From contig NC_043008.1 of the NCBI RefSeq assembly GCF_006345805.1, positions 4,402,001-4,466,000 on the forward strand: DNA of 64,000 bases. Direction: 5' to 3'. Shown here piece after piece: positions 1 through 64,000 of the stretch (within the stretch, counting starts at the first letter, position 1; each line of letters opens with the position of its first letter). Both the position numbers and the translations under genes were made by a program. This stretch comes from Octopus sinensis (Eukaryota). The notes below the pieces were generated by a model. It worked only from the letters and a program-made list of their open reading frames with translations, made no database searches and was not told the origin of the DNA.

Positions 1-906
1 GTAGATTCCTCCATGATTCCCCCCCCCCCTTCTCTGTCAGCTCCTCATCTTATTTCAAGAACTTTTCTCTACACCAGTCTTAAAAGTGTGAAAAGTCTGG
101 TGACAAAATCTTGGAAAAAATTTTTTAATTTTCTAATTTCATACATCATAATAATGGGACGGTGGAAAGATACACAGTAATAATGGGACACTGAGGCCCA
201 TTACATACTCAGCTCTGAAAAGATATGTTTGCACATCTCAGTAGTAATAATATACAGCCTTCAATGTTATTGACAAACAGAATGACAGAACACATACATG
301 TATACACACACATACATGTATACACACACACACGTGTATATACACACACACGTGTATATACACACACATGTACGTTTTATGCTTAATTTACAAACATGAG
401 TATTCTTAGTATAAGGAAGTTATGTCTGTGTCTAGATTAATTTCCTTAGAGTAAGTCTACTGAATGTCTTCATGTTGGTAAATTAAGCATAAAATGTTTT
501 TATCATTCATTTTTACCAAAAACGTTCTTCAGCAACAGAGATATTATATTTTTAAGTATTCCAATGTTTTCACAATATTCCTCCTTATCTCTTAAATATC
601 AACTTGATTTTTTTATGGTTGTTTTCATATCTATAAGAAAATATTGTTTACAGAATATAATATATTGATTTTTTTTTTTAAAACATCTTTTGCTGCTATA
701 TTGTGTATTAAATTTTAGGGTGATATATTTTGGTTGAACTTGTTCACTAAGGATACAATTTCCAGAACACTAATCAATACTGAAACATCAGGAAACTATT
801 TCAGTCATACTTATCTTGACATTTATTATACTTCATCACAAATCTTTGGTTTAGTCTATCAGTTGTTTCCTTTGCTGTTCGCTGTTTTAAATAACCAATA
901 TCTTAC

Positions 907-950
907 CTATTAAACCAACTTCATTTGTACCTTCATAAAATGCAAACAAT
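907..950 (-). CDS. Candidate 44-nt internal exon of an unidentified host gene (xLFAFYEGTNEVGLIx)
   Basis: On the minus strand a long pyrimidine-rich acceptor (ttgttcctttatttgttcctag) and donor ATAG|GTAAGA bracket the segment. One of three frames is open (phase 2 to 1). No homology recognised. Confidence 0.33.
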
Positions 951-1147
951 CTAGGAACAAATAAAGGAACAACTAAATAAAACTAAATAAAGTACAAATG
1001 AACCCTAACATCTTCTGAGACAAATAATACATTGAACTATGTAAGGCCTAGGGTACATAAAAAAGAAGGTACGGTGATATTGGAACACTGTTGGTCATAA
1101 ATCTGTCCCCTCAAGGCTGTCTCAGAAAAGAGCTGATGCTGTGTCTT

Positions 1148-1184
<37 letters not shown>

Positions 1185-1301
1185 CACTACTACCACTAGT
1201 AGTAGTACTACTACTACTACTACTCTACACTACTACTACAACTACTACTACTACTACTACTACAACTACTACCACCACCACCACCACTACTACTACTACT
1301 A
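1148..1301. repeat. Compound (CTA)n/(CCA)n microsatellite
   Basis: Directly visible trinucleotide array with a short inverted (TAG)n patch near 1197-1207; source of the poly-L and poly-T ORFs. Confidence 0.95.
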
Positions 1302-1830
1302 CACCTCTACTGCCCTTGCTATAAAATCACATTGAAAACTAACTGTAGCTCCTGGTGATACAAAATGCAAACTATAAACTGCGAGGATGTTTGCATCTTA
1401 TTTAAAGAAACCAACGAGAGAGGGCTTCTGTGCATTTGCCTGATCTGCTAAAACCAAAATTGCTTCACTTCCTATCACATGCTACTATCATAATAAGGGT
1501 AAGGGGTATATTGAATCATGTAATCTTTTAATGTCCCTGGTTATAAGCCTGCTCAGTCAGGGTTTACAACAACTGAGTCTACGAAATCAACAGAAAAGAA
1601 AATGATTTTGTGATTTTTCATTAAATTGCCAAAAGTAAAAGCAAAAGTAATCCCAATTAAACATAATCAAAACATATTACTCGTTAGAAGGAACTGGAAA
1701 AATATGCAGGTGCAACTATAACTGTGTTGATTGCAGCCTGCAATTAACAAATGCCTTTTTGAATAGAATTCTAAAGAAAGAAACAATGCAGGTGCACACC
1801 AAATATGGAAATAGCTTTGTTCTAACTTTG

Positions 1831-1985
1831 TATGCAAGCATGGGTTGGATGGAATTTTTGTTCAGATAGATTTCCTAAGGCCAGCTGCAAACCCTCACCT
1901 GTTTCCAAGTAAGATATTTCTGCCATAATCAGACATGGAAGACCACAGCTTTCATGACAGTCACACACATGACAGAGTTCCACAC
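1831..1985 (-). mobile_element. Degenerate RTE-type LINE 3' UTR fragment
   Basis: gcatgggttggatggaat and aaccctcacctgtttccaagtaag match the RTE-tail-type copies at 53100-53300 and 57000-57250. Confidence 0.5.
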
Positions 1986-2138
1986 AGTTTCTCTGTAAAT
2001 TTCACTTCCAAGGCATTGGTTAGTTTCGGACTAGAGTAGAGAACAGTCACAAAATATGCTACTCAGAGAGACTGAACCCAAACCAAGTGCTTGAGAAATG
2101 AACTTCATAGCCATACCTCCACATGTGGCTATCTGTGC

Positions 2139-2222
2139 TTGTGTGTGTGTGTGTGTGCATGTGCGTGTGTGCGTGTGTGTGCGTGTGTGTGTGCTTGTGT
2201 ATGTGTGTGTGTGTGTGTGTGT
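2139..2222. repeat. (GT)n/(GTGC)n microsatellite
   Basis: Directly visible alternating purine-pyrimidine tract. Confidence 0.95.
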
Positions 2223-4289
2223 ACCAGGGTAAATCAGCATTCGAAATTGCATCCCTTTGTACTAATACTTAAGATGTAAACTAGTGATTTATTACGTAGA
2301 GATTGGTAAAATAAGAATCAAGCAAAAGTAAGTGTTGAAGAGGCTACTTCTTCATGGGTTCAATCTAATAACTAAAACCAGTAAAATAATAAGACAATAA
2401 TGCTAGGAAATATTTATGAAGTCATCCAGAACACATATTTAAATGTTGTAAGCTGTCTTGAATACTTGAATAAATTTAAGGACTTCAACCATTAAAATGT
2501 ATTTTTTATTAAAATTTCTTTCACAAAACTTTCATGAATATTACTATTGCCATAACTGTTCACTCATTCTACGCATAAATAACTTGGCTAATATTGAAAT
2601 ATCCGAGTGTTTTCTATTTACTAATATTCATCAATAGCACCATTAATGCGGTTAAAATTAGTTGTAATTCCTAACTGTATGCCCACCAAAAGTGTTCTTT
2701 TAACTCTGTGTGTGTATGTGTGTGTGTGTGTGTGTGTAATTCTGAAATGTAACAGAACAGTATGAAAATTCCTTTAACTGGATTCATTATTCGGTGTTTT
2801 TGTGTTTCATGATAGGAATTTATTCAAGCAATGAACCAACAACGAGTAAATCTGACAAAAATAAGCATTTTATTAACAAAGAGTGTGAATTGATTTTCAG
2901 AACAAAATTAACGAAACGATGTATAGAATCATTTAAAGAAACAGGTTAACATTTCAGTTAGACATTTCTTCAATTTATCAGCAAGCAATTCATAAAAGAA
3001 ATTCCTATAGAAAACTTCAGCTTCCTTGGTTTTGTTATTTTTAAAAAATGGCAACTCCTACAAAATAAAAATGAATAGCAATTTAAAGAAATATAAAGTA
3101 ATAGTAATGATAATAACATTAATAATAATAATAATAATAATGATGATGATGATGATGATATCCTACCCCAAGCATAAAATAAATAAGCAAACCTGGAAAA
3201 TTTGAATATGAATTTAAATTTACATAGAAATATTTACAAAATGATGAGAATAAAGGTGTAGAAATATGATGCAGCTGGTGCTAGTGGGAATCTGAGAAAG
3301 TTAGTAAGTTAGAAAAGATGGAAAAGACAGGAAAATAGCTACAATGATTTTCATGTAGTGTAATATTTGTAAAAAGCTAGAACAATATTGATGTGTTGTT
3401 TAAAGCCGAACAAGCAACAGGCCCCACCACTCTGTACGATTCTTTCTAAAATCATGTACATACACGCTTTTCTCAGGAACATTTGTCATGACTTGAAAAT
3501 AAAATCAAAAACATCTTTAGATGAACACAATCAGGAATAAATTTCATTCATGTTGAAATTCAATATAAATAATGGGGTAGGAAAAGCATCCTGTAAGCAT
3601 ATTACCAACATCTTTCACTAAACCTCCTTGTACTTGCAAATTTTTATTCATTTGATAAATTGTTTTATGCAATTTCCTCACTGACTTTTCTATTGTTTGT
3701 TTTCATAGCAGAAAGAAAAGAAGAAAAAAAAAAAAAAGCAATAATAATATATTAAAAAATAGCTTTTATCTAAACTTTGGAATGAAATTATAAACACATT
3801 TCGTTTTTTCTATTTATAGATTTCCTTCAAAAATAATGATTCCTTGCTTAGAGATTAATGTTCCTAGCTATAAAATGGACAAAATAAAATACAAAATAAA
3901 ATATTCCTGTTTGTGTAGTGATGTATATGTTTTCCTTATAACTATACATATATTGCTGTAGAATATTAAGTGAAGTGTAGAAATGTGTCACAACAGTGTT
4001 GATCTGATTTCCTTCTGATGTTTCAAATGAGATTACAAACTCTCACGCTCAACCCAATCCGACTAAATGAAAGACATTTATTTGAAATACTCAACAGAAA
4101 AATGATATAATATTTAAATATAATATGTACATATGTTATGTAATATATTCTATAATATATTGCACAATATAAAATATATTATACAATAAAGTGTATGTAT
4201 ATGTATACATATATATAGCATAGTATAATATGTTATTATAGTTTGAAAAACAGTGCAGCACATCTCTACATGTGATAAAAGCCAACTTA

Positions 4290-4420
4290 AATGGATGACA
4301 ATAAGAAAAGCATCTGGCAGTAAATTGCTGTCTCAGAAACCATATAGAACCCCTGCCAGCATGGAAGAATGGATATAAACTTGATGAATATGAAGAAACT
4401 GATAATGATGATGGCAATGT
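4290..4420 (+). mobile_element. RTE LINE 3' end fragment
   Basis: ccctgccagcatggaagaatggatataaa followed by a degenerate (GAT)n tail, matching the 3' end of the RTE at 16680-16717. Confidence 0.6.
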
Positions 4421-4559
4421 ATACAGCAAAGATTTTATAACTTCCTTCATACACTCAGCACACACAATAAAGTAAATGGTGGATGAGCAGAAAAAAGCCT
4501 AGAATTATGAAGTGTCTTCAGTTCTGTTTTGTTGAGGACTGAACTTCTCTGGCGCTAGT

Positions 4560-6750
4560 GACACCAGAAAATGCAACAAGTAGGACATCTCATAGAATAT
4601 CTTGTAGTATTTGACATTACTATCTGCAATTTTAGTTCAAAGTTCACTGTGGTCAGCTTAGCCTTTCAACTTTTCAAGGGATTAGAGTGAATATCAAAGT
4701 TGATGCTAAAAGAAAAATGTATCAAAGTAAAACTAAGTTTGCCAAACCATTACATCTTGCAACATCTATGGTGGGAACAATACATGACAACAGAGAGAAA
4801 ATTATGTCCAGATCTAATGTAATGCTAAAATGGAAAAACACTTGAGCATATAAACTGAGGATCAGAATCAGCATAATGTTACACTAATATAATGGTAATT
4901 AAAAGAAAAGCCAGAAGTTTATATGACAATTTGCCAAAAAAAGAAGTTGAAACTTCCAATGAAAAACCTCTTTTGGCTTATAAAGGATGGTTTAAAAGGT
5001 TTAAGAAGCGTATGGCTTTGCACAACATAAAAACGACTGGTGAAAGTGCGAACACGGATACAGAGGCTGCTACTAATTATTCTAAGCAGTTGAAGAGAAT
5101 TACTGCTGTAGGGGGCGACATACTTGAGCAAGTATACAATGTTGATGAGACTGCACTTTTCTGGAAGTGCATGCCTCTTAGAACTTTTATTTCTCAAGAA
5201 GTAAAATCCACAGCAGGATTTAAAGCTTCTAAAAAATTCATCTGATACTTCTTTTGGAAGGAAATAACGCTAAAGCCCCTAAACATGTAGCCCTCTGAAA
5301 ATCTTAGGGCTTTCAAGGGTTACACAAAATTTAATCTACCTCTGATTTGGCATTCAAATAAGAAGGTATGGTTGACAAAGTGCTTTTGCAAAGAGAGGTT
5401 TACAAATGTGTTTTGTCCTGTGGTACAAAGGTACAGTAGCAGACCTAATATTTCCAGGAAAGCATTGCTTCTTTTAGACAATGCACTGAGCCACCCAGTA
5501 AACTTAGATAACCTTTCTTTTAGACAATGCACTGAGCCACCCAGTAAACTTAGATAACCTTTCTTTTAGACAATGCACTGAGCCACCCAGTAAACTTAGA
5601 TAACCTTTCTTTTAGACAATGCACTGAGCCACCCAGTAAACTTAGATAACCTTTCTTTTAGACAATGCACTGAGCCACCCAGTAAACTTAGATAACCTTT
5701 CTGATAATAGGAGAGTAGAATATATCACCCAGAATACATTTCTTTCTCCAGCCAATGGATCAAGGTGTGATAGCTAACTTCAAGGTATGTCAGAACTCTC
5801 AAACAGTTTATGAAAGTGACTGACAGGAAGGATAAATCTAAATTTAGAGATTTCTAGGAGAAATTCAACATAATGGACGATGTGAATAATATAGCTGAGT
5901 CATGGGTTGAAGTGAAACCTTCAACTTTGAATATAGCTTGGAAAAGTATATGGCCAGACTGTATCCATGGCATTACAAGTTTTCCTCAAGCAGAAAGTTT
6001 ACATCAAATCCGGAAAGATATGGTGACACTTGCAAAGGATGTAGGAATTGAAGATGGTATGACTGAGTTGCTAGTGTCCCATGGAGAAAGTTTATCTAAC
6101 AAGAAGCTGAGAATACAGATGAGACAATGGATGTTCCTCCTGCACCACTTAATCTGACTACAAAAGTTATTGGTCAAGGGTTGGTACTTCTCGACAAAAG
6201 GTCAGCAGGTTTTTGATGGTAAAGATCTCAGTCATGAATGCAACCTAAATATTACAAGAGGCGTTGAGTATGAGCTCAGTTCCTATACTGAACTATTCAA
6301 AGAGATGATGCATCATAAACAACAAACAATTTCAAGCTGATGGTTGTGGTAACAAACTACAAGATCGTCTACATTGTCCTTCGTCCTCCTCGTAATGCCC
6401 ATTCCACCCCCCTGCAGCCCCATCTTTTGTAGCTTGATCTTACTCTCATGATATTACGATTCTTATTAGTTCATTGATCTCTTAAAATGTTTTTGTGTTT
6501 TTCATGTCCGTATATATTTTTACCCTGTATGTTTAGAAATGGTTATTTTCCTGTATAAAGGTGAACACATTGCAGGTTCTCTGTTGTTTCCTTGTGCTTT
6601 TATTTTTCTTTTTAATCCGTAGCAATGCAATCTCGTAATATGAAAATCAATAGGAAAATTAATAATTAATTTTGCCTTACAGAATTTCACATTATGGCAA
6701 GATTTTCAGGAATACAAATGCATTACTTCTGTCAACTAAGGTTTCTATAC
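4560..6750 (+). mobile_element. Decayed Tigger/pogo (CENP-B-like DDE_1) DNA transposon
   Basis: ORF 4892-5245 has KGWFKRFKKR and QVYNVDETALFWKCMP.RTFI; 5455-5500 encodes KALLLLDNALSHP; 5873-6157 encodes the C-terminal IAESWVEVKPSTLNIAWKSIWP. Multiple stops and frameshifts. Confidence 0.92.
5469..5702. repeat. Perfect tandem array, 5 x 46 bp, inside the Tigger transposase
   Basis: gacaatgcactgagccacccagtaaacttagataacctttctttta recurs at 5477, 5523, 5569, 5615 and 5661. Confidence 0.97.
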
Positions 6751-7587
6751 CTTCCTCTCACCCCCAAGTTACAGAGGCACTGCCTTCTGTTCTGACTAAA
6801 AAATAAGAAAAAGTTACTTTTCCATATCTCAAGTCAAATTATATCAAACTACTGAGTAATTATGTTGCATTAATGAGCAAGCCATTCCACATTACAGAGT
6901 AAATTACGTTATATTACAAGATAAATGAAAAAATCTTTAAATTTTGAGTAAATAGTCATTATATGTTTTATCAACTGCAGAATGAGGAGGAAACTTAGAG
7001 GATACAAAACTTAATATTGTAATGTATTTCCGTTAGTTCACGGCAACATCCACTGCTTCGATAATGTTAAAGATTGAGAACCTACTTCATTGAAGACGGA
7101 ATGTAAAACTCACATTATTTGAGTGTCTTTTCAATTATTGATTGGAGATACCTTTGCACACAAGCAATTTACCACAGTGTTTCCAATTAATTAACTACTA
7201 GTCGAAAAGAAAAACTACTTGCAATCTTTCAACTAAGTAACTGTTTAAAAGTCAACTCATAATGTCAATTTGATCGCATTTAGGATTTCATTATATTTTT
7301 GTTTTCCTTTCATTCCATTTTGTGCTCAATAAAATCTACTGTTATAGGGATGGCACGTGTGAGAAGCAGCTGTTAGTGAATGCTACATCAATAGGATGTT
7401 AGTAAAATGCCATTATGACTGCATAAATAAATAGCCCCTTAGGGTTCAATAATTGCCTCACAACACTGGAAATGTTGTGCAAATTAAAGAAAAATGCTGT
7501 TATTTTCAATGTATCATTCATATTTCAATATAAATATATCTTCCTTACGATTGATCTAATAATTTTCAAAAACCTAATCGTTTACAG

Positions 7588-7682
7588 GCCAGCAAAGGAC
7601 TCTCCATGCAGTCACACAACATGCTAAAAATAGTCGCCGTGTTTCCCTCAAGTTACACCTTCCTAAGGAAAAAATGTGTTTG
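7588..7682 (+). CDS. Weak candidate exon (xQQRTLHAVTQHAKNSRRVSLKLHLPKEKMCL)
   Basis: Acceptor cctaatcgtttacag with CTAAT branch-like motifs, donor TTG|GTAATT, one open frame, locally higher GC. No homology recognised. Confidence 0.18.
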
Positions 7683-8284
7683 GTAATTGTGGTTTCAAGT
7701 GTACTAGAATGTCTTTGGACATAAGTATGGTTGATCAGACATGACATGGCTCTGAGCAACAACTATTCTCTTCTACAATCTTTAATATTTCTTTTTAAAT
7801 TATTTATTAATAATCCATATTTTTAAAAACTTTTGGTGATATTTTGCATGAACATATGAACTAAGATCATTGAATATAATAAATTTACATTTTCTCCTTT
7901 AAAGATCATAGATTTTAGAAGATATTTTACCCAACACAAAATTATATCATAAATTAAATCCTTTCTGTTCTTCAAATATTTTCATTTTCTACTTGAAGAA
8001 TATTATTTATAAATTTTGAGGAATAAAATTAAATCAATTTCTTTAAATCTAATTACTATGTAGTTCATATAAAGTGACACTTAACCCTGACATTGACATT
8101 ATAGAATTTGTTTTTATATTTGAATTGCCATTTGTAAATAGAGATAATTAAGATATCGGTGAAGTGCAAAAGCGACAAATTAACCAAATTTATTTGTAAA
8201 GCAAGCTTTTCAATGCACACTCAGTCTGTGAAACCCTTTGGTATGTTCTGAGCTGCATTCAGTGCAGTTAAAGAAAATGTGCAA

Positions 8285-8442
8285 GGTGCAGCTGTGATTC
8301 CACGATAATAAGCTTGCTTTCCAACCACATGGTCCCAGGTTCAATCCCACTGCGTGGCACTTTGGGCAAGTGTCTTTTATTATAGTCTCAGGCCAACCAA
8401 AATCATGTGAGTGGATTTGGTAGATGGAAACTTAAAGAAGCC

Positions 8443-8486
<44 letters not shown>

Positions 8487-8596
8487 GGCTTTTATATCTA
8501 TATGTATAAAACACATGTGTTGTGTGTGTTTGTTTTTATCCCTCATCACCACTTGACAGCCGGTGTTGGTGTGCTTATATCCCTGTAACTTTACAG
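8285..8596 (+). mobile_element. SINE family B (tRNA-like head, internal TA/GT microsatellite)
   Basis: ccaaccacatggtcccaggttcaatcccactgcgtggcactttgggcaagtgtc head and gaagcccattg(ta)n core shared with copies at 27235, 43913 and 46845. Confidence 0.8.
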
Positions 8597-8765
8597 TATT
8601 TCTTCCTACTTACTACATTTTGAGTTCAAATTCAATTAAGGTCAACTTTGCCCCTTGCCCTTTTGGGGTTAATAAAATACGTACAGTTGAGCACTGAGGT
8701 CAATGTAATCAATTAAACTCCTCCCCCTAAAATTGCTAGCCTTTTGCCAAAATTTTAAAGAATTC
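8597..8765 (+). mobile_element. SINE family A (about 200 bp), 5' part degraded
   Basis: ttgagttcaaattc...aggtcaactttgcc...ggggt...gagcactgaggtcaatgtaatc core shared with many copies in the window. Confidence 0.8.
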
Positions 8766-8794
8766 TTCTTTTTCTTCTCTTTCTCCTTCTTCTG

Positions 8795-11108
8795 ATTATT
8801 ATCACACATGCCACTTTTACTCTAACAGACGTTATACCTACTCTATAGCAAAAGAGCAAGCTATATCCTTTGGGTTATTCCTTTCCCTTCAACGTTTTAA
8901 CACCCTCCTTGGAATCCTTGCTGTTCCTAACAAGATTGTTGTATGCAAGTTCCATCCTGATGATAATTTCTAGCCATGCATCCAATCTTTCACTAACCAC
9001 TCCCAGTGCACCAACCATAATCGTTACCACTTCAAATTGCCTGATTATCCATAGTTGACTAATTTCCCACTTCAGCCCCTGATATTTCTCAACCTCCTCA
9101 CTTTCCTTCTCATTCACTCCTGTGGTCCCATGGTTAAGCAATATCCATAATAATTGCTTTCTTCTTCTTTTCTATGATAACAATTTCAGGTTTTCTAGTC
9201 ACAATAAGATCACCACGCTGGATGGCCATGTCCCACAAGATTTTATACTCTTTGTTTTCAGCAGCCGTTTCCAGTTGGTTCTCACACCATTTCTCACTTC
9301 TCGTGTCATACTTATGAGCCTGAGCTTCCAGTGAACCAATCTGCTAATGTTGTCCTGCCTTCTCTTCTACTTTTTCTGTGCAAGCCTCTTACATTCGCTG
9401 ATGATGTGGTTTATTGTTTCACCTTTCTCACCCCACAACTTACAAACTTACTCACTTGTCAATATTGAACTTGACATAGTTCGTTCTCAGTGCCTGTTCT
9501 CTTCCTAGTCCATTCTCAGATCTTGTCTTTGTCAATTCTCTCAGGTATTTCCCATAAGAATTAAGCATACATTATTTTTATTTCCATTAAGGTGTGGTTC
9601 TGTCTTGTTAAAATTTTCCCTTTTTCTCCCTTTTCTTTTGCTTCACCCCTTCTTAGGACTTCTTTCTTTCTTACTCTCGCCATCAATCTCTCCTTTGAAT
9701 TCTTTATATGCTATGCCAGATTATTTTCTTCAGACTTCTCATACATTTCCCAGCTAATCAGACCACTTCCTCTTCTCTCTCATCATACATACATGTTCGC
9801 ATCAATTTTGTGTTGTAATGCCATCATTTTCCTGGTCTTTCTATCAAACTGCTTAAGTTCATCAATTCTCCCCTTTATCACACCAGTCCTCTTCCTTAAA
9901 CCTGCAATGGCCCATCTGCTGACAATCAGTATCTTATTCCTAACACTTAAACTCTAACACCAATTTCAGTCTCTCTTTATATGTCTTTGACAACAGCTCT
10001 TTCATTTTGTCTTTTCCCAAGATGTCCAAGTATTTATGCCTGTTGTCGCCAATTTTCTCCCTAACATAATTCCTCCTATCTTATCATTTCCACCTTACTT
10101 CAATAGTAGAACCCTACATCTTTTTATGCCAAATTCCATTCCTCTGTTTGTGCTAAATGTATGAAATGTCCGTACAAGGGAATCATTCTGTTCACCAGCT
10201 TTCCCAAAGACTTTCAGATCATCCATGAGCAGCGGGTGGTTTATCTTAAATTCATTTCCTCCCCACTTGTAACCAGCCTTTGCCCTTCTCAACCCTAATG
10301 AAAGTGGAAACATACACAATGCAAACAGCAGAGGAAAAAGACTGTCTCCCCCCTGGAATATTCCTCTCTTGATGTTCACAACTCCCAATGTCTGTATTAG
10401 GTCAGCTCAGTCTTCCAGCCATTCATATTTTGCTCACCAGAAAGTTTCTAGCGTTAGCTGCCATACCAAACATATGCAAACATTCCAACATCCAACTATG
10501 TGGCACATGTCATAAGCCTCTCAGTAACTGAACCAGGCCACGGCAATGTTTGTGCGCTTTAGCAATCAACAAGTGATCCTTAGTCCCCCTGTTTCTTCTC
10601 CTACATCCCTTTTGCTCTTCAGCTAGTGTCTCTTCTAGGCATTCAAGCATTGCCTCAGCAATGACACCTGTCATAAGCTTCTACATAAAGGAGAAGCAAG
10701 CGAAAGGTCTGAGGTTGTCAACTGCATTTCCTTGGCTGGGTTCCTTCAAACACATGATTGTTCTCCAAAAGGTTGGCCATTCTAGCAACCACTCTTCTCT
10801 AATCAAGATCTTATGCAGTTGTTCAGCAAATCTTCTCATGAAGGACACTCAACTCTTTCAACCAGAACCCTTGCACACCATCTCTGCCAGGGGCTTTCCA
10901 AATTGGCATCTTTCTACACCGGATAGTTACCTTATCAAACACTACCTCTAATTCTTCCTGTTGCTTATCCCCAATGTCATTTTTTACCTTAGTCACCCAC
11001 TGCACACTTCTTTGGTGATCTTTTCCTACACTCCAGATATCATTCCAAAACTCTTCTTTCTCCTGATATTGTACTTCCCTGCAACTTAAAAAACCTGCAG
11101 GGAGGTAC
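8795..11108 (-). mobile_element. 5'-truncated R4/Dong-type non-LTR retrotransposon (RT plus restriction-like endonuclease)
   Basis: Minus-strand peptides [31 protein letters not shown] and INHPLLMDDLKVF (MDDL-type RT motif), GMEFGIKRC, and C-terminal EKYQGLKWEISQLW..VVTIMVGALGVV; short (TAA) tail at 8796-8802. Confidence 0.9.
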
Positions 11109-11119
11109 ATTATTATTAC

Positions 11120-11150
<31 letters not shown>

Positions 11151-11164
11151 GTAGTGGTAGTAGT
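11109..11164. repeat. (ATT)n/(GTA)n microsatellite
   Basis: Directly visible; abuts the 5' junction of the R4/Dong element. Confidence 0.95.
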
Positions 11165-11365
11165 GATAGATTGGCAGAACCAGTCGAACACCAGCCAGAC
11201 CTTACAGTATTTGTTCTGGCACTTTACCTTCTGAATTCAAATCCCACCAAGGTTAACTTTACCTTTCATCTCTCCAACATCAATAAAAGAAAGTACCAGT
11301 CATTCTGGGGTCAATTTAATTGGTTAAGCTCACTCCCTAATTTTCAGCCAGTGTGCTTATATCTG
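11165..11365 (+). mobile_element. SINE family A
   Basis: ttggcagaacc...ttctgaattcaaatcccaccaaggttaactttacctttcatc core. Confidence 0.8.
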
Positions 11366-12199
11366 AAACTTTTATTTTTTTATTCTACATTCAGCTGTTT
11401 GGTTATCCTTTGCTTGTAAGGTTTAGGGTCAGTAGTTTGAGCTTTCAGTATTTTATAATTGATTTGGCTGACAGAAAAGCTGAATTCATCAAACCAGTAC
11501 TCAACTGGCATCTATCACCCCCACCACAAAAAAAAAAAAGAAAAAGGTAACCTTAGCCAGGTAGAAATTTAGAATGGAAAATGATATGGTCAAATGGCAG
11601 GAAAGCCATTTCCATTGACACAACTCTGTCACTCTGTTGTTCCTGTATTCTTAGATAATGAACTGAAAAGATTGACAACAATTTATATAAATATTGTTTC
11701 TGAATTAATGATCTACTTTCATTCACTTTATTTTCACTTCCACATCAGTCAAGAAGTAGTTCTCCATCTATTAATTTCTCTAATGTTTATGGGAATTTAA
11801 TAAATTAGATTTAGCAGCTGTTTAGTAGTCAGGGATTTGTGCACTGATTCAAAATTGCGCTTAAATCAGTTTAACTGTTTCTAGAACACATGAACTTGAT
11901 CAATACTGTTTATGTGCTGTTACTTTGACTGCAAGTTGATATAAATAACATCATTTGATTTGATTATTAAGTGACTACTGTGTTAAAGAGATGATTTGGT
12001 GTATAGCCTTCAAAACTTCCACAACTGTAAATATGTGCTGTATAGTCTCTTCTTCTTAAAAAGGTCTGTCTTTTTTGTTGTTGTTGTTTTTGGCATTTAT
12101 CATTTTCAACAGTTATTTTCAGTGATAGACAAAACCTCTTGTAAACTGAGTAAATGTGTGTGTGTGTGTGTAAAACATTTTGACTCTAGACAATAAAGG

Positions 12200-12372
12200 A
12201 GATCTATGCAGTCACTCTAATGGTTAGAAATATTAGCAAAATCACCCTTAAATTGCACCTCACGCTCCAATATCTTCAAAAGGAAGAGTCACTTTAGACA
12301 ATATGATTCTAAGTGCTCCTGACTGAAAAGCTTTTGATCCTAAGTCTTCTCTGTCTCAGCTGACTTGGAGTT
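12200..12372 (+). mobile_element. SINE family C fragment (ends in AAC-rich tail)
   Basis: gttagaaatattagcaaaatc...ttttgatcctaagtcttctc...agctgacttggagttaaacaac; similar to 17640-17800, 57730-57900 and 60200-60385. Confidence 0.6.
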
Positions 12373-12384
12373 AAACAACAATTA

Positions 12385-12706
12385 CTGCTGCTGAGGCCCC
12401 CTTCGGTCATGACTGACCATAGGATTGCACCTAGAAAGTTACCCTCCCAGGCACAAGTCTGGGCAAGGTTGTTTATGGAAGACCAGCAGTCACCCATGCA
12501 TACCGGCCTCCCCTCTCCACACCACCAATGTTATCCAAGGGAAAGGCAAAGGGGCCAATACAGCTTGGTCCCAGTGACGTCACAACTCATTTCTACAGCT
12601 GAGTGAACTGGAGCAATGTGAAAACACACAGCCCGGTCTGGGATTCAAACTCACAGCCTCACGATCGTAAGCTCGATGCTCTAGCCACTGAGCCATGCAC
12701 CTTCAC
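12385..12706 (-). mobile_element. tRNA-derived SINE family D with exact 12-bp TSD
   Basis: Minus-strand head GGCTCAGTGGCTAGAGC (A box) and GAGTTTGAATCC (B box), core CACATTGCTCCAGTTCACTCAGCTG; flanked by aaacaacaatta at 12373-12384 and 12707-12718. Confidence 0.88.
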
Positions 12707-13029
12707 AAACAACAATTAACATCTTGAAGATAGAATGATCACAGCTGGAATGCCTTTCATGATTGGTCTGCTAGATCAAAGTGAGCCAGTCTTTGAAGAA
12801 TGACTTTTAACTCAGTTTCATTCGAATATAATATCCCCCCCCCACACACACACACATACACACACTTTTTTTTTTATTCAGGCTTACATTGTTCCTCGCT
12901 CAAAATTCTAATGAATCAAAATTTTTACTGGAAAGTTGAAGTGTCCAACTGCAAAAACCTTATCTCAACTTAAAGGTGAAATATTTCCATATGTTAAATG
13001 ATTTTCTCAAGTAGAAATTTTGGGCAAAT

Positions 13030-13335
13030 ATCTTGTGCTGTTGCCCCGAGCCAACCAAAGACTTGTGAATGAATTTTGTTGAACAGAAACTGAAAAAAAA
13101 AGAATCCCAGTGTTGTGTGTGTGTGTGTGTGTTTGTCCCCTCCCGCCACACTGCTTCACAACTGATGTTGGTTTGTTTGCATCTCCATCACTTGGCAGTT
13201 TTGGCAAAAGAGAACAATGGAATAAATACCAAGCTGAAAACTGTACTGGGGTCACTTCATTTGAGTAAAACCCTTCAGGGCAGTGGTGCCCTGGCATGGC
13301 CACAGTCGAATAATTGAAACAAGTAAACGGTTAAA
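13030..13335 (+). mobile_element. SINE family B, 5'-truncated
   Basis: gagccaaccaaagacttgtgaat, internal (GT)n and cagtggtgccctggcatggccacagtc tail. Confidence 0.75.
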
Positions 13336-13877
13336 AGACACATTTGTTATGGCTGTCAAGTAAATCTATAAATCTACAAGAAAACCCATCTTGTCACAGT
13401 GATTGAAATATATTGAGTGATTAGATTTCAATAGGATAAAAATCTAGATTCAGAGTTTAGCTGTGATAGTTTACATCAGCAATAATTAGTCCATTGGAGT
13501 GTTAGATAAGTTCAATTGCCTCAAGTAGCAGAGTCAGGATGGATGTTTTGTATCTTAACCTTTGGACGACAGGAAAACGAAAAAGTTGAAAAACAAACAA
13601 TGGTATTGTCATTTCAACCCTAGGCAAGTAAATGGCAAGGCCTGAAACAGTTGATCCTAAACGCCTCATAGCAACTGAACTCATTCAACTTTTCTATGAA
13701 TTCTCCAATTGGATTAAAAGACAACCAAAAAATTCAGAAACATACTTGATCAATATTGCAAAAAAAACATTTTAGAAAGCATTCTGAAATGCCAATTGAT
13801 GAAGGAGTCTGTGTAAAAGTCTATGACTTTCAGCCAATAAGGAAAGAAAAAAATGGTAAACTAAACAAAACTTGTTG

Positions 13878-14075
13878 TTAAGGTATCTGGAAAATGAATG
13901 TACTCAATTCTCCAAGAGGCCTGTTGACTATTGTAAATGCAAACATATGGCACAGCTGCAGCAGTTCAAATGTTAACAGGCAACACATAAATGCAGCTTG
14001 CAAAAGTATGGCAGATTTTGCTTCTGTTTGCAACCATATTGCACAATTCACAAAGCTTTCAGTTATGACCTCCAG
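13878..14075 (-). CDS. Weak candidate exon or terminal exon behind a strong 3' splice site
   Basis: Very long T-rich tract ending tttgtttttacag|CTGGAG on the minus strand. Phase-0 frame is open for 65 codons to TAA; the other frames stop within 5 codons. No strong donor, no homology recognised. Confidence 0.22.
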   Translation of the reverse strand: MEVITESFVNCAIWLQTEAKSAILLQAAFMCCLLTFELLQLCHMFAFTIVNRPLGELSTFIFQIP

Positions 14076-15119
14076 CTGTAAAAACAAAAACTCTAAGAAC
14101 CAAAAAAGAAAAAACCAAAAATCCACATCCTACTCATAAAAGGTCTCTAAAAGAAGCAATAAAGAAACACAAAACCAAAAGAAAAAAAAGAAACAATTAT
14201 TTGAAGTAATAAAAAAGAGTGAAAGCAGAAGAGTTTATGTTAATTACATCAAGGTTGTTGTCATTTATTGGAATTAATTAAAGGGTCTTATTTGATTTGA
14301 ATGTTTCTTTTTCAATAAGAAATGAGGCTACAAAGGCACTATTAAAAAGGAACAATAATTTGAAAAGATAACTTAATGAATACTACTTTAAACTACTTAT
14401 GTAATATGGTTTAATTAGTGCTCAGTATAGAAAACAAAAAAACAACAAAGATAATAATGTTTCTTTGTGTAAGTTCTCGAAGCATTTGTCATGAAAAATA
14501 TTGTAAAATTTTTAAATGTTATACATAATTAATTCATAGACAGATATTATCAAACTTCACTATTTTTAAGTTTCTTTTTCAAATATATGCTGTCAAAAGA
14601 TTGTGTACCAGAAATTTTCATCTAAAACATTAGAATTATTTATTAATATTTGAAATGACATTTTGAAATGATTTATATTTTATTCAATATTTCAAATGAC
14701 ATTTTGAAATGATTTCATTTTTATTTCAATATTTCATAGCCTTGCTTTTATAATTGACTAAATTAACTAAATCAATTACCTGTTTCTATCATTAATCTCA
14801 TTAATCATGCTACTTATCTCTAGTTCTATCTTTCTCATTTTCATACACACAGGCACACATACATGCACACTGTGTTATAAAGAGTATCTTCAATTAAACA
14901 TTGTCTAATTGACGATACTCTGTTATCACACTTCCATACAGTTGCTGCTGGATAAGATACAGCTGCACATACAGGAGTGAGGAAGTGAGGAAGATATTAT
15001 TGGAATGTTCTAGGTTCGCCATTATCAAGCACAGTCATGATTAAATGCATTCCAATTAAGACCATCTCAAATATATCTAACCATGTTGTTCAAGGTATCC
15101 GTTTTTTTTTCCTAAGATG

Positions 15120-16717
15120 TAATTCAAGACAGTCTGCCCCTGGGAGCTCCTCTATGCTGATGACCTTGCTCTAATAGCTGTGTCTCTATCAGAACTAGAG
15201 GAGAAGTTTCAGGTGTGGAAGCAAGGTCTAGAATCGAAGGGTCTTAGAGTCAATCAAGCAAAAACCAAAGTCTTAGTGAGTAGGAAGGCAAACAAATCAC
15301 AAATCCCTTCAGGTAGACTGCTCTGCTCAATCTGTAGAAAAGCCATTGGTAGAAACTCCATAAATGTACCCAGTGTAAGCTATGGATACATAAGAGGTGC
15401 AGCAATATCAGAGGAAGGTTCAGGCAGTGAGCAGGCAGAAATGTTAGAACATTGGGTGAAGTGGTTAGCGGTATTTCATGTTTTTATGTTCTGAGTTCAA
15501 ATTCCACTGAGGTCAACTTTGTCTTTCGTCCTTTTGGGGTCAATAAGTACCAGTTGTGTACTGGAGTTGATCTAATCGACTGCACCCCTCCCCCAAAATT
15601 TCGAGCCTTGTGCCTAGAGTAGAAATGAATATCAAAGGAAGGTTAAATGAGAAGATAGTTTTTGTGTGTGGCAGAGGCTCAGGAGCAATAAACACTGAAG
15701 ACGTAAAGAAAACAGATTCCATCACATGACAGGGGGAAAAAAACTAGAAGTAGTCGATAGCTTCCATTACCTAGATGACCAAGTCAGGAGCAGCGGGTGG
15801 ATGCTCTGAGAGCATAGCTGCTAGAATAAGAATAGCCTGGGCAGACTTGAGAGCACTCCTACCTCTGCTGGTAATAAAGGGCCTCTCACTCAGAGTGAAA
15901 GGTAGACTGTATGATGCATGTATGCAAACAGCCATGCTACATGGCAATGAAACATGGGCTGACTGCTGAGGACATGCCAAGGCTTAAAAGAAATGAAGCT
16001 CGTATGTTCCTCTGGATGTGTAATGTCAGTGTGCATACTCAACAGAGTGTAAGCACCTTGAGAGAAAATTTGGATAAAAGAAGCGTCAGATGTGGTGTGT
16101 AAGAGAGACAACTCTACTGGTATGGTCATGTGGTGTGTATGGATGAGGATTGCTGTGTGAAAAAGTGTCACACCCTAACAGTGGAGGGAAGCTGTGGAAG
16201 AGGTAGACCCAGGAAGACATGGGATGAGGTCGTGAAGCATGACCTTTGAATGCTGGACCTCACAGAAGCAATGACAAGCAACCGAGACCTTTGGAGATAT
16301 GCTGTGCTTGAGAAGACCTGACCAGCCAAGTGAGATCATAGCCGTGGCTGAGGCCAGTGTCACATAACCAGCCCATTTAAAAGTACCATTCACTTATCAG
16401 GCAATATGCTGTGCCTGAGAAGACCTGTTGAGTCAAGTGAAATCCTTTTTAGTGGCCGATGCCACTGCTGCCTGGCTGGCTGGCTCCCCATGCCAGTGGC
16501 ACGTAAAAAGCACCATTCGAGCGTGGTTGGTGCCAGTGCTGCCTGACTGGCTCCCATGCTGGTGGCACATAAAAAGCACCCACTATATTCTCAGAGTGGT
16601 TAATGTTAGGAAGAGCATCCAGCTGTAGAAACCTTACCAGATCAGATTGGAGCCTAGTCCTCAGTTAAACCGTCCAACCCACACCAGCATGGAAAGTGGA
16701 CGTTAAATGATGATGAT
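15120..16717 (+). mobile_element. 5'-truncated RTE-clade LINE (RT, C-terminal region, 3' UTR, (GAT)n tail)
   Basis: PWELLYADDLAL, GLRVNQAKTKV, EVVDSFHYL, ARIRIAWADLR.LLPLL, VEGSCGRGRPRKTWDEVVKHD; ends cagcatggaaagtggacgttaaatgatgatgat. Confidence 0.95.
15421..15627 (+). mobile_element. SINE family A inserted in the RTE LINE, 17-bp TSD
   Basis: aatatca(g/a)aggaaggtt at 15404-15420 and 15628-15644 (one mismatch); the LINE reading frame resumes across the insertion. Confidence 0.92.
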
Positions 16718-16869
16718 ATGGGAGGGGGGTGAGTAAAAAGGAAAATAGACAAAATTTAAGTATTATAATTGTAGAACATTGAAGAATGCTGATAAGAAAA
16801 GACTTTAAAATGTCATGAAGAGCAGAAGATATCTGATAGGAAAACAGAAATCTTATCTCTGTATGAAAT

Positions 16870-16933
16870 AAACCATGTGGTAAACAAACCATGTGGTAAA
16901 CAAACCATGTGGTAAACAAACCATGTGGTAAAC
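16870..16933. repeat. Perfect tandem repeat, 4 x 16 bp (aaaccatgtggtaaac)
   Basis: Directly visible. Confidence 0.95.
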
Positions 16934-19324
16934 ACCAAAATGAAACAAGCGGGGCATGTAGCATCAGCTAAGAGATAAATCAGCAAGGTACCATGATTGA
17001 AAATGGGTTTAAATATAAATTAAAGTGATATGTAATTTTGTGCCTGAGGTTCAATGGATTTATGTAGGAAAGTCCTTCTAACTCAGGCCTTTACTTCATC
17101 AAACCTGTGCATAAGCAGTATTGAAAGTTGATATGTTTGATATTTGATACGCTTGGGCTGACCGAACATCTCAGAATTATTGTGTTAGAAAGAAGATAAG
17201 GCATAGATTTTTAAAAAGTAACCTTCTTCTGGGGTGGGGGTGGAGGGGCTTTTTTGTATTTTATAGTAATGATCCCATGTTTTTTTTTAGTGAAGAAACA
17301 TCAATAGTTTTCAACTTCAAAGGAGGATTTCTTTTTTTTTTTTCAAAGAAAAACAAAAATCCTTCAATCCAAAATATTTGGTTTTCCTTCTTCAAATCAT
17401 AAAATTTAATGCAATGTTTATAATTTTTGAATTACTGATTTCAGAGAATCACTGGTTTCTTCTGGTGCACCTCTCTTGTTACAAAATTATGTCTGAAAAC
17501 TCTTCTTAAGTATTCATAATGACTAACCTCAAACCTTTTTGAATATAATGTTTGTAATTCAGCATAGGTCTACTCAGCCAGAGCTAAAGCTATATAGCAA
17601 TGATTACAATGCTGATACAGTCTGAGATAAATATATTGAAACAACATGGAAGCATCTACATGTTGGCTCACTTGTCAGAAAAAGGGGTCAAACATCTCTT
17701 GAACTACACTTTAATTAAATGTGAAAGGACCTACTGAACAATGTAGCTGTGGATACTCTAAAAATATAAAACGATCACAGCTGGACTGCCTTTAAACATA
17801 ATATTACAACACAATATTTATATCCTCAGATTTATCCAAGAAGATTATAATACTCAAGTTGAAGCTATTTACACTCTTAAATACTCAAATGTATCTGGTA
17901 TATTTATAGATGTGATCCCTGCTATTCCTTTTGTGAAACAACTTCCTGAAATCGCATCCAACTAAATTCCCTAAATCAAAGATGGTATCCACTTAAAAGT
18001 TAGTTGCAAAGTTAATGCTTGCATATTTAATGCAGGAATCATTGAAAAGTTAATTAGATATAATTATGCTATGCAGGAAAAACAAAATTGTATTTATTGA
18101 TTTCAGTATGGGAAACATCAGGCTTGTTTCGGTGTCATTAAACCTTCTCAGCAAGGCTTAGATTTAGCCATATTTGCTGAGTTAATGATGACACCCTGTG
18201 TTGTAGTCGACATTACTGGTTCACTATAACTAAATGTACTTGAAGCCTAAGCATATTTAAAAATAATTAACCACTGAGTTTAATTATCTAGAGATTGTAC
18301 AGAAAATTGGAATTGACTAAAATTTTGTTTTTGTTTTGCGTTTTTTACAATTTTCAACAGCAAATAAATTCTTCTAGATAACTTCTTAATGCTTTCTGCT
18401 CATAAAATATAAATATTAACGTCACTAAATACCTTAAGTTGAGATTAAAAATTTAAAGACTTAAATATATAATTTATAGGTTTTTTTTTTTCTTTTTAAG
18501 TAAATAGTTTAGTGAGTGCAGTAATTTTCAAAACCAATTGTTTGAATAACTTTAGCTAAGTTCATCTGTCAGATAAAACAAATTATAAAAATTGGTTAAA
18601 AAACATGATATCTTTAATATTGTTATTTTATTCTGTCCCTTTATTTATTATTTAACCATTATGAAATTATCTCTTGGGAAAGATTTAAGAGAAATTTATC
18701 TTTTTGAGGTTTAAGAAAAAGTTATCTTTTGGGGTTTAAGATTAGTTATCAATATTTAAGCTATTTTATAATTGTATATTATTTTCTTGTCAAATTTTTC
18801 CTCCAAATCGATAAATACTTTGAATATCTATGACATTAGTAGTTGTGGTAATATGAGAAAATCAAGAAAAAATATATATATATATATATCAATAACAACT
18901 ACAAAAACAAATAAAACGAAAACATTGAATTAATCATTATTTTTAAAATTCAGAAAATTTTGATAATTTTGCATCTGAAAGTTTTTTTAAAAAAACTAAA
19001 ATTAGTTGACATAGCTGTTTATTAATATGGTAAGAGATAATGGATCATTAGAGGATTCCATCTGATTACTTGTCAAATGTTATATAAGCTGAACTTCACA
19101 AATCAAAATTCTAAAACTTCTAGGGGGTTTTTTATCTATAGAAATGTAAAATATTAAGTTAATAAAATATAGTTCATGATATAGAAACATTTTTTCTTCA
19201 TCACTTTCTGTTTGAAAAAAAGTTGTTGGGTTCAAGAAACTAGAAATTATGAAAAAAATGCCACAAAGCAAGAATTATTTGTTATTGTTGTTTATTAACT
19301 CTAGAGCAACTTCACTCGAGCAAG

Positions 19325-20565
19325 CAGTCATCTTCATCATCTTCATCATCATCATCATCATCATTCAATGTCCTTTTTCCGTGCTGGCATGAGATGGACA
19401 GTTTGAGAGGATCCAGTGTGTCGAATGACAGTATTGAGCTCCAGTGTCTGCTTTGGCATGGATTTCACAGCTGAAATCCCTTCCTAATGCCGAATAGTGT
19501 GGATGGGGTGCTTTCTTTGTGCCACCTGCACTGTAAAGGTCACCATGCAAGACTACAAGCCATGGGGTAGGTGGCAGGGTCATGTTCATGCCAGGGGATG
19601 AGGGGTTTACTATGAGAGAGGTTGGCAGAGTAGTTTCCTGCAGAGGAAACACATGTCTAGTAGGGGTCGAGGTGAGGAAAGAAAGAGAAAATGATCAGTG
19701 GAAGCTGCAAGGCATAGATAGTAAACAATAGGGTACCCAGGTGGCCCCACAAGGCATGAACCAAGTAGAAGTGGGTGGGTAGGTAAAGTAGTGAAAGAAG
19801 GGTGGGGAGGCAGACTTTCAAAACGGGTAGGATTTGAAGAGTGGATGAGACAAGAGACATGACCTGGGAAAGCATGGATGGGGGTGGGGGGAGCAGTAGG
19901 AGTAGTAAAGATGATGCAATTGCTGAAAGAGGAGGGACAAGAGATGAGCAAGGAGGAGAAGTTGACAAACTGTATGCGGTGAGGGAATCGCTATTACTGG
20001 TGAATAATCCAAAATATAGTACTTCCAGAACTCAGTTTTGCTGAGGAAAGCAAATGTTTTTGACAACCTCATATCACCAAAGATTCCAGTCCCTTTGTCT
20101 TCTCATCTACCAGGTTCAGGGTCTTGAGACCAGCTTTCCTTACTTCATCCCATGTTTTTGTTTTTTTGTTTTTGTGTCTTCCTCTTCTGTGGGTTCCAGC
20201 CTTGTTAAGCAAACTGCACTTTTTCATACAGCTGTACTCATTCATACACATCCACACATCCATTCCACTTCAATCTTCTTCAACTAAGTATCTCATTCCT
20301 TTTATATCCAGTTTTTCACTCAGCACCTTTTTACCAATTCTTTCATGCACACTCACATTGAACATCCAACACAGCACACTCACTTCATTTTTTTATCAAT
20401 CTTCTCAAGTGCTCTGCATTCCAGCCCCCCCCACACACACACAATGCTTCATTACCATGCAGCATTACAGTTCTAACACAAACATCATACAATCTGCTTT
20501 TGAACTTTCTCTAACCATCTACCTTGCTAATTACCCACCTAGGTAACAAAAGCTGTCAACTTCTT
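19325..20565 (-). mobile_element. RTE LINE 3' portion with long purine-rich 3' UTR
   Basis: Minus peptide RRGRHK..KTWDEVRKAGLKTLNLVDEKTK (20069-20263), C-terminal region to about 20560, and a (CAT)n tail at 19325-19366. Confidence 0.85.
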
Positions 20566-22155
20566 CTAATTAGTCATCTGGGCATTTAAGAGACTCGATT
20601 TCTTGTGTGTTTGTACGTACTACCCCCAGTGTATATACTGCAAATGAAATTTACTTTCTTGGTTAGTCTGCTAGTGATTCCACTACATCTCTTGTGTATC
20701 CATAACTTACATTTAGTGCATCTGATGGAGTTTAAACTCACCTCTTTTTTATGTGTTGAGCAAGGCCATTTCCTTCAAGGTGTCACGGTCCTGTCATCTT
20801 CCCTATTTACTTAAACCTTAGTTTTTTGCTAGCTTAAACTTAAGGCCCCTCAAATCCAGGTTTAGCTTCTATGCCTAGAATTTCTTCTCTGATTCTCCCA
20901 ATAAAGTCAGCTATGAGGAATAGATCATTTAATCATAGCAGTGTTATGATTAAAGGCATTTCATCTTATCTTGTCTGTTGAATGCCCTCTGGGTGGCTCT
21001 TAATATGAAGGGAAATAACTATCAAATAACACTGTAAGGCAAGATCAGAAATTTGAATTTGAGTTCAAAGGATATGAAATGGATACACAGAGTTCACATA
21101 TATAAATATGCATATGATGATATTTTTTCTTCATCTTTGGCATAGTTCTTATCTGATTGTTTTTCTCTGTCCAAAACTGACAGAGTATGATTTGAAAAAT
21201 ATTTGATTGCTATGTCTAACACGTTGGTCTACTTCTGTTGCTTTAGAAATGTTCATTTACAGTTGTTGATGAAATACGTATCCCTTCATGTATGGCTGCT
21301 TTGACAAAAGACTTACTTTGGAGAGAAAAAAATATAATGTTCACATTGATCAAAGTCATTCATTAACTAGGCATTACTGACTGTTAGCATGGCGTTATTT
21401 TATATTTTGTCTCTATAGAGGAGTTTCATCTTGTGTAAATATTTTAATATAAGACTCAGCTGATATCAAACACCTTAATCTATTGCTCAGTTCAACACTG
21501 CTATTACTGGGACCTTGGGTACTCTTAGCAAAATCCATTCTGTTAAAAGCATTCAGATCAAGTCCCTAGTTTCTGGTTTCTTCCTGTCTTCTCTTGTCTC
21601 AGCTCAACGGCCCTGAAAAAAGTTATGGTGCTGGATTTCTTCCTCCTCCAAGAACAGGAAAAAATATTAGAGATGTATAATTAATAGTTCCACAATCAAT
21701 TTTAAAAGAAATTCTGTATGGACTGTGGAAAATGGTTTTCCTTTTTCTTTTTTTCTCTTTGTAAATGATAATGGTGGATGTTATAATGGGAATATTCTCA
21801 ACACAGAAATATAGAAATATAAGCACAATACAAGTACAGATTTCATGTGCATCTCAACTGTGACACAAAGATTGTGTATCCTGTTGTCCTTCTTCAGGAA
21901 ATACACATCTTTTGTGTGTGTGTGTTAAACCAGGGTATAGAATATCATAAACATTAAGGAGTAAAACAGAGCTTGCTACATCATCTGTCATAAGTGGATA
22001 TTATATTACACTAACTGAAGATATCCCTATGCCTTGTATCTTATTTGTAGTTTAATGACCTATGAACCCAATCTGTTATTGCCAAATTCTTTAGAAGTTG
22101 CCATGGCACCAGTTTTTAGTGAGAAAATCTACCACTTCCATGGTTTTATATAAGA

Positions 22156-22198
<43 letters not shown>

Positions 22199-23164
22199 CC
22201 TGTATACAGAATCATACATCCAATTTCCTAAGAATATATTGGGTTGGCCAAGTTTCATAGCATCTCATCTCCTGCTGCAGTCCTTCATCATCTGGCACAC
22301 AGCAACAGAATAAACTGCCAGCCTCTGTGTACATCAAACACACACACATTTAAATGAATGCTAATAAGGCCTTATAGTCCTATCTCAGTTTATATAAATT
22401 GTCCACTGTAATGGCTAATATTTTGGCATAAAGTTCGATATACATAATCTAGAAAGCAAAACAATAATGAGCAGAAATAACAAAGAAATTAAAAGTAGTA
22501 GGAGGTGAAGTGTTACATATTGCTCAATTAAAGAATTTTCAGCATCGGAGAAGGAAGACAGAAAGGATGTGATAAAAGAGAGACAGGCATTTACACTACA
22601 ACAGTGTTAAAGTGAAGACAAACTGTCTATAATGACGCATATGTAGTGTTTAAGAGAGAGAGAGAGAGAGATGGGTGGTTGATGTTCAATTTTTGGAAGA
22701 TTTATTCGAGGATGCTTGTTTAGATCTTTTACCTTACAAAAGCATTTTGAAGATTCCTTAGTTTAGCAACATGTTGCACCTGAAAATTTATTCATTACTC
22801 TCATTCTTTTGTTTGTGTTGTTATTGTTTGTATTGCTTTCTTTGGTGTGACTATAGCATTTCTTATGTCTAAATCTCAGTAGATACTATGGACTCCTTAC
22901 ATATTATAATATACATACTTGACTATTTAGCAGTAATTTTAAACATTCCATAACATGCATTTCATAAATAGATAGACTGACAAACACATGGATAGATATT
23001 CATATATATTACAATGTCGCACTATAAAATAATAGCTTTGATGAGGAAATTTTTTCATTTGGAGTAACCATGGAAACTGCAAATGCAGAAAGAGGAGTAC
23101 AGTAAAGTTCAATGTAAAGACTGACATAGCTAGAAGGTGCTTAACATTGTTGTTGCTGCTGTTG

Positions 23165-23376
23165 TTGTGACAGTGACTGGGCTGTTAGCATGCCAGGCAA
23201 AATGGTTAACAGTATTTCATCCATTCATATGATCTGGGTTCAAATTCCACCACGGTCAACTTTGCCTTTCATCTTTTCAGGGGCAATGAAATATGCACCA
23301 GCTATGCACTGGGGTTAATGTAATCGACTATGCCCCCCCCACCCAAATTTCAGGCCTTGTGCCTATAATAGAAAGG

Positions 23377-23432
<56 letters not shown>

Positions 23433-23520
23433 GGTGGTGAGCTTGCAGAATCTTTAGCAGACTGGACAAAATGCTTGTCAGCACTTTGTCTCTACATCCT
23501 GAGTACAGATTCCGCCACTA
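23165..23520 (+). mobile_element. Two head-to-tail family A SINEs separated by (ATT)n
   Basis: Full copy at 23165-23375, (ATT)n at 23377-23430, then aaggtggtgagcttgcagaatc starts a truncated second copy. Confidence 0.85.
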
Positions 23521-24479
23521 GTAGCTCCAGTGACTGGACTGTGGCCATACTTCTTCTGCGTATATATTCAGATATTCCTCTTCACTATAAAAAAAAAAAA
23601 CAAACGTATACTGTGCACTTGTTTTTTAGGCATAAACAATCAACCGAAAATAATTGCTTGCCATCCCAGATTCTTTTTCGCTACCAAATTACTTGTACAA
23701 AATACATTTTCCCTCCAATTCTAATGCATCCATTCACTCTTGTTTACCATACTTTCTATTTTCACATCCAAATAGCTGTTACATGCTTTAACAAAGCTAA
23801 GCAAAATATAAGGTCTATTTTAGTATGTGTTTTTCAACTGATATGGCACGTTTCAAAGCATTTTTAGACTCTAATATGGTTAATTCAAAATTACAGCTAT
23901 TGAATTTTTTTATCTTGTATGCTTTTAACACTAAATGATATTGGTGATATCAAAAAAAAAACAAGAAAAGAGGAAAGGAAAAACATTCAAAATGTCTTAC
24001 ATTATATACTTAAAGTATTCTATATTTATCAAATATCTAAATTTGTTTATGTTCCTGTTATTCTTGGTATGATAAGATGAAAAAAGAAAAAGAAACAATC
24101 AAACTGTATTTAATTGACCTTATTAGATACCAATTATAAATAAATTGATACAAGTCAGGATAAATTTAACTTGCAAGATAAACTTCCTGTAGAAATCAAA
24201 TTATTTCAGAAGGAATTTATTTTTATATTTGAGCAATTTAACTGAATCTGAAGACAGTAAAAAATTCTTTTTTAAATATAATTTAAAATAAAATGGATCC
24301 TGAGAAATTCCAGTGAAATTCTGTTACTTTATCACTGAAGCATTTATACCTGTATAAGCGACGGCAGTAGTGGCAGCAGCATTGCTTATATATTGGCCTA
24401 TGTTTCTTCATTGTAGAGGCATTTCTTAATTTATCCATATCTGGTATGCAATTGAAATCTAAGTTTGGTACAAACCAGT

Positions 24480-24600
24480 GAGAGAGAGCCTCTACATGTT
24501 TGCCTGACCTGTTAGAAATAGCTTGGAGAACAGATGGAACAGCTGTATCTAGAACTCCTTTAATCATACGTCTGCTTGACAAAGGCCAATCTAAAGTTGG
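24480..24600 (+). mobile_element. Internally deleted SINE family C fragment
   Basis: gcctctacatg...gacctgttagaaatagc joined to actcctttaatcatacgtctgcttgac, both family C motifs (compare 60205-60385). Confidence 0.55.
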
Positions 24601-25029
24601 TTATACAATGACAAAACTATTTAGTACTGGTGTTATTGTGAAAGAAAATATGGTAGAGTCAGGATGCAGTAGATAATGCTCCAAGAGCTGTCATCAGCAA
24701 AAGGGTTTGTTTATCCTTGCAATGCTCTCTCATATCAGTTCCCTGCTATCTTCAAAATGAGAAAGACACCCTAAGTAATGTAATCCTAGATATGCTTGGA
24801 CAGCATGGATAAAATCCTCATTGATTGCTTACTACTTATTTTTTGAGAGCTAAAAAATAATAGTAACTTAGTTTTGACACTATTATTGGTCTGATATTAG
24901 TTTTCAATTATTTATTGGTTTGGCAATTGCTTCTTTTGTATGTTAGGATCTCAATAAATGGATGCTGCTAGAAAATAATTTTTAAGAAGTGGAATTGCTC
25001 AGTGACCAATGTTTAATGCTTTTGTTCAA

Positions 25030-25470
25030 GGTTTCCTTGTTGTTAATTAACCCCAGTTAGTTCTAATTGAAGAGACTTATGGTCAAAAGAACTACAAGTA
25101 TAACTATCATGTCTCTCATCCAGGCATGAGAGTACATTGACCAATATATTTCCCCTTAATTGTGTGTTTGAGATAGATTTCACTTCTGTTACTAGCAAGT
25201 GAAATGACCACATTGTGGCTCTCATTTGGATTTATAATCTCTCTGCTTAAATTTATTGTTGATCAACCCTAATTCAGCTCTGACCAAGCAGGCCTCTGAT
25301 CATAGGCATTCCAGCCATAATCCTCCAGTCTTTTTCCAGGCATCGTGCATCTAGAATTACATCATCCTGTATGTCCTCACTCTTTTCATAATGGTAGGCT
25401 ATGATTTGAAGGGCATTTAGCTACTATTTCTTGCAGGTTGGGTGGTCATATAGAGGTTTTTCTAGTTTTT
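25030..25470 (-). mobile_element. Two adjacent family C SINE copies
   Basis: cagctctgaccaagcaggcctctgatcataggcattccagcc...gctactatttcttgcaggttgggtggtcatatagagg is the reverse complement of the family C body. Confidence 0.6.
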
Positions 25471-26912
25471 GAAGATTGTGACAGTGTGAGCAAATGAATC
25501 CTTTCAATGGTGCTGATTTATCTGCTAAACAGAACAACCTCCACTGACCAGTATTAATGGTTCTCACATTAAATACGTAAGCACTGCTTAACAGTGTTTT
25601 TCATGTGGATAGCTTGTGTTTGGTTGTTATTTTCTAAACAATTCTATTTTTATATGCTAACCAGTGTATACTAACTCGTATATGAACTTAGAAACTTCAG
25701 TTACTATTTTGACAAGTACAGTGGGGTTGGTGCTTTGCTGATGTGGCCATCATGTTTAAAGTTGTCTCCTATACTTGTTAAAATAATGCCAACAGTGTCA
25801 CTTATTGGCTAACATTCTTTTGTCTCCTCCGTCTCACTGTATAGATATCTCTTCAATGTTCCCTATTAAATTAATGTTTACTAATTGGTATTCAGCAGGG
25901 AATGTAAGAAGTTATCTGAGATAATTAGCAGAAACTGAAGAGCCACTCAAGAACTTTCAAATATCTTTCCAAGGAGAAAGGATAACACCATATAACAATA
26001 ATATTTTTAGGCTTTTTGTTGGTTTTGTTTTGTCTTTGATCAGTAAGTGTTGTTTCTTATTTGCTTCTATCTAGAAATCAAAGGAAATGACCACTATTCC
26101 TTTCAAACTTGCTTTTGTAACCTGGACGTCAATGTTTTGAGTCTTACCTATTTTCCATTACATTTCAGGCAGATTCAGCAGAAATATCAATATGGCAAAT
26201 ATTCTGCTCAATACCGCAGACTTGCTTGTCATTTGTTTGACCTTAACCCCTTGAGCAGATCCCTTTGTGGCTGACAATAGCAGGATTAGTGGGGGAGCAT
26301 CATAGCCACGTACTGAGATGACTTCATTGGGGCTTCAATAAATGTCACAAAAGCAAAGTTTGAAGGAAATATTGGGCATTTTTCATACTTTCTAGGGGTA
26401 AGCAAATAGGAAATAACAGAAACTGTTCAATGTGATTGTGGAAAATTTTTCTTCTTATGGCTTTAGTCAAGATTTGAAAGTAGTTAAATTGGTATTGGTG
26501 AAGAGCTCCAGCATCAAATAATATTGTTCTTGTACAAAACACCCTAAACTGGACTATGTTACTCCAAAAATAAGATAATATTAAAATCAATCATTGTAAT
26601 ATATTGTTGGGTTCCTGGGTTTTTTATTTGTGTTGTTCTTCAATGCTTTTTAAAGTTCATGCTTGATTATCAAACTTAAATGAACATCATGTGTAGTATT
26701 TGCTCATGTTCTTCACTGTGTTATAGTTAAACCATCATTCTTAGGTATCACTAAATGATCCTACAACTCAATAATAGGCCTTTGTAAGAGCAATTTAGTT
26801 TTCAGTTTATATGAAACCATCAGTTTAGATGGCTTGGTATGGCTGTTAGTTTTTGTCTCCTGAATGGACTTAATCAGAACTGGGATGGCTGGCTGTAGCA
26901 AAGAAGCATGAG

Positions 26913-27052
26913 CTAGAGCAAAGAAGAAACTCTTGGAGTTGTTGCCTCTGCCCACATTGAATGTTCCTCTTCTCTTTGTGCAAAATTGCGGACTGCATGG
27001 AAGGTTAACACAGGTGAGATGAGAGGGAGAGAACGAACTTTAATGGTATCCT
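26913..27052 (-). CDS. Weak candidate exon (xDTIKVRSLPLISPVLTFHAVRNFAQREEEHSMWAEATTPRVSSLL*)
   Basis: Acceptor ggctttcttgcacatttcag on the minus strand with one frame open to TAG. No donor, no homology recognised. Confidence 0.15.
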
Positions 27053-27234
27053 CTGAAATGTGCAAGAAAGCCAGCTGCATTGATATGGACATGTAATGGA
27101 AATGGACAAAAAATACCACATAAAAATAGGTTGTGTTTTCAGTGCAAGACTTTGGTGGCATTAAGAAGAGAGATGGTCTGATTTAAGGAGAGTGAGTCTC
27201 CCTATTCAGATAGTAAACATGCAATGATTTGGTA

Positions 27235-27650
27235 AATGTAGGTGCATAGGTACAGATATGGGTGGTGTATGGTAGCCACATGGTTTTGGGTTCAGTTACA
27301 TGACATGGCACATTGGGGAGGTGTCTTTTTCCTGTAGCCCCAGGCCAACCAATACTTTGTGAGTGAGTCTGGTTGACAGAAGCTGAGTGGATGCCTATCA
27401 TATACATATATATATATATTTATATATATTTATTTGTATGTATGTGTGCTTGTGTTTGTCCCTGACCACCACTTGAGAAATAGTGATGGTTTGTTTATGT
27501 CACCTTCACTTAGCCTTTTAGCAAGAGAGGTCAATAGAATGTGTGTCAGACATTAAAAAATCAGTACTGGGGGCAGTTCATTCAATGAAACCCTTCAAAG
27601 TAGTGCTCCAGGATGGTCACAGTCCAATGGCTAAAATAAAAGATAATAAA
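27235..27650 (+). mobile_element. SINE family B, full length, diverged
   Basis: agccacatggttttgggttcag head, internal (TA)n, gtagtgctccaggatggtcacagtcc tail. Confidence 0.8.
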
Positions 27651-28258
27651 TGAACTTATGTTGAATGATATATTCTTGCACTTCTGTTGAAACATGCACA
27701 CATTACATGCACACATTACATGCAATATGTATACACAGAGATGGAGACATTTAAAATACATAATTGAAGGCAATATCGAAACACAGACAAGCATCTACAA
27801 ATTTACAGATATTCATTCAGTAATACACTTTTTTTACAATATTTTCATAATTTTCATTTTTTCCTCCCTCTCTCTCTTTCTCTCTCTCTATTGAGAATTA
27901 AAGCCTTCAAATACCAATTAATTTGTAACGAACTCATTAAATTCTAACTCATTTCTAATGAATCTTTTTGAACATATTAGAAAAGTATTTTATACTGCCT
28001 ACCCATCTAATATTTTACAAAGATTATTTTCATGTTGGCTGGTTGCTGTCAACTTGACATCTTTCCATTGTAAACAATTCCTGTTTTCTGTAGTTTCCTT
28101 GTAAATATAATTCTATTATTTCATGCACGTTTCCTGGGATTGTGCTTACAGAATTTCTTGTTATGAGAAACCAACTTTTCTGTTATGTTTGTGAAGGTTC
28201 TCTTAGCTTGACATTCTATAAGAATAAATTCACTCTTTCTATATTTTTATTCATTCAT

Positions 28259-28289
<31 letters not shown>

Positions 28290-30270
28290 TTTTCTTTTTA
28301 TCTTAACTAGACCACAGATTTACTTGAATTTTTGATAATTTTTACATTGAAATACAAAAATTCAAAAAGTCTCCATTTCTGTTTTGCTGTGCATTATTAT
28401 CTGCATCACATTTTATTTTGAAAATTCTTTAAGAGATTTTTATATTTCTGGACCCAGTTTATCCTCAGTTCTTGGATACTTTTGAAATAATTTACATTCG
28501 TTGCTTTATTTTGGGTTTTTTTTAATCATTATTGCAACTATTTCTCATGCTTCTGCCAATATTTCATATTTTACTGATTATTCATTTACAACATAAAACT
28601 ATTGTTTACATTTACCATTGTTTGTAAATAAAGGGCTGACTTCATTTGGATTCTGAGTCTTGAAATTAGTCATTCATCCTTGAAATAATACTTTTTTTTA
28701 TTTCAACTGGACTCTAACATTATTCCAAGTTTGAACCAAAGACAAGGCAGACAACAACGTCATTTCCTTTTAATTCAAAGACAATTTTATCAGGACTTTT
28801 CAGTATGAAGAACACTAACTGTTATTATGGACTGGTCATTTCAATAAGCAAAAGGAAACTTTTGTGTGGTCACTTGACCTGTAACGAATAGCAACTAAAT
28901 ATCCATCAAATAATATCTTGCTGTCATAAAAAAAGCAGACACTGATCAATGCAATCTTGATGTATTCATGAATAGAATACCTGTGGTTTATTCATTTAGA
29001 GCTAACCTGAAGGAAAGCAACAGCAGCAATTTTGTTTTGCTAACAACTGCTTTCTCTGGTGCATTGCAAGTGGCTACACACATTCACAACACTGACCAGA
29101 TGTCTTTTTATCATTACTTCTTAAAATTCCTAACATGCAACATATATATATTATTATTACTATTACACACACACACACACACACCACACACACACACATA
29201 TATGTATATATATATATATGTTGTATGTTTGTACGATGTGTCAGAATGTTTATATTATGTATTAGTTGCTGTTGTCATTATGTCTTTCCCTTGGTATTCT
29301 CAATTTTAGCCTTCTCCAAAAAGACGATTAAAATCCAATGATTGACACTATTAATTAAGATATACTCATAAAATCATTGCAAATTATTTGAAGATGTTAA
29401 TGATGAACATATTTTATATTATATTGCTTATTTATATCTTTTTTCTTTATTTTTCAGGTAAGCACCTTTTCTGAAACATTATTAAGACTGTTACTTGAAA
29501 TGAGGGCCAGAGAAAGGTATGCATTTTCTTTAACAGCAGACTTAATATTAAAAAAAAAAATACCTGATCTTATAATTCTTTTCATACAATTCCTCTTGTC
29601 ACATTTTCAAGAATTGCCCCCTCCTCTTCAGTTTAATTTTCTGCACATTGTCTTCCTTATTTTCCATCATTTGTTCAATGACAGCACGAGTCAGATGATG
29701 CTTTGCGAGTGAATATATTTACTATCAGAATATTTGTGTTAATTACTTGCCTGAGAAGGAAAATTGAATTCTGTTGTCAGCCAGGTGAGGTTAGACAAAG
29801 TAGGAAGAAGATATTACTTTGTCCAGAGGACAACACAAACAAAGGTTGTAGTTAGAGCTGAACCAGGAACCAATCGGTTGGCAATGCATCATCTAAACTA
29901 CACAAGTGTTGTACTTTTGTACTAATTTCTCATAGTTAATATATTTAACAAGAATTTCACAATACTTACCTCAAGTCAATGGATCAGCCTCCATGTTGCT
30001 CTTTGCTTTGATAGGTTTAGCAATTTCCTTTCAAATTTTGAAAAATTTTAAGAAGGAAATTTCAGAAGTTTTTCAAAGTTTACAATAACATCTTTAAAAA
30101 AAAAACAGGAAATCCCACCTAGTAACTATTTGGCTGACTTGATGTGTAGAATTGTTCAGCTTCAACAGAGCTAAACTGAGGGTATAAAATAATAATTTGT
30201 GTCTATAATTTCTACACATGTTCACTATTCAGAAATATATTTCTCTCTCTCTCTCTTTCTCTCTCCCTAT

Positions 30271-30304
<34 letters not shown>

Positions 30305-30360
30305 CTATTGTGTCTGGGGAGAGTCATTTTCTTTTTGTGCCTTATAATTTAACACACACT
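30305..30360 (+). mobile_element. Short dispersed-repeat fragment embedded in (TA)n/(CT)n, probably Penelope-like terminal repeat
   Basis: ttgtgtctggggagagtcatt also occurs inverted and direct at 53479-53579. The Penelope assignment is inference from context. Confidence 0.45.
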
Positions 30361-30439
30361 CTCTCTCTCTCTCTATATATATATATATTATATATATATA
30401 TATATATAGAGTGAGAGAGAGAGAGAGAGAGAGAGAGGA

Positions 30440-31930
30440 GAATTTGATTTTGGAAAATGCACCTGAATTTGAAAAACTTGTAATTGTTTTTAAATAGATT
30501 TATTTACCTGCATACCAAATTAGTTTCAACAATTTTTGGTTTATCCATGGTATAAATGTATTATCTAAAGATGTTGAAATGAAATTTGGTGAGTCTGAAT
30601 GTGCAAACATGAGTGATTGAAAACCTTACTTTCTAGTAAAAGTTACAAGTATCTTGGCCTGGATAAGTTATGTTAGATGTGATGTGCTTATCAATAAAGA
30701 AATGACAATGAATAGCTCAATACAGTTACAAAATATGGTCTTCTGAACTCTCAGCTTACAAGCATATCACCCACATCTTTGTAGTGCCTATCCTTATGCT
30801 TGTGTTTTAACTTTTAAACTGATCACTGAAAAAGCTCAATGACGCAGACATACAAACTCTGAAGCAATTCAGTGTTACTGGAAAATTTGAAGATATAAGC
30901 ACATTTTATTTTCAATGTAAGGGAAATGGCTGTAGTCTCAAATTTATATTAATGTCATATGAAACATGTTTTGTGACCCTGAAGCAACATGTGCAGCAGA
31001 GGAAAGGAGGTCAGTGACTATCTTTCCCCGATTTTGCAAACACGGAAAAATATTATCAGGATAACTAATGAACTTGAGGAGAGGGATGAAATATGAGCAG
31101 ATAAAAATCATTTGGAGCAGCAGGAAACTCTAATTCAAAAACATAATAAAAAAGGGAATCAGTTCACTGAAGGCTGTCAATGGTTAGATGGCATTAAAGA
31201 CCGAAACCATAGCAGGAATAAATCACATCAAAAGTTTGACATGATGTTCCAACAAGTTTATGATGTTCTACTTTGAAGGTTACTTCCATGTAATTCAAGA
31301 TCAAAAGACCCCACCAAGTACCTCCTGCATAAAAGGCAGAAAAAAATTAACAGACAACAAATGTAGTTTGTACAAAACTAAAAGTAAAGACATCAAACAT
31401 ATTATTGCTAACTGCAAGAGAATGTCTTCCATCTACGATTTGCCTATGAGGCATGACATAATGGCCAGAAAACTCTGAATTGTTATAGGAAAAAAGAAAT
31501 TACCAGCAGATAAAGATGGTCCTATTGAGACAGAACAGTCGAAAGAGTATTGATGAAACTAAGGTATTAAAACACCCACCAAATTGAAACACAACCAGTC
31601 TGGAGCAGTGGGTGTGAGACAATTTGAAAAAAAAATCCCTTCTTGTGGCAATCAGCTTCCCTTTGAACCCTAAGGTGGTCAGAAGAATACTTCAGAAACC
31701 TCTAGAGACCATTGATATGGAGTTTGAAAATTCAGTACTCAAGATACATTTTCAGTTTCATACCTATTAATATTGGAGCAGCATGATATCTACCAGTCCA
31801 GCTGGAGCAAAGTATAGCCAAACTTGGATTCTTTGGGAGTGAATTCATATACTACAAATGATCGTGATATTTGGGGATATAAAAAAACTGCAAGATCTTC
31901 TTAAGATATAAAAGATGACATCTAAAACAA
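30440..31930 (+). mobile_element. Heavily decayed R2/R4-type (RLE) non-LTR retrotransposon 3' part
   Basis: DVEMKFGESECA (late RT), EGYFHVIQDQ, DNKCSLYK..DIKHIIANCKRMS..YDLPMRHDIMA (CCHC knuckle region), IKTPTKLKHNQ, FIPINIGAA. Confidence 0.85.
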
Positions 31931-33618
31931 ATTGCTTTCCTTCTTACTAACCCTCTTACTAAGTAGCTAGGGGCTAGTTAACTCTAAGTTAAGTAGAGAA
32001 AAAGAAAACATATGTGTGTATGTGTTAATGTTTACGTTTTGCAAAATTCTTCAACTTTAGTTTAAAAAGCAATTATTTTTATATTATGTTTAGTCATTCA
32101 ACTGACTACCTATGTGTCATAGATCTAAGTGTATATTTATTTTACTTTCTAAGTAAAATAAATATATAAATTTCATATTTAACAACCTTGCTGTGTATTC
32201 TAATACTAAAGCTAGTAACCAGGGTATTAAAAATCGCCATTGAATATCAGATAAAAGTAATAAAACTTAAAATCTCTCCTAAAAGTTTTATATTTCTTAT
32301 GTCATCCAAGTTATTTTTATTACATTCTCTTAAAACAAATAAATTTAAATGAGAATCTTTTAATCACAAAATATTTAATCAATTTTCAGTATTTTACTCC
32401 AAATAATTATAATTCAATGCACACTGAATTGTATTTGGAATGGAATCTTAATATATTTTCCTTTTTTTAATACACATATGTTCTAAACATCACAAAGGTA
32501 AATAGACACCAGAGTTTTTGAATGATTTGAAGGCCCCAGGTTCTCAGACGAGGACAGCCGAAGAAACATTTTCAATTCTGTCAAATCTACAGAAGATAAA
32601 CTTTAGCTTATGGAACTTGATGGACCAACTTCCAATATATTTCAGTATTATTGTTGTTGTTCTTTATGTCTAGCTCAGTTTTTATCAAACAGTGCACAAA
32701 GTAGATCTGTCTAGTTTTTGTTGTTTAGTCTCAGGTTAACTTAGATTGAACTTGAGCAAAGCTATGGCCAAAGGCATCTTAGTTGTGGCGATCTTAGCCT
32801 CTTTCTTTTTTTTTTTTTTAGATGTAGCGTTTTTAAGACAGTAGAATATAGTTTGGGAAAGATTTAGTTGCCATACACTGCACATTTAGTTGATATGCAT
32901 TTCTTATGAGAAGAGCAGTGAAGCAGTCCATTTGGGTTTGTTTTATGCTAGTATCAAGTGTTTTTCTTTACCTGGAAGTTCTAGTGTCAGCCGTTATAGA
33001 GATTTCAAGATGGATTTGGTGAGATTACATCAGTTGTTGTACTTTTGGGAATGTACTTCAGCGATGTATTGTTGTTTCTTTGTATTGACCTACTTTGAAA
33101 ATGTTGTGTTTCTTCAGTGTAAATATTCATAGTTGTGTTTTCTATATTTTGTCTTTTATCAATAAAGTTCCATAAATTCTTCTCCAAAAGGGCTTAGCAA
33201 TAAAAGATCTACTTCGGGATTCTTTTCTTAAGATAAGCTAAACTGTTTTCAAGAATGGATTAGATTCCTTGACAGGTGTCCACACTGGGATATTATAGGA
33301 AACCACACAAAGAGGGTCACATGGAATGGTACACATGTAAACAGCATCATAGCCTCTGGATTACCGATTCCACCAATGACTGTCTCAACCAAAATTACTT
33401 CAAAATCACTTTTGTTTTAAAACTGGAAAGACATTGAATAATGATGTAGTGCTGGATACCTTTTAAAAGACGAGATGGTCATCGTTGTCACACCTTTGAT
33501 CATAGACGTTTCCTCTTCTAAATTCAGAAGAAGTATTGGCTTTGAGGTTAAACAGCAATATGTGACACCTCAGCCCACCCCCCTACACCTGTTTGAAAAC
33601 AAATACACAGATTCCTAG

Positions 33619-33670
33619 ACACCCATAAATACACCCATAAATACACCCATAAATACACCCGTAAATACAC
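33619..33670. repeat. Tandem repeat, about 4 x 12 bp (acacccataaat)
   Basis: Directly visible, one substitution in the fourth unit. Confidence 0.9.
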
Positions 33671-33795
33671 CATGTATTCGTTTATTTCAGTTTAGAATTG
33701 ATTAAATGTTCACTGAAACAACAGATAACGAAGGGTTTCTTGCTGAGTCACTGCACTTTCTCTCATAATCCCAATTTCCCTCCAATCACTTGTCT

Positions 33796-33796
<1 letters not shown>

Positions 33797-33830
<34 letters not shown>

Positions 33831-33916
33831 ATGCGTGTGTGTGTGTGTGTGTGGGTGTGTATGCATGCGTGTGTGTGTGTGTATGTGTGTGTGTGTGTGT
33901 GGTGTGTGTGTGTGTG
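33797..33916. repeat. (GT)n compound microsatellite
   Basis: Directly visible. Confidence 0.95.
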
Positions 33917-34771
33917 CCACTTCACTATTTTCTATTTTTACCATTTTTTCCAACTTGCTGAGAGAGTGTTAATGTCACAGGAAACCTTTAGATGCAAAAT
34001 TTTTTTCATTTATCTATTTATATTGATAACCATGATATACTCTGAAAATTTGTGATAAAATTATTCATTGTGCTGCAGCCTCTGTTTTTATAACAAAATA
34101 TTACACACATACACGTGTGCATGTGTATGCATGCATGTGTGTGTACATATGTAAAATTTTACAAAATACAAAGGCTGAAACATCATTAGCTTTATTTCCC
34201 CACCCCCTAGCTTCAAAATCTTAGGATTCTCATCTGTTTTTTTTAATAAAAAATGGATAATGAAGATTTCAACAGCATGTTTTCTTCTGTGAACATTATT
34301 GCAGGTTCCATGGATGAATAGATAAACTTTGACAGAAATATATGTAAAATATAAATCCATATGTAAGTTATTATCTAGAAGACCACACGTTTCTTCGACT
34401 GGGATATAATATATTGAATTAGTGCCAATAATTTAATCTGTTGGCACCTATTTTATGGCAAAGAAATGGAATACAAAGTCAAACAATGCGGGGTTTCAAC
34501 AAAAATACCATAAGGACCCTTTTTTAGCACTCTCCTATTTCTGTTAGTCCATTTCTTCATATTTTAGGAGTTTTCTTTTGCTTTTTAAATTGACAAATTC
34601 ATATGCATTCATATAGACATACAAAAACATATATTCAAACATATGTATATACACATACACACATACACACATACATATATATATATATAATATATATATA
34701 TATCATCTGTAGAAATACATAAATCTGAGAAAGGAGCCCACTCAAAGATGTAGAGCAGTTAATATTATAAT

Positions 34772-34848
34772 GGGGGCCAGATTATGGGGTTACCCTGGAT
34801 TTCTCACTTATGAGCGAGACACCCAGGGTAACCCCATAAACTGGCCCC
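34772..34848. other. GC-rich fold-back hairpin (pre-miRNA-like or tiny MITE)
   Basis: ggggccagattatggggttaccctgg pairs with ccagggtaaccccataaactggcccc (one mismatch), 24-nt loop; AAT on both flanks. Confidence 0.85.
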
Positions 34849-35994
34849 AATGTTCGGCCCTGTTAAGAATACCCTTGATGCATCGGGTGATATGATATGC
34901 TTGAGAAGATCTGTTGAGTCAAGTAAAACCAATATCGTAGCTGTGGTCAGTGCCCCCTGACTGGCTCCGATGCCAGTGGCACATAAAAAGCACCATCCGA
35001 ATACATGCCTTCATTCTATCATGGCAATTTTCATTGAGTGCTTTGCCTTTCCAACTATGGCCAGAAAAGCATGCAACACATAAAAGGGATGTTCAAAATC
35101 AAGCGATGCCTGTACCTGAAGCTTTTTCAAGAGAGGAAATGTCTTATTAGGTTCAGTCCCACTCTTGAAATAATGCATGCATTTGCTCAAAATGAAGGAC
35201 TAGTCTACATCGCTGGATGCAAACTAAGAGATGTCTCAATAAAGATGAGGAGTCTCTCACTCCCAGCTGTTGGATAGTCGTTGACTCCATTGCCTTCATT
35301 TGCCGTTTGATGGGTTTTTGTTCAGCTGGGTGTCCAGCAAAAGCTACCCTACTTACCAAGCAAGCTAGATAGAATTTCCAGTTTAATCACTGATAGCACA
35401 ACCATATGACACATTGTACTGCATTATGCATACACACACACACACACACACAAACATGACTGTGACTTCAAATTTTCACGACAAAATCTCATCAGACAAG
35501 CTACAATTTGCTGTTACCAGTAAAGTTTTGAAATCCCTGTCAGCTTCCATTTCATTCAGATAAAATATCTAGACTCTATATACATATACGGAGTCTTCTG
35601 TTGGTTTATGTTATCCAATCTTTCTAAGGTTTCTTTCCTTCAAACACGCCATTCATGTGTCTGCATTGATATATCAAATAATGTTTTAGGAATATATGAT
35701 CTGTGCCTGTATCTGTTTGTTTATATAAGTACATGTATGTTGACATTTGTGTTTTGACATGTGTCTCCATAGGTGTCTTTGCAAACATACTTGTCCAGGT
35801 GATAAAATGGCTTCTCACCCATCATTTCTTTCCTATAATTTCTTCTGATAAATCTTCTGAAGAAATATATTATTCTTGTGTTCTCCCTCCTTTGATCCCT
35901 CTACAACAATATATTCTTTCACTTATTATTTGTCATTCAGTCAAGATTGAAAGCCAAAGATCTTGTGTGTTACACATTATCAACATATCATTAC

Positions 35995-36214
35995 CATTAT
36001 TTAAGGTGGCCACCTGGCAGGGGCATCAATATGTCAGACAAAATAGCTGGTGGCCCTTTGTCTGGCTTCAAATTCTGAGTTCAGATTCCACTGAGACTAA
36101 CTTTGTCTTTTGTCCTTACACGATTGATAAGTACCTGTTGAACACTGGAGTTGTTGAAATTGACCAGCACCCCCTCCCACCGAGATTTCAGGCCTTATGC
36201 CTATAGAATAAAGA

Positions 36215-36267
<53 letters not shown>

Positions 36268-36725
36268 CATTATTATTATTATTATTAATAATAATAATAA
36301 GATGGTGAGCTGGTAGAATCATTAGCAGGCCAGACAAAATACTTAGCATCATTTCTTCTGGCTTTAAGTTCTGAGTTCAAATTCTTCAAAGGCTAGCTAT
36401 GCCTTTCATCCTATCAGGGTCAATAGAATAAGTACCCATTAAGAATGGGCATTGATGTAACTGACTAACTCTATCTGACCTATTATTATTATTATTATTA
36501 CTATTATAAAAAGTTGATGGATTGGTAGAATTGTTAGTGCATTGGGCAAAATACCTTGTGGTATTTCTTCCATCTCTTAAATATTCTGTTATTCAAATCA
36601 TGCTGAAGTCACCTTTGCCTGCCATTTTTTCAGTCTACAAAATAAAAAAAATATTTAAGTGTAAAGAGTTTGTCTATTTCATTGGTTGACCCCTTCCCCT
36701 TAAATTTCTGGCTTGTGCCTATTGT
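35995..36725 (+). mobile_element. Chain of three family A SINEs joined by (ATT)n tracts
   Basis: Copies start near 36000, 36298 and 36510; (ATT)n at 36217-36297 and 36480-36507. Confidence 0.8.
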
Positions 36726-38404
36726 TGTCATTATTAATCTTATTGCACTTGTTGGGGATTGCTTGCAGGGAACCTAAGAAAGCTGGACATAACACAATTT
36801 ACTTGATGGCTGTTGAGTCGGTTCCTTTTGTTAAAGACAAATTTCAGAACATTGCAATGTTTGTTCTTTGATATTTTCATATTTTATGATAGTTGTAAAC
36901 ATTATTTCCTTGATACTAGAGAAGGCCCAGCTCTGCAGAAGCATGCGGAGGTGCTGGTTCCAAACGTTGTGGAACCAAACAGGTTAGATGTCAGCCCAAT
37001 CACTCTGTTTTTGCCTCTATAATCTTTTTTTCTCTTTCCTCCTCATCTTACTCATCTTCTACAGTTGCCTTCTCTTCCACTCACTTTATTGGTCAAGTTG
37101 TCCTGAACAAATGCACTAAATTTTACACAGAGATGATTCCTTCTGTCTTGCAAAATACAAGACAACTCTGCTAGTGCTGGTTCCTCTCCAAATGCACCCA
37201 GTACATTCTATAGTGTAGGTTCTAGGAAAGTCAACCAGCATAGACCATTCCAGAAGAAAATGCACAAGTGTACACATGGACCCCTGACCATGACCAGGAG
37301 AGCAGTAACACAAAGAAAGATCAAACTTTGATGATGACAACCCATCCAACCCATTGCTTACATGGAAAACATGCAAAATAGCCATGATGATGATAATGAA
37401 AATACAAGTCAACTTCGGTGGAATCCAAACTCCATTTGCACTCTGAGATCAAATGTCTCCTCACTCAACATTGTTTTCCATTTTTTCCAGGGTCAAAGAA
37501 ATAAGTACCTGTTAGGTACTGCATCAATATAACTGATAATTCCCTTCTCCAAAAATGTATGTTAGAAATCAAGATTCTTAATATTATCAACAAAAATCAA
37601 TTCTGATTATCATGTTTTGTAATAATGCTAATAACAACCAGAATTGTTTGATATTCTTTGTCTGATACATCCAGTTCTTTGCCGTTTTCTTTAAAGTGCT
37701 GTGATCAGTTTGTGCATCCTAAAATGCAGGCCAATTGAATCAACATATCTATTTGATGCCAGGACTGCTATCAACTTGCTACATCATTCGTTTCAGAATA
37801 TGTGCTGTCTATCACCTCATTAAACCGGGGATTGATATAATCAACTGTTCCATCCCACCAGATTGTATGGACCCATACAGAAACTACTATTGCTATTAAT
37901 ATTTAGCTCTTGTCACTACACGGAAAACTAGGTTTTTAGCTTCACTTTTAACACATTGCTGGTAATAACATGTCTGTTTATTTCTCTCCGGAGCTTTCTT
38001 TAAACTCTGTAGGTATACCACACAGCGTAAAAACAGAGTGGCTGGTGATGCTGGAATATGAAGAGAACAAAGTGTCTGAATTATGGCCAATTGAGTATCT
38101 AAACATCTCTTAAGATCGTATCAAAATATAGATGATGTGAAATCTATCTGGCAAGGTACCAGATATCCTATATAAGTAAAATATTATTTCAGATTTAATG
38201 TCACATACAGCTGGGTGATATTGTTATATGAAACAGTATACTTTCATAAACAACTTTCTCTTAATGGCATCAATGTTCTTCCTCTTTTCTCTGCAATATG
38301 AAATAGACATACTATATTTCATAGAGATGTTTATGTTATATAATTATAAAATATATAATAATGATATTATATAATATCTTATGTAATATATATATAAAGT
38401 AGTA

Positions 38405-39210
38405 CACTTGATCCTTCGTTTACACAGTAAATTGGTTCTGTCTGTAAGTCACTGTGCAAATCAAATCATGTTAAGTGAAGGAGGCATCTTCTCATGACAT
38501 TATCAATAATAACAAAAGTGGTGAGCAGAGAGAATCATTTGAGCTTTGGCTTAAAATGCTTTGCTGTATTTGTTCTGACCTTTTATGTTGTGAGTTCAAT
38601 TCCTGCCATGGTCAACTTTGTGCTGGAGTACTACCTTTAGTCGAACAGGACTTATTCTTTGTAAGCCTAGGAGGTTTGATGTGCAAGAAGTTTGTAAGTT
38701 TGATATGCAGGAAAAATGGAAGCAGTCTTTGACTTTCAAGCCTATACTCTTCCAAAGAAAGGAATGAGGAAAGTGAACAGGTGGAGAGAGGAAGAAAAAC
38801 ACCCATACACAGGCCTCTGTTTGTGCCTGGATCCATTTTATGTTTATACTGCTCTAGGAATCCTTGTCCTTTGTGCTGTCTCAATACTATTCCACATAAC
38901 TTAGGGTTTTGAAAACAGTCACTTAATTGCATGATTCAATCTTTGGACACCTTAATTCCACCAACCATTTTCCCGCTCTTGATATAAAAGTTATCTTTGG
39001 CATTTTCTTCCAGTTCAGACCAGTTTCATCAGCATCGAAAATTTGCTTTAACGAATAGAAACCTGTTAATTGAGCTAATTTCAGCATGAATTACTACGCT
39101 GCTTTCTTATTGTTTGATCAGCTTTCAATTTGATATTATGTTGAAAGCTATGATTATTTTTAAAAGTCTGCTAGCCATTCCTTACTACATGAAGACCCAA
39201 GTTATTGTTG
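38405..39210 (-). mobile_element. Tigger/pogo remnant interrupted by a SINE
   Basis: Minus peptide KQIFDADETGLNWKKMPKITFISR at about 38975-39050; Tigger-like terminus ta|cacttgatccttcgtttacac at 38405; family A SINE at about 38515-38700. Linkage of the two parts is inferred. Confidence 0.65.
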
Positions 39211-39674
39211 ATTAGATGATTAAATGTTTTATTTGTAATGTTTGAGTTGATTAAAAATTCCTACTACTTTCTGGCTTTGGGTAATCTTCTATTTTGGAGG
39301 ATTTATCTCTTATCAAAGATAATAGCTTTTTTTTTTGTTTCCATAATATTACTATGTGTGTTTGTTTTTAAAACTTAATGAAGGTTTTACGAGTTTAAAC
39401 TTTTTTCTTCCTTTCCCTTAATTATTCTAATAGTTGTTATGTTTCTGTTAAACTGTTTCACAGTTTTGATCAAGTTTTTCTATTTTTTTGTGGTTGATTT
39501 AATATTCTAATATTCATTTCTAGAGAAATTAACTCTGAGGTTCATCTTCAGTTTGAGGAGAAGATTTTAACAAACACAAGAATAAATATAACCTAGGTAC
39601 AACTTGAGCATGCAATCTACCTCACTATCTTAGAAATAAAATGAAAATAAAATGAACAAATATAGGTACAAATA

Positions 39675-39980
39675 CGGGTGTGTGATAAGAAGGTCGTAAG
39701 GTCATGATTTCAATTCTCAATGGTGCCCTGTGTTATTGAGCAAAACACCTTATTTCACATTGCTCCAGTCCTCTCAGCAGGCAAAAATGAGTTGTACCTG
39801 TATTTCAAAGGATCAGTCTTGTCCCATTCTGTGTCATGCAGAATCTTCCCGAGAACTACATTATTAAGGGTTTGCATGTCAGTGGGGTACTCAGCCACTT
39901 GCACATTAATTTCATGAGCAGGATTTTCTGTCGATTCGATCAACTGGAACCCTCGGTGCTGTCACCAACAGAGTGCCAGT
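39675..39980 (+). mobile_element. tRNA-derived SINE with family D-type core
   Basis: ttgagcaaaacaccttatttcacattgctccagtcctctcagcaggcaaaaatgagttgtacctg core similar to 12385-12706; different 3' part. Confidence 0.7.
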
Positions 39981-40436
39981 TGCATGCAGCCCTAACTCAT
40001 ACATCGAATGTACACACAAGATATATATACCCACCTACATAAGTGTGTGTGTTTATATACATACACATATAATATTGTGTGTGTCTGCTACACATGCTCA
40101 TGCCTCCCAGAAGGCACCCGTGCCAGTGGCACATAAAGAAGCATCGAGCACACTCTGTAAAGTGGTTGGCTTTAGGAAGAACATCTAGCCATAGAATCTA
40201 TGTCAAAACAGACAACTGGGGTCTGGACAGCCTCTGTCAAACCATCCACCCATGGAAGACAGACATTAAATGATGATTTTATACACACACACAGATAGAC
40301 ACAGCCATGTGGTTTCAGATTCTATCCTACTGCTTGCCATCTTAGGCAATGATCTTCTGTTATAGCCTTGAGATGCCCAATGCCATGTGAGTAAAATTAG
40401 TAAACAGAAATTATATGGAACTTGCTTTACATACAG

Positions 40437-40477
<41 letters not shown>

Positions 40478-40759
40478 CTCTAGTTTCTACGTTCACATTG
40501 ATGCCATTTAGGCAGTGGTGCCTTTACTTTTACATCTCACATAAATGATATGCTCTGTAGCTCAGCTATTTCATAAATGTTGACATATGAAAACCAGCAG
40601 AATAAAAATACCACTTTCAAGAAACAGTTGATAGTCGGTGACAAGAAAGGCAGCCTACCATAGAATGCTGTCCACCTTATGCCAGCATGGCAGGAGAAAT
40701 CTGCAAGTAGTGGTGGATAAGGAGGTGGTAGCAATAGATAGCTACATTCATCCATCCAT

Positions 40760-40878
40760 CAGTCTATACATGCATGCATGTATACATCTATCCATACATA
40801 CATACCTACATACATACATACACACACACACACACATACATACATACATACATACATACATACATACATACATACATC

Positions 40879-40910
<32 letters not shown>

Positions 40911-40960
40911 TACATACATACATACATACATACATACATACATACATACATACATACATA
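40760..40960. repeat. (TACA)n/(CA)n compound microsatellite
   Basis: Directly visible; source of six overlapping artefactual ORFs. Confidence 0.97.
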
Positions 40961-42189
40961 CAATGGGCTTCTGTGCAGTTTATACCAACCAAATTTCATT
41001 TACAAGGCATTGATCAACCCACAGTTATAGTAGCAGACAGGCACCATGCAGTGAGATTGAAACCAAAACCCACCTAGTTGTGAAATGAACATCTTAACCA
41101 CAATACATATAGATATATTGGTACCATGGAAAAGCACCATTATACTCTGTAAACTGGTTGCAGTTAGGAAGGTTATCCAGCCATAGGAACTATGCCAAAA
41201 CCAACATTGGAGCATGATGCAGTCCTTGGACATGCTGGTTCCTGTCAAACAATCCAAGCCATGCTTTCAAGGAAGCTGGGCATTAAATGATGATGATGCT
41301 AATAGTGGTGTTCATGGTGGGTGGGTGGATGGATGGATGGATGACCAAATCAAACCTATATTTTAACTTATCATAGGAAGAACATATTTCTAAAGGAAGC
41401 TATCAAGTGATTCTGCCTTTGTGGTTTAAGGATCAACAGTTTATTAAACATATTTATAAACTTCTTTTCTAAAGTAAAAATATTAACTAATAGTAACAGA
41501 GAGTAGATTAGTTTTATTGTAGTCTCTAGTAGAAAAATACTATTACCAGAAGTTCTTTAACTTTTACCCAGTAATAATTTATAATTATAATAATTATATG
41601 AACTTAAAGCAGTGTTATTGTACTCACCATATTATATATTGGAATTTGTTCAGCAAGAGAAAAACCAATAACACTGTACCTCTACCAGTCTACACAACAA
41701 TCCTAAGATATTTTTATTTATGAGAGAAAAACTTCATTTTTATTAACGTAGATATTACTTTTGACAGTATTCAGTAATTAAATGATATACATTATCTAAT
41801 TATGATATCCTGAGTTGTTAATGTAATAAGATAACTCAACAGTGATTATTTTTCATCATAAATTTGTATGATTATCATTACCACAATTTTTTCTCTATGT
41901 GCTTGGTGTTACTAGTTTGATTTTCACCCTAATATTTCAAATTAGTAGACATATAACTAGATGTATATTATCTAATTATGATTTAAAGAGGTTTTAAATA
42001 CAATAGGTTAATATATGTATGATCAGTTTTATCATAAATTTTGGGGTATTTCGTGAAAGGGGTTGGTGTATGTCTTGCTGATTGTCAATATATTCAAAGA
42101 TAACTCTAAGTTCTGTGATTTCAGCAGAGTTAAACACTGTTGATTGTTTTTTTTTATGTTCTCCCCAACTACTTATGCTTTTAGTATTT

Positions 42190-42570
42190 ATGCATAGCCT
42201 TGTGGTTAGGGTGCTGGACTCATAATCATAAGATCACAAGTTCAATTTGCAGATCAGGCAGCACAATGTGTCTTTGAACAAGACATTTCACTTCACATTA
42301 CATGTGGTGCCACATCAAAGCATCCAGCACACTGTGTAGAATAGTTGGCATCAGGAAGAGCATCCAGTCATAGAATCAGACTGGGGTACAGTGCAGTCCC
42401 CCTTCTCACAGCTTGCCAGCTCTGGTCACACTGTCCAATCCATACCAGCTCTGGTCACACTGTCCAATCCATACCAGCTCTGGTCACACTGTCCAGTCCA
42501 TACCAGCTCTGGTCACACTGTCCAACCCATGCCAGCATGGTCAACAGACGTTAAATGATGATGATGATTA
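42190..42570 (+). mobile_element. tRNA-headed SINE with RTE-derived 3' tail
   Basis: Head agccttgtggttagggtgctggactc...aagttcaat; tail ccaacccatgccagcatgg...gacgttaaatgatgatgat matches the RTE 3' end. Confidence 0.7.
42416..42535. repeat. Tandem repeat, 4 x 29 bp (ccagctctggtcacactgtccaatccata)
   Basis: Directly visible with 1-2 substitutions in units 3 and 4. Confidence 0.95.
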
Positions 42571-42864
42571 TTCTAGTCTGTTTAGCTGAAAATGAGAACT
42601 CGCCAAATGCCAGTCCAGCTTTCTTTCCCACCAGTTGTCACATCTTCAATATTCTGTCGGGTCAAGAGGGAAAAAAGCCTAGACTGTATCTATGACTACA
42701 CAGGCACCTAATGCAATAGGTGAAAGCAAGGTACATACATGTTGCCAAGCCTTACTTGCTTCCAAACAACAGCTACGGTTTTAAGAGGGGGGGTATCTTG
42801 CTTCTTTCCTTTTTCCTGTTTCCTTATTTTTATTTTGTTCAATGTCATTAAAAATAACAACAGC

Positions 42865-43912
42865 TAATTTTCCTTTTGAAAGTAGATTCTGCTTAAATAA
42901 AGACTTACTACTTTATATTTAAGGATTTCATTAAGTTGAGTCAGTGAAGATGGTTGTTTTTCTTCTAGCGCTGCTGACTTGAGCCACTCAAGCTGCTTGC
43001 AGTAGATCTCCTTTGTTATAGTCTGGTTTGAGTTTAAAAGTTCAAAGTAGACTAAACCTATCATCCCCCCCACCCCACCCAAACAGATAGCAACTCCTTA
43101 TGTGGGTGTAGACCTTCTTTAGCTGGGAGGGGGGGCGGAGTTTCTCCCTTCCCTACCTTCTGTCTTCAGCACTTGATATTTTTATAGAGATGCCCATTTC
43201 TTGTCACCAGTCAGAATTCGGTTAAAATAAAGTTCATTTGTCAGACCTGACAGCAAAGAAGAGCCCACATTCACTCTCTGAGCACGATTAGACTTGGAAA
43301 GTTTGTGAGGGATCCATTGACCCAATTTGCCAACTTTTCCAGTGGCATGCAGGTGTCGATGAATGGTTGAATGAAGTAGCTTCTCTGCTTGTTCCTCAAC
43401 AGTTACAATGGGATTTTGTTCCACCAGAGTTTACAGGATGTCCTCATTGAGCTCCACAGATCTTCCAGGATGAGGCTCGTCTTCTAGGCTGTAGTTTCCA
43501 TCTCAGAATTTTTGGAACCACCGTTGGCACTGGCTTACACTTATTGTCTGATCCCCATATACTGCATTAATATTCCTCAAACTTTCCATTGCCTGCTGTC
43601 ACTTCCCTTCCGTGGCCACCACCATTGTCAGTTGGCATGGTCGATGCGGCTGTGGCAGCAGCAACAGCAGTTGTGAGCTCACAAATATATAACGAATATA
43701 ACTCAGAAAGCAAAATAAAGCTGAATATGCTCTTTTGTCACTTCCATTATAGCTTTGAAAAAATAACTCTTCAAAACTTGCACTAAGAATAAGCACAAGG
43801 TAAAATTACTACCTGCTTTTATAGATAGTTGATGCAGGTAGTTTATCGTGTCCCCCTTCAACCTTTCGTTTATGCAATTGAAATAGACCGCATTATTTAT
43901 GGGATGACCCAA
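42865..43912 (-). mobile_element. Decayed mariner (DD34D-type) transposon, 3' end deleted
   Basis: TIR-like TTGGGTCATCCCATAAATAATGCGG at 43888-43912; peptides MEVTKEHI, RNINAVYGD, GQWIPHKLS (WVPHEL motif), RILTGDKKW, GLHPHKELLSVW, GLVYFELL..NQTITKEIYCKQL. Confidence 0.92.
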
Positions 43913-44270
43913 AACATGGATTCAAACTCAGTTCCACCACATAGTATCTTTGAAAAGTATCTTTTGATATAGTCACTGGCCAGCCTTTGCCTCCTGAGTG
44001 AATCTGGTAGATAGAAATTGTGTAGAAGCCAATCATGTGTGTGTGTCTGTTTGTGTGTTTTGGTGTTTGTGCTTGTTACCTAAGCGTCTTCTTGACCACT
44101 TGGTGTGTTTTATGTCCCTCTAACTTAGTGGTTCAGCAAAAGACACCAATAGAATAAGTACCAAGCTTAACTGTGAAAACATATGTACTGGGATCACTAT
44201 GTCTAACTAAAAAATTTTGAGGCAGTGCCCCAGCATGGCCACAGCCCAATAACTGAAGCAAGTAAGAGAT
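43913..44270 (+). mobile_element. SINE family B
   Basis: Head, internal (GT)n and ggcagtgccccagcatggccacagc tail. Confidence 0.8.
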
Positions 44271-44956
44271 AAATATGTTTCTATTGTTAAACATTATTGC
44301 TAAGAAGCAACTAAACAAGTAAGAAATATTTTCTCTTCTTCAATGAAATAAAATGGATGAGTTAATCAAAATCACACTTCTGTCTTTGCTTCAAGGCTGC
44401 TAATTGCTATCTTAACTATTTTCATTATGAGTACAATGGTCATAGGAATACAATGAACCAAGCACACACACACACACGCACAACATTATGATTGCTGCTT
44501 AGAGAAAAGGGGGAAAAAACTGAAATGGAGAAGGATTTTATTGTAATCAGTTCAATATAATCATCATCATCATCATTTAATGTCTGTCTTCCTTGTTGGT
44601 ATGGATTGAAGTTTCCTAAAGTACAAATTTCTTTCAGTGTCCAAATGTGTATGTGTGTGTATGTGTGTGTGTGTGTGTGCGTGTGCATGTGTGTGTGTAT
44701 GTGTGTGTGTGTGTGCTCATCATCACCATCAATCTTTAACATCCATTTTCTGCTAGCATCAGTTGGATGGTGTGACCAGAGTTGGTAAGCTGTAGAGCTG
44801 CACCAGGTTGCAGTCTAATTTGGTGGGGTTTCTACCCTTCCTAATGCCAACTACTTTACAGTGTGTGCTAAATGCTTTTAATGTGGCATTGGCAAGTGTG
44901 TGTGTGTATACATTTAGATAGATAGACAGATATCGATATATTTATACATGTATATA

Positions 44957-45741
44957 TGATATGTCCCACATTATGACGATGTATTTCATTGTCTGCATGG
45001 CTGGCCCTTACGGCATATCTCACCAACTCACACCACTTGCTGTGTCTGTCCATTATCAGTAGTGGAACAGCCCACCTCTCACTTGGGGGTGTCCACCACA
45101 ACACATCCCACCTTTGAGATTTGTTTTTTTTCTTCTTTCACACATTATTTTTCTCTTCAGAAGGCCACAGGTAGTACTGGTCTACATTGCTTACCGGTAG
45201 CGCTACTAACACATAGCAACTTGACTTAAATCCTTCAAATTTTTCACCATGTGTAGTTCTTCCAGTTTGACACCCCTACAAGTGTTTGTAACTTTGTTAC
45301 CACGGTCATAATGACACTGTTATACAGTGGGTGGTATTCTCATTGCCACTGATATGTCCCACATTATGACAAAGTAATTCCTTGTCTGCATGACTTGTTC
45401 GTACGACACACCTCACTGACTGTATTTCTTTATTTGGCACATAGGCCATGATACAGATGGAGACGGCACAAGGTCAGACAGAACACCACAGTGGGGACAA
45501 AAAGCATAAAAGGAATGAATGAGAGATAAATAATAATTAATGAGGATGTAATGGCTGCTTGAACCCCACTCTCAAGCAGTAACTGTTTTAACAAAGCACA
45601 ATTCGACTTAGTCAACCAGAACCAAAAATGATTTAACACTAACAAAAATAACTCACAGACTGACACCACTTGCTGTGTCTGTCCACTATTTATCAGTAGT
45701 GGAACAGCCCACCTCTCACTTGGTGGGTATTTGCCACAACA
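44957..45741 (-). mobile_element. Miniature non-autonomous LTR retroelement (LTR-PBS-246 bp-PPT-LTR, 5-bp TSD ATATA)
   Basis: Direct repeats 45350-45741 and 44957-45103, both TG...CA on the minus strand; PBS TGGCAATGAGAAT at 45348-45336; PPT AAAGGTGGGA just before the 3' LTR; ATATA at 44952-44956 and 45742-45746. Confidence 0.85.
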
Positions 45742-46844
45742 ATATATATTGATGAATGGCTAACTGTTAAAGCCATGCATCAAACAACAATACCTTGTGC
45801 CATTTTGTTAGCTGTGTTATGTCTCTGATGTTGATGTAATTTGATAAATAGAGGGCGATAAAATAAATACTTCACAAGTACCAGGATTAATAGAACTGAT
45901 TAAAACTCTTTGAGGTGATGTCCCAGCAATGCCACAATCCAATGACTATTATCAGTGAAAGACAGAAAGATGATTTTATAAAATATCACACTATATTGTA
46001 TTATGTGTATTAAATGTAATATTTTTAGTAGATTCAAAATGTATTATTTTACTACAAAGAACCATCTATACATACCCAAACATGAGTTTTTTAATGAATA
46101 TATGCATGTGAATGTGTGTGAGCATAGGAGTGTGTATGTGATTGAGAATGTGTGTCTATATATGTGTGCATGTGAGTGTGTAAGTGTATGGATGTGCACA
46201 CATGATGTGCATCGACCGAATGGTTTCGAAATTTTTCTTTTTCTTTTTGCCATAGAATAGAAAGCTAACCTTTTGACAATGACTAACTGTTGGACCCCAG
46301 CAAACTAACCGTACTTTAACTTAATAATTAAATTCTCAATGTTCTGTAGAAAACACATAGCACCAGGAAACATCTAGCTATATCGAGACACAATAGTTCT
46401 AAAGATGTCTGTGGCTAAAAAGCGAAAGGAAAAAAATAGATATATTGTAAATTTTTAACTCTCATCTACGCACTCTTGTAGGGTGTTGAGCAAAAGTGAA
46501 TGATCATGAAAAAGTCTCTTTTACAAAAATGAAATAGAATTGGAATAAAATCCATTGTTTAACAAAATAGTCGTACTGAGATGCGTATCACTTCTTATTT
46601 TCTTGATAAGAGATTTTTTAAAAGAATTATCATCTTCTCCAACCCCAGCCCCCTGTGCTTCACCAGAGATTTTATTACACAATGTCACAATTTTCTAAAC
46701 ATAATAGTTAAAATTATGTCATAGCTCTGTATTATGTACATATTATATAATAGTAATAATTCAACATGAACATTATATATACACACACATGTATATGCGT
46801 GTGTGTGTGAAAATATGCATATATGTATGTATTGTATTTTATAA

Positions 46845-47145
46845 GCACAGGGATGGCTGTGTAGTTAAGAAGCTAGCTTTACAACCAAAGCCCCGAGTTG
46901 ACCGATGGGAGACAGAAACTGTGTGAAAGCCTCTCGTGTGTGTGTGTGTGTGTGTGTGTGCCTTTTGCTTTATATTTGGTTTTGTCCCACTGCAACTGCT
47001 TGGTGTCAGTTCATTCCCATTCCCTAACTTAGTGGTTTGACAAATGAGACTGATAGAATAATATTAAACTAAGTTCTGAGGTCGTTTTACAAACCCCTTC
47101 AATGCAGTGCACCAGCATGGCCACACATTAATTAAAGACACAAGT
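46845..47145 (+). mobile_element. SINE family B with internal deletion
   Basis: ggctgtgtagttaagaagctagctttacaacca head, (GT)n, gtgcaccagcatggccac tail. Confidence 0.75.
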
Positions 47146-47451
47146 AGAAGATGATATTATATATACATATTATGTCAACCATTATGAACATCTATAAAAG
47201 TGTCTTTGAAATGGCTAATAATTTTACAAGCTGTTTAAATCGAAAAACTCTTTTTCTGACTTGAATTAAAAAGCAGAAGCAACAACATTGGTGATTGAGG
47301 ATCAGGTCAACTCATTGGAAACATCAACAGCAATCTCCACCAATCTTACAATATTACTGACAAAATGAAGCAAAGGAAAAGAAAGCGAATAATTATTATT
47401 TCAAACTGATGATAATTTAGGTCTAAAACAAATACAGAAATTCTCCAAATA

Positions 47452-47668
47452 TTGGTTTCACTTTTTGGCAGAAGGCCGGCAGCTTCGGGTAGGGGATAAA
47501 GTGATTAAATCAACCTCAAAGCTCAACTGGTCCCTACTTTATTAACCCTGAAATGATGAAAGGCAAAGTTGACCTCGAAGGAATTTGAACTCAGAACATA
47601 GCAACAGGCGAAATGCCACTGAGCATTTTGCCCTGCATGCTAACGATTCTGCCTGCTCACCACCTTAA
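47452..47668 (-). mobile_element. SINE family A
   Basis: gatgaaaggcaaagttgacctcgaaggaatttgaactcagaac...ctaacgattctgcctgctcaccacctt is the reverse complement of the family A consensus. Confidence 0.85.
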
Positions 47669-48039
47669 ATTTATCCAGATAATAAGATCTTCAAATAGCT
47701 ATGACTAAAAACTTGTTAACAGCAGAAATCTATCATTTTGGATAGGTTGACAACACCAATGTTGCTCTTTCTATCCGAGTGTTCCTGTCTTCCATAATAT
47801 TTTTTTTCTCTTTGAAGTCCTTTTAGTAACTCAACATGTGATAGCTGATCAATATACATTTTTCTGGATTGTCCCACATAAGGATTCCCATCACTCAGGA
47901 TCCACAGAAGGAACTTACTAATTCATCTTTGTTTCGAAAGTAGTGACCAGCGTATCTTGTCCCCCTCAAATGATTGATGACATGTTAGAGATATTTCCAT
48001 AAAGCTCTTCTCTCACTGGATATTGTTTCCTTGAACAGC

Positions 48040-49195
48040 ACACAACATACATCCTCAGCAAAAGGCATTCTGCTTCCTCAAGTTTGTGAAAACAAATTTG
48101 GTTGTCATGGTGCAGTATGCTTTTCGAAGGCAATTCAACATTAATCCCCCCTCTCCTAAGAACATTCAATGGTGGTTTCAACCGTTTCAAGAGAGTGGGT
48201 ATCTGTGTAAAGGAAAAAGTCCAGGATGACCATGAGTTTCGGAGAAACATGTGGCGAGAATCTGTGCCGTGTTTGAGAGGAACCCATGGAAGTCCACAAA
48301 TCGAGCTAGCCATGAGCTTACAATCCCTCAATCCACGATCTGATGTGTGGTAAGAAGATGTCTACATTTGAAACCATACAGACTACGCTTCATTCAGGCA
48401 CTTACCAATAATTACAAGAGGAAGCAGATGGAATTTTGCAAATCGATGCTGGAGATGATGGAAGATGAAACCTTCATTTCACATTTAATTTTTAGTGATG
48501 AAGTGACTTTTCACTTGAGTGGCGCAGTCAATCGTCACAATGTGCATATTTGGGGAACAGAGAACCCACATAAAACAGTTGAGCATGAAAGAGAATAAGG
48601 TGAATATCGTCTGTGCTGTTTTTGGTCCTTTTTTCTTTGAAGGAAACCCCATTACAGGACAAACCTATCTTGATATGCTCCAAAACTGGATCTTCACTTC
48701 ACTGTAAGCAGATTTGCATGAATTTATTTTTCAACAAGATGGTGCACCGCTCCATTGGCACCTGATGATTTGAGCTTTTTTTAAATGGAAAAGTGTCCCA
48801 GTGATGAATCGGTCAGAAAGGGGCCCAAGACCTTGTTCTTTGTGCTTGGCCTGTGAGATCCCCAAACCTCACCATGTGTGATTTTTTCTTGTGGGGATAT
48901 GTAAAATATTGTGTTTATGTTCCACCGCTCCCGACTAACCTCTGTGAACTTAAACATCAAATAACAAAAGCAATCAACTCAGTGGATCATGATATGTTGA
49001 TACACATCTGGGAGGAATTCTCTTATCGCATAGATGCTGCCCATGCTGCAGGTGGTGGCCACATTGAACTCTTGTAAGACAGGAAGTAAAAATTGATTGT
49101 GAGTAAATACTTGTGACTTAGCTGGAGTTTTCTATTGCTTTTCCTTATTAAAATATCGTGTAATGTAATCGGTTCATTCTTTTTGAATAACTCTG
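48040..49195 (+). mobile_element. Decayed Tc1/mariner transposon of the rosa/DD41D-like group, right TIR intact
   Basis: QQKAFC, LIFSDEVTFHLSGAVNRHNVHIWGTENP, FQQDGAP, WPVRSPNLTMCDFFLWGYVK, GGGHIELL*; right TIR ...ggttcattctttttgaataactctg|ta. Confidence 0.93.
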
Positions 49196-49241
<46 letters not shown>

Positions 49242-49429
49242 GAGGACCTACTAATTTCTGTAACATGTAGAGTGTGGCTCAGGCAAGGCACTGCACACAT
49301 ATTGTATCAAGTATTTCAATAGAAAATACATTGCACAGAATCTAAACAAAGCATACTGAAGGTGCACAGAGATGCGCTGTGTTGTGCAGTGATAGTATGC
49401 AATAAAAATAAGATTACTTAATAATAATA

Positions 49430-49467
<38 letters not shown>

Positions 49468-49902
49468 ACCAAATACTCATGAACCAAATAAATAAAAAAA
49501 AACAAGCTCATGTAGACTAGGCATGTTTATCTTGCAACACACATTTCAAAAATATATCCTGTATGTGCAGATAGGAATGTGAATTGCAATATGCATGTAT
49601 GAGAAACATTTGCATACACATGGTTTTTGATATGCACACATGAAGGTGCACTGAAAGAAATGTGCATTCCTGTAAGATCATGTAAAAGTAAATTATTATC
49701 TTCTTTTTTTTCTTAGAAAATAATGTCTATAAATAAAATCTGTGGAAATTTTTTAAATCCTAATGTATTGCATTCTTCTGAATAAGATTAAAAGATATTA
49801 CGAATAAGAAATGGAAAAGAGAAGATAAAAGGAAATCCATTAGTAAATATCTCTTTAGAAACTTCACTGAATGTCTCTGATTTATTTGGAACAATGATGC
49901 CA

Positions 49903-49953
<51 letters not shown>

Positions 49954-50137
49954 CCTTCCCACTCTCCCCCTCTCCCCCCCCCTCTGCATCTCCCCCTCTC
50001 TATCTCACACACACACATATGGTCTAGTAATGCTGTAATAATTATGTTCAAATAAACATGCTTATACTTTTGAAGTTTGCATCCAACACACATATCATAT
50101 GTGCGTTTATGGGTATACATGCAAGGAGAGAGTGTGT

Positions 50138-50172
<35 letters not shown>

Positions 50173-50339
50173 TGACAGACAGACAGACAGACAGACAGAG
50201 TCAAAGACAAAGAGAAAAAGCATAGAAGACAATCTGCAACTACTTGCAACTACATAGGTACCTGAAACAATGAGTGAAAGTGTGGTACAAGGTCATACTG
50301 GTTTGTGAGAGAGACAGCTAAACCAGGTTCCATATATAT

Positions 50340-50371
<32 letters not shown>

Positions 50372-50424
50372 TTAATGTCCGCTTTCCATGCTAGCATGGG
50401 TTGGACGATTTGACTGAGGACTGG

Positions 50425-50462
<38 letters not shown>

Positions 50463-50619
50463 TAAGAATAAAGACAATAAAGAGAAAATAAAGAAACAAA
50501 CATGGTGTATTATGTTGATGCTCTGGAAAATTAGAAGAATTCTTTAACACTTCAAGCATACCGTTTGCCTATGGAAAGGACAGATGAGGAAAGAGAAAGA
50601 TAAACACGTCTGCTTTCTA

Positions 50620-52625
50620 TGCTGGCATGAGTTGGACTGGTTGGTAGGAGCTGGCAAAACCAAGCACCATAGCAAGCTTCCTTGTCTGATTTGGCATCGT
50701 TTGCTGAAGATTCCATCCTAATCCTAATGCCAAAAACTTTACAGAGTGTACTGGGTGCTTTTTATGCAGCATCAACACCAGTGCTCTTTACATAACACTG
50801 TCACCTAGTAACTTACAAGACAAAAAAAAGCAAAACCCCCTCAACTGGTAGTGGGGGGGGGAGTAGTGTTGAGATGGGTGGCTTTGTGCCAGTTGAGAGA
50901 TTGAAGAGGGACAGAAATGAGTGTCTTACTGTAGATGTAGATACATGGATACCTGAGTTGGATAAGAAAGGTGAGTGAGTAAAAGAGTAAGATAAAAGTG
51001 AGTGAGGAGTGAGGGAGGTGATGGCAAAGATGTGTTGGGACATGTCTTCAAGGGACACTGGGAGTGGTGATAACAGGTGAGGTGATACAGAGGTTTGAAC
51101 CGGGTGAGTGAGCAGGATAGAAGTTACTGTTGCAAATGATGGAGAGAAATAGAGAAGCTTAGAGGCAAGAATTGCAGCAGAGAACATTCAGGTGTTAATG
51201 ATTGAGAAAAGCAGGAGGAGGAAGGAAGAGAAGATAGAGAAAGGAGGGAATTGGGCAAGGGAAGCTAATAGAAAACGAAAGTGAAAGTGGTTTGGGATGG
51301 AGAGGAAAGTTAAGTGAGGAAGCGAGAGGGATGTAGTGTGTGCCTATTCTGCTCTCAGCAGATGGAGGAGTGATGGGTGTATGTGCAAGGGGAAGTTGTC
51401 AAGGGAAGAGAGGACAGGTGAGGGAGGGGCAGAACCCCTCACCAGCAACCATTACTAAGGTGATTCTAGGATATCAACTCTGTGGTGGTGGATGGATTAT
51501 CTTGAGTACAGCAAGGCACCAGATACCTCAGTCCTTTGTCATCTCATTCATAAGGTTAAGTGTCTTGATGTCAGCCTTTAGTACTTCATCCCATGTCTTC
51601 CTGGGGTCTCCCTCTTCCACAAGTTCCATCCACTTTGATTGGCACATCTTTATGCAACTGTCCTCGTCCACATGCATCACATGACCAAACCAATGCACTC
51701 TTCTTCTCTCTTGCATTCTGCTAATTCCTCTTATACCTAACTTTTCTCTTAATATTCTTGTGCTCCGTCACACATGCATACTGGCATTGCACATCCAGCA
51801 GAGCATACTGGCTTCATTCCTTCTAGTCTTTGCATGTCCTCTGCATTCAGGGTCCACGTCTCACTACCATGTAGCATTGCTGTTCATACACATGCATCAC
51901 ACTTTCCTTTCATCTGAGGGAGAGAGAGAGAGAGAGAGAGAGACCTCTGGTTGCCAACAGAAACAAAAGAACTCTGAACTTACTCCATCTTATTCATATT
52001 CTAACAATTACACTTTTGGTACCTCCTCCTCCACGGCTAATTAAGGTCACCTAGGGAGCAGAAATTATCATCTACCTCTAGAGAGTCTCTGGAGCATTTG
52101 AGAAAATCAAGTTGTCATGTATCTATAGACTTTATGACTCTTGTGCAGCTTCCACACACACACACACACTATTAACCATCTTATTATTCCACTGCACCTC
52201 TTGTGCGTCCAAAGTTTGCACTGAGTACACCATGTGCAATTCCTGCCAACACCTTTTCTACATATGAAGCAGGGCCGTTTACTTGGAGTGGGTAGGGTCC
52301 TATCCATTATCTTGTTCGCTATGTTAACTTTAAGGCTCTTCGCTTCCAGGTTTTGCTTCTGGAAGATGATGACGAATAGGATGGAGCTGAGAATCTGGCC
52401 TTCGTAAACACCTACCTAATACTGAATGCATCACTGTACTCATGGCCAACTCTTACATTGCTAACAACACACCTGTACATGGCTCGTACTGCTCTTACAA
52501 GCCACTCATCTAACTCTAGCTTCCACAGAAACCACCGTATCACAGCCAGCTACTTTTTTTTAAGGTTTTCTTCAGATCAACAAATGTCAAGTACAATGGC
52601 TTATTCTTAGCTAAATATGATATAT
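50620..52625 (-). mobile_element. RTE LINE with internal deletions (RT remnants, PHD-like finger, C-terminus, long 3' UTR)
   Basis: Minus peptides KPLYLTFVDLKK, VGVYEGQILSSILF, PCFICRKGVGRNCTWCTQCKLWTHKRCS, RRRVHWFGHVMHVDEDSCIK, PRKTWDEVLKAD. Confidence 0.88.
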
Positions 52626-53419
52626 AATCATCATCGTTTAACGTCCGTTTTCCATGCTGGTATGGGTTGGACGGTTCAACTGGGGTCTGGGAAGCCAGGA
52701 AGCTGCACCAGGCCCCAATCTGATCTAGCAGCAGCACTGGCATCAGCCACGTTTTGACGGTGCTTTTTCCATGCTACCAGCACAGGGGTCACAACTACAA
52801 TTTCCATTTGATTTGATTTTGATACACACACACACACATATGCACACAACACACTGAAAACCATTGGAATTGAGATATATTCAAACTCCTCTTTGCTGCA
52901 GGTGCAATAAGAATGTGAAGTCATTCTTTCCACATTTTTGCAGAGCAAACAAAAGAAGGATGTTCTGACAGTTTGTTTCATGAAGCAATGCCTGACTTTC
53001 TTCTGAAATCAACAGCACAGATCAGCTGATACAGAAAGCATTCATGAATCACACTAATCCACTGGTGGATAACGGAGCTTTTATATTTTATGCCATCATC
53101 TTCATCAGTTTAACTTCCACTTTTCCAGGCTCACATGAGTCAGATAGAAATTTGTCGAGGCAAACTTTCTACAACTGGATGTCCTTCCTGTCATCAACCC
53201 TCACCTGTTTCCAGGGAAGATTATAGTTTCCTATCACCTGACATGTTTTCATGGAAGACTGGAAACAAAGAATGCTGCTTGCACGACAATGACTCTAATT
53301 CACAATTATAACATGACATGGAGACAGTAACACACATGCATGCACACACACACACACACATGCACACATACATACATATATATGTATGTATGTATGTATG
53401 AGGTCTTGGAAGGGTAAAT

Positions 53420-53574
53420 AAATAAATAATAAATGAGTGAAAATTGAACCAGTGGGTGTGTTAGATATTAAGGCAGTATGACTCTCCCCAGACACAACAA
53501 AATTTTTATATCAGGTTTGCAAGATTCTTTATGTGAATTCATGTGTTGAAACAAATTTTGTTGTGCCTGGAAAG

Positions 53575-53580
<6 letters not shown>
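53420..53580. mobile_element. Inverted pair of dispersed-repeat fragments (probable Penelope-like terminal repeat)
   Basis: 27-bp arms 53479-53505 and 53553-53579 (24/27 complementary); same family as 30305-30360. Confidence 0.55.
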
Positions 53581-53644
<64 letters not shown>

Positions 53645-53721
53645 ATAATATTAGGGAATAAATCCAAATTTACAGGGAAAAAATCAGATTTAGGATTAAA
53701 TCCAATTTTATAGTAAAATAT

Positions 53722-53899
53722 TATAAAATATTATTAGAGACAAAACCACTATTTTGCAAAACAAACAAGGAAAGACTTAATCAATACATAAAATTTTAAT
53801 AAATAGTCAATTTATTGACTATTTATTAAAATTTTATGTATTGATTAAGTCTTTCCTTGTTTGTTTTGCAAAATAGTGGTTTTGTCTCTAATAATATTT

Positions 53900-53903
<4 letters not shown>
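53722..53903. repeat. Perfect 90-bp inverted repeat with 2-nt spacer, between (TA)n tracts
   Basis: 53722-53811 is the exact reverse complement of 53814-53903. Confidence 0.97.
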
Positions 53904-53930
<27 letters not shown>

Positions 53931-54079
53931 TTATGTGTGTGTGTGGTGTGTGTGTGCGTGCGTGCGTGCGTCGATATGTGTATTTATAAGCTTTCTTTAC
54001 TGATATCACCAAATTTTAACCCATCAATGAATCCAGTTACTCCTTCCAGGTTGCTGTTGCCACTACATGGCAATGGATA

Positions 54080-54420
54080 TAATGCACTAGCACACACAAA
54101 TACACATGCACACACACACACACACATGCACACACACAAACACACATGCACAAACACATACACACATACAGAAACGCACCCACATGCACTCATACATGCA
54201 CACCTGCAGATATATATATATATATGTATATGTATACAGATCCACACACATATATACACACCCAGACATACTTGACACACACACTCACACATCAAGTACA
54301 CATGCATACATAACATCTAGAACACACACATATTTGCACACACTCACATACATAACCATACATGCACGTATATAGCCATGCATGCATGTATCAGGCTCAC
54401 ACTCACGTGCATGCATACAG
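54080..54420. repeat. Degenerate (CA)n/(TA)n/(CATG) alternating tract
   Basis: Directly visible. Confidence 0.9.
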
Positions 54421-56469
54421 ACTAGCAACCTGCTGACCCCCGTTCCTGAGGCTGTGTGTCACCACTAAAATCCTGTCCTAGCACATGTTTCTATGAATCC
54501 TAACCAGTAACTGATGTCACTGCTAAAGGGATAACACTATGTGGTCCATGTTGGCCCACCACAGCCCAATACTCGGAAGCCATCTTGTACTCCTCTCCAG
54601 TCCGTTTTCCATGCCGTATGAGTTAGGAAATCCGGTTCATTCTATGAGCCGACAGAATTTTAAACTGCATAATCGAATCAAACTGTTGTAAATAATAAAT
54701 GTAACCCATATCAAATATGTCTTGTGCTATTCACTTTCATTTGTCCACTCATGCATATATAAACAAGATAGGCCTCTTTCACTTTCTCTCTACCATATCC
54801 ACTGAGAAGGCTTCGAGTGGCCGGAGGCTAAAGAAGATGACATTTGTTCAAGGGGACAAGTATAAATCAAAAGTGAAACACATTCAAATAGAAGAAGGTC
54901 AAACTTGTTCTGACCAGTTGTTTGGCAAAACTTGGACAAACTGTTAACACTGGATGTAATTATGTCTTCTCTCTTTATCCCAACTTCTGTACATGGTAAT
55001 ATCGGTCTCTGTATAAGATATAGTTGTATGTAGTTTAGAATTATTACATTATGATATATATTTATAAATACATGTGAAGATGGATGTGCGTGTGTGCATA
55101 CATGTTGTTATATATGTATGTTTGTGTGCATGCATGTGTATATATATATATATATATATTTATATAGTTATGTATATTAATATGCATGCACATCTGTATA
55201 TGTATGTGTGTCCTGTGTAAATGTTCATATTTTAATTTGTGGAGTAGGAATACATCATGTGTATCTTAGTATATATATATGTATATATATACATACACAT
55301 ATAGATACTCACACATGAACATCTATGCATATGTATGTGTGTGTGTGTGTGTGTATTTATATATATATATGTACATACACTTATTGATATTTACATATGG
55401 ATATCTATGCACACCTGTGTGTGTGTGTGTATACATACAGATATTATATATATTTATACATACACTTACAGCAAATTAATTTAAAAGTATAAATTTTGGA
55501 AACACATTAATCACTATTGATTTTGTTTTTACATAGACACAAGGCCTTACCTTAGATTTATAGGGGATGAGAAATGATATTAATCAATATTACTTCTAAA
55601 AGATGTTCTTTGGTAAATACATCTTTAATGAAAGAAATTATTATGATTGAATTGTTTCATTTTCTTGAGTGAATCACAAAGACAAATTTTTAAATTTATG
55701 ATTTATTCATGCATATATATATATGTACACACACACACACACACACGTATATATCATTAAGCAATTGTTCAGTCTAGTTTGTAATCATTAAGAAAATACT
55801 ACTTGGAAGATCAGAGAATTTGAATGGAATCAAAACAAAAATTCAGAAATTCTTCTACATTTATCATGATGACTTAAAAATGGATTTCTGTGTAGACAAA
55901 GGAATTTACAAGAACGTTATATCCCTTTTATTTCAATATTTCAAGCCAATTGTCTTTAATTTCATATTAAAGAGACATCCATATTTTAATGGAGAATATT
56001 CAAAAATGTATGTTATTTTTATGAGGGTTTAAGTGGGTGTCTTTTTCAAATATCTGTTTTAATTTTAGGAAAAATGTTTTTATTTAAGAGAAATATTTTA
56101 TGAAAATGTCAAATTCTAAAAGGAAACGAGAATTTTTGCTGTAATTTTCGTATTTCCTATTGATTATAATTTCTTCAGCTTGATATTTATTGAGCTGACT
56201 TCTATGTAAAACTTAGAACTTGAATGAAACTCTCTCCCTCTCCCTCTCTCTCTCTTTCTCCTTCCTCTCTCTCTCTCCTCTCTCTCTCTTTCTCCTTCAT
56301 TTCCCTCATTCTCTCACATCTACGCACACACACACACACACACACACACTCAAACGTTCATAAACAGATTACAAAAGATCCATCCAAAGTTCATTTCAAA
56401 GTTACACTTATTTGTATCTGAAGTAAAATCTTCTGATTTAAAAGCAAACATTTTGCTGATTTTAGTCTT

Positions 56470-56940
56470 GCATTGTTTGAAGACATCAACTGTTTTTATC
56501 TTCATCCTATCAATCTTGGTGTCTACACGCATGTTCTGGCCCAGATGAGTGAGTGCATTGTTGTACACCACATCTCTGAACACCACCCGGTCCTCATCTG
56601 CTCATTTTGCACCAACATTGAGTTGGCTCAACTTCACATCCAGGTCTTCGTTGTGGTTCTATTTCCTGTTGTACCATTCCAAGTTGCTTATTGGCTGGCT
56701 TCCCTTGTGGTCCACTACCTGCATCAGATGTGCATATTCAGTTTTGTTAGGATGAATCTGTTATCTGACCATTGTTCTGGTGCTTGTTTCCCTAGCATCC
56801 TACATGTCTCATCTCCTGTCATACTCAATTAGATGCCAATGTTTGCAGTCCTGGATACATTATGCCTTAAACGAAAGACTTCCTGGTGATGACTTGAACG
56901 TCTTTGATCATATGCTCATTGGATTAAGTCGGACTTGGCT
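56470..56940 (-). mobile_element. RTE/BovB-type LINE fragment (AP-endonuclease C-terminus and linker)
   Basis: Minus peptides KHWHLIEY, QWSDNRFILTKLNMHI and DRVVFRDVVYNNALTHLG resemble the RTE motifs KHWHLIDY, CWTDHRLI.SKL and W..FRD.VY..A...LG. Confidence 0.75.
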
Positions 56941-58720
56941 TAAATGATAGCACGGGCAATATTAATAATTTGTGTTTGTTTATTATCATTATTACTTTAA
57001 AGTCCACTTTTCCATGGTTGCATGGGTCAGATGGAATTTGTTGATACAGATTTTCTATGAACAAATGCCCTTCCTGCCACCTCATCAGTTTTCATGCAAA
57101 AAAGATATTTCCCCAATGGCTGGACATATTTTCATAGAAAATTGGAAATGAGTGACACCTTTGTGTGATGGTGACACTCATTTGCAAGAACCATATGATG
57201 TAAAGACCAATAGACACAAACACCTTCATACACACACACACACACACACACACACATGACAAGCTTCTTTCAGTTTCCACCCAACAGGGTTTTGGTCAGT
57301 TTGAGGCTATAATAGAAAGCACTTGTCCAAAGTGGTTCAACCTGAAACCATGCGGTTTGAAAGCAAACCTCTTAAGCACTCAATCATGTCTGCACTTGTG
57401 AGTGTGTGCGTAAAATAACTGAATCACACACAGAAACCTCTCTCCTGTAGGCTGCCTGCTTCATCAAAAGTTCAATTCTATCAACTCCAATAATTATTCT
57501 CTAAATGTTCTTTAGCAAATGGCTCTCTCACCTATTGAGTTAGATCCATTTAGTGGTATGTGTCCCCTTAAGGACTTAAATACAAAGAAGAATATTCGCT
57601 ACACCTTTATGCAAATTGATACAAGCATAGAACATACATGTCTTGTGAGTGTATGTGTGTGCTTTAGGCTTCCATATCATTTCTAGCTGCCAAATTTCAC
57701 CCACAGGCGTGGTCCAGGGGGAGCACTTCTATGCTCTTATCCACTCATAAGAAATAACAGCAAAATTTCTATCAAATTACTTCCTACGGTTATTAAAAGG
57801 GAGAGACATAGTAGTGTATGATGTAGTAACAGATGCAAGGGAAGGACTGGAAGGCTGTGAGTGGAAGACCCAACCAACACTGATCTGGGGTTAAACTAAT
57901 TTTTTACTTTGAAATAAACATCTGGAAACAGATCTCATAAAGTTCTGTTTTTTGAAGAAAGAAATAATGGTTGGGATGGAGATTCTGCAATAATTTTTAT
58001 GTTCTTGTTTTGGCTTCGGATCAACCCTGATTCATATCACAGACATTTCTTATATGACTTCCTGTGTTTTTTTTTAATTTTATTTTCAAAACATTTTTCA
58101 AGTGTAGATCTGGTTGCTATTTTTTTGCCATATAGAGGCCTCCTTATTATACTTACTGCATTTAAGATTTTTTTCATCATCATCATCATCAGTTGACGTC
58201 CATCTCCCATGCTGGCATGGGTTGAATGGTTTAACAGGAACTGACAAGCCAGAGGACTGCACCAACCCCCACTGCCAGCTCTTGCATGGTTTCTATGGCT
58301 GGACGCCTTTCGGAACACCAACCACCTTACTACTACATTTTTGTGCTTCAAAAGTTTTTGTAATAATCTTTATAATCATTAATTTAGTTTCTTACAGCTG
58401 AGCTTAAAGTCACTATTAAGTATATTATATTCAAAATTACCTCTAATTAGGAAAAAAATAACAATACACGTGGTTATCATGCTGTGAAGTTCTTTCATAA
58501 ACTGACTCAGTTCCCAATATGTTAAGATGTCAATAAATCTACTTGGAAATTTGATAATCTAACTAATTTTAAAACAACAACAAGATAATCCTTTTTAACT
58601 GATCTTAAAACAACAACAAGATAATCCTTTTTAACTGATTTTGATTCAACACTTTCAAGCAGCAAAAATTATGTTAATGCCACAAAATCTGTAAATGCCC
58701 ATAATTATAATGGACGTTAC

Positions 58721-58837
58721 CTGTAATTAACACCATGCTTAATTCTGAGTTTAAATTCTTTAAATCTCATCAAGGATTCTTCTTCATCCTCAACAACTTC
58801 CCTCATCTTCAGTATCAAGTCTGCATGTGCTGAATCT
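58721..58837 (-). CDS. Weak candidate 117-nt symmetric exon (xDSAHADLILKMREVVEDEEESLMRFKEFKLRIKHGVNYR)
   Basis: Good donor TACAG|GTAACG and an open, protein-like frame (phase 2 to 2). The acceptor aaaacttag lacks a pyrimidine tract. Confidence 0.2.
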
Positions 58838-59243
58838 CTAAGTTTTCATCTGCCTTATACATATATACATACATATATATATATATATATAATATATATA
58901 TATATATTTATTTAAGGTATATTCCATTAAGAATGTAGCAGAGTACAAAACAGAGCTCGTTCACCCTTAGAATTACCAAAGAGCCAGTAATATTATATTA
59001 TGATATACTTCCAGGTCTAGATTTGGGCATTTGTCAAGATGGAGCAGTGTATAAAAATAATAATTATAATTCAGTTTTCACCCGCTCCCATCCTTCCCAC
59101 CCTATATGTATATGTATATATATTGGAATGCCCAGAAATATACCTCTGTACATATATGTAAATAGATGTATGCAAGTGTATTATGAGTATGAATGTATTT
59201 GTTGATCGGTGTAAGTATATAAGTATGCATATATATATATATA

Positions 59244-59432
59244 CTTTATTTAAAGCAGCGGAAAATTCAACAAAACCTGTTACTCTGAGTTTCACGCTCC
59301 CGGGAACATGAAACTCAGAGTAACAGGTTTTGTTGAATTTTCCGCTGCTTTAAATAAAGCATATTACTCTACCACTGGTATTTGAGTACTCTTTTTTTCC
59401 ACCTTGTTTCACATTTATGTGTTTACTCCGGT
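59244..59432. mobile_element. Probable Penelope-like terminal-repeat fragment with spacerless 58-bp fold-back
   Basis: 59244-59301 is the reverse complement of 59302-59359 with two mismatches near the centre; the unit continues to ...gtgtttactccgg and is flanked by (TA)n. The Penelope label is inference. Confidence 0.65.
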
Positions 59433-59953
59433 ATATATATATATATATGGGGATACCTAGAGATGTATATGTATGTGTATATATATATATATATATGTAT
59501 GTAAGTGATTGCATATGTATGACGGTATATGTGAGTGTATCTGTGTATGTATATGGGCATGTATACATGAATATATATGGGAGAGGCTGTGTGTGTCTCT
59601 GGACAAACAAATACTGAAGGTCAGATAATAAAGTTTCACATGTGCAGCCTAACATGAGCAATAGAATAAACAGCCAATGCCACTCGTAGCAGGCAGAATG
59701 AAACTGCCAGCATCTACTAAATTCAAACAAGACAGATGGATGTGTTAGCATCAAAGTCGAAGGTTTCGTAACTAACAGGGACAGCAATTGAATATCACCT
59801 GAATAAATACAACTGGGTCCCATTATACAGGTAAATCGTTGAATATAGTCAAATTCCTGTATATATGAAGAGCTGTGTTGTATGGAAACATATGTAAGGA
59901 TTATAAAATAACTGTCCAACTGTACTCCACCTTGTTGACTCTATCTTTTCAAT

Positions 59954-60004
<51 letters not shown>

Positions 60005-61116
60005 ACTTCTTCTGTAAGAGCACCCCCAGTCTGATGAGAATTTCATTAATAAGTATAAAATCAAGAAAATTCTATAAGAAATGTATTAAAATATTTTGCT
60101 ATTGGAGTTAATCATGTTGGGTATTGAACTCCTTATATTATGTTGAAAATTGTTGGGAAACAAGAAATCATGCTGGCATAGAAACTGACAAAATGAGCCA
60201 ATGAGAGAGCATCTACATAGTGCTTCTCCAGCTTCTAGACATAGCTGCTAAATCTCGCTCAAACCATGCCCTGGTGTTTAAAAAAAGTATAAAAGACATG
60301 TTGGATAATATAGCCATTCATATATATATAAGGATGAGATGGTCATGGCTAGAACGCATTTGATAAATCTGTTGTTAACAACAATAAAAACAGCTAAAAT
60401 AAAGTTTGATAAGATTTTGCAATCCCATCTTTTAATGATTCTTTCTTTCAATAAGCTCAAAAGACACCAAGCTGTCTGAGACCACCCATCCTGATTCCCT
60501 CTTTGAAAATTATCTAAATTAAATTCTTCCACCAATGTCTCATGTTAATTCATGCTTCCAAAACCAGCTTAATACAGAAAAGATATTTTACCAAATTTTT
60601 TTTTATTAACAAAAGCAATGTATTTTGACAAAAATATGGCTACAAAAGGATTTAATCCAGTAGAAATCTTTGGCTGAATATGCATTTCAAACATTGACAC
60701 AAGACTATAATTTCTGAGGAAACGTACTTTAATTTGTCGACCTCCCCCCACCCCCAACCCCACTCCACTCCATTTCCAGGAAAACTTCATATTGATGGAA
60801 ATTCAACTGAGCATGGACAGGTATTTCATTCAATGCTCTACTGATTCTGCATATCTTACAAAGATTGATTTCTTTTGTTTTCTGACAATAGGCGCCAGAC
60901 TACCAATTTAAGGGTCAGTTAATTAACTCAAGAGTAGTCCTCAAGTAGTCAACTGAAACAGGAGTTGTTTTGACTGCACAAGTGCAGTCATTTCATTTAA
61001 CCCCAGTCCTGAAGCAGTAATTATTTTATGAATCTTTGGTAAGAACAAAAGGCAAATTCAACACTCCTTCCACTGGAAGGGTTTGAAATCACTTCAGCAA
61101 ATGATTTCATTTAATA

Positions 61117-61849
61117 CAGGGTGCCCCAGAATTAACTATCATCATCATCATCATCATCATCATCATCGTTTAACGTCCACTTTCCATGCTAGCATGGGTT
61201 GGACAATTTTGACTGAGGGCTGGCGAACCAGATGGCTGCACCAGGCTCCAGTCTTGATCTGACAGAGTTTCTACAGCTGGATGCCCTTCCTACTCTGAGA
61301 GTGTAGTGGGTGCTTTTTACGTGCCAGCTACTCTGAGAGTGTAGTGGGTGCTTTTTACGTGCCACCGGCATGGGGGCCAGTTAGGCGGTTAAATTTTTTT
61401 TAAAAACTAACAGAATTTTATGCTTATTACTTAATTAGAATACCTACAACAAATAGATTTATCAAAAGTTTATTGAAATTTTCAACATGTGCTCCGTTTA
61501 TATCATTGCAAATTTCACGTCTATCCTTAGTGTTGCAAAACATGTTTTGAAGCATTTCAGGTGTTATCACCTGCACTGTTAGCTGAATCCATTCTTTAAG
61601 TCCAGCTAAACTATTGCTCCATCCCAGAAATGGAGGGAGAGAAAATGATTGCAGCCAAATTGAAACTGAGCTGTCATGGACACAGGTAAGCAGGAGCCAA
61701 CAGGAATGAAAAGAAAATTATTTTCAAAAATTATAAAAATTATAAACAAAATCAAAAATTTATACACTTTTAACACATAAATAAAAGCGAGTTTTTAAAA
61801 AAAAATGTCCAATTTCACTGGAATAGCTGATTAATTCTGGGACACCCTG
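61117..61849 (-). mobile_element. Internally deleted Tc1/mariner (rosa-like) element with both TIRs and TA TSDs
   Basis: ta|cagggtgccccagaattaa ... ttaattctgggacaccctg|ta; minus peptide LAGLKEWIQLTVQVITPEMLQNMF...REIC..INGAHVENF is a transposase C-terminus. Confidence 0.9.
61139..61397 (-). mobile_element. RTE 3'-end fragment inserted next to the left TIR, with a 38-bp internal tandem duplication
   Basis: (CAT)n-cgtttaacgtccactttccatgctagcatgggttggac; duplicated unit at 61290-61364. Confidence 0.88.
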
Positions 61850-62609
61850 TACTATGAAGTATTTTATTGTTTTGACAATTTTTACATTCTGCTGCCTTTT
61901 CTATGAGAAATAACAGCACTTTGAATCAAATATTTTAAATACAAACTGTATCTGTACCACAGATTACATAAGAAATAGATATAAATGATATTTATTAGTC
62001 TTCACTTCTTCACCACCACCACCATCATCATCATCAATGATGGTATAATGTGTCTCATTCCATGCTTGTATTGGCTGGAAAGGTCTACAATAAAACATCT
62101 ATCTGTGTGGCTTGAACCTGTATCATCTTTGGTACAGATATGAAGATCATTTCACAACCACTTGGCACTGAGATCAATCCTTCTGCATGGCACATAGACC
62201 AAGTATCTATATATCTACACACATACAACATACTGATACACTGGCATATATTTGAGTTCATTAGATTAGAAAGGAATGTATTTCATCATCTTTTTTGGCA
62301 TGCAAGTCAAATTTTTCAGACCAAAATTCACAACGCAAAATGGTTGCTCAACTTATACCCGTAGGCAACTCGGGAGGACCAAAAATTCCACATAAAATGT
62401 AGCAGGACTTGGAAAGAGAGTGATAACGTTTAAATGTTTCACCTATAAATTTACATTACATGCTACACCACCTTGTATACTGAAAAATATGCTAGGTTGA
62501 CTGAGCACTTATTTTTAAAATATCTGAATAACTATGGGAAATATTTATTCAAGATACCCAATTATCAAATGATATGAGAATTCTCATCTTTTGTTACCTA
62601 TCTCTGTAG

Positions 62610-62654
62610 AGCTACTCCTAACTGCATCTGATATTGTTTTATGCTATCCACTCT
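62610..62654 (+). CDS. Candidate 45-nt symmetric exon (xLLLTASDIVLCYPLx)
   Basis: Strong acceptor ctcatcttttgttacctatctctgtag and strong donor CT|GTAAGT; length divisible by 3; only the phase-1 frame is open. No homology recognised. Confidence 0.33.
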
Positions 62655-62989
62655 GTAAGTGGATACAGGGACATACTAAAGGAAGCATTGTTTGCCTTTT
62701 TTAAGAATGCATAGGTTCATGAAAGAATCTTAGATTTTTCTGTTTTCTTCCAACCATAAATTTTAGTCTGAAAATTTTCAAACAAATGTACTTTTGATAT
62801 AATTTTGTATGCTGATGACAAATACTACATTCATTATTTTGGAAAATTTATAATAAAGAAGTGGAAAGCATTTAACGTTTCATATTTTTGGCCAATGAAT
62901 TTTAAGCCACTGTCCTCACAGTGGAAGCCAAAACTGCTTGTTGTCATGACAACTCCATTAAATTATTATTTTCATTTCGTGGCTATGTA

Positions 62990-63580
62990 TCCCGGAAATG
63001 TTGCAGGAACGTCAAGAGTCCATGTCCATTAGAAGAGGCACATGGTTGCAAGGAAGAACCCCTCTACTTTGAAGTTTAATTTAATTTATCTGCTGCCGAG
63101 TCAAAGAGTTGACAACAACTAAGTTTTCTAAGGATGTAACTGTAGATTATAAAAATTATTTATGTGAGGTCTGCACTGACAATTTGCTCTGCAATCCAGA
63201 GAAAATCAGTGGTCCCGACAGAATTGTTGAAATAGACAAAGCAGTCTCTTCAAGAAGAAAGTACAGTCAGGGCCAAATAATGCAACCCAAACATTGGGTT
63301 TTCAGTAGATTGTGTCTGAAAGCTCTAGAAGTTTTCCTTTCCACCATACTTTCTTGAGACTGTAACACATTCAAAGAATGCGTTCATCAATCAATTCTGC
63401 CAGGAACAACTATTTACAGCGACCTGTGGTATGTATGCTTGCATAGTCTTGAGATATCAGGGTACCAGTTTTGCCATAGAATAGTGGTGAACCGCAGCAC
63501 TGACTTTGTAAACTCGCAAGGCAGGATTCATAATCAACAAGTAGAAAGCACTTGAGCCTTCAACAAGGAAATCAACAGCA
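62990..63580 (+). mobile_element. Decayed Merlin/ISXO2 (IS1595-related) DDE transposase
   Basis: SIRRGTWL, GPDRIVEIDKAVSSRRKYSQG...HWVF, ILPGTTIYSDLW, VNRSTDFV and HNQQVEST match the GPG..VEIDES..RKY.RG, ILPGT.I.SD.W, VNHS..FV and HTQ.IES pattern. Confidence 0.88.
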
Positions 63581-63890
63581 TCGTGACACTCGTTGTTCTG
63601 CAGTGGACTCGTATCCCATCATTCTGTTCTTTTAATGACAGTCCATGTGTTTTCATTTCATTTCAGCTGTTATTTCTAGTGGCAGGTCAAAAGCAAGACC
63701 TGTGAGTTTGACAATAATATTATTAATCTAATCGTATGTAAATATAATCCTCAAGTCGTTAGAAGAAAATGAAAAAGATGTTAAAAAGAAAAGAAAACAT
63801 TCACTGTTTCATCGTTGTTTTCTTTCATTAAATTCATTTTTAAAGAAACCTGGTTCCCTTCTTGTCTTCATTTTCAACCATACTCTGTTT

Positions 63891-63904
63891 GTTGCCATGG
63901 CAAC
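63891..63904. promoter_or_regulatory. Perfect palindromic RFX X-box motif GTTGCCATGGCAAC
   Basis: Exact match to the established RFX consensus; function not demonstrable from sequence alone. Confidence 0.4.
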
Positions 63905-64000
63905 CTATTTTTGACTTCCACTTGTCAGGACACTGGACTCGTTTCATTGAGTAAAAATATATAATTTTAAATGCTTCTGTCTTGTTTATTATTAATTTTT

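What the first reader, a model, noticed from the sequence alone, without database searches (positions are those of the whole stretch)
44952..45746. Complete miniature LTR retroelement (TRIM-like) with tRNA-Ser-type PBS, PPT and TSD
Seen: two diverged direct repeats with TG...CA ends, PBS one base after the 5' LTR, only 246 bp of internal sequence, PPT abutting the 3' LTR and matching ATATA flanks. From memory, TGGCAATGAGAAT differs by three transitions (two CpG-type) from TGGCGACGAGGAT, the complement of the 3' end of metazoan tRNA-Ser(GCU) used by some Gypsy elements. All cis signals for reverse transcription are kept while coding capacity is lost. Established: TRIMs are well known in plants and sparsely reported in animals. 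No ORF-based annotation would detect this element.
Basis: partly seen in the sequence, partly recalled or inferred. Interest (0 to 1): 0.7.

Follow-up and report, generated by a model that had tools for sequence, protein, structure and literature searches.

The report
Decayed miniature LTR retroelement in octopus DNA
This is a 785-base, non-coding, long-dead copy of a small LTR retrotransposon in an octopus-type genome; the kind is already known in plants and several animal groups, so it is a modest catalogue entry.

Summary
They are two direct repeats with TG...CA ends, a TGG-initiated primer-binding-like site one base after the upstream repeat, a 246-bp non-coding interior, a purine-rich stretch against the downstream repeat, and ATATA on both flanks. 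Together these are far beyond chance (about 5e-8 for one repeat pair).

The long repeat carries about 226 extra bp bounded by an imperfect 14-bp direct repeat. This is either a nested retroposon insertion or a repeat-mediated deletion in the other LTR.

The host is an octopod: many interspersed repeats are shared with Octopus sinensis and O. bimaculoides loci.

An old (K2P 0.134), inactive, non-coding LTR retroelement is well supported. Two claims could not be tested, because no other copy and no host tRNA set was reachable:
- membership of an amplified TRIM family, as opposed to a one-off internal deletion;
- the tRNA-Ser(GCU) primer assignment.

TRIMs are already described in insects, cestodes, bivalves and other animal phyla. 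At best this is a new member of a known kind. Interest is low to moderate.

The parts
44952..44956 (.). Left copy of the 5-bp target-site duplication, ATATA
   Evidence: It is identical to 45742-45746. It is low-complexity (a TA-run target), so its weight as evidence is moderate. The chance of a 5-mer match at this spacing in the window is 0.0018.
44957..45103 (-). 3' LTR, 147 bp, TG...CA ends (short version)
   Evidence: Aligns to both ends of the 392-bp LTR at 129/147 identity, K2P 0.134. nhmmer E 9.7e-51 against the LTR profile.
45104..45115 (-). Purine-rich stretch abutting the 3' LTR (AAAGGTGGGATG, 10/12 purines), the candidate polypurine tract
   Evidence: The window-wide frequency of >=10/12 purines at a given place is 0.045.
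45120..45139 (-). Cleaner purine run (19/20 purines), 16 nt upstream of the LTR edge
   Evidence: It may be part of, or the original, polypurine tract. This is inferred.
45104..45349 (-). Internal region, 246 bp, non-coding
   Evidence: No ORF longer than 55 aa lies wholly inside it. No protein homologue. The RNA fold is not unusual, z -1.13. No similarity elsewhere in the window or in 66 kb of fetched loci.
45336..45348 (-). Primer-binding-site-like TGGCAATGAGAAT, one base (G, 45349) after the 5' LTR
   Evidence: It matches the recalled tRNA-Ser(GCU)-type complement at 10/13, and all mismatches are GC->AT transitions. It matches the documented tRNA-Ser-GCT-type PBS of bivalve Helenus-3/6_PiIm at 8/11 over the shared TGGCGACGAGG, and Aplysia tRNA-Ser-GCT at 7/13.
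45350..45741 (-). 5' LTR, 392 bp, TG...CA ends (long version)
   Evidence: Its two ends (45350-45421 and 45648-45741) match the short LTR.
45422..45647 (+). About 226 bp present only in the long LTR. Either a nested retroposon (A-rich end ...AACAAAAA on the + strand) or original LTR sequence deleted from the other LTR
   Evidence: Gap in alignment A1. No tRNA-like or other Rfam match. No copy elsewhere. On the minus strand it contains AATAAA, an AT-rich TATA-like stretch, and an 8-bp-stem hairpin at 45555-45579.
45408..45421 (.). Left copy of the imperfect 14-bp direct repeat bounding the extra segment (ACACCTCACTGACT)
   Evidence: It is 11/14 identical to 45648-45661. The short LTR has a single copy at 45015-45028.
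45648..45661 (.). Right copy of the 14-bp direct repeat (ATAACTCACAGACT)
45742..45746 (.). Right copy of the 5-bp target-site duplication, ATATA

Best explanation
This is a fossil copy of a small non-autonomous LTR retrotransposon of TRIM type, lying on the minus strand of an octopod genome.

Inferred life cycle, from the established mechanism of LTR retroelements:
1. An RNA running from the 5' LTR to the 3' LTR was packaged and reverse-transcribed by proteins supplied in trans by an autonomous element. In Octopus that element is most likely Gypsy-type.
2. Minus-strand synthesis was primed by a host tRNA annealed to the TGG... site one base after the 5' LTR.
3. Plus-strand synthesis was primed from the purine tract next to the 3' LTR.
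4. Integrase joined the TG...CA ends into a TA-run, duplicating 5 bp (ATATA).

After insertion the copy decayed. The LTRs diverged by about 13%. The primer-binding site accumulated GC->AT transitions. One large event made the LTRs unequal. That event was either a retroposon landing in the 5' LTR with a roughly 14-bp target duplication, or a 240-bp deletion in the 3' LTR between two 14-bp repeats.

Shown: the anatomy, the absence of coding capacity, the divergence and the host clade. Inferred: mobilisation in the short form, the identity of the primer tRNA, the partner element, and which of the two indel scenarios is right.
For: - Direct repeats with exact TG...CA borders.
- TGG one base after the 5' LTR, a purine-rich tract against the 3' LTR, and a 5-bp identical flank.
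- Joint chance of these hallmarks is about 5e-8.
- The plus-strand reading gives no TGG after the left repeat and no purine tract before the right one.
- No ORF or protein homologue in six frames.
- Total length is 785 bp, under the 1000-bp TRIM limit (PMC10886601).
- The two repeat copies sit 246 bp apart, yet there is no further copy in 64 kb of window plus 66 kb of other loci. They are therefore linked by structure and are not two hits of an abundant repeat.
- Host is octopod: 112 shared interspersed-repeat hits with O. sinensis and O. bimaculoides loci at 75-96%, and an RT ORF 81% identical to an O. bimaculoides protein.
- All 275 classifiable LTR elements that LTRharvest found in O. bimaculoides were Gypsy (PMC6238403).
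- All PBS mismatches to the Ser(GCU)-type sequence are transitions. Chance is about 1e-4 per tRNA, or about 0.005 for some 50 tRNA ends.
Against: - Only this one copy is known, so transposition in the short form is not demonstrated.
- The LTRs differ by 240 bp. This shows that large rearrangements did happen at this locus, which makes an in-situ internal deletion credible too.
- The TSD is a low-complexity TA-run.
- The abutting purine tract is imperfect (10/12).
- The PBS has 3 mismatches in 13, where about 0.9 would be expected from the LTR divergence.
- The only documented mollusc tRNA-Ser-GCT (Aplysia) matches poorly, at 7/13.
Confidence: 0.55

Rival explanations
1. One-off deletion derivative. 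A full-length autonomous LTR retrotransposon (probably Gypsy) inserted here and later lost its whole gag-pol interior in situ. Only the leader next to the PBS and the tail next to the polypurine tract were left. There is no TRIM family.
For: The anatomy, TSD, PBS and PPT fit this reading equally well. The locus demonstrably suffered another 240-bp indel inside an LTR. No second short copy was found anywhere searchable.
Against: No remnant of coding sequence is detectable in the 246-bp interior, so both deletion end-points would have had to fall in untranslated regions. The interior length is typical of TRIMs. The searches that found no copies did not cover any whole cephalopod genome, so their silence says little.
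Confidence: 0.3
2. Anatomy variant A. The true LTR is about 150 bp, and the 226 extra bp are a later non-LTR retroposon (a SINE or a 5'-truncated LINE, on the + strand) inserted into the 5' LTR with a roughly 14-bp target-site duplication.
For: A 14-bp direct repeat (11/14 identical, as expected at this age) exactly bounds the segment, and it is single-copy in the other LTR. The segment ends in an A-rich tail (...AACAAAAA) against the right repeat. A hairpin lies near the 3' end. LTRs of about 150 bp are the classical TRIM size. SINE-into-LTR insertion is a documented route (PMC10886601).
Against: No tRNA-like or other known RNA-derived head. No second copy of the segment in the window or in the octopus loci, although octopus SINEs are abundant there. 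The roughly 150-bp LTR would have no AATAAA signal.
Confidence: 0.5
3. Anatomy variant B. The true LTR is about 390 bp, giving an element of about 1.03 kb at the upper edge of TRIM/SMART size. The 3' LTR lost 240 bp by slippage or template switching between two 14-bp repeats.
For: On the element's strand, the extra segment supplies what a Pol II LTR needs. It has an AT-rich TATA-like stretch, and about 100 nt downstream an AATAAA placed about 75 nt before the LTR end. Deletions between short direct repeats are a common mutation and a common reverse-transcription error.
Against: AATAAA and AT-rich stretches are expected by chance in 35% GC DNA. A 14-bp repeat is long for slippage. The A-rich end next to the repeat looks like a retroposon tail.
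Confidence: 0.4
4. Not an LTR element at all. Two neighbouring copies of some other short repeat, or a local duplication, happen to carry LTR-like hallmarks.
For: The TA-run flanks and the imperfect purine tract are individually weak.
Against: The joint probability of the hallmarks is about 5e-8. Neither repeat has its own target duplication; only the outer flanks match. It is not a simple tandem duplication, because the right end of the long repeat aligns to the short repeat and not to the interior. The repeat is absent from 130 kb of other sequence.
Confidence: 0.04

Closest known systems
TRIMs (terminal-repeat retrotransposons in miniature; Witte et al. 2001, as summarised in PMC10886601 and PMC6934838)
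   Same: Two terminal direct repeats with TG...CA ends, a short non-coding interior bounded by a PBS and a PPT, a 5-bp TSD, and a total length under 1 kb.
   Different: Only one decayed copy is known. The LTRs are unequal (392 against 147 bp). Family amplification and an autonomous partner are not shown.
biv-TRIM of bivalve molluscs (Satovic et al. 2019, PMC6934838)
   Same: A mollusc host, miniature LTR architecture, and a purine tract at the end of the interior. One cloned copy there also has an unrelated insertion in a terminal repeat.
   Different: biv-TRIM has 202-218-bp repeats, a 77-80-bp interior, a GGGGAGA tract and no clear PBS. Its conserved interior motif TGATCCCAAAGGAC is absent here. 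No sequence relationship is shown.
Helenus / Ajax / Cassandra (TRIMp3; Kojima 2024, PMC10886601)
   Same: Animal (including mollusc) non-autonomous LTR elements. Some bivalve Helenus use a tRNA-Ser-GCT-type PBS (TGGCGACGAGG...), which resembles the decayed site here. The proposed origin is a SINE landing in a TRIM LTR, which resembles anatomy variant A.
   Different: No tRNA-like or 5S-like sequence in these LTRs. Animal Helenus make 4-bp TSDs; this element has 5 bp.
Internally deleted Gypsy elements and LARD/SMART-type non-autonomous LTR elements
   Same: LTR-PBS...PPT-LTR without coding capacity, dependent on a partner's proteins.
   Different: LARDs are many kb long. Deletion derivatives usually keep recognisable gag/pol fragments, and none is detectable here.
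17.6/297-type Gypsy elements of Drosophila (recalled, not tested)
   Same: From memory, these have a tRNA-Ser primer and insert into TATA-like sequence, both reminiscent of this copy.
   Different: This is a lead only.

Membership tests
TRIM | Two terminal direct repeats (LTRs) of roughly 100-250 bp (up to a few hundred) with TG...CA ends | tested here: met
   147-bp and 392-bp repeats, 87.8% identical over 147 aligned positions, both TG...CA. Caveat: a 240-bp length difference.
TRIM | Total length under about 1000 bp and no protein-coding capacity | tested here: met
   785 bp. ORFs are at most 79 aa. The six-frame query found no homologue at E<=0.01.
TRIM | PBS complementary to the 3' end of a host tRNA just after the 5' LTR | tested here: inconclusive
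   TGG starts one base after the LTR. It matches a recalled tRNA-Ser(GCU)-type complement at 10/13, with all mismatches transitions. It matches documented Aplysia tRNA-Ser-GCT at 7/13. No octopus tRNA was available.
TRIM | Polypurine tract just before the 3' LTR | tested here: met
   10/12 purines abut the LTR, and a 19/20 purine run lies 16 nt further in. Background frequency is 0.045.
TRIM | Target-site duplication (usually 5 bp) | tested here: met
   ATATA on both sides. Only 5 bp fits. The target is a low-complexity TA-run.
TRIM | A family: several copies with the same short interior at different loci, each with its own TSD | not testable with these tools
   No whole cephalopod genome is searchable here. 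Results were negative in the window, 44 kb of Octopus loci, viral, metagenome and prokaryote contigs, and the protein collection.
TRIM | An autonomous partner sharing LTR ends or PBS | not testable with these tools
   No LTR-retrotransposon protein remnant was recognised in the window. Octopus LTR elements are reported as Gypsy (PMC6238403).
Helenus / TRIMp3 | A tRNA- or 5S-derived Pol III promoter sequence inside the LTR | tested here: not met
   ARAGORN found no tRNA. Rfam at E<=10 over 44700-46000 gave no tRNA or 5S match.
biv-TRIM | The conserved interior segment TGATCCCAAAGGAC, a roughly 80-bp interior and 202-218-bp repeats | tested here: not met
   The motif is absent from the element at up to 3 mismatches. 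The dimensions differ.

The most novel reading that the evidence does not exclude
This copy belongs to a so far undescribed, multi-copy TRIM family of cephalopods. The family would be primed by tRNA-Ser and would target TA-runs. This individual copy would have caught a retroposon landing in an LTR, which is the first step of the route proposed for the origin of Pol III-driven TRIMs (TRIMp3).
Probability: 0.12. Interest if true: 0.45.

Novelty: new member of a known kind. Interest (0 to 1): 0.25.

Why it matters
If a family exists, it would extend TRIMs to cephalopods. LTR elements make up less than 1% of those genomes, and LTRharvest-based surveys deliberately drop short non-coding copies (PMC6238403). 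It would then give a handle on which autonomous element is or was active in trans. As a single 13%-diverged relic it has no functional consequence that I can see. Its practical value is as a seed for repeat-library curation and as a reminder that ORF-based annotation misses such elements.

Tried and rejected
**Searches for other copies (all negative)**
- Window self-blast and an nhmmer LTR profile.
- Exact 21-mers from the two best-conserved LTR parts in viral contigs, metagenome contigs and genome contigs.
- A six-frame translation of the whole element against the 5.8-billion-protein collection, hoping for spurious ORFs called on other copies.
- Exact look-up of the element's ORFs and other window ORFs.
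- 44 kb of O. sinensis and O. bimaculoides loci.

None of these collections holds a whole cephalopod genome, so the negatives do not bear on copy number.

**Other tests that led nowhere**
- Empty-site test inside the window. The left flank is an octopus SINE copy that ends near 44900. No repeat spans the insertion point, so no paralogous empty site exists.
- tRNA-like or other structured RNA in the LTRs or the extra segment: none. A Helenus-type reading is rejected.
- Structured interior RNA: not significant, z -1.13.
- Plus-strand reading of the element: rejected, because there is no TGG after the left repeat and no purine tract before the right one.
- Simple tandem duplication: rejected from the alignment geometry.
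- Host tRNA genes in the window and the fetched loci: none.
- L001 (ENA ERZ25067864) turned out to be another eukaryote, not the host.

Full report
**What is there**

Read on the minus strand, the region contains the following.
- A 392-bp direct repeat, 45741->45350.
- One spacer base, G, at 45349.
- The sequence TGGCAATGAGAAT, 45348->45336.
- A 246-bp interior in all, 45349->45104.
- A 147-bp direct repeat, 45103->44957.

Both repeats begin TGTTGTGG and end ACATATCA. Similarity stops exactly at those TG and CA dinucleotides. The five bases outside each end are ATATA on the plus strand (44952-44956 and 45742-45746). Duplications of 4 or 6 bp do not fit.

The 12 bases that abut the downstream repeat are 10/12 purines. 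A 19/20-purine run lies 16 bases further in.

**Is it more than chance?**

The repeat similarity is significant. blastn gives E 2e-25 and 2e-13 for the two blocks. MAFFT gives 129/147 identical positions.

I measured how often each hallmark occurs at an arbitrary place in this window:
- 5-bp flank identity: 0.0018
- TGG within 0-3 nt: 0.057
- at least 10/12 purines: 0.045
- TG plus CA: 0.0059

The product is about 5e-8 over both orientations. This holds even allowing that the TA-run flanks are a weak duplication and that the abutting purine tract is imperfect.

Other readings fail:
- The plus-strand reading has no TGG and no purine tract in the right places.
- Neither repeat has a duplication of its own.
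- The geometry excludes a simple tandem duplication.

An integrase-made LTR retroelement is therefore the only reasonable reading of the anatomy.

The two LTRs are not equivalent. The long one carries about 226 extra bp (45422-45647). This segment is bounded by an imperfect 14-bp direct repeat (45408-45421 and 45648-45661, 11/14 identical). The short LTR has that repeat once (45015-45028).

Two readings remain open.

(A) A non-LTR retroposon inserted into the 5' LTR after integration.
- For it: the 14-bp target-like duplication, the A-rich end against the right-hand repeat, and a hairpin near that end.
- Against it: the segment has no tRNA-like head. It also has no second copy in the window or in 44 kb of Octopus DNA that is otherwise full of shared SINEs.

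(B) The LTR was originally about 390 bp, and the 3' LTR lost 240 bp between the two 14-mers.
- For it: on the element's strand the segment supplies an AT-rich TATA-like stretch and an AATAAA about 75 nt before the LTR end.
- Against it: those signals are cheap in 35% GC DNA.

I cannot decide between these from one copy. Either way the event affected one LTR only. It therefore arose either after integration or, for a deletion, possibly as a copying error while the two LTRs were being synthesised.

**No coding capacity**

ORFs in the element are at most 79 aa. A concatenated six-frame translation found no protein at E<=0.01 among 5.8 billion. The interior RNA is not unusually structured (z -1.13). 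Rfam finds nothing at gathering thresholds and only chance-level matches at E<=10.

**Age and state**

The LTRs differ at 18 of 147 aligned sites (10 transitions, 8 transversions; K2P 0.134) plus small indels. This is an old insertion. With the disrupted LTR and the decayed primer-binding site, it is an inactive copy.

**Host**

The window is 35% GC and crowded with microsatellites and transposon debris.
- It shares 112 interspersed-repeat matches (75-96% identity) with one locus each of Octopus sinensis and O. bimaculoides.
- One RT-derived ORF is 81% identical to an O. bimaculoides protein.

The host is therefore an octopod. I did not determine the species.

**Primer-binding site**

The next base would be a fourth.

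The first eleven bases of that target are documented as the tRNA-Ser-GCT-type site of bivalve Helenus-3/6_PiIm (PMC10886601). The site here matches them 8/11.

For one specified tRNA, a random TGG-initiated 13-mer reaches 10/13 with probability 0.0019. It does so with only transitions as mismatches with probability 1e-4. That is roughly 0.09 and 0.005 for about 50 tRNA ends. This is suggestive, not proof.

Against the assignment:
- The only mollusc tRNA-Ser-GCT end I could document (Aplysia) has a different acceptor stem and matches 7/13 ungapped, no better than His, Ile or Ser-TGA.
- Three mismatches exceed the roughly 0.9 expected from the LTR divergence.
- No octopus tRNA was available.

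The assignment stays a lead.

**Is it a TRIM?**

Structurally it meets the definition used in the literature: under 1 kb, two LTRs, PBS and PPT at the ends of a short non-coding interior (PMC10886601; PMC6934838).

The defining biological feature is a family that transposes in this short form with help from an autonomous partner. That could not be tested. Every search for another copy was negative. None of the collections I can search by DNA holds a cephalopod genome, so these negatives are uninformative.

The main rival is a full-length Gypsy-like element that lost its interior in situ. It is weakened by the lack of any coding remnant. It is strengthened by the evidence that this locus did suffer a 240-bp rearrangement.

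I put the TRIM-type reading at 0.55 and the one-off deletion at 0.3.

It is not a Helenus/TRIMp3 element, because there is no tRNA- or 5S-like LTR sequence. It shows no relation to biv-TRIM.

**Known or new?**

TRIMs are well known in plants. In animals they have been reported from Hymenoptera, taeniid cestodes and bivalves. As Helenus they are reported from six animal phyla, including molluscs (PMC10886601; PMC6934838).

I found no report for cephalopods in the searchable literature. The one large survey of mollusc LTR elements classified only protein-bearing copies; it found 275 in O. bimaculoides, all Gypsy (PMC6238403).

At best this is a new member of a known kind. As a single relic it is of low to moderate interest.

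Noticed in passing
window 44718-44900; also 61144-61329, 50333-50427, 52624-52731, 16458-16719, 47494-47667, 23184-23329, 36299-36466, 8306-8464, 40115-40277, 42308-42600: Several families of SINE-like interspersed repeats are shared at 75-96% identity with Octopus sinensis and O. bimaculoides loci. This identifies the host as an octopod. One copy, followed by a TG microsatellite, lies directly left of the element.
   Followed up: partly
window 4877-6316, tandem array 5469-5702: A Tigger/pogo transposase remnant (HTH_Tnp_Tc5; about 74% nucleotide identity to the tigger-derived gene of Octopus). It is broken across frames and interrupted by a perfect 46-bp x 5.1 tandem array.
   Followed up: partly
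window 8866-10700 (-), 15121-16317 (+), 51531-52415 (-): Remnants of non-LTR retrotransposon reverse transcriptases (RVT_1 with a C-terminal zinc-knuckle-like CxxC motif). One is 81% identical in protein to an O. bimaculoides RT.
   Followed up: partly
window 42867-43430 (-), 48344-49074 (+): ORF fragments that, by eye and from memory of transposase motifs, look mariner/Tc1-like. Pfam gave no match to the three fragments tested. One hit, a Cryptotermes protein named odorant receptor (63% identity over about 10% of the concatenated query), may belong to one of them, but I did not map which query segment it aligned to.
   Followed up: no
window 45555-45579: A perfect 8-bp-stem, 9-nt-loop hairpin (CTGCTTGA / TCAAGCAG) inside the 226-bp segment found only in the long LTR. 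It could be a retroposon 3'-tail structure or an LTR element. Unexplained.
   Followed up: partly
window 1148-1302, 40766-40962, 33798-33916, 42416-42543, 61290-61364: Very dense simple repeats: (CTA)52, (ATAC)50 and (TG)60. There are also short tandem arrays inside SINE copies: 29 bp x 4.4, and 38 bp x 2 at 100% identity.
   Followed up: no
L001 (ENA ERZ25067864, 506-kb contig): A contig filed under a metagenome assembly is eukaryotic. It carries exon-like calls with dsrm and A_deamin domains (ADAR-like) next to an RT element. It is not the host species, since only the RT matches, at 69% nucleotide identity.
   Followed up: partly
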